Source: a virus
Length of the DNA stretch: 18,899 nt
IMG/VR virus record: IMGVR_UViG_3300045988_024633
Direction: 5' to 3' (one strand)
Shown here: piece after piece, positions 1 to 18,899 of the stretch
Layout of the letters: each line of letters starts with the position of its first letter
Position numbering within the stretch: position 1 is the first letter of the stretch
Made by a program: the position numbers and the translations under genes
Notes under the pieces: model-generated
Told to the model about the DNA's origin: nothing
The model's input: only the letters and a program-made list of their open reading frames with translations
Database searches by the model: none

Positions 1-210
1 GGCGTGTCGTTTTTTTTATTGACACTGTGTCAATGGTTGTATATACAACAGTCCATGTCCCGCTAAGTTACGGTAACGTAACCGTAGCTTACTGCTCGGC
101 CGGTAGTTGTCTTTTAATATTTTGCTTTGTTTTGTTTTCGGGCGTGTCGTGTTTTTGTTTGTGTTATAGTGTAGTTATCAGCTTCAAGGGAAAGGAAATA
201 AAATGATTAA
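1..210. repeat. Left inverted terminal repeat (210 bp)
   Basis: Checked by hand: 1..210 is the exact reverse complement of 18690..18899. Identity ends after ATGATTAA, which is the first 8 nt of the CDS at each end. Confidence 0.97.
162..170 (+). promoter_or_regulatory. Extended -10 promoter element TGTTATAGT in the left ITR
   Basis: A TGn + TATAGT motif lies 33 nt upstream of ATG 203. It is followed by the SD AGGGAAAGGAAA. There is no good -35, as is usual for extended -10 promoters. Confidence 0.5.
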
Positions 211-460
211 GTTTAATGCTTACGTTATCGAGATTGAGCCGGATAATGTATATAAAGTCAGTATCGAAGATGTGTATACCGGTACTGTTCGTGATAATGG
301 TTTGATTGATGATTTTGTTACCACTTTTGATTCCGCTCTCTCTTTGGTTATTGAGTTAACGTTGAGCTTTGATTATGATTATATTGAGGTTGATCAGGGT
401 CTCTCGAAAAAGGGGCGTCCTCTTCGTAAGTACGTTATCTCGATTGATAACGGCGACTGA
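203..460 (+). CDS. Small acidic early protein, 85 aa, unknown function
   Basis: This is the only plus-strand gene. Its ATG and SD lie inside the ITR. It has 16 D/E versus 8 K/R. A hairpin terminator follows at 471..503. Confidence 0.75.
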   Translation: MIKFNAYVIEIEPDNVYKVSIEDVYTGTVRDNGLIDDFVTTFDSALSLVIELTLSFDYDYIEVDQGLSKKGRPLRKYVISIDNGD

Positions 461-470
461 TATATAAAAG

Positions 471-503
471 TAAAGCACCTAGGCCAACAGCCTAGGGGCT
501 TTA
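471..503. terminator. Bidirectional intrinsic terminator between convergent genes
   Basis: The arms TAAAGCACCTAGGC and GCCTAGGGGCTTTA form a 14-bp stem with one mismatch and a CAACA loop. T-rich sequence follows on both strands (CTTTTATATAT on minus, CTTATG on plus). Confidence 0.7.
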
Positions 504-509
504 CTTATG

Positions 510-1157
510 TCATACGAGGTATTGTGTCGTACCGTTCACGGCTTTTAGTGCGATATATCGTGTTTTGCCTGAACCGCCTACGTAGTGTGCCCAAATGTAG
601 CCGTCCGCAATGGTGGTGCCGCTCATGAGGTTGACCGTCTGTCCTTTGCGGTATTGCGCCACGACTTGACTGTGAATGCTTGGCGCCGAGCGTACGTTGA
701 GCACTGGAACGTTGACACTATAGGTGTGTGCGGCAGTGGCGGTATTGTTGCCGCTGTTGCGTGGGTGAAAGTAGCCTATGATACCCCTTTTACCGATATT
801 GACATATCCGGCACGGTTGGGGTTTTGACTGACAGTCTGTAGAGTGCCGTTGCCATTATCCCGTACTACGATGGCGACATGGTTCATTCCGCTGCGTTTC
901 CAGAACGCCACGTCACCGTAAACGGGCGTGTAGTTGGCTGACTCTTTGGTGAAAGTGTTTTGCAGTGCGCGAGAGCGTCCGTAACGTGCCGTGTATACGC
1001 TTGCCGCGTATCCGTCTACGGTGTTCGTGTCGGCCCGCGGAATGCCGTATACGTATTGAGCGTAGGAACTCCATAAGTCCCAGCACTGCCCTCCATACGC
1101 TTCGTCCATGTCAATGGTTTTGCCGTTGACTGAGTTAATCCACTCTTGGATATTCAT
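510..1157 (-). CDS. Endolysin: N-terminal CHAP peptidase/amidase plus C-terminal SH3b cell-wall-binding domain (215 aa)
   Basis: The CHAP signature is DEAYGGQCWDLW (catalytic Cys) and later HVAIV (His). The C-terminus LNVRSAPSIHSQVVAQYRKGQTV is SH3b-like. I set the start to ATG 1157, preceded by AAAGGAGCAGG; the track start at 1211 is a GTG with no SD. Confidence 0.85.
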   Translation of the reverse strand: MNIQEWINSVNGKTIDMDEAYGGQCWDLWSSYAQYVYGIPRADTNTVDGYAASVYTARYGRSRALQNTFTKESANYTPVYGDVAFWKRSGMNHVAIVVRDNGNGTLQTVSQNPNRAGYVNIGKRGIIGYFHPRNSGNNTATAAHTYSVNVPVLNVRSAPSIHSQVVAQYRKGQTVNLMSGTTIADGYIWAHYVGGSGKTRYIALKAVNGTTQYLV

Positions 1158-1344
1158 TTTTTCCTGCTCCTTTACACGGTTTGAGTCAAGTACAATACTG
1201 CCGTGAGCCACGGTATTATAGTGATCAGCATGAGTTGGACAGCTCCTTTACGATACCGCTGCGCAGTCTTGAGACGCGATAGGCAGTATGCTGACCACCC
1301 TATAATAGCTAAAATGCTGAGCATGTCGAACGCTAGTATTCGGT

Positions 1345-1710
1345 TCATTTGTTGCCGTGCTTTGGTTGAGTGTTGTTCTGTGCGAAAATCTGCATGAATG
1401 GCGCGTCCGCTAATTCCGGATTAATTACGGTGATGTTTTCCAGGATCGAAGTGAGTTCGATCAAGCATATTCCGCCAACCGTGCAAACGAATACAGATAC
1501 CGGCAGTCCCAAGTCAACGTGTAGGTTAATTGCGTCGATAAACCATGCCACTAGTACGAGGATAATATAAGCGAGCTTGTGACCTAATCCTTCACGCATT
1601 TTCTTGGAACTCAGATTATCCTGCATGATGGCTTTCGCCACGCCGGTTACGTAATCGGTGGCAATGAAGAACGTCACTGCGATAGCGCACCATACATTCA
1701 CTGTGGTCAT
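1345..1710 (-). CDS. Holin (phage holin family 4 / LL-H-like), 121 aa
   Basis: There are three hydrophobic segments. The motif CLIELTSILENI is typical of this holin family. The C-terminus is polar and charged. The gene lies next to the endolysin, and the SD AGGAAGGAA sits 8 nt before the ATG. Confidence 0.8.
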   Translation of the reverse strand: MTTVNVWCAIAVTFFIATDYVTGVAKAIMQDNLSSKKMREGLGHKLAYIILVLVAWFIDAINLHVDLGLPVSVFVCTVGGICLIELTSILENITVINPELADAPFMQIFAQNNTQPKHGNK

Positions 1711-1725
1711 TGTTGCTGTTCCTTC

Positions 1726-2793
1726 CTATTTGCCCAGTAGTTCGCCGATAATCAAGCCAAAGTCGGCTTTGACCTGCGAGTTGTCAAAACGTATTTTACC
1801 AAGTCGATATCCGGTTGTCAGTCGCCTTATTATATCGTCCGACTTTTTGACATACCATGTTTTTTCGTCAACGTGGTTCGGGTCGAGTGTGTAGACGGGG
1901 CGGTTGTTGTCTTTTGGAATACGCCGTGAAACATATTGTGAAACATGCCCGTCGCGTTCGGACACGGATAACCATATGCCGAACTGCGCATAGTCGGTAG
2001 TGTCCAAAATGTAGGACAGCTCGCCGTCTGAGGGTATTGGCGCCATCAAAGTGTCTGACTCGTCGCGGAATTTATTGCGTATGGCGTAGTCGGCATAGTC
2101 GCCGTCGTACCGTTCCAGGAATCTGCCGAACCTGGATTGCGCGACTTTTGCCGAGAAACCGCCATAGTCGGCCAGTTCGAGACAGATAAAGCCACCACAG
2201 TAAAGCTTGTATTGTTGCTGGTTGGCTTGTTGTGCTCCAATGTCGAGCCGGTATTTGGCGAAATACGGGTTGGCTTTTTGAACTGCGTTTGATAAGAATA
2301 GAACTTTTGTCCTATCCTGCCAACGATCAACGGTATTATAAAACTCGCTGAACGAGTTTACCTCATTGCTCAAAAAGCGCAGGTTGTCTGGGAAAATCTC
2401 GTCAAAGATAATGAGATGTACTTTTGGATAGGCGACTGATTTCAGCCCGCCCGCCTGACTGAGTGCGACGAAATAGCAGCACGTACGCCAATCCTTCTCG
2501 TCCCACGACGCTTTATGAATCTGCCCTTTTTCGCCATTGACTCGAAACTCATAGGACGGGAAGAACTCTTGGATGTCCTTGAAAAAGGTCTCTTTGCGGT
2601 GCTGTTCCACGTCGGTTCGACGCAGATAAATGAACTCATGGCCGTGCTTGAGATATTCCTTGATACCATACCGTTTCGCGGCGAACGTTTTGCCTAGGCC
2701 ACGCGCGCCGATAATGAAATTCCACGTGGCATTCCGTGTCAACAGATCGTGCAGATCGTAATAATCGTGTTCGTCAAGCGTTTGCAATGTCAT
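1726..2793 (-). CDS. DNA encapsidation ATPase (phi29 gp16-like), 355 aa
   Basis: Walker A is GARGLGKT and Walker B is HLIIFDE. Blocks NFIIGARGLGKTFA, FIYLRR, FLSNAVQKANPYF and GKIRFDNSQV match my recollection of gp16. There is no nuclease domain, as in phi29. The SD is AGGAGGG. Confidence 0.9.
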   Translation of the reverse strand: MTLQTLDEHDYYDLHDLLTRNATWNFIIGARGLGKTFAAKRYGIKEYLKHGHEFIYLRRTDVEQHRKETFFKDIQEFFPSYEFRVNGEKGQIHKASWDEKDWRTCCYFVALSQAGGLKSVAYPKVHLIIFDEIFPDNLRFLSNEVNSFSEFYNTVDRWQDRTKVLFLSNAVQKANPYFAKYRLDIGAQQANQQQYKLYCGGFICLELADYGGFSAKVAQSRFGRFLERYDGDYADYAIRNKFRDESDTLMAPIPSDGELSYILDTTDYAQFGIWLSVSERDGHVSQYVSRRIPKDNNRPVYTLDPNHVDEKTWYVKKSDDIIRRLTTGYRLGKIRFDNSQVKADFGLIIGELLGK

Positions 2794-2814
2794 GCTTGCA
2801 ACCCTCCTAAACTA

Positions 2815-2850
2815 GTGGAGGGCGTGCGCCATGACTCGCACGCCCTCCAC
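2815..2850 (-). promoter_or_regulatory. Perfect 14-bp GC-rich hairpin in the leader of the ATPase gene
   Basis: The hairpin is GTGGAGGGCGTGCG, an 8-nt loop, then CGCACGCCCTCCAC. On the minus strand only a weak U-tract (UAGUUUAGG) follows, and that tract contains the ATPase SD. Confidence 0.6.
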
Positions 2851-2909
2851 CAACCTATCATTGGCGGCTGTTCAAGGGAAAGGTCATCACATAACCACCG
2901 CCATTATTA

Positions 2910-2918
2910 AGTATACCA
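2910..2918 (-). promoter_or_regulatory. Extended -10 element TGGTATACT
   Basis: It lies immediately downstream of the tail-lysin stop codon (2923..2925) in a 129-nt intergenic gap. It has the same TGGTATA core as the late promoter at 12988..12996. Confidence 0.45.
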
Positions 2919-2922
2919 CACT

Positions 2923-4146
2923 TTAGAACGCGGGCGGATTAGATTTTCCATCCCAAACCGACAACAACGAGTACGCTTGGTTGTATCGTGTCGTGTACGG
3001 GCCGAACGGAAACGTGCTTAGAATGTTGGTTTTGAGTTGTGCGAGGTTCGACGCTTTCGGCACTTTCAGCGCGTTGGCGGGCGACTGGTGATATGCCGTC
3101 ACCCACAAAATTTGCATCTTGGTATCACTATATTCTTTCGGATAACCTGTGTAATCCTCCGCGAACTGCTTGCGTTGCCCGTCGCGCGACTCACTGCGTC
3201 CTGCCCACGTGCGGAACGCGGCCGCTTCCGCTGAGGTGAGCGAACGTTTGAATGTGCCGCCTGACTCCATGAGTGCCGCGATCTCAGGCGCGGCGGCCTT
3301 GAACGTTGCGTATCCGGCTGAGTCAGCGGCTTTCATGGCGTTGAGCACTTGCAAGCGCCGTTCGAAACTCCATTGCGCGATACCGATGCCTTGGAGGTTG
3401 GCGGCTTCTACCGCATCCCAGCGTAGACCCGCCTCAACCGTGCCGACTACATAGAGGGCGTACGAGTTCTCCGCCGACAAAGATACAGATGGGTGCGCTT
3501 GCCCGCTGTCGCTGGACGGTTGCGATTGTGACGCCTTTTCGAAAAAATTATTGGCGGTTGTTTTGTAAAAGATGCGCGTCCGTGTTCCGGCATTATCGCT
3601 TTCGTGCAGGTAGAGGTTGTCGCCTTGCCAATGTATCCACGCGCCACCACGTGCAGAGTCGGCGGAACCGTGACTATTGTCTCCGGTCGGGTTCTTCTCG
3701 GTCGGAGTCGTGCCACCCCCCTCGCCTAGTGCTTTGGGGTGCAAATAGCCTAAAAATGCCGTCAAGTCGAAACTCATGCGCTGTGCGGGGTTAGGGTTTT
3801 GTGACAATACGGTTATGCGTCCGTTATGCACGCCGTCCTCCATGACGATGGAGACATGAGAGCCGGTGTGTTGGCTTGAGAAATTCCAAAACGCCACATC
3901 CCCTTTTACGGGGCTGTAGTCGGCGGGTTTCTTCTCGAAAATCTGCGCCATCTTCGCGTTGGTCGGGAAACGTGTGTAGTTCCCTTCCGCGTATCCTGTT
4001 GGCGTGATGCAATCGCTTACAGACGCTCCGTACAAGTCCATGCAATATTTGGCCCACAAGTCCCAACACTGTGCCCCGTATGCACCATCCATGTCCCAAT
4101 ACCGGCCCTGCGTCTGCCTAATCCAATCATCAAAAGTAATAGCCAT
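2923..4146 (-). CDS. Tail-associated peptidoglycan hydrolase (functional analogue of phi29 gp13): N-terminal CHAP, Gly/Thr-rich linker, C-terminal lysozyme-like domain; 407 aa
   Basis: The N-terminus DGAYGAQCWDLW...GDVAFW...HVSIV...LSQNPN is paralogous to the endolysin CHAP. The C-terminal VEAG...GIGIAQWSFERR resembles phage tail lysozyme / transglycosylase-like domains, a weaker call. Its position in the tail module fits. Confidence 0.75.
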   Translation of the reverse strand: MAITFDDWIRQTQGRYWDMDGAYGAQCWDLWAKYCMDLYGASVSDCITPTGYAEGNYTRFPTNAKMAQIFEKKPADYSPVKGDVAFWNFSSQHTGSHVSIVMEDGVHNGRITVLSQNPNPAQRMSFDLTAFLGYLHPKALGEGGGTTPTEKNPTGDNSHGSADSARGGAWIHWQGDNLYLHESDNAGTRTRIFYKTTANNFFEKASQSQPSSDSGQAHPSVSLSAENSYALYVVGTVEAGLRWDAVEAANLQGIGIAQWSFERRLQVLNAMKAADSAGYATFKAAAPEIAALMESGGTFKRSLTSAEAAAFRTWAGRSESRDGQRKQFAEDYTGYPKEYSDTKMQILWVTAYHQSPANALKVPKASNLAQLKTNILSTFPFGPYTTRYNQAYSLLSVWDGKSNPPAF

Positions 4147-4168
4147 GCCACCATTATAGTGGCATGGC
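4142..4168 (-). promoter_or_regulatory. Perfect 10-bp hairpin containing the tail-lysin start codon, with a TATAAT loop
   Basis: On the minus strand it reads GCCATGCCAC-TATAATG-GTGGCATGGC. The ATG at 4146 lies in the 3' arm, and the U-rich UAUUACUUUUGAU follows. Confidence 0.6.
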
Positions 4169-4180
4169 TATTGCGGTGGA

Positions 4181-5626
4181 TTAGTGGAAGCAGCTCATAG
4201 AGAAGTCAAAATCGAGATATCCCGCCCCGCCTTCACCTTGCAGCATGTCAATGACGCTGAACGATTGGCCGTCGAACTTGATTTTCACATACGCTTCGTT
4301 GGACTCCTTGACTCCAAAGATTGGTATCCAATTACCAAACCTGCTAGTTGAGTTGACAGTAGCGAACGCGCTGGTATTCCATGCGGTCTTGTTGCCACGG
4401 AATTGAAAATGCACGTTCAAGCCGTCGATGAATACGCCTAGCGAACCGTCCGTCACACCGGATAACGTGACGTTGGTGTAACGCTCGATTCGTTTCGCGC
4501 GTCCGGTTTTGATACCGAGCGCGACATATTGAGCATACGTTTCCGAGCCTTGCGTATTAGGGTGGATATCGGTCATACCGCTCCCCCAAAACAGGCCCCA
4601 CGATGGGGCGTCATATACGACTTTCACGGCTGCGTGGCGTCCGCCTTCGGTCATAACACCATACTTTTGAGCTTGGTCGTAACTTAGCCAAGAATTATCC
4701 CACATCATCGGAATTTGTACGATTTCAGCGTTTGGGAACAATGTTTTGGCAGTGGTGAGCGTGTCGTACACAATGGACTCTGTCACTGCGGATACGGAGT
4801 CGTTGCGGCCACCGCCGATAACTACATATCTCACGGCATTTTTGCTTGCGCCGAGTTCCGCGCTTGCTTGCTGAATCTGCTGTTTGAACGTTTTGCCTTT
4901 CGTGCCGCCAATCGTGTAACCTGAGCCACCAACGGCATAATTCCGGCATTTGAGTCCAAGCAGTCCGGCCGCCTTGACGATCATACTGTCCGTTGCCGGA
5001 TTATCGGTGCGGAAGCCCTCGAAATACGAGTCGCCAATACCCACTAAAAGGGTCTGTTCAACGGGTTTGAGCGCATACTTGCCGTCCGACTCCAATTTGG
5101 TGTAAGTATTGTCCCAGCGGGCTTTTTTGGCTGCCGCATTGTTCACATTGTCAGCGCCAAGTGCGGCGAGTATCGCATTGTTGTTGTTGGCCTTGCCATT
5201 GGCGGTGTCTGCCTTGCTGATCGCGGACGTGGCGTCCGTACTTGCTTTATCCCACTTTGCTTTACTTGCCGTCGCGTGCGCGGTGGTGTCCGCGCCCAGC
5301 GCGGTGAGGATACTACCGTGGGAGGTTGCCTTTTCGGTTGCAGCGGCGGCGCCAGCCATTGCTTTGATGGCGTCCGTACTCGCTTTATCCCACTTGGTTT
5401 TCGCGGTGGTTGCATTGCCTACCGTGTTATCTCCAAGCAGCGCCTTGACCACTTCTTCATCGTGCGTTTCATGCGACTCTACGGCTTCGATGCGATTGAG
5501 ATGCGTTTCGAGTGTAGCGTCAATGGTGCGCATGGAACCGTTGTAGCCGTCCCTCAGGTCTGCGGGGTCATTGTCGCCGTACAAATTCAGGCCGTAATTA
5601 TCGGTTTTGGTGTATACAGTAGCCAT
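4181..5626 (-). CDS. Tail fibre / appendage protein with SGNH (GDSL) esterase domain, 481 aa
   Basis: The N-terminus carries the fibre module YGLNLYGDNDPADLRDGYNGSMRTIDATL. It is followed by three ~46-aa Ala-rich repeats (..LGAD....A.K.KWDKASTDA). The SGNH blocks are GIGDSYFEG (I), VGGSGY (II), GGGRNDS (III) and TDIHPN (V-like). A C-terminal beta-rich domain follows. Confidence 0.75.
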   Translation of the reverse strand: MATVYTKTDNYGLNLYGDNDPADLRDGYNGSMRTIDATLETHLNRIEAVESHETHDEEVVKALLGDNTVGNATTAKTKWDKASTDAIKAMAGAAAATEKATSHGSILTALGADTTAHATASKAKWDKASTDATSAISKADTANGKANNNNAILAALGADNVNNAAAKKARWDNTYTKLESDGKYALKPVEQTLLVGIGDSYFEGFRTDNPATDSMIVKAAGLLGLKCRNYAVGGSGYTIGGTKGKTFKQQIQQASAELGASKNAVRYVVIGGGRNDSVSAVTESIVYDTLTTAKTLFPNAEIVQIPMMWDNSWLSYDQAQKYGVMTEGGRHAAVKVVYDAPSWGLFWGSGMTDIHPNTQGSETYAQYVALGIKTGRAKRIERYTNVTLSGVTDGSLGVFIDGLNVHFQFRGNKTAWNTSAFATVNSTSRFGNWIPIFGVKESNEAYVKIKFDGQSFSVIDMLQGEGGAGYLDFDFSMSCFH

Positions 5627-5630
5627 TTTG

Positions 5631-5813
5631 TCAATCCCTCTCTCGAATTTGAGTTTGCAATTGGGTGAGAATCTGGTCGATCATGCGCATGGAGTGATTG
5701 TAGCCGTCGCGCATGTCCATTGGTGTCGCGTCATTGTAGAGCGGTAATCCCCAGTGTCGCGTCACGTCGTATGCTGCGTGATCTACGGGCGTGGTCTGCT
5801 GACTGTCTGCCAT
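5631..5813 (-). CDS. Short fibre-N-terminal-module protein, 60 aa
   Basis: It contains WGLPLYNDATPMDMRDGYNHSMRMIDQIL, paralogous to the N-termini of the two flanking genes. I set the start to ATG 5813, with GGAGA 9 nt upstream; the track start at 5822 is a TTG. Confidence 0.55.
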   Translation of the reverse strand: MADSQQTTPVDHAAYDVTRHWGLPLYNDATPMDMRDGYNHSMRMIDQILTQLQTQIRERD

Positions 5814-5818
5814 GACTA

Positions 5819-6172
5819 TCAATCTCCGGACGATGTGGTGGATACGAACGGAAGCCCTTCCGCCGTGACCTTGGTGTCGGTAAGGTTTTTGACGGTGTAC
5901 TTTCCGCCACCGGACGCGGGAGTGCGGTTTAGGAAGTGGTTGAGGGCGGTGCCGAGCGCTGCGGCGTTCGATGCGCTCAAGCCGAGAGCTGTGGTGAACG
6001 CTTTCAGACCTTCCGGCAGCGATTCTGGTGTTGGAATTGCGTCAATCCTGTCCGACTGCGTTTTCAGCGTCGTGTCAAGAATGTCCATCGAACGGTTGTA
6101 CGCGCCTTGGAGGTTTGGCGCGTCCGTCGCGTCGTATTTTTCGAGATTATAGTTTTGTGTTTTGCTGGTCAT
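5819..6172 (-). CDS. Short fibre-like protein with the same N-terminal module, 117 aa
   Basis: The N-terminus NYNLEKYDATDAPNLQGAYNRSMDILDTTL shares the module. The SD AGGAAGGA lies 9 nt before the ATG. Confidence 0.65.
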   Translation of the reverse strand: MTSKTQNYNLEKYDATDAPNLQGAYNRSMDILDTTLKTQSDRIDAIPTPESLPEGLKAFTTALGLSASNAAALGTALNHFLNRTPASGGGKYTVKNLTDTKVTAEGLPFVSTTSSGD

Positions 6173-6190
6173 TTGCCGTAATCCTTCCTA

Positions 6191-6790
6191 TTATTTTGCG
6201 GTTTTTATAAAATTGTTTACCACAATGCCGTTGGAGAGGTTTTCAACCGTCAATGGATCGACGGTTTCGCCGTCATCAACATGTACGTCGCGTGGCGTGA
6301 TGCGTGGCTCGTCATTGTGAAAAATGGTTTTGTTGCCGAGCACTGCGAACTCAAGGCACGTGTACGCGGCGGCCATTGGCGTGGATAGTTGTGCCATTTG
6401 GTTGATGCGCGCGCCGAACACTGCCAATTCTCGATACATGTCGCGGTTTGTGTTTTTCGAGTCTTCATACTTGCCACGGGTCGGATTGTAGGTTAAGGCA
6501 GAGTCTTCGTATTGTCCGACTTGCTTTTCCAAATCATCCAAGGTTTTATTGATGCGCTCGAACTGTTCGCTGTAACCGGCTATCAGCTGCTTGATGGCTT
6601 CGACGTCCGCGTTCTCGTCCTTTGCGAGATTGTCCAACTGTTCGCGCAATTCGTTAACATGTTCGGCCACCTCCTGCACGTAACCGAGCACTGTCAACGT
6701 GTCGCGGTACGAGAACGGCTGAACTGTAGTGAAATACCTTTGTCGCGGGTCAATGTCGAGCGGCGCGGCGCACATGTTTAGTCCGTCCAT
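6191..6790 (-). CDS. Tail/collar-associated coiled-coil protein, unknown function (199 aa from ATG 6790; 207 aa if TTG 6814)
   Basis: A central heptad-like acidic segment (EHVNELREQLDNLAKDE...LDDLEKQV) is present. It lies between the collar and fibre genes. GGAGGA sits directly upstream of ATG 6790, and no SD precedes TTG 6814. Confidence 0.6.
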   Translation of the reverse strand: MDGLNMCAAPLDIDPRQRYFTTVQPFSYRDTLTVLGYVQEVAEHVNELREQLDNLAKDENADVEAIKQLIAGYSEQFERINKTLDDLEKQVGQYEDSALTYNPTRGKYEDSKNTNRDMYRELAVFGARINQMAQLSTPMAAAYTCLEFAVLGNKTIFHNDEPRITPRDVHVDDGETVDPLTVENLSNGIVVNNFIKTAK

Positions 6791-6821
6791 AATCCTCCAA
6801 TCTGTCAATGTCAAGTATACT

Positions 6822-7634
6822 CTAGTGGCCGAGATTATAGGCTAACGAGGTGCTGTAAAGCTGCGGCACGTTGGTCATGTTGTCACCACTGCCCCACATC
6901 CCTAAAAAGAGATCTTCGAGCGAGTTTATGACCATCATGTCAATATTGAGCATAGTGTTACGCCAATCCTGCAACAGCTGTGACTGCGAACCGCTGGTGC
7001 CGAGTGTATGCGACATACTGTTGCCTTTGTCGGAAGAGTGAGAAAAATCCGTGTTGCTGGTACTGGACGCGGTGGCGGCGCTGTCCTGCTGAGTCGCCGT
7101 GTGCGTGTTGCCGGTCGAGTCCGTCTGTGATGCGGTGGTGGCGTACTTTCGGAAGTCATCAATGCGAGTTTGAGGAAATTCCGAATTAAAAGTCATGCTG
7201 GAATTATCGGCGGTGGTATCGGACGTGCTGTTTGCCGTAGACTCATTGGATTGCGTGCCGGAAGACTTGCCACTGGACTCGTTAGTGCTGGTTGAGTCCA
7301 CTTCCTGCCTAATATCAGATGTGATAAAAGGGTCAAACTTATGCTGAGCACTGATATATAACTGATTGAAATAGTCCATCTGCTCCCGCATGGTTCGGCC
7401 TAGATAAAAAATGAACATTTGCGGCGTTTCGCTGCCGATTTCGCGCAGTGCGTAGTGTGCTACTATTTTTTCGTTGAGTTTCGCGCGGTATGATTCGTCA
7501 AAAATCGGATAATATTGCGAACTCAAATGCAGTTTTTCGTCAGTGTCGAAACCGCGTGCAATCAGATTGCCAAGCGTCAGCGTATAGTCCGCCATACTGT
7601 CTTTGACGGCGTACACGCTCAAGTCCTGCGCCAT
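6822..7634 (-). CDS. Lower collar protein (phi29 gp11-like), 270 aa
   Basis: The N-terminal block YPIFDESYRAKLNEKIVAHYALREIGSETPQMF...YFNQLY is typical of lower collar proteins of small podophages. It lies immediately after the connector gene, with a TAATG stop/start overlap. Confidence 0.7.
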   Translation of the reverse strand: MAQDLSVYAVKDSMADYTLTLGNLIARGFDTDEKLHLSSQYYPIFDESYRAKLNEKIVAHYALREIGSETPQMFIFYLGRTMREQMDYFNQLYISAQHKFDPFITSDIRQEVDSTSTNESSGKSSGTQSNESTANSTSDTTADNSSMTFNSEFPQTRIDDFRKYATTASQTDSTGNTHTATQQDSAATASSTSNTDFSHSSDKGNSMSHTLGTSGSQSQLLQDWRNTMLNIDMMVINSLEDLFLGMWGSGDNMTNVPQLYSTSLAYNLGH

Positions 7635-8572
7635 TATTCTTCCTCCTTGTTTCCATCAACGTCCAGCAAACCGCCAGAAGTGGTGTCGTTCCACTCAATG
7701 CTGATCGGTTTGCCTAAGTCTGCCATTTGCGGCCACAACCGGTTAATCGTATCGCACGCCTGTTGACGCGCCTTAAGATAGCTCAGGCGGAACACGTTCG
7801 TACGACTGTTTCCAGCCGTCACTTCCGATTCGAGCAGACGTTCTTTCTTTTCGGTCGTACTGTTGTCGATACCGAGGTAGTTGACGAGTTCGTTCCAGAT
7901 CTGCGTTTTAGTGGTAATGATTTTATCCGCCATAAAGGGCGTCATGTTCGGGAAGGTTTGAAACATTCCGGTGATATCCGCGCTGTCATACGCGTAGATG
8001 TAGGGGTCTCCGTCTTCTCGCGCCTTAATAAGATTTTGTGCGGTGAGTTTGTTTGTTTCGGATGTGGCGATAATCAACGGCACGCTAATGTTGTCCAAGT
8101 TCACGTCTAGCGCGCGGTCGGCAATCGCCAATCGCGTGGCGTAATTCCACATGACGTCGATCATGGTGCAACGCAGTTGATTATCCCAAATAGGTACACA
8201 CTTCTTCGAGCCTATTTGCGGGTGTGAGTAGTTCGTGGCAACCGGCTGGAAACTGGTCGGATTGTTGTAATTATTGACTCCGCCGATATTACCCGACGTG
8301 ACCATAAAACGACGAACGCCCTTGCGTTCGTCAGGGAAGAAGAGGGCTAAGCCATTCTCGAACAAAGTCAGTTCCAAAAATCGTTCGTCAATATATGGAG
8401 GCAAATTAATCCATTTAAACCGCGACACCGCCAACATTTCGATCAGCTTCATGTATTGGTTAATACGCAGGGATTGTCTCATTTCAGGCAGATTGAGATT
8501 GCCCCACATCGAGCCAAGCACGCTCTGGTTATCCCAGTGCGCAGCCTTCTTTGCGTTGTTACGTTTACCCAT
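7634..8572 (-). CDS. Head-tail connector / portal (phi29 gp10-like), 312 aa
   Basis: The blocks RFKWINLPPYIDERFLELTLFENG and WNELVNYLGIDNSTTEKKERLLESEV match my recollection of gp10 ([44 protein letters not shown]). The size also matches. I set the start to ATG 8572; the track start at 8578 is a GTG. Confidence 0.9.
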   Translation of the reverse strand: MGKRNNAKKAAHWDNQSVLGSMWGNLNLPEMRQSLRINQYMKLIEMLAVSRFKWINLPPYIDERFLELTLFENGLALFFPDERKGVRRFMVTSGNIGGVNNYNNPTSFQPVATNYSHPQIGSKKCVPIWDNQLRCTMIDVMWNYATRLAIADRALDVNLDNISVPLIIATSETNKLTAQNLIKAREDGDPYIYAYDSADITGMFQTFPNMTPFMADKIITTKTQIWNELVNYLGIDNSTTEKKERLLESEVTAGNSRTNVFRLSYLKARQQACDTINRLWPQMADLGKPISIEWNDTTSGGLLDVDGNKEEE

Positions 8573-8584
8573 AGTCACCGTCCT

Positions 8585-8624
8585 AAAAAAATAATGGAGA
8601 GAGTCATATAACTCTCTCCATTAT
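8585..8624 (-). terminator. Intrinsic terminator between the tail-knob and connector genes
   Basis: On the minus strand a perfect 14-bp stem (ATAATGGAGAGAGT / ACTCTCTCCATTAT) with loop TATATG is followed by UUUUUU. Confidence 0.75.
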
Positions 8625-8626
8625 AT

Positions 8627-10858
8627 CTAGTATGCGATACCGGATAATGGCGCATTGTCCGCGTAATCGGTGACACCGATTTTATTAGGATCAGTCCATA
8701 CCGTCACGCCCGACTCAAAAATACCTTTGACTGTCAGGCGGTACTCTTCGGGACATGTCGAGCTGCGCACGTACAGTTCGTGGAGTTTCCAGTAGGTGAA
8801 ATTAGACATTGCCATCAAATTTGTCGGCAGCTTCATAAACCTTTGCACGTAATAGCCGTATCGTAGCCACACTTCGCCAATGGAGCGCATGGCGGCCGGT
8901 GGTATCTGCCGGAAGCGTACCATGACACCAATAAGCCCGTTCGCAAGATTAAAAGCGTCACCGCCCAAAGCGCCCGACGTGGTAGGGGGTACTGTTTGCG
9001 TCTGCTGCACTTGGGCGTTGATGCCAGCGATGGTGTTTTCGTAATCGCCTTGCGCCGTCGCTTGCGCTAACTGCTTGTTCATGTCCGCGAACTGCATAGT
9101 CTGCTGGTTGGACAGATTGGTTTGTGCGAGACTGTAGGCGTTGGCCTGTGAGGTGCTTGCGTTGTTGGTGGTTTGCGTGTTCGCAAGTTGCTGGTTGGCC
9201 GTGCTCACGTTGTTGTCATAGGTCATCTGGTTTGTCCATGCGCCGATTGCGGTGCCTGCGATGGCACCGGCCACGCCGCCGATATTGCCCGTGACGGCTG
9301 AGCCAACGGCGTTCGCCACACCACTGCCGATAGTGTTGAGCTGTGTCATTTGGTTGCTGAAACCGAGGTTTTTCAATGTCAGATCGGTGTTCATCTGTGC
9401 AGACTGGTTGCTAATGGCGTTCATGGCGTTACGGTTTGATGTGCCGAGCCGGTTTTGGGCGCTTGCATACTGTGTGCCTAATTGGGCCTGAGCGTAGGCG
9501 TTGTTGATGCCCATTTGCGTTTTCTGGTATGACCAATCGGCGCTTTGCTGAGCGTATTGGCGCGTATAGGCACTGTTCGCTAGAGCGAGGGCACTACCGT
9601 TGTTCACTGCCATAAAGGTTGGAAAATTCGTAATGCCGAAACTTGCGTTGAGCATTTCGCCGGAATCAATCGGGAGGCCGGAATTGTTCGGCAGCGGGGA
9701 TTGTTCGCTGATACCGCCTGCGTTGTATCCGCGCGGATAAAAGTTGAGTCGCGGAGATGGTGGCGCGTAGTCCCACGACTCTCGAATGGTCAGATCAGCG
9801 CTTGGAATCTGCTCGGGATTGTAAGTAATCACGGTACCGTTGAGACACGAGCATTCCAATACCGCGTATGGTGCGGTGCGGAATTTTTTTAGATACTTGT
9901 AGCGTTCGGGGAGTTTGAAATTATCACGAAAATTCGTGATATGGATAATGTCGGCGTAGCGGCTTTTGGCGTCGTTATGTCTAATCTCCAAGCGGTAGCA
10001 GTCGCCCCGCCAATCGATCATGTGGTGGAAGAACACGCCCGGCTTCTGCTGTTTTTTCAGCAATGAGTCGGGGAGCTGTGGGATGGCGTAGATGCCGCAA
10101 ATGCCCTGTGTCATCCAAGGGTATTCCGCACCCGCGCCCATTACGGCGAGGAAGTCCAAGGCGTCCGAGAAATAGTATAGTGCGGTGCCGTTTGTATGGT
10201 TTTCAAAGGCGCTGCCGTCCGCGCACGTGATTTTCGGTGCGCTTGCCGTGCCGGGGTCAGTGTCCAGCTTCGTGGTGGACACTACGATCACGCCGAAGGT
10301 GGTGTAACCGTTTTTCTCTCCAATCAGACTCTTGTATTGCTGTCCCGTGACCACCATTGCCTTACCTGTATCCAAGCCTTCCGGCAGGTCAAGATAGGTG
10401 CGGCCATAGTCTTTCCAAGCGTTTTCGTTCGCCACGCCGACGTGCCCACGTTCAACGTACGCGTTACCAAGCTGGATGTCATGCTGGAAACTCTGCCACA
10501 CGTCAAGCTGGATGTTCAGCTGTGTGGTGTTCGCGTTAATATAGTCGCATGTCTGGACGAAATAGTACCAACTACGTGGTGTGTCAAAATCATAGTCGTT
10601 CGTCGCAATCAAATAGTTGTATTTCGACGCCTGCGCAAACGGCACCGGCAGCCGTACCGGAAGGCCGTATTTTGCCATCGTGCAGTTTGTGAACTCGATG
10701 CCATCCAAACCGTCGAAATACTCTTTCTGAGCTTGCCTATTATCCCATTTCACAATATCCCTGTAACCCATATCCCACGGCACGTTGCAGAGTTTGAATC
10801 GTGTGTTTGGCGTCCATTTCGCGTACGAGAAATTAATCGGTAGGTCATTTGCGCTCAT
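8627..10858 (-). CDS. Tail knob protein (phi29 gp9-like), 743 aa
   Basis: The N-terminal block WYYFVQTCDYINANTTQLNIQLDVWQSFQHDIQLGNAYVERGHV aligns with gp9 WFYAFVTELEFKNS...[24 protein letters not shown]. The C-terminal LRYGYYVQR...GVTVWTDPN aligns with FHKYGYKINR...GITLWHTDN. The start at ATG 10858 is preceded by AGGAGGA and 5 nt. The track start at 10903 falls inside the upstream terminator hairpin. Confidence 0.88.
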   Translation of the reverse strand: MSANDLPINFSYAKWTPNTRFKLCNVPWDMGYRDIVKWDNRQAQKEYFDGLDGIEFTNCTMAKYGLPVRLPVPFAQASKYNYLIATNDYDFDTPRSWYYFVQTCDYINANTTQLNIQLDVWQSFQHDIQLGNAYVERGHVGVANENAWKDYGRTYLDLPEGLDTGKAMVVTGQQYKSLIGEKNGYTTFGVIVVSTTKLDTDPGTASAPKITCADGSAFENHTNGTALYYFSDALDFLAVMGAGAEYPWMTQGICGIYAIPQLPDSLLKKQQKPGVFFHHMIDWRGDCYRLEIRHNDAKSRYADIIHITNFRDNFKLPERYKYLKKFRTAPYAVLECSCLNGTVITYNPEQIPSADLTIRESWDYAPPSPRLNFYPRGYNAGGISEQSPLPNNSGLPIDSGEMLNASFGITNFPTFMAVNNGSALALANSAYTRQYAQQSADWSYQKTQMGINNAYAQAQLGTQYASAQNRLGTSNRNAMNAISNQSAQMNTDLTLKNLGFSNQMTQLNTIGSGVANAVGSAVTGNIGGVAGAIAGTAIGAWTNQMTYDNNVSTANQQLANTQTTNNASTSQANAYSLAQTNLSNQQTMQFADMNKQLAQATAQGDYENTIAGINAQVQQTQTVPPTTSGALGGDAFNLANGLIGVMVRFRQIPPAAMRSIGEVWLRYGYYVQRFMKLPTNLMAMSNFTYWKLHELYVRSSTCPEEYRLTVKGIFESGVTVWTDPNKIGVTDYADNAPLSGIAY

Positions 10859-10870
10859 AAAAATCCTCCT

Positions 10871-10910
10871 AAAAATAATAGGTGTGGATAAAAGTCTATC
10901 CACACCTATT
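10871..10910 (-). terminator. Intrinsic terminator downstream of the major capsid gene
   Basis: On the minus strand a perfect 14-bp stem (AATAGGTGTGGATA / TATCCACACCTATT) with a 6-nt loop is followed by AUUUUU and then the tail-knob SD. Confidence 0.75.
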
Positions 10911-10927
10911 TTAGCGGCTAGTTATTG

Positions 10928-12646
10928 TCACTGAGCAGTAACAGTGACCTTTGCCGTTCCGGTAGCTCCCGCGAACTTCACGGAAACGTTGGCGGCGCCC
11001 GCCACAGTTCCGGTCAGTACACCGTTAGGGGTGATGGTCGCGTTAGCGTTCACAGTCCACAGTGCAAGGTTGGTCACGTCCGCGGTGTTGCCGTCCGTCT
11101 TGGTGGCAATCGCCTTAAGCGCAACATGCTCATTGACCTTGACCGACTTTTCGCCCTGAATCTCAATGGACTCGATGGCTCCGGCTTTCCAACCACCAAG
11201 CCAAGCGCCAACCACCGGTACGGACAGTGCGGCGGAAACCGTCTGGTCGATTTCAGGCGTGGCCGGATTGATATAGGTTGCCTGAGCGGTAACTTTCAGC
11301 ATTTCGGCGGTTTCATCAAGGCCGCAACGCAAAATTCCGTCGTTGTCGATCGAGGTGAACTGTGAAGTGGCGCCCTCAAGCGTGTACTTGATACCAACCG
11401 GCTGGAACGATGCCGTATCCTTGTTTGCGCTGGAAATGACGGACTCAACCTGTACCAAGTCGCCACGCGACACGTTTTCGGGGGTGATGGCGGGCTGTCC
11501 ATACTTGCACACACGCAAGGTAAACTCGGGCTTCGAGGTGGTGAGTGTGTCCGGCAGAGTCACGGACTCGTTGGAGCCTTCGCCAGTCCAGAACAGAATC
11601 GCGTTCGCAAAAGGATTAGGGGTAATGGAACCACGATGCTTGTAGAAGATATTGCGCGTTCCGTCAATCGGGTTGACGGGGGAGTTGGTGGTTTCAAGCA
11701 TTTCATCCCAACAGAAGAAGAAGTCTTCCGTGGTCAGCACTGCCTGAACCTTACCGGCCGCACCGCCGATACCAAACATATCCTCTGGAATCGGAATGAT
11801 ACGATACGGCACGTTCACTTTATCGATGTTGAACGCGGCGGCGAGGGCTTCAACGTTCAGCGCGGCGATTACCTGCGGAGTAGCGAACAAAATGGCTTCC
11901 GAATCGCGCCACGGAGTCACCCAACTCATGGCGTTATAGCGCGGCATGGCGCTCATTGGCGACGCCTTCAACTCGTTCGCCACCTGCTGGATAAGACGCA
12001 ACAGGCCCTTCGCGTCCGCTTCGGTCGAGTCGGCCTTACCAACGTCGGGGGTATGCACGCGGTAGAATCCACCCTTACGAGCGTACTCGGCAAACGTCTG
12101 CGTCTTCATCAAATACGTATCATTCCTATCCGAGAGGATAGGAGCGTTCATAATCTCGCTAATGTAATCCGACATGCCGCTTTCGCCGTCGAACGCAGTC
12201 AGCAAAGCGTCTTCCGGGATGGTCACGGGGTAATAATGGTCGAAAGTCAGAGGGTGGAACACGCTTGCGGTCGGAAGCGAGTAGCGGCCGTAAACGTCGT
12301 CACCAAGGTATTCTTTGTTGAAATTGCGAGTGCGGGCCTTGACGAGACCCACGGCTGCCTGTTCATAGGTGCTGCCGTAGCGCTTGAGGGTGCGGGGCGA
12401 GCCGATTAGCTTGAGCGGGTCATCCCAATCCGCGTGTTGTACGTACAATCCAATCAGCCGCTGGATTAACACCCCCGTGAACTCGTCACGAAGGTAGGGG
12501 AAGTTGCGCATGGTGTCCACAGCGTTACGAATATTGCCCTGCGTCGCACTCGGGATACGGGTTTGGAACTGCGGTGAGGTGGCGGAACGCACGGCATTGA
12601 AAATCTCAACGTCACCCTTGCCTGCGAGTGGTCGAATATTAGACAT
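10928..12646 (-). CDS. Major capsid protein with C-terminal bacterial Ig-like (Big_2-type) domain(s), 572 aa
   Basis: The gene follows the scaffold gene and is the largest head gene. The C-terminus VKVNEHVALKAIATKTDGNTADVTN...VLTGTVAGAANVSVKFAGATGTAKVTVTA is a typical Big_2 pattern, as in phi29 gp8. The SD is AGGAAGGT. Confidence 0.85.
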   Translation of the reverse strand: MSNIRPLAGKGDVEIFNAVRSATSPQFQTRIPSATQGNIRNAVDTMRNFPYLRDEFTGVLIQRLIGLYVQHADWDDPLKLIGSPRTLKRYGSTYEQAAVGLVKARTRNFNKEYLGDDVYGRYSLPTASVFHPLTFDHYYPVTIPEDALLTAFDGESGMSDYISEIMNAPILSDRNDTYLMKTQTFAEYARKGGFYRVHTPDVGKADSTEADAKGLLRLIQQVANELKASPMSAMPRYNAMSWVTPWRDSEAILFATPQVIAALNVEALAAAFNIDKVNVPYRIIPIPEDMFGIGGAAGKVQAVLTTEDFFFCWDEMLETTNSPVNPIDGTRNIFYKHRGSITPNPFANAILFWTGEGSNESVTLPDTLTTSKPEFTLRVCKYGQPAITPENVSRGDLVQVESVISSANKDTASFQPVGIKYTLEGATSQFTSIDNDGILRCGLDETAEMLKVTAQATYINPATPEIDQTVSAALSVPVVGAWLGGWKAGAIESIEIQGEKSVKVNEHVALKAIATKTDGNTADVTNLALWTVNANATITPNGVLTGTVAGAANVSVKFAGATGTAKVTVTAQ

Positions 12647-12664
12647 TGTTTATACCTTCCTTAT

Positions 12665-12949
12665 TTAGTCGAACAAATCTTCGATGGACTCTTCTTTATC
12701 ATCGCCGTCACCGTCGTTATCAGACGGTGCGGGGTCGTTGTAACCGAGCGTGTCCAGCATGGCTTTCAATGCGGCCAATTCCTTTTCGAGCGCGTCAAGG
12801 CGTGCGGAAACGTCCGTCTCCTGCTTCGGTTCCGGTTCCGGTTCCGGTTCTTTCGGCTTAACCTCGTCATCCACGGTTTGTGTCTGCTGTTCCTCTTCGG
12901 TCGGCGGCGGGGTGGTATTTTCTTCGCCGTCATTGACTGGCACTGCCAT
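12665..12949 (-). CDS. Scaffolding protein, 94 aa
   Basis: It is small, strongly acidic and has helical / coiled-coil character (ARLDALEKELAALKAMLDTL). It lies directly upstream of the MCP as phi29 gp7 does. The SD is AAGGAGA. Confidence 0.7.
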   Translation of the reverse strand: MAVPVNDGEENTTPPPTEEEQQTQTVDDEVKPKEPEPEPEPKQETDVSARLDALEKELAALKAMLDTLGYNDPAPSDNDGDGDDKEESIEDLFD

Positions 12950-12987
12950 GCAAATTCTCCTTACGTTGGTAGAGTATTTCCATCAAA

Positions 12988-12996
12988 ATTATACCA
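12988..12996 (-). promoter_or_regulatory. Late-operon extended -10 promoter TGGTATAAT
   Basis: This perfect TGnTATAAT lies ~40 nt upstream of the scaffold ATG, immediately after terminator 13006..13039. Confidence 0.6.
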
Positions 12997-13005
12997 TGCT
13001 CGACG

Positions 13006-13039
13006 AAAATAAAATGACCCCCGCAATCACGCGGAGGTC
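13006..13039 (-). terminator. Strong intrinsic terminator ending the early/replication transcription unit or the small RNA
   Basis: On the minus strand GACCUCCGC - GUGAUU - GCGGGGGUC forms a 9-bp stem with one G-U pair. It is followed by AUUUUAUUUU. Confidence 0.8.
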
Positions 13040-13174
13040 TAACTGTCCTATCAGAGCGCAAATTGAAAATCGTAGGGCATTGTCGCCACGACAATGATTT
13101 CATGATTGGCGGCGTTTTCAGCCGTGGCAATCCGATCCATGTTACTCCCAGTCGAGAATCGACGCTCACAAGAC
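13008..13174 (-). ncRNA. Candidate structured small RNA (pRNA-like packaging RNA candidate), ~165 nt
   Basis: There is no credible ORF here. The region is bracketed by its own TGCTATAAT promoter (13181..13189) and terminator (13006..13039). Hand-folding gives a 5'/3' closing helix plus three internal hairpins. See findings. Confidence 0.4.
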
Positions 13175-13180
13175 TCGATT

Positions 13181-13189
13181 ATTATAGCA
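13181..13189 (-). promoter_or_regulatory. Extended -10 promoter TGCTATAAT overlapping the DNAP stop codon
   Basis: This perfect TGnTATAAT is the identical 9-mer to the element at 15696..15704. Confidence 0.5.
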
Positions 13190-14636
13190 TGACCATTGTG
13201 CCGTAATCATCCATGACTTGCGTTCCATGTCTAAACCTCTCGTACGGTATAGGCTCCGTAAACATGTTGCCCGCCATGCAGACATCCACTTCACCGTCAT
13301 CCCGCCATCCCTCATAACGGTTCATTCCGAGGATAGTCAGTTTTTCGTATCGTGCGGCGATTTTCCATTTGCCGAGTTCGGTTGGATGGATGTCACATGA
13401 TTTCACCGACCCCCAACCACTCAGAATGCAGCCGTCCGTGTTCGCGTACAGCAGTCTATCGGCGTTCGCATGACAGACGTCCATAAGCTTGCGACGGGCG
13501 TAGGCGTTGACCCACACGGGCACGGACAGATAGTCGGTTTTCAGATTCGATTCTTCACGTTGCGCTATATCCCAGTCCAAGGTTATGCCGTCTTTGGAGA
13601 AGGGGAGCATGACGGCGCCTTTTGGCAGACTCGCCATCTTGCCGACTAGGGCGTTCATAATGAGTTTCGCCATTTGCCGTTTCTCACCAGTCGCCTTCTG
13701 CTTCAAGTCCCCCCATTCGTCGATAAACGAACGGAAAAAACCCTTGGAGCGGCGGAATTTCCACCCCCTAACATACTTGTAGACACTCACTTCATAATTC
13801 TCGTAAAGCAATTCTTGGTCGATGTCGGTCAAGACGCGCGTGACGTATCCGCGTGTTGAGGTGAGTCGGTTGAGTCCGTACACGCTGCGGTTGTCGAGCA
13901 GAAAGGGGTATCCGTCCGGTTTGAGTTCCGCGCGAAACGTGATTTCATCGCAATGCAACGGCATATCGCCATCTTCCTCGTACTTGCCTTCGTATGGTTC
14001 CGGTTTCCACCAAGGCAGCCACTCGTCTCGTAATATGGATGGGTACATGGAATTGCAGTCAACGTCGATAGCCTTGCCATACGCCCCTTCTTTGGTTAGC
14101 ATGAAACCGCCGATATATGCGTCATGCAATGACTTTTTCGTATCCGAGTCGAGTTGTGGAAATTTGTCGTAATACCATTTCCACTCGCCGGATGCGAAAG
14201 CCTCCATACTCGCCCCGCCCGCCGTTATCTTGCACAAACCGCGATTATCGTATTCTCTCAAGATGTTGAGCAATTGTGTGTCGGTCATGGTGATACGGCA
14301 GTTCTCACGTAAAAGATTCGATATATCGAAGAATCGTGCGGAATTTTCGCGGTCGATACGCACCGTGAAGCTGAAGAACTTGCCTTTTTTCGACACTATC
14401 GCGTCCCAACTCAGATCAGAGTTGTGTTCGTTGTGAGGGAGGGAGTGTACGACATGCGCCATGAATGGGTTTAAAATGTCTGGATTAGCCACATAAATTG
14501 TGAGTTTGCCGCCTGACATGATGGACGCCAAAAGGCGATTAGGCGCGGTGACGTCACGCAGGATGGTTCCGTCCGTGAAGCGTATGACGTTATCCGCGCA
14601 CCATAATCCCACTCTTTTATCTTGCTGCATGGTCAT
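13182..14636 (-). CDS. Protein-primed family-B DNA polymerase (phi29 gp2-like), 484 aa
   Basis: Motif A is DVDCNSMYPS, motif B is QMAKLIMNALVGKMAS and motif C is RLLYANTDGCILSG. Long collinear similarity to my recollection of phi29 DNAP includes KFPQLDSDTKKSLHDAYIGGF vs KVFPTLSLGLDKEVRYAYRGGF, PLHCDEITFRAELK vs PLHIQHIRCEFELK and FFRSFIDEWG vs LFKDFIDKWT. A TPR2-like insert is present. The SD is AAGGGAAG. Confidence 0.92.
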   Translation of the reverse strand: MTMQQDKRVGLWCADNVIRFTDGTILRDVTAPNRLLASIMSGGKLTIYVANPDILNPFMAHVVHSLPHNEHNSDLSWDAIVSKKGKFFSFTVRIDRENSARFFDISNLLRENCRITMTDTQLLNILREYDNRGLCKITAGGASMEAFASGEWKWYYDKFPQLDSDTKKSLHDAYIGGFMLTKEGAYGKAIDVDCNSMYPSILRDEWLPWWKPEPYEGKYEEDGDMPLHCDEITFRAELKPDGYPFLLDNRSVYGLNRLTSTRGYVTRVLTDIDQELLYENYEVSVYKYVRGWKFRRSKGFFRSFIDEWGDLKQKATGEKRQMAKLIMNALVGKMASLPKGAVMLPFSKDGITLDWDIAQREESNLKTDYLSVPVWVNAYARRKLMDVCHANADRLLYANTDGCILSGWGSVKSCDIHPTELGKWKIAARYEKLTILGMNRYEGWRDDGEVDVCMAGNMFTEPIPYERFRHGTQVMDDYGTMVML

Positions 14637-14664
14637 GGTATAACTTCCCTTGCTTGCTTGTCGG

Positions 14665-15627
14665 CTACTGTTCCAGTGCGCCCGCTTCCGTCAACCACCG
14701 ATCAAACTGCTTGCGGGAACGCTGATAACCCTTGCTGTTATCCCGAAAAACCGAAGTGAAACCGTGGCGAACTGGGTCATACACCGTCCAGTCGAACACG
14801 ATTCGTGGTGCGTCCGTCTGTTCGATAAACGCGCGTTTTTGCGCTGCCGACAATTGACGGAATCGTTTCAGTCGTTTCGAGCCAAGCGTGGTGGCTAGAA
14901 TCTTCTCGAACACCTCGTACCGTCCGCGTGACATATAAGACGGCCATTCATGCTCGCCATACAAGTCTTTACCCTGTTTGCCGCCCCCCCGCTTTTTGGA
15001 CGGTTTGCGTTTCTGTTCGGTACGCAAGCCCAATATTTCGGCGGCGTCATGCATCTGCTCAAGCAGTTCGTTACGGTGTCCGCTTTCCAATTGGGAGCGA
15101 ACGAACGCCTCATCACTTAACACGTTGGTCATTTGCAGAAAATCGGTGAGCTTTGAAGGAATGATTTGATTACGTCCGAAACTTTCGCCGGTGGTTCCGG
15201 TGATTTCGGCCACGCGCTGTTCGTACACGCTTTTCGCAGGCATGGCCTGAGCTTTGTTCCATTCGTTGATTTTACGTCGTGCCGCATTGATTTTCCGCTG
15301 CTGCTGCCGCAATAGTTTGCGTCGTTTCGCCACCGGCTCCGCGTCGATCTGCGCGTTGGTGATGGGCGTGCGCTGGGCGAACATGATGTCTTTTTTCGTC
15401 GGTTTCTCGACTGCGGTGGCGTGATATGGGGTTGCTTTCGCTTCCGCTATGACCTGTTTCTTCTGCCGATCCCACTCCTTGCCTAGCGTTTTTGCGATGT
15501 TGACTAGTTGTTTGTCCGCGGTTTTGGCGAGGTTCGAGTGTGAGTATGAGCCAAGCTGTTTGATGTTGCGTGCGGCACGTGCTTGCGCGGCCTGACGTGC
15601 CTTGACATGCTTTTGCTTTCGAGGCAT
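14665..15627 (-). CDS. Putative terminal protein (replication primer), 320 aa
   Basis: It lies immediately upstream of the DNAP as phi29 gene 3 does. The protein is very basic and K/R/Q-rich. I saw no clear sequence similarity to phi29 TP, so the call rests on position and composition. I set the start to ATG 15627, with AAGGA 9 nt upstream. Confidence 0.55.
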   Translation of the reverse strand: MPRKQKHVKARQAAQARAARNIKQLGSYSHSNLAKTADKQLVNIAKTLGKEWDRQKKQVIAEAKATPYHATAVEKPTKKDIMFAQRTPITNAQIDAEPVAKRRKLLRQQQRKINAARRKINEWNKAQAMPAKSVYEQRVAEITGTTGESFGRNQIIPSKLTDFLQMTNVLSDEAFVRSQLESGHRNELLEQMHDAAEILGLRTEQKRKPSKKRGGGKQGKDLYGEHEWPSYMSRGRYEVFEKILATTLGSKRLKRFRQLSAAQKRAFIEQTDAPRIVFDWTVYDPVRHGFTSVFRDNSKGYQRSRKQFDRWLTEAGALEQ

Positions 15628-15649
15628 ATGGCACAATCCTTAAGATGGC

Positions 15650-15673
15650 GAGAGCACCCAAATGGGTGCTCTC
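15650..15673 (-). promoter_or_regulatory. Perfect 11-bp inverted repeat in the leader of the TP gene (operator or RNA hairpin)
   Basis: GAGAGCACCCA-AA-TGGGTGCTCTC lies between the promoter at 15696..15704 and the TP SD. Confidence 0.55.
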
Positions 15674-15695
15674 TATGAATGAACGCTACCTAACG

Positions 15696-15704
15696 ATTAT
15701 AGCA
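15696..15704 (-). promoter_or_regulatory. Extended -10 promoter TGCTATAAT upstream of the TP-DNAP genes
   Basis: This perfect TGnTATAAT lies in the 83-nt gap after the SSB-like gene stop. Confidence 0.55.
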
Positions 15705-15710
15705 AGCTGT

Positions 15711-16145
15711 TCACTTGGTTTCCTCGTCCACCGGCTCAATGCTGAAAAACTTGAATCCACGACGGGAGCGGCGTTCCACCACCTTGATGCACAACGGTTC
15801 AGTCCAAGTGTTCGGCGCGCCGAAGATACCGAACATGGTGTTCAGTCCCGCGGCGAGAGTCGGGGAGGTGGCCGCGTACGCCTTGTTGTCGTCGGTCACG
15901 ATGATGACGCGCACGGTGTTGGAGATTTCTCCCGTCTGGTCGTCTGTCACCTGCACGGCCTGAGCGACTGCGTTCGTCATGTTCAACGGCTCGTTAAGAT
16001 GTTCTTCGAGCTTTTCGGCGTTCTGCAATGCGCTGTAAAGCTTGATCTTGCCTTCGCGCGTCGAGGTGTCGATGAAGTGCTGGACGGTGCCGAGTTCGGT
16101 GTTTTCGGTGTCGAATGCGACGAGTGCGGTATTGTTGTTTCCCAT
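15711..16145 (-). CDS. Single-stranded DNA-binding protein (phi29 p5-like), 144 aa
   Basis: By-eye similarity to my recollection of p5 includes N-terminal ALVAFDTENTELG vs VKATFDTETLEG, central NAVAQAVQVTDD vs NAIAQYKQVSD, and C-terminal IKVVERRSRRGFKFFSIE vs VKVVQGTSSKGNVFFSLQ. Its position matches phi29 gene 5. Confidence 0.6.
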   Translation of the reverse strand: MGNNNTALVAFDTENTELGTVQHFIDTSTREGKIKLYSALQNAEKLEEHLNEPLNMTNAVAQAVQVTDDQTGEISNTVRVIIVTDDNKAYAATSPTLAAGLNTMFGIFGAPNTWTEPLCIKVVERRSRRGFKFFSIEPVDEETK

Positions 16146-16207
16146 TGTTTAACCTTTCCTAGATTATTGTTATTTTGTTTTCAGGCTTGCGCCTAAAATC
16201 TTCTATA

Positions 16208-16525
16208 TCACACGTCTTCGTTATTTTCAACGTCGGCGTGTCGATTTTTTGTGTGCTCTTCGGGGTTCCATTCTTGCGGTTCCTCGAAAGTGGCGTGCTT
16301 GTAAAACATGTCCTCGTCCATAGTCACTTTCTGCGAGTAAATATGGATTGAGCGTGGAATGAAGTTCGGAAACAGTCTTTTCGCTCTGACCTGATAGGCG
16401 AGTGCATCTTTGAGCCGTCCGTCAACGACGTGTTCGGCTGCCATGAAATCGCCATCAACCAACTCCATGCCCTTAAGCACGGCGTAGACGCGAGTGCGAA
16501 AAATTTCGGTTTTGGTTCTAGCCAA
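16208..16525 (-). CDS. Putative dsDNA-binding / origin-organising protein (phi29 p6-like), 105 aa
   Basis: Its size (105 vs 104 aa), position (gene 6 slot) and acidic C-terminal tail fit p6. Similarity to my recollection of p6 is weak (TEIFRTRVYAVLKGMELVDGD vs REITKTTVNVAKMVMVDGE). The TTG start is preceded by AAGGGAGGT and 5 nt. Confidence 0.45.
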   Translation of the reverse strand: MARTKTEIFRTRVYAVLKGMELVDGDFMAAEHVVDGRLKDALAYQVRAKRLFPNFIPRSIHIYSQKVTMDEDMFYKHATFEEPQEWNPEEHTKNRHADVENNEDV

Positions 16526-16528
16526 TTT

Positions 16529-17047
16529 TTACCTCCCTTGCAGTAAGATTTTTTCTAAATCACCATCAGTATAACGAGTCGTGTCCAGTCTGTCAAAATT
16601 TTTAAACACGGCGATAATCAAGTTTTGCGCTTGCGGGTTGTCGAAAATCGTGCAACAGTCATACGACGTGCCGCCCTTGACCGCACACACCGCACACCAT
16701 GCAATCAGGTTAGGCGGATTGATGGAGCCGTCCAAATATTCCACGTCATACGTTCGAGATAGTGCGGCGGCGAGTCCGTCCCACATGGTCAGACTGCCGC
16801 AAATCTGTGACACCATGACAACCGCTTGCGTAAACCATGCGCTAGGCGCGTCACGCCATAGTTCGCATAGCATGTTCACGGCACGGCAGCACGTTTCAAA
16901 ATCGCCAAAACCCATGTCAAACCGCTTCAAGTTCAACTCACGCTTATGGCCTTTTGTGGCGCGGACAATACGTTTGCTTTCCATGATCGCATCATCGAAG
17001 TCACGCATGCGACGGATAGGACGCCTATCGTCGCCACGCCTAAACAT
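16529..17047 (-). CDS. Early protein, unknown function, 172 aa (Cys-rich)
   Basis: The ORF has GAGGAA 7 nt upstream of its ATG and is tightly packed in the early operon. I recognised no motif. Confidence 0.7.
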   Translation of the reverse strand: MFRRGDDRRPIRRMRDFDDAIMESKRIVRATKGHKRELNLKRFDMGFGDFETCCRAVNMLCELWRDAPSAWFTQAVVMVSQICGSLTMWDGLAAALSRTYDVEYLDGSINPPNLIAWCAVCAVKGGTSYDCCTIFDNPQAQNLIIAVFKNFDRLDTTRYTDGDLEKILLQGR

Positions 17048-17216
17048 AGTACCGTTCCTCGACTCGAAAATAGCTGATATTCTCCGTATGAGAGCGGATA
17101 GCCGCCCACCGCTTGATCAAGTCCGCCGCATCCTTATACGAGGGCGCGTAGCCGACTTCGATAGGCGGTTTACGCGCATCCCTTAAATATGCGAGAGCCA
17201 CGAAAGTGCTGTACAT
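17040..17216 (-). CDS. Small early protein, 58 aa (below the ORF-track cutoff)
   Basis: Hand translation gives MYSTFVALAYLRDARKPPIEVGYAPSYKDAADLIKRWAAIRSHTENISYFRVEERYYV. It fills an otherwise gene-free 171-nt gap. GGAG lies 8 nt upstream. Its stop overlaps the next gene's start (ATGTTTAG). Confidence 0.5.
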   Translation of the reverse strand: MYSTFVALAYLRDARKPPIEVGYAPSYKDAADLIKRWAAIRSHTENISYFRVEERYYV

Positions 17217-17218
17217 GC

Positions 17219-17422
17219 CTAAAACTCCAGTTCGTCGACAAAATCACTGTCACCATACAACCACATGTCCAGCCACACGTCAGGGCGGGGGCACCGTTTC
17301 GGCGGATTGGTGGCGCTCCGCTTATGTTGTCTTCCGGCCCAAAACGCACGCAACCGCCAATAACTATCGGCGTCCGGACACGTGCCGCACGTCCACGAGT
17401 GTATCCAACCGCGAAAATACAT
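17219..17422 (-). CDS. Small early protein, 67 aa, unknown function
   Basis: A strong SD (AGGGAGGA) precedes the ATG. The protein is Trp/Cys-rich. Confidence 0.65.
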   Translation of the reverse strand: MYFRGWIHSWTCGTCPDADSYWRLRAFWAGRQHKRSATNPPKRCPRPDVWLDMWLYGDSDFVDELEF

Positions 17423-17424
17423 GG

Positions 17425-17670
17425 CTAATTCCTCCCTAAAAGCGGAGTGAGCGCCAAGTCGGTGGCATCGACGATAATGTCAACCACTTGGTCGTAGTCA
17501 CATGCATCGTACGGAACCAATGCAACAGCGTCGGTCAATCCGTCCTGCGAGTAAAACCGGACATCATACCGCAATTCGTACACACTGCGGTGTGCGCAAT
17601 ACCACAGTCCAACGTCACCACCCCTAAACGGAGAGTGAAACGTTGCAATCTTCCTGTCATCCTTAACCAT
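17425..17670 (-). CDS. Small early protein, 81 aa, unknown function
   Basis: The SD is GAAAGGGG. The start is separated from the upstream stop by one nucleotide (TGAAATG). Confidence 0.65.
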   Translation of the reverse strand: MVKDDRKIATFHSPFRGGDVGLWYCAHRSVYELRYDVRFYSQDGLTDAVALVPYDACDYDQVVDIIVDATDLALTPLLGRN

Positions 17671-17671
17671 T

Positions 17672-17944
17672 TCAGGCCCCTTTCACAACGAAAACCAACA
17701 CAATAGCCACGCTCACAGTAAGCATGACCAAAAAGCAAAAAACGTCACGCGCATTGCGCGGGAGTTCGCAAAACACCATAGCCGCCATCGTGAGAAACAG
17801 CACGGAAAGAATGCAGATGGCAACAATCATGCCAACCATTATAACATCACCACCTATCAGACTAAAACACTCAAACCATGCCAAAAACGACAACAACACC
17901 AATAACACACGCACAAATAACAAGAACAGAAACAAACATATCAA
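17672..17944 (-). CDS. Small early membrane protein (90 aa from TTG 17944; 55 aa if ATG 17839)
   Basis: The protein is extremely hydrophobic, with 2-3 TM segments. The TTG start overlaps the upstream stop (TTGA). The alternative ATG at 17839 has GGTGGTGA 7 nt upstream. Confidence 0.55.
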   Translation of the reverse strand: MICLFLFLLFVRVLLVLLSFLAWFECFSLIGGDVIMVGMIVAICILSVLFLTMAAMVFCELPRNARDVFCFLVMLTVSVAIVLVFVVKGA

Positions 17945-18174
17945 TACACCACACTATAAAAATAAGCCATATATTCACCCCCGACGACACGCCTTGGCGG
18001 GAACTGGCTAACACGAGCGTAAAGCATGACTCCCTCAAGCTGGAGGACCCTACACAAAGCCTCATAAGAGTCTTTGGCGTGAACTACACGGTAATTACGA
18101 GTCGGAGCTTCCACTTGGAGATAATCAACACAAGACCAATCAACTACGATATACGTATGCTCTCTCACAATCAT
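17941..18174 (-). CDS. Early protein, 77 aa, paralog 1 of a tandem pair
   Basis: The SD is AGGAAGGGTGA. It is about 60% identical to the product of 18250..18483. Confidence 0.7.
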   Translation of the reverse strand: MIVREHTYIVVDWSCVDYLQVEAPTRNYRVVHAKDSYEALCRVLQLEGVMLYARVSQFPPRRVVGGEYMAYFYSVVY

Positions 18175-18249
18175 TCACCCTTCCTATTTGCGCAATAATA
18201 GTCAACGGAACCGTCCGTTCGCCAATACTTCAGGTTTGACAATTCCATA

Positions 18250-18483
18250 TCAATACACCACCTTGTAACAATAAGACACATATCCGCTTGCAACGTTATG
18301 TTCGGAAGAAAGCAGGTTAACGTGAGCGTAAAATATGACTCCTTCAATCTGAAGAACTCTACGCAAAGCTTCATAAGAGTCTTTGGCATGGACTACACGG
18401 TAACTACGAGTCGGCGCTTCCACTTGGAGATAGTCACGACCATTCCACTCAACAATGATATACGTATACCCTCTCACAATCAT
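18250..18483 (-). CDS. Early protein, 77 aa, paralog 2 of a tandem pair
   Basis: I set the start to ATG 18483, preceded by GGAAGGGAGA. This gives the same length and N-terminus (MIVR..TYI) as paralog 1. The 27-aa N-terminal extension in the track has no SD. Confidence 0.7.
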   Translation of the reverse strand: MIVRGYTYIIVEWNGRDYLQVEAPTRSYRVVHAKDSYEALRRVLQIEGVIFYAHVNLLSSEHNVASGYVSYCYKVVY

Positions 18484-18496
18484 TCTCCCTTCCTGC

Positions 18497-18697
18497 TCAC
18501 GCTTCCTCGAACGCTTCCGTAAAATCATCGGCCGGAAACGAATCACAATCATCATATTTCTCAATGGTCATATCATTGACCAAAGACACATGATGCAGAT
18601 TCTCGACAATCGCGTCAACATCAAAATCATCAATAAACTGGTCGCTGTTCAGAATGTAGTCCTCAACGTAATCCTTGATAATCTTATCGTTAATCAT
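18497..18697 (-). CDS. Highly acidic early protein, 66 aa (candidate DNA mimic / anti-defence)
   Basis: It is the first gene inside the right ITR, and its ATG and SD are part of the ITR. It has 20 D/E versus 3 K and no R. Confidence 0.75.
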   Translation of the reverse strand: MINDKIIKDYVEDYILNSDQFIDDFDVDAIVENLHHVSLVNDMTIEKYDDCDSFPADDFTEAFEEA

Positions 18698-18899
18698 TTT
18701 ATTTCCTTTCCCTTGAAGCTGATAACTACACTATAACACAAACAAAAACACGACACGCCCGAAAACAAAACAAAGCAAAATATTAAAAGACAACTACCGG
18801 CCGAGCAGTAAGCTACGGTTACGTTACCGTAACTTAGCGGGACATGGACTGTTGTATATACAACCATTGACACAGTGTCAATAAAAAAAACGACACGCC
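18690..18899. repeat. Right inverted terminal repeat (210 bp)
   Basis: It is the exact reverse complement of 1..210. Confidence 0.97.
18730..18738 (-). promoter_or_regulatory. Extended -10 promoter TGTTATAGT in the right ITR (mirror of 162..170)
   Basis: It is identical to the left-ITR element by ITR symmetry. Confidence 0.5.

Follow-up and report, generated by a model that had tools for sequence, protein, structure and literature searches.

To our knowledge, a packaging RNA (pRNA) has been demonstrated experimentally only in phages of Bacillus. Two reviews, of 2016 and 2024, present it as confined to phi29 and related Bacillus phages (PMC5066667, PMC11476376), and outside Bacillus pRNAs have been predicted, from fold resemblance, for Streptococcus phage Cp-1 and Actinomyces phage Av-1 (PMC6266182). 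Phage asccphi28 was studied precisely for the apparent absence of a pRNA; no evidence of one was found in its genome, and the authors hypothesised that the ATPase forms functional rings unaided (PMC7823558). Since asccphi28 has been reported without a pRNA, it is possible that the gp16-type motor does not always need one (PMC7823558).

Here we examine a locus in a small, phi29-like phage with a Bifidobacterium host, IMG/VR virus record IMGVR_UViG_3300045988_024633. We refer to this whole 18,899-nt stretch as the window; the unit under study occupies positions 13189..13006 on its minus strand. Like the phages of the phi29 family, the window phage replicates by protein priming and encodes a gp16-type ATPase, a gp10-type connector and a phi29-type capsid protein. 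The ATPase and the connector, whose presence the original prediction had asserted, are matched by Pfam Podovirus_Gp16 (5e-45) and Phage_connector (4e-40), alongside matches to Phi29_MCP (5e-58) and DNA_pol_B_2 (1e-27), and the genome carries a 210-bp inverted terminal repeat. With phi29 gp16 the ATPase can be aligned from end to end (7jqq; residues 7-342, E = 3e-37), with the ATPase of asccphi28 in the N-terminal domain only (E = 8e-12). The RNA of ~167 nt encoded by the unit is probably a packaging RNA, the counterpart of phi29 pRNA, a function that we infer without expression or biochemical data.

Results

The RNA locus lies between the DNA polymerase (DNAP) gene and the capsid genes, where the replication module gives way to the morphogenesis module. 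It had been described as a 232-nt gap without a credible ORF, and the gap indeed extends from the end of the DNAP ORF at 13182 to the start of the next ORF at 12949. A coding reading based on a 79-aa GTG ORF at 12930..13169 was rejected for lack of conservation, and no ORF is conserved across the relatives, the longest one varying in strand, frame and length. On the minus strand the unit consists of an extended -10 promoter, a structured domain of ~130 nt and a terminator, followed by the late promoter. The extended -10 element, TGCTATAAT at 13189..13181, overlaps the TAA stop codon of DNAP (13184..13182) as originally described, and predicts a start at ~13174-13176. It is one of just four TGNTATAAT sites in the whole genome, each of them on the coding strand, against 0.42 expected, a count of four being reached in 0/200 shuffles. 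The consensus (A/G)TG(C/T)TAT(A/G)AT is kept at this promoter in 81/81 close relatives, 12 out of 13 sequences examined from distant clades have a matching -10 element that overlaps the DNAP stop at the same place, and L194 has TGTTATAAT a few bases downstream of the usual promoter position.

The terminator, separated from the structured domain by the linker AGUUA (13044-13040), occupies 13039..13006 and would be the equivalent of domain II of pRNA. It comprises a 10-bp stem (13039-13030/13025-13016), a UGAU loop and the tract AUUUUAUUUU (13015-13006). The terminator had been called the strongest in the genome, and its features are confirmed, with 10 pairs (7 of them G-C) followed by ATTTTATTTT. 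By stem length it ranks second in a genome scan, and its T tract is cleaner than that of the hairpin ranked first. Its stem covaries (G-C to C-G and C-G to U-A), and the loop motif GUGAUUG is kept even in clades that otherwise share little. The late promoter of the scaffold/capsid operon follows immediately, as predicted, with an extended -10 element TGGTATAAT at 12996..12988 (minus strand) that lies outside the RNA and marks the end of the unit. Its consensus, CATG(A/G)TATAAT, is almost invariant across the 81 relatives, and no equivalent was found in the distant clades examined. In the window clade the late genes do not require read-through of the RNA, which is followed by a terminator and then by their own new promoter. 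Further terminator-like hairpins are present in the late region of the window at 10910, 8624 and 4172. Both a promoter and a terminator of its own are thus predicted for the RNA, as had been claimed, and to judge from these signals the ~167-nt RNA is separately transcribed, starting from the former and stopping at the latter, which is of the intrinsic kind.

Folded as a single sequence, the RNA reaches -59.9 kcal/mol (z = -3.2). Support also comes from an alignment of 81 distinct relatives of the window, in which the 48 modelled pairs are paired in 92.9% of cases compared with 38-49% when the partners are slid. Double, compensatory changes, which the original prediction had named as a check, are plentiful: they occur at 23 of the 48 pairs, compared with 5-11 in the slid controls, and 0/500 shuffles reach any of these measures. 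The model contains many G.U pairs, which makes it compatible with the minus strand only. Conservation of the region, likewise put forward as a check, holds as well, its mean pairwise identity being 79.5% against 78.6% and 79.1% in the flanking genes. It could still be argued that the region has no separate function and merely combines the 3'UTR of DNAP, a terminator and a promoter with an incidental fold, since DNAP read-through must also stop at this terminator and the single-sequence z score is modest. We consider this hardly tenable, given the number of compensatory pairs, a level of conservation equal to that of coding sequence, and an architecture that persists in Arthrobacter phages and in clades whose capsid proteins share 37-54% identity. 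The incidental 3'UTR reading is effectively refuted by the covariation, and the conserved RNA between DNAP and the capsid genes is a real new RNA family. A covariance model built from the window clade finds it as a single copy in the window genome.

The structured domain spans 130 nt and consists of helix A, a three-way junction, an arm made of helix C, a bulge and helix E, and an arm D. For the closing helix (helix A), the inner CGGC/GCCG stem, the third hairpin and the terminator of the original hand fold, covariation in the 81 relatives lends support to each. The 5' strand of helix A (13174..13163) is composed of GUCUU (13174-13170), an internal loop GU and GAGCG (13167-13163), and its partner lies at 13058-13045. 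Pair 13163/13058 changes from G-C to A-U, and pair 13171/13048 occurs as U.G, U-A and C-G. The strand that completes the junction and helix A on their 3' side (13077..13045) runs from CCC (13077-13075) through a conserved UACGAUUUUCAAUUUG to CGCUC (13058-13054), an internal loop UGAU and AGGAC (13049-13045). A first hairpin, GUCGA/UCGAC, had been placed directly inside the closing helix, but at most UCGA/UCGA can be retained, since the partner of G13163 is C13058, as its covariation indicates, and not C13151. The segment in question, UCGAUUCUCGA (13162..13152), can be read in two ways, either as a 4-bp hairpin, H1, or as an inward extension of helix A through 13155-13153/13072-13070. The H1 reading is 99% paired and has one compensatory case, G-C to A-U in L045; the extension also has one, U-A to C-G in L013, and L194 has an analogous helix followed by GACUGGG. 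Absent from the hand fold is a 3-bp helix that closes the junction, formed by GGG (13149..13147) and the CCC at 13077-13075; it is invariant except in L013, where the change to GAG/CUC is compensatory. The strand AGUAA (13146-13142) then leads to helix C. The three-way junction of helices A, C and D is supported by covariation and is also present in the L175 clade and in the Arthrobacter phages.

The second hairpin of the original prediction stands in its inner CGGC/GCCG stem, but its outer stem GAUUG/CAAUC, although able to pair in the window, is only 67% paired across the relatives. The conserved register is instead that of helix C, 13141-13139/13103-13101 plus 13137-13132/13109-13104, which is 92.8% paired and in which 6 of the 9 pairs have changed on both sides. 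The outer stem is thereby corrected to CAU-G-GAUCGG/CCAAUC-AUG, leaving AUUGCCA as a 7-nt bulge. The 5' strand of helix C (13141..13132) contains CAU (13141-13139), the bulged G13138 and GAUCGG (13137-13132), paired with 13109-13101, and the window sequence has one C.A mismatch (C13134.A13107). The bulge (13131..13125), on the 5' side, would be the equivalent of the CE loop, and the D loop is complementary to its GCCA plus C13124. The next segment (13124..13110) contains helix E and the E loop, in the order CGGC (13124-13121), the 7-nt loop UGAAAAC (13120-13114) and GCCG (13113-13110); the helix hardly varies, and 77/81 sequences have either UGAGAAU or UGAAAAC as their loop. The 3' strand of helix C (13109..13101) follows helix E directly, without a 3'-side bulge. 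An A/U-rich linker AAAU (13100-13097) precedes the D hairpin (13096..13078), an 8-bp stem CAUUGUCG/CGACAAUG with the loop UGG (13088-13086) that adjoins the CCC at 13077-13075 with no unpaired base between. This is the third hairpin of the hand fold, confirmed by covariation: it is 99.8% paired, and 6 of its 8 pairs have changed on both sides in the 81 relatives. Highly conserved unpaired nucleotides are found in CUGGGA, ACUGCCA, UGAGAAU and CCCUACGAU. A pairing of the E loop with the 3' U-rich strand, noticed by eye, was dropped, its variants showing no covariation. Raw mutual information was not used for tertiary contacts because phylogeny dominates it, the signal at 13129/13064 following the BD811 clade.

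The complementarity noted earlier between the bulge and the third hairpin's loop, GCCA(C)/(G)UGGC, is present in the window. Other clades have their own bulge/D-loop pairs: UGGCA/UGCCA, GUCA/UGAC, UCAC/GUGA, CACAC/GUGUG, CGAC/GUCG and GGC/GCC. The mean longest Watson-Crick run is 3.8 in cognate compared with 2.44 in non-cognate bulge/D-loop pairs (permutation p = 2e-5), and 0/20000 bulge shuffles reach the observed complementarity. The loop-loop complementarity covaries across distant clades. Within the window clade, G13128 changes to A only where 13085 is U, and the outer loop-loop pair is broken without compensation by A13125 to U in 7 sequences and by U13088 to C in 2. The clade comparison revealed no clear bulge/D-loop match in L171 and L173/L190. 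Complementarity alone cannot tell intermolecular from intramolecular pairing.

At least 12 distant clades, with a capsid protein identity of only 37-54%, have this RNA at the syntenic position, as do Arthrobacter phages. With the covariance model of the window clade, the syntenic RNAs of L193, L194 and L173 rank first in 68 kb, with matches that are weak but all at the correct position; the model has no match in the BadAztec genomes. The module of helix C, bulge, helix E and E loop can be read by eye in most of the distant clades examined, BadAztec being ambiguous (its core fold rests on 2 distinct sequences that are identical in the core). E loops read UUGAGU in L174, UUAAGU in L189 and BadAztec, UUAGGU in L192, UUCGGU in L171 and UUGAAU in the Arthrobacter phages. 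A descriptor scan for the module with a complementary D loop recovers the RNA in L001, L173-L175, L189, L193, L194 and Anjali; at about one false match per 7 kb, it serves as a pointer only. No further relatives of the L174 and BadAztec clades were found in IMG/VR beyond the isolates, and the left end of Reje (380-560), considered as an RNA locus, has no convincing structure (z = -1.5). In Av-1, the syntenic gap holds only a promoter with a short leader and terminator.

Most sister clades have neither a clear U tract after the 3' hairpin nor a second promoter beyond it, so that the RNA there looks like the 5' portion of the late transcript. This arrangement, in which the RNA stands directly upstream of the scaffold/capsid genes (BadAztec, L171, L173-L175, L189-L195), raises the possibility of a cis-acting leader of the late operon: a put/EAR-type processive antitermination element, or a protein-binding attenuator, which would modify or regulate the very polymerase that made it, letting this pass the hairpin and the terminators within the ~10-kb operon, with the bulge and D loop making an intramolecular tertiary contact. 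In HK022 put and Bacillus EAR, too, a structured RNA lies between the promoter and the downstream terminators of a long operon, as in the sister clades, and both the several terminator-like hairpins in the late region of the window and the promoter, short leader and terminator of Av-1 at the syntenic place would fit. However, put and EAR differ in fold from the window RNA, no Rfam antiterminator, riboswitch or other cis-regulatory family matches it, and in the window clade the late genes are set apart from it by a strong terminator and by a conserved late promoter of their own; in Anjali, RNA and late genes are separated by ~150 nt of variable sequence. Nor is a pairing alternative to the terminator visible, a 5-nt linker separating helix A from the terminator. 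A riboswitch or attenuator leader was rejected on like grounds (no expression-platform overlap, no alternative pairing, an independent promoter after the terminator). A cis-acting leader would, moreover, leave unexplained the pRNA topology, element by element, and the phi29 E loop in L174. We thus regard such a leader as unlikely, albeit the foremost competitor of a packaging RNA.

Discussion

If the conserved RNA is a pRNA, its kinship with the known molecules has left no detectable trace in sequence. Most of the originally proposed checks that computation can address agreed with the prediction, with one exception: the Rfam pRNA model gives no match at the gathering score anywhere in the window, and even at E up to 10 RF00044 detects no pRNA in 12900..13300 or in 8 sister-clade loci, while phi29 as a positive control scores 145 bits. 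Searches with all Rfam families returned only chance-level matches (isrJ, ctRNA, Leu leader) in the window, the region and the 8 sister-clade loci, and the window-clade covariance model does not match phi29 pRNA. Since the covariance models match in neither direction, sequence homology is undetectable and the resemblance is architectural. The element is single-copy, and the alternative site named in the original prediction, 2794..2922, was ruled out, being the promoter and two 5'UTR hairpins of the ATPase gene without a closing helix or terminator, and BadAztec lacks it.

The undetectable homology leaves room for a trans-acting RNA with another job: it could inhibit a host defence or host enzyme or act as its decoy, regulate as an sRNA, or scaffold replication or terminal-protein complexes, and would share its three-way-junction shape with pRNA by chance. 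A stand-alone transcription unit would suit such an RNA, as would highly conserved unpaired nucleotides of the kind that bind proteins. In every clade examined, however, the RNA co-occurs strictly with phi29-type packaging genes and adjoins the morphogenesis module, and a bulge/loop complementarity that covaries by clade is a hallmark of pRNA self-assembly that would not be expected in a decoy. We therefore deem another trans-acting role improbable, more so than a cis-acting leader, and retain a packaging RNA as the preferred interpretation.

How a packaging RNA of this kind might act can be proposed by analogy with phi29. The bulge of one RNA would pair with the D loop of the next, several copies closing a ring on the prohead, and the C/E/D region would contact the capsid and the basic N-terminal tails of the gp10-type connector. 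The N-termini of the connectors are indeed basic (MGKRNNAKK and similar), as is that of the phi29 connector (MARKRSN). The spokes formed by helix A may be where the gp16-type ATPase docks, the terminator hairpin, whose GUGAUUG loop is conserved, may correspond to domain II, and the RNA would depart after packaging.

The distribution of the RNA suggests an evolutionary scenario towards which we lean, if with less assurance than towards the packaging function itself. The pRNA would be an ancestral part of the phi29-type motor and the RNAs described here a diverged, hidden family across the phi29-like phages of Actinomycetota (Bifidobacterium from human and bee gut, Arthrobacter and probably Curtobacterium), always located at the boundary of replication and morphogenesis modules. 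Most lineages would make it as the 5' end of the late transcript, coupling its supply to capsid expression, and the window clade would have uncoupled the two secondarily through a terminator and a new promoter.

The RNA is most likely the first well-supported pRNA relative outside Bacillus phages. A pRNA with the same architecture and an unrelated sequence in another bacterial phylum would imply that motors of this type acquired their RNA component early and have it widely, and would bear on why the phi29-type motor uses RNA at all. If the assignment is correct, more than 12 natural versions of the junction, E loop and bulge/loop pair become available to separate structural from sequence requirements, and pRNA-based RNA nanotechnology gains new three-way-junction and kissing-loop modules. 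It would also correct the annotation of many gut-virome genomes, in which the region is now unannotated or covered by spurious ORF calls (L190, Reje gp05). Cultured phages that carry the RNA exist, namely BP1, BD811P1-3, the BadAztec phages and Anjali; BP1 grows on B. pseudocatenulatum, BD811P1 on B. dentium and Anjali on A. globiformis.

The earlier predictions outside Bacillus differ in kind from the present one. Those for Cp-1 and Av-1 are based on single sequences without covariation, whereas the window RNA is supported by more than 80 sequences, synteny in multiple clades and covarying loops. The Cp-1 candidate is not reliably found by the pRNA covariance model, and the Av-1 misc_RNA (16295..16402) is antisense to two ORFs near the right end of the genome.

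Compared with phi29 itself, the differences lie chiefly in context and detail. The phi29 pRNA gene is located near the left genome end and that of the window between the replication and morphogenesis modules; phi29 pRNA is an early transcript, whereas most sister-clade RNAs are fused to the late-operon leader; the hosts are Bacillus in one case and Actinomycetota in the other; and phi29 pRNA lacks the H1 and the large internal loop found between helix A and the junction in the window RNA. The corrected fold is, however, nearer to phi29 pRNA than the hand fold that first suggested a pRNA-like shape. Taking the structure in Rfam as the phi29 reference (RF00044 Phage_pRNA; phages phi29, PZA, M2/Nf, B103, SF5, GA-1 and Goe4), the junction strand from A to C has 1 nt in phi29 and 5 nt in the window, helix C has 9 bp with a 1-nt bulge in both, the CE bulge, confined to the 5' side, measures 9 nt and 7 nt, respectively, helix E has 4 bp in each, and the E loop has 6 nt and 7 nt. 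The strand from C to D is UUU in phi29 and AAAU in the window, helix D has 6 bp compared with 8 bp, no nucleotide separates D from A in either, and domain I amounts to ~118 nt and 130 nt. The E loop consensus UUGAGU, invariant in the phi29 family, recurs exactly in L174, whereas the window has UGAAAAC. The phi29 A1 promoter, TGCTATAAT, is identical to that of the window, the 3' domain is a terminator hairpin in both (followed by UUUUAU in phi29), and both transcripts are ~170 nt long. Finally, phi29-family and window-type RNAs alike have a complementarity of 4-5 nt between CE bulge and D loop that differs from one phage to another.

A conserved, structured RNA between the DNA polymerase and scaffold genes

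Since its 18,899 bp (51% G+C) end in a perfect 210-bp inverted terminal repeat (1..210 and 18690..18899), the window is a complete linear genome, of the kind that replicates by protein priming. Nearly all of its genes lie on the minus strand, its DNA polymerase (DNAP) is a protein-primed family-B enzyme, and its closest cultured relatives are the Bifidobacterium phages BP1 and BD811P1-3 (74-80% nucleotide identity). Like the DNAP, the packaging and structural proteins are phi29-type (Podovirus_Gp16 ATPase, 5e-45; Phage_connector, 4e-40; Phi29_MCP, 5e-58).

Between the end of the DNAP ORF (13182) and the start of a small scaffold-like ORF (12949) there is no conserved ORF, as strand, frame and length all vary among relatives. 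On the minus strand, the extended -10 TGCTATAAT (13189..13181) overlaps the DNAP TAA stop; a hairpin of 10 pairs, 7 of them G-C, followed by AUUUUAUUUU (13039..13016) is among the two best terminator-like sites of the genome; and a second promoter, TGGTATAAT (12996..12988), lies downstream of it. The promoter, terminator, second promoter and ORF-free gap described in the original prediction are therefore all present. A whole-genome scan returned four TGNTATAAT extended -10 sites against 0.42 expected, all on the coding (minus) strand (12988, 13181, 15696 and 17838), which probably mark the main transcription units. Terminator-like hairpins of 15-16 pairs also occur on the minus strand inside the late region, after the capsid, tail and endolysin genes (10877..10910, 8591..8624 and 4138..4172), and are relevant to the question of whether the late genes require antitermination.

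Folding of the predicted transcript gives -59.9 kcal/mol (z = -3.2). The homologous region was found in 85 loci from IMG/VR and GenBank, 81 of them distinct full-length sequences, and is conserved as much as its coding flanks (mean pairwise identity 79.5%, versus 78.6% and 79.1%). RNAalifold predicted 38 pairs, 19 with compensatory changes. In a 48-pair model, 92.9% of cells are paired and 23 pairs have changed on both sides, compared with 38-49% and 5-11 in slid controls whose 3' partners were shifted by 1-3 columns; none of 500 column shuffles reached any of five measures. The original prediction had proposed comparison with relatives as a check, and both conservation and compensatory change bore it out. 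Since G.U pairs are frequent, the minus strand is the one that folds. It is essentially certain that a conserved, structured non-coding RNA exists and, from its predicted promoter and terminator, is independently transcribed in the window clade (the window and its close relatives), and that it should lack a function is barely conceivable.

The revised structure (minus strand throughout) is enclosed by helix A, whose two parts, 13174-13170/13049-13045 and 13167-13163/13058-13054, flank a 2x4 internal loop. Positions 13162-13152 may fold into a small hairpin of their own or extend helix A inwards via 13155-13153/13072-13070; with one compensatory case apiece, neither is favoured. A junction-closing helix, GGG 13149-13147/CCC 13077-13075 (GAG/CUC in the relative L013), is followed by helix C (CAU-G-GAUCGG/CCAAUC-AUG), which carries a 7-nt bulge (AUUGCCA) and helix E (CGGC/GCCG, loop UGAAAAC). 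The linker AAAU leads to the D hairpin (8 bp, loop UGG), which abuts CCC directly, and AGUUA precedes the terminator hairpin. The outer stem of the second of the originally proposed hairpins had to be re-registered: its first register is 67% paired across relatives, the revised one 93%.

The same RNA in distant phages

In the bee-gut Bifidobacterium phages BadAztec and BadAargau, gene order is kept at 37% capsid identity, and the 178-nt gap holds a promoter overlapping the DNAP stop, a strong 3' hairpin and a long 5'/3' helix with compensatory changes; the core fold of BadAztec is ambiguous. Searching for proteins similar to the BadAztec capsid protein and then looking up their contigs added 11 metagenomic loci from about 8 further clades (L171, L173-L175, L189-L195), all with the same synteny, a gap of 176-222 nt and a matching -10 at or just past the DNAP stop. 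Most share, by eye and in several cases also in the MFE fold, a module in which helix C (5-12 bp) carries 6-7 bulged nt on the 5' side only and is topped by a helix of 4 bp with a loop of 6-9 nt; a short hairpin follows, and a long 5'/3' helix closes the whole. For the L175 clade (n = 13), RNAalifold arrived at the module independently; its junction strands there measure 1, 9 and 0 nt. The three best matches of the window-clade covariance model in 68 kb were the syntenic RNAs of L193 (E = 0.023), L194 (0.045) and L173 (0.47). In L190, the gene caller drew a 183-aa ORF over the RNA region (943..1494), probably a miscall from an unannotated RNA, since the scaffold-like ORF of sister clades has just 105-140 aa.

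An RNA of this design also lies immediately 3' of an RHH gene in the Arthrobacter phages Anjali (at about 4991..5135, within an unannotated 302-nt gap), Swim, Tillums and Mendel. Helix A (GAUUCAUGG/CCAUGAAUC) shows compensatory changes, as do 11 of 48 pairs overall, and the module CGCCGG-ACAGCU-CCCC-UUGAAU-GGGG-CCGGCG (E loop UUGAAU) precedes a D hairpin and a 13-bp hairpin. In Tillums, an annotated small ORF covers part of the conserved stretch. A candidate in Curtobacterium phage Reje (about 3963..4072; closing helix AUACCUAG/CUAGGUAU; module GGGG-AAUCGCU-AGGG-CUGAUA-CCCU-CCCC) was recognised by eye only and probably belongs to the same family. There is overlap with the annotated start of gp05, possibly a miscall; the left end of Reje has 553 nt without genes.

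The loop of the 3' hairpin (GUGAUUG, window 13025..13031; GCGAUUG in two clades) is kept in L174, L191, L193, L194, L195, L173 and L190 although stems and other sequences differ. So much constraint is not required of a terminator and suggests that something binds here.

Complementarity between the bulge and the D loop

The original prediction had noted a loop-loop complementarity, which is present in the window and changes in sequence between clades. Counting the first helix E base with the bulge wherever it pairs too, bulge and D loop read GCCAC and GUGGC in the window clade, UGGCA and UGCCA in L175, GUCA and UGAC in L174, UCAC and GUGA in L193/L194, CACAC and GUGUG in L192, CGAC and GUCG in L189, GGC and GCC in L191/L195, ACC and GGU in BadAztec, and CAGCU and AGCUG in Anjali; no convincing bulge/D-loop match was found in L171 or L173/L190. 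Over ten independent clades, with D loops mostly MFE-predicted, the mean length of the longest Watson-Crick run is 3.8 in cognate and 2.44 in non-cognate combinations (permutation p = 2e-5); six of the ten have a run of at least 4 bp (p = 5e-4), and none of 20000 bulge shuffles did as well. Within the window clade, G13128 became A in six sequences, apparently four lineages, only with U at its partner 13085. Since the outer A13125-U13088 pair is broken without compensation in nine sequences, the contact core comprises three G-C pairs. NMR on phi29 loop constructs found two intermolecular G-C pairs (PMC5066667).

Other candidates

At the alternative site named in the original prediction, upstream of the ATPase gene (2794..2922, minus strand), lies a promoter reading TGTGGTATACT (relatives have TGTGCTATAAT), along with a 5'UTR that contains two hairpins; the second shows compensatory changes, and its loop, UGGUCAUGAC, is conserved. 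The site has no terminator, and BadAztec phages lack this gap. The word TGGTCATG immediately upstream of the RNA promoter -10 (13190..13197) is, as GGUCAUG, the conserved loop of the ATPase-leader hairpin near 2835 in relatives; the two may share a regulator, or the match may be chance.

In the literature searched, phi29 and its Bacillus relatives are described as the only phages with pRNA, the phi29 packaging RNA (PMC5066667; PMC11476376), and no paper ties Bifidobacterium phages to packaging RNA. The pRNAs of Cp-1 (PMC6266182) and Actinomyces phage Av-1 are single-sequence predictions only; the latter (GenBank misc_RNA 16295..16402, near the right end) is antisense to ORFs B and C. At the syntenic place in Av-1, the gap ahead of the capsid module (4471..4611), there is nothing beyond a promoter, a leader of ~60 nt and a hairpin that, with its U tract, resembles a terminator.

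A counterpart of phi29 pRNA?

What might this RNA do? Among the clades examined, only that of the window combines a U-tract terminator with a second promoter downstream. In the others the late transcript begins with this RNA, so that a free RNA would need processing, or termination at a hairpin without a U tail. It is thus conceivable, if rather unlikely, that it acts in cis as a late leader, for example as a put/EAR-like antitermination element. However, such a role does not sit well with its uncoupling from the late genes in the window clade, with the variable spacer in Anjali, or with a pRNA topology reproduced element by element. Another role in trans seems less likely still. The best-supported mechanism is that it serves as the functional equivalent of pRNA. 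This we hold to be probable, though it rests by inference on the architecture, the covarying loops and the protein context. Since cultured phages exist, this can be tested directly.

The connector N-terminus, the site of pRNA binding in phi29, is basic in all connectors compared. The window ATPase aligns over its whole length with phi29 gp16 (7jqq, E = 3e-37); with the ATPase of asccphi28, whose genome is reported to show no evidence of a pRNA (PMC7823558), the N-terminal domain alone aligns.

The Rfam pRNA model, a scan also proposed originally, found no match in the window RNA region or the sister-clade loci scanned, nor did the window-clade model match phi29 pRNA, which Rfam confirmed in the fetched phi29 genome at 145 bits. 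The extra elements of helix A are a misfit, and the gene is central, whereas that of phi29 is terminal. Each element of Rfam's phi29 structure has its match in the window RNA (phi29 first): junction A to C, 1 and 5 nt; helix C, 9 bp in both, each with a 1-nt bulge; CE bulge, on the 5' side only, 9 and 7 nt; helix E, 4 bp in both; E loop, 6 nt (UUGAGU) and a differing 7 nt; junction C to D, UUU and AAAU; helix D and its loop, 6 bp/5 nt and 8 bp/3 nt; junction D to A, 0 nt in both; domain I, ~118 and 130 nt; whole transcript, 174 and ~167 nt. Both RNAs start from a TGCTATAAT promoter and have a terminator hairpin as their 3' domain. The E loop of L174 is UUGAGU, identical to that of phi29, and UUAAGU, UUAGGU, UUCGGU and UUGAAU occur elsewhere.

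Follow-up and report, generated by a model that had tools for sequence, protein, structure and literature searches.

The minus-strand ORF at positions 13182 to 14636 likely encodes the replicase of a phi29-like Bifidobacterium podophage, an active enzyme that starts from a protein primer and whose editing mode was dismantled in evolution. The window (the whole 18,899-nucleotide stretch of DNA that was analysed) was a complete 18.9-kb genome, and Pfam and PHROG profile searches indicated that this ORF was its sole DNA polymerase gene. From the sequence, we infer that the enzyme is without 3'-5' exonuclease activity. Alignments of relatives indicated that this gene is not alone in the exonuclease-less state, which marks a whole clade of phage polymerases.

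A short phi29-type polymerase in a phi29-like genome

The following features placed the polymerase gene in its replication context.

1-210, no strand: left inverted terminal repeat of 210 bp, perfect, with 18690-18899 as its exact reverse complement
18690-18899, no strand: right inverted terminal repeat, pairing with 1-210
13182-14636, minus strand: protein-primed polymerase ORF, 484 aa (PF03175, phrog_1907, phi29 match, AlphaFold2 model)
14665-15636, minus strand: candidate terminal protein, 323 aa, named by synteny only
[quoted passage not shown]

The genome was of the phi29-like (Salasmaviridae-like) podophage type: it was small and linear and carried genes for a packaging ATPase, upper and lower collar proteins, an SSB and a protein-primed family B polymerase (pPolB). 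The packaging ATPase and collar proteins were recognized through matches to phrog_2150, phrog_2038, and phrog_3225/5472, and the genome DNA was similar to that of phages BP1 and BD811P1-3. The left inverted terminal repeat is presumed to be a replication origin. The candidate terminal protein gene lay between the SSB and polymerase genes, like phi29 gene 3, and its 323-aa product had no sequence match in Pfam, PHROG, or PDB.

The polymerase was 484 aa long compared to 575 aa for phi29 DNA polymerase (DNAP), which made it 91 aa shorter, in line with the figure of about 90 aa in the first-pass annotation of this DNA. It matched PF03175 with 97.7 bits (cut-off, 25.8), with coverage limited to aa 137-385, and it matched phrog_1907 with 1e-43. 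The polymerase half had been said to align readily to phi29 DNAP, and it did so (1xhx; E = 1.2e-40, query 129-439 on phi29 180-498). The AlphaFold2 (AF2) model of the 484-aa protein had a pLDDT of 93.9, and its best PDB match in Foldseek, compared by global scores only, was phi29 DNAP 2pyj_B (E = 2e-40, TMq 0.85). A ribosome-binding site, AAGGGAAG, preceded the polymerase ATG. A longer N-terminus was ruled out, as the frame is blocked upstream by a stop codon and the upstream gene is 28 nt away.

Degeneration of the exonuclease domain

To describe what is left of the exonuclease, we refer to the following features, with phi29 motif names.

14232-14636, minus strand: N-terminal domain, aa 1-135, degenerate 3'-5' exonuclease remnant with about 55 aa fewer than its phi29 counterpart
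14565-14573, minus strand: D22-G23-T24, possible remainder of ExoI (D12-x-E14) lacking its Glu, placed by a clade alignment column in a mapping that lacks statistical support
14460-14498, minus strand: ExoII remnant IYVANPDILNPFM, aa 47-59
14307-14318, minus strand: N107-L-L-R110, clade-specific residues with the highest conservation in the remnant; phi29 counterpart in the alignment, the D121-K125 loop region
14268-14294, minus strand: ITMTDTQLL, aa 115-123, junction of a 35-residue deletion (hhalign)

When the N-terminal domain alone was compared with hhalign, aa 27-140 aligned to phi29 39-188 with a probability of 96.9% and E = 1.4e-10, where the phi29 positions are those of the 572-aa annotated protein and lie 3 below the classical numbering. 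By this alignment, aa 27-140 form a domain homologous to the DEDD (DnaQ-like) exonucleases. The four metal-binding carboxylates of such a domain (ExoI Asp and Glu, ExoII Asp, and ExoIII Asp) were represented by at most two vestiges, D22 and D119. No alignment assembled a full metal-ligand set. These results support the degenerate exonuclease site that had been proposed for this protein, and they support a loss more extensive than the one first described.

The first glutamate of the protein was E70, so the earlier observation that residues 1-69 are glutamate-free was correct (chance p of about 0.02 at 5.6% Glu content). Residues 1-26 gave no significant alignment, and three ExoI mappings were possible, none of which supplied a Glu14 equivalent. 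The reported absence of Glu14 stood, and the alignment of ExoI to WCADNV (aa 12-17) was not the best supported of the ambiguous mappings. D22-G23-T24 is a possible ExoI vestige: D22 was conserved in 115 of 120 close and 11 of 17 distant clade members, and its column read D-x-D or D-x-E in 8 of the 17. The N-terminus of the BadAztec1 protein, MSCDGKT, may be compared with phi29 SCDFET.

In ExoII, global and local hhalign mappings gave the picture drawn originally, namely, a retained Asn and a missing catalytic Asp: N51 fell on Asn62, and Asp66 fell on Ile54 or Leu55. Residue D53, beside the D66 equivalent, was Arg in 13 of 120 close relatives. For ExoIII, the original reading of ITMTDTQLL as a motif without Y165 but with its Asp was not the best-supported alignment. 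The profile alignment placed the 35-residue deletion at this point, and the deletion takes out both the Kx2h (Lys143) and ExoIII (Tyr165 and Asp169) motifs. Lys143 and Tyr165 assist catalysis, the Tyr by orienting the attacking water. When the sequence is read without gaps from the conserved G133-L134, D119 falls on phi29 I170, one past D169. Conservation of D22 and D119 was high in the close subclade, and the two residues could be leftovers of the metal-ligand set. The sole D-x-E of the N-terminal domain, D95-R-E97, was rejected as a candidate: it occupies a loop, is gapped in distant members, and has Asn in place of E97 in 13 of 120 close relatives.

Loss of primer-shuttling residues and part of the thumb

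Residues outside the catalytic site of the exonuclease were affected as well.

13185-13271, minus strand: truncated thumb, aa 456-484, 29 aa versus about 46 in phi29

The position of the single-stranded DNA ligand Ser122 was hydrophobic in all 22 short-clade members that were aligned, and the equivalents of thumb residues K538, K555, K557, Q560, T571, T573, and K575 were deleted in the same 22. The end of the protein falls just past the L567 equivalent. In phi29 DNAP, Ser122 contacts single-stranded DNA, and these thumb residues bring the primer end over to the exonuclease site and stabilise it there (PMC4974454, PMC1475753).

An intact polymerase core with clade-specific substitutions

The motifs of the polymerase domain were located as follows.

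14040-14066, minus strand: motif A, DVDCNSMYP; Asp193 is phi29 D249 (catalytic) and Tyr198 is Y254
13635-13667, minus strand: motif B, KLIMNALVGKM; Lys324 (K383) kept, Tyr390 replaced by Val331 and Phe393 by Met334
13554-13622, minus strand: TPR2 beta-hairpin insertion, aa 339-361, aligned gap-free to phi29 398-420 (hhalign)
13431-13448, minus strand: motif C, YANTDG (aa 397-402); D456 replaced by Asn399, Asp401 (D458) kept, Ser459 replaced by Gly402
13314-13322, minus strand: KxY motif, here N439-R440-Y441, in which Lys498 is gone and a basic residue sits one position on

The catalytic carboxylates of phi29 DNAP are Asp249 and Asp458 (PMC4974454), and their equivalents, D193 and D401, were both present and invariant in all alignments. 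D193 and Y198 of motif A were identical in 22 of 22 short-clade and 121 of 121 canonical sequences, and K324, D401, and Y441 (the Tyr500 equivalent) were likewise unchanged throughout both groups. TPR1 was kept, as the hhalign alignment ran continuously across phi29 261-358, and AF2 strands 340-346 and 354-360 corresponded to the TPR2 hairpin. TPR2, which is peculiar to protein-primed polymerases, lies behind processivity and strand displacement.

The substitutions that had been pointed out in motifs B and C were genuine. Motif B contained K324, N328, G332, and K333, and Val331 stood in place of the consensus Tyr (VGKM, aa 331-334, versus YGKF). Position 390 was V, I, T, or A across the entire short clade compared to Tyr in 103 of 121 canonical sequences, and V331 itself was found in 118 of 120 close homologues. 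Motif C departed from the consensus Y-x-D-T-D-S at its first Asp, and N399 and G402 were found in 120 of 120 close homologues. Position 456 was D or N in the short clade versus D in all 121 canonical sequences. By alignment, D456N is a real, fixed substitution that leaves the two catalytic carboxylates unaffected. The KxY motif had become NRY with its Tyr kept; K498 was present in 121 of 121 canonical sequences and in 0 of 22 short-clade members, most of which had R or K at the next position, and N439 and R440 were found in all 120 close homologues. There are precedents for an altered motif C: its first Asp is hydrophobic in the PolB_SITDG group (PMC7544198), and archaeal PolB2/Dpo2, in which the conserved motif-C Tyr and Asp are substituted, is an active polymerase without exonuclease (PMC8764526).

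The exonuclease-less state in a clade of Bifidobacterium-phage polymerases

The exonuclease-less state was common to a monophyletic clade of 454-496-aa Bifidobacterium-phage polymerases. More than 190 homologous clusters had the same length and the same substitutions, and the cultured lytic phages BP1 and BD811P1-3 had enzymes that were 75-86% identical to the query. Distant clade members were 24-37% identical over the whole protein. Because the substitutions were common to 120 of 120 close homologues (118 of 120 for V331), they are attributable neither to chance nor to an assembly error. The dN/dS values, which are qualitative since dS was near saturation, were 0.066 for the N-terminal domain and 0.065 for the polymerase domain. 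On these values, purifying selection acts as strongly on the remnant as on the polymerase domain.

A second, independent phage pPolB clade (about 540 aa) was also without the exonuclease residues. No close cultured relatives of this second clade were found, the best match being 34-36% identical; Hungatella CH17P1 was considered as a relative and rejected, as its polymerase is canonical. We found no literature report of exonuclease loss in phi29-like phages; what we found was limited to general reviews and to the precedents of mavirus/polinton-like viruses (PLV) and PolB2.

A model for replication and alternative explanations

Our preferred explanation, an active replicase with a dismantled editing mode, would work as follows. 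The polymerase core is intact: both catalytic carboxylates, the Lys of motif B, the equivalents of Tyr254 and Tyr500, TPR1, and TPR2 are all in place. The terminal protein would prime at the 210-bp inverted terminal repeats, and the polymerase would copy the 18.9-kb genome by strand displacement, with the phi29-type SSB coating the displaced strand. The remnant domain may have been kept as a scaffold that, together with TPR2, the palm, and the fingers, closes the downstream-template tunnel for helicase-free strand displacement, and it may also help terminal-protein docking. Fidelity would then come from nucleotide selection alone, and D456N, S459G, Y390V, and K498N with R at 499 may be relaxations or compensations that arose after primer shuttling became dispensable.

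In phi29 DNAP, mutations of the exonuclease metal ligands impair strand displacement (PMC6351526), so a scaffold-only remnant would need compensating changes. None were identified in the present analysis. Compensation by a helicase, as in mavirus, was rejected, as Pfam and PHROG searches of 21 of 26 plausible ORFs revealed no helicase, and they revealed no exonuclease either. The other five were the capsid gene, which takes its name from BP1, and four small ORFs encoding 58-117 aa, one of which (5819-6172) was searched against PHROG only.

A wider form of this explanation is that a globally abundant lineage of Bifidobacterium tailed phages copies double-stranded DNA without any proofreading, using a re-engineered replicase (scaffold remnant, truncated thumb, and NTDG/Val390/NRY) that retains helicase-free strand displacement and protein priming. 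We offer this wider form tentatively, with its chances somewhat below even.

The alternative that survived best is that the N-terminal domain took on a new primary function in place of editing, such as terminal-protein or origin recognition. N107 was found in 119 of 120 close and 17 of 17 distant members, and R110 in 115 of 120 and 13 of 17, in a clade otherwise as divergent as noted above, and this conservation, like the equal purifying selection on the two domains, would fit a new function. The 323-aa terminal-protein candidate, with no detectable similarity to known families, points the same way. In phi29, S122 has a role in the contact between the exonuclease domain and the terminal protein. 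The phi29 exonuclease domain also touches the terminal protein via R96 (PMC4974454). On the other hand, a tunnel or scaffold role predicts equal conservation, and we consider a new primary function somewhat unlikely, though a serious contender. A new function of this kind would refine the preferred explanation and is compatible with it.

Proofreading might instead be supplied in trans by a host 3'-5' exonuclease (e.g., DnaQ type or PHP type) or by an unrecognised phage protein. Seven of the 10 early ORFs searched had no detectable function in Pfam or PHROG, which leaves room for such a protein, but no exonuclease family was recognized in the genome by the profile searches. One early protein of 172 aa (16529-17047) contains GDFET, like phi29 ExoI. 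Its model, however, was all-helical (pLDDT 65.7), unlike the alpha/beta DEDD fold; it had no PDB fold match and no sequence match; and its DFE was not conserved, as the BadAztec1 homologue reads GNDIL. This ORF was rejected as a trans exonuclease. In addition, phi29 polymerase encircles DNA and is highly processive (PMC4974454), and an enzyme working around such a polymerase would probably have little access to the primer end. Overall, proofreading in trans appeared improbable.

It was more improbable still that the remnant keeps a weak or non-canonical nuclease built from other acidic residues (such as D22, D104, and D119, or D95-x-E97). Residues D15, D22, D78, D95, D104, and D119 were each present in at least 115 of 120 close relatives; the D-x-D or D-x-E columns of distant members at D22 could be read the same way, as could the clade member P0129, in which our reading of the alignment found Asp at the positions matching D66 and D169. 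Against this, no acidic column of the N-terminal domain was kept across the whole short clade, and E97 varied as described above. Furthermore, the phi29 counterpart of D104 is D121, a residue that does not bind the metal; Tyr165 and Lys143 fall within the deletion; Ser122 and the primer-stabilising thumb residues are absent in 22 of 22 members, and BadAztec-type members are without most of the N-terminal strands.

Finally, the breakage of usually invariant motifs (ExoI to ExoIII, the first Asp of motif C, Tyr390, and Lys498) might suggest a pseudogene, an assembly artefact, or an inactive polymerase in a genome replicated by another enzyme, but this has next to no chance of being correct given a single intact ORF with a ribosome-binding site, the more than 190 like clusters, a dN/dS of about 0.065, cultured lytic phages with the same form, no other polymerase in the genome, and a linear genome with inverted terminal repeats that requires protein priming.

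Implications of probable replication without editing

Self-sufficient, high-fidelity replication is typically illustrated with phi29-type polymerases, which are also relied on heavily in DNA amplification and single-molecule sequencing. If the preferred explanation is true, the enzyme described here would be a natural exonuclease-free, strand-displacing phi29-type polymerase; it would show how editing and strand displacement can be uncoupled, and it might be useful as a reagent. Base selection alone (10^4-10^6 in phi29) would give about 0.02 to 2 errors per copy of an 18.9-kb genome, which is well above the figure usually quoted for DNA microbes. This Bifidobacterium phage and many gut relatives probably replicate without self-correction, and, if so, their mutation rate would be unusually high for a double-stranded DNA virus and possibly adaptive against host defences. 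The error rate bears on how fast common phages of the infant and adult gut escape those defences. The loss in two phage clades, with D456N recurring only where Lys498 was lost, also suggests a testable active-site epistasis.

Comparison with known systems

The closest well-studied system is phi29 DNAP (gp2; PDB 1XHX, 2PYJ, and 2EX3). The two enzymes share the fold (TMq as above), the palm, fingers, TPR1, and TPR2, and the catalytic carboxylates, and their genomes share the SSB, the position of the terminal protein, the polymerase, the inverted terminal repeats, and the packaging ATPase and collar proteins. In contrast to the 91-aa-longer phi29 enzyme, the polymerase described here is missing the ExoI Glu, ExoII Asp, Kx2h Lys, and ExoIII Tyr and Asp; has a hydrophobic residue for S122 and a thumb without the seven residues listed above; and has Val for Y390, Asn for D456, Gly for S459, and Asn for K498. 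The inverted terminal repeat is 210 bp here versus 6 bp in phi29.

Within the same clade, the polymerases of BP1 (86% identity), BD811P1-3 (75%), and BadAztec/BadAargau (about 31%) are also short and without the exonuclease residues, Tyr390, and Lys498. The honeybee BadAztec type differs in having kept DTDS in motif C and in having N-terminal strands that are reduced further than here. The literature that we found on these phages made no comment on the exonuclease.

The engineered exonuclease-deficient phi29 DNAP (D12A/D66A) is also a protein-primed polymerase without proofreading, but it retains the whole domain and is defective in strand displacement (PMC6351526). The natural enzyme must displace strands, since no genome-encoded helicase turned up in the profile searches. 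The pPolBs of mavirus-type virophages and polinton-like viruses have lost the exonuclease domain (PMC11161782). Those enzymes belong to eukaryotic viruses in which the domain was mostly deleted or replaced and a helicase was gained, whereas a folded remnant was retained here and no helicase was found. Like the present enzyme, archaeal PolB2 (Dpo2) and the eukaryotic Pol alpha and Pol zeta belong to family B and have exonuclease motifs that are inactivated or absent. In contrast to it, they are RNA- or DNA-primed, are not sole genome replicases, and are without TPR1 and TPR2, and Dpo2 and Pol zeta act in lesion bypass.

Genome and gene setting

Perfect inverted repeats of 210 bp at its two ends (1-210 and 18690-18899) mark the window as a complete linear phage genome; the phi29 terminal repeat is 6 bp. 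Nearly all genes are on the minus strand. By DNA and protein similarity, the window grouped with lytic Bifidobacterium podophages. Over 54% of the window, BP1 (PQ571273) was 80% identical in DNA; BD811P1-3 were also relatives, and a more remote relationship linked it to BadAztec and BadAargau, two honeybee phages. The phi29-type proteins identified by profile searches comprise a packaging ATPase, upper and lower collar proteins, a tail protein, the products of two lysin-like genes, a holin, and a phi29-type SSB. The polymerase gene, its upstream neighbor, and the copies of the terminal 10-mer were located as follows.

13182-14636 (-), polymerase ORF, 484 aa, preceded by a ribosome-binding site
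14665-15636 (-), candidate terminal protein, 323 aa, directly upstream of the polymerase ORF, where phi29 has its terminal-protein gene
1-10, GGCGTGTCGT at one extreme end
141-150, GGCGTGTCGT further inside that terminal repeat
17984-17993 (-), GGCGTGTCGT in the early region
18750-18759 (-), GGCGTGTCGT further inside the other terminal repeat
18890-18899 (-), GGCGTGTCGT at the other extreme end

The candidate terminal protein has a very basic N-terminus, and searches matched it to no family and no solved structure; phi29 TP is 266 aa. The five copies of the 10-mer compare with 0.07 expected, and the element may be an origin or a terminal-protein/polymerase recognition element.

Other features of the gene map were also recorded. 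Early ORFs 17941-18174 (-) and 18250-18564 (-) are paralogous (64% identity over 77 aa, E = 3e-33), the product of tandem duplication of a small gene. Endolysin/CHAP-amidase-like N-terminal domains occur in two separate genes, 510-1211 (-) and 2923-4146 (-). One adjoins the holin; the other, encoding a 407-aa protein, adjoins the tail genes, and its product could be a virion-associated hydrolase. The BP1 polymerase CDS as deposited (4849-6264, 471 aa) begins 12 codons later than the start conserved in the window and in >100 homologues (MT.(Q/H)D..VGLWC).

Origin of the N-terminal domain

The first-pass annotation had described a phi29-type polymerase with an apparently degenerate exonuclease site. 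When we re-read the sequence, all of its directly visible statements were correct. The quoted segments were located (WCADNV, aa 12-17; IYVANPDILNPFM, aa 47-59; ITMTDTQLL, aa 115-123; VGKM, aa 331-334; YANTDG, aa 397-402), the first glutamate is E70, so that residues 1-69 contain none, and the protein, said to be about 90 aa shorter than phi29 DNAP, is 91 aa shorter. The polymerase half aligned to phi29 DNAP as described (query 129-439, E = 1.2e-40).

Sequence searches picked up the polymerase half alone, and Pfam PF03175 matched only aa 137-385 (97.7 bits). An AlphaFold2 model built from a 102-sequence alignment was confident, with a pLDDT of 93.9 and a pTM of 0.91. Entries for phi29 DNAP made up all of its best PDB matches (E = 2e-40, TMq 0.85), followed by archaeal PolBs (E about 1e-8). 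The N-terminal domain alone was compared with a profile of 99 canonical exonuclease domains, using the numbering of the 572-aa annotated phi29 protein. Residues 27-140 matched phi29 39-188 (probability 96.9%, E = 1.4e-10); this domain therefore truly descends from the exonuclease domain and was not newly acquired.

Loss of the exonuclease site

The phi29 exonuclease site comprises Asp12 and Glu14 (ExoI), Asp66 (ExoII), Tyr165 and Asp169 (ExoIII), and Lys143 (Kx2h) (PMC4974454). The proposed ExoII pairing held in the profile-profile alignment: N51 corresponds to Asn62, and the Asp66 position is occupied by Ile54 or Leu55. Among the 120 close relatives, 13 have Arg in place of the neighboring D53. 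In the same alignment, Kx2h and ExoIII both lie within a 35-residue deletion. The proposed pairing of ITMTDTQLL with YIKNDIQII was less well supported and would need a one-residue gap in the helix; the ungapped register from conserved G133-L134 puts D119 at phi29 I170.

For ExoI, residues 1-26 did not align significantly, and the assignment is ambiguous among three possible mappings. The proposed pairing of WCADNV with SCDFET agrees with the three short strands modelled ahead of the first helix. Global hhalign treated the ExoI strand as deleted, and the clade alignment matched FTD22-G-T24 with SCD12-F-E14. In favor of the latter, BadAztec1 begins MSCDGKT, and D-x-[D/E] occurs at this column in 8 of 17 distant members. 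The Glu is absent under all three mappings.

In the short clade (polymerases of 454-496 aa), we found no acidic column of the N-terminal domain to be conserved throughout; G23, N107, and R110 are conserved there, and D22 and D104 partly so. All of the 22 clade members examined have a hydrophobic residue in place of the ssDNA ligand Ser122. Their thumb is shortened, and equivalents of K538, K555, K557, Q560, T571, T573, and K575, which in phi29 coordinate polymerisation with editing (PMC1475753), are deleted in 22/22. The losses appear to take in the entire editing mode, not one or two ligands.

Two distant short-clade members, P0129 and P0130, retain more of the exonuclease pattern and may be caught partway through its decay. 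In P0129, the ExoI-like column reads DTD, ExoII reads HGWSD, and the D169 register holds Asp.

The polymerase site

D193 (= D249), Y198 (= Y254), K324 (= K383), D401 (= D458), and Y441 (= Y500) are invariant. The reported NTD for DTD in motif C is real: N399 is fixed in the 120 close relatives, as are G402, N439, and R440, and V331 is kept in 118. The catalytic pair is nevertheless intact because the phi29 catalytic carboxylates are Asp249 and Asp458 (PMC4974454), both of which are kept. Active PolBs with a substituted first motif-C Asp include archaeal Dpo2 (PMC8764526), and the PolB_SITDG group is a further precedent (PMC7544198).

Three deviations are clade-specific. Tyr390, the invariant motif-B tyrosine with a part in nucleotide selection (PMC1976434; PMC4974454), is Val in the query, as the annotation had noted, and Val, Ile, Thr, or Ala in 22/22 clade members, versus Tyr in 103/121 canonical sequences. 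Lys498 is absent in 22/22 (the next position is usually Arg or Lys) versus present in 121/121. Position 456 switches between Asp and Asn within the clade versus Asp in 121/121. On a neighbor-joining tree, Asn456 occurred in one main group and three separate distant members; Asn456 and Ser459 never co-occurred.

Distribution of exonuclease loss

A search of a 5.8-billion-protein collection yielded 193 clusters of homologues. The best 120 showed 74-90% identity and were nearly all 482-484 aa (three were shorter, 464-471 aa). One cluster alone numbers 1209 members; therefore, this phage type is common in gut metagenomes. An exhaustive search of 1.84 billion cluster representatives gave 454-496-aa relatives at 29-41% identity, then canonical 540-630-aa enzymes. 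The short forms were monophyletic in a neighbor-joining tree of the polymerase domain.

Phage pPolBs of about 540 aa, among them P0157, P0179, P0198, P0213, P0231, P0253, P0254, P0256, P0264, and P0268, form a separate, independent clade in which ExoI and ExoII are degenerate and the ExoIII segment is deleted. This second clade nonetheless keeps Tyr390, Asp456, and Lys498; its nearest phage-collection relative shows only about 35% identity. A degenerate exonuclease was also seen in a few scattered single sequences. Among those checked, cultured phi29-like phages of Hungatella, Eggerthella, Actinomyces, and Curtobacterium were fully canonical.

Selection and possible substitutes

Between the window and BP1, the N-terminal domain had a dN/dS of 0.066 and the polymerase domain one of 0.065, values that are qualitative because synonymous sites are near saturation. 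Mean identity in close relatives was 80% and 85%, respectively. From these values, we conclude that the remnant domain is functional.

Neither an exonuclease nor a helicase family was detected by profile searches, which covered 21 of the 26 plausible ORFs. A conserved 172-aa early protein, 16529-17047 (-), carries GDFET (aa 48-52), like phi29 ExoI, but was rejected as an exonuclease: its predicted structure is all-helical (pLDDT 65.7), and GDFET is not kept in BadAztec1. This protein matched no known fold or family; even the BadAztec1 homologue, at 30% identity, shares its invariant Asp19, Asp90, Asp106, and Asp130.

Proposed mechanism and known systems

The established parts are a catalytic core that is intact and includes TPR1 and TPR2, and a conserved, catalytically stripped exonuclease remnant, in a setting of inverted terminal repeats, an SSB, and a gene at the terminal-protein position. 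We infer that terminal protein would prime at the terminal repeats and that strand-displacement synthesis would be processive, helicase-free, and without editing. Fidelity would come from base selection, which is 10^4-10^6 in phi29 (PMC6351526). The narrow downstream-template tunnel of phi29 DNAP, which forces strand separation, is built from the exonuclease domain, TPR2, palm, and fingers (PMC4974454). In the same enzyme, exonuclease domain-TPR2 contacts are important for unwinding (PMC6351526), and the exonuclease domain also touches terminal protein (PMC4974454). Because of these roles, the fold would have been kept under selection after catalysis was lost.

We found no report of exonuclease loss in phi29-like tailed phages in a literature of partial journal coverage that included the BP1 description papers and a 2024 phi29-like phage review. 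Among other PolBs, Pol alpha, Pol zeta, and archaeal PolB2 have lost the exonuclease. In mavirus and polinton-like virus pPolBs, the loss is accompanied by helicase gain (PMC11161782). Exonuclease loss is thus known elsewhere in PolBs, and its predicted occurrence in phi29-like phages, which appears to be new, has good support from sequence, structure prediction, and comparative data.
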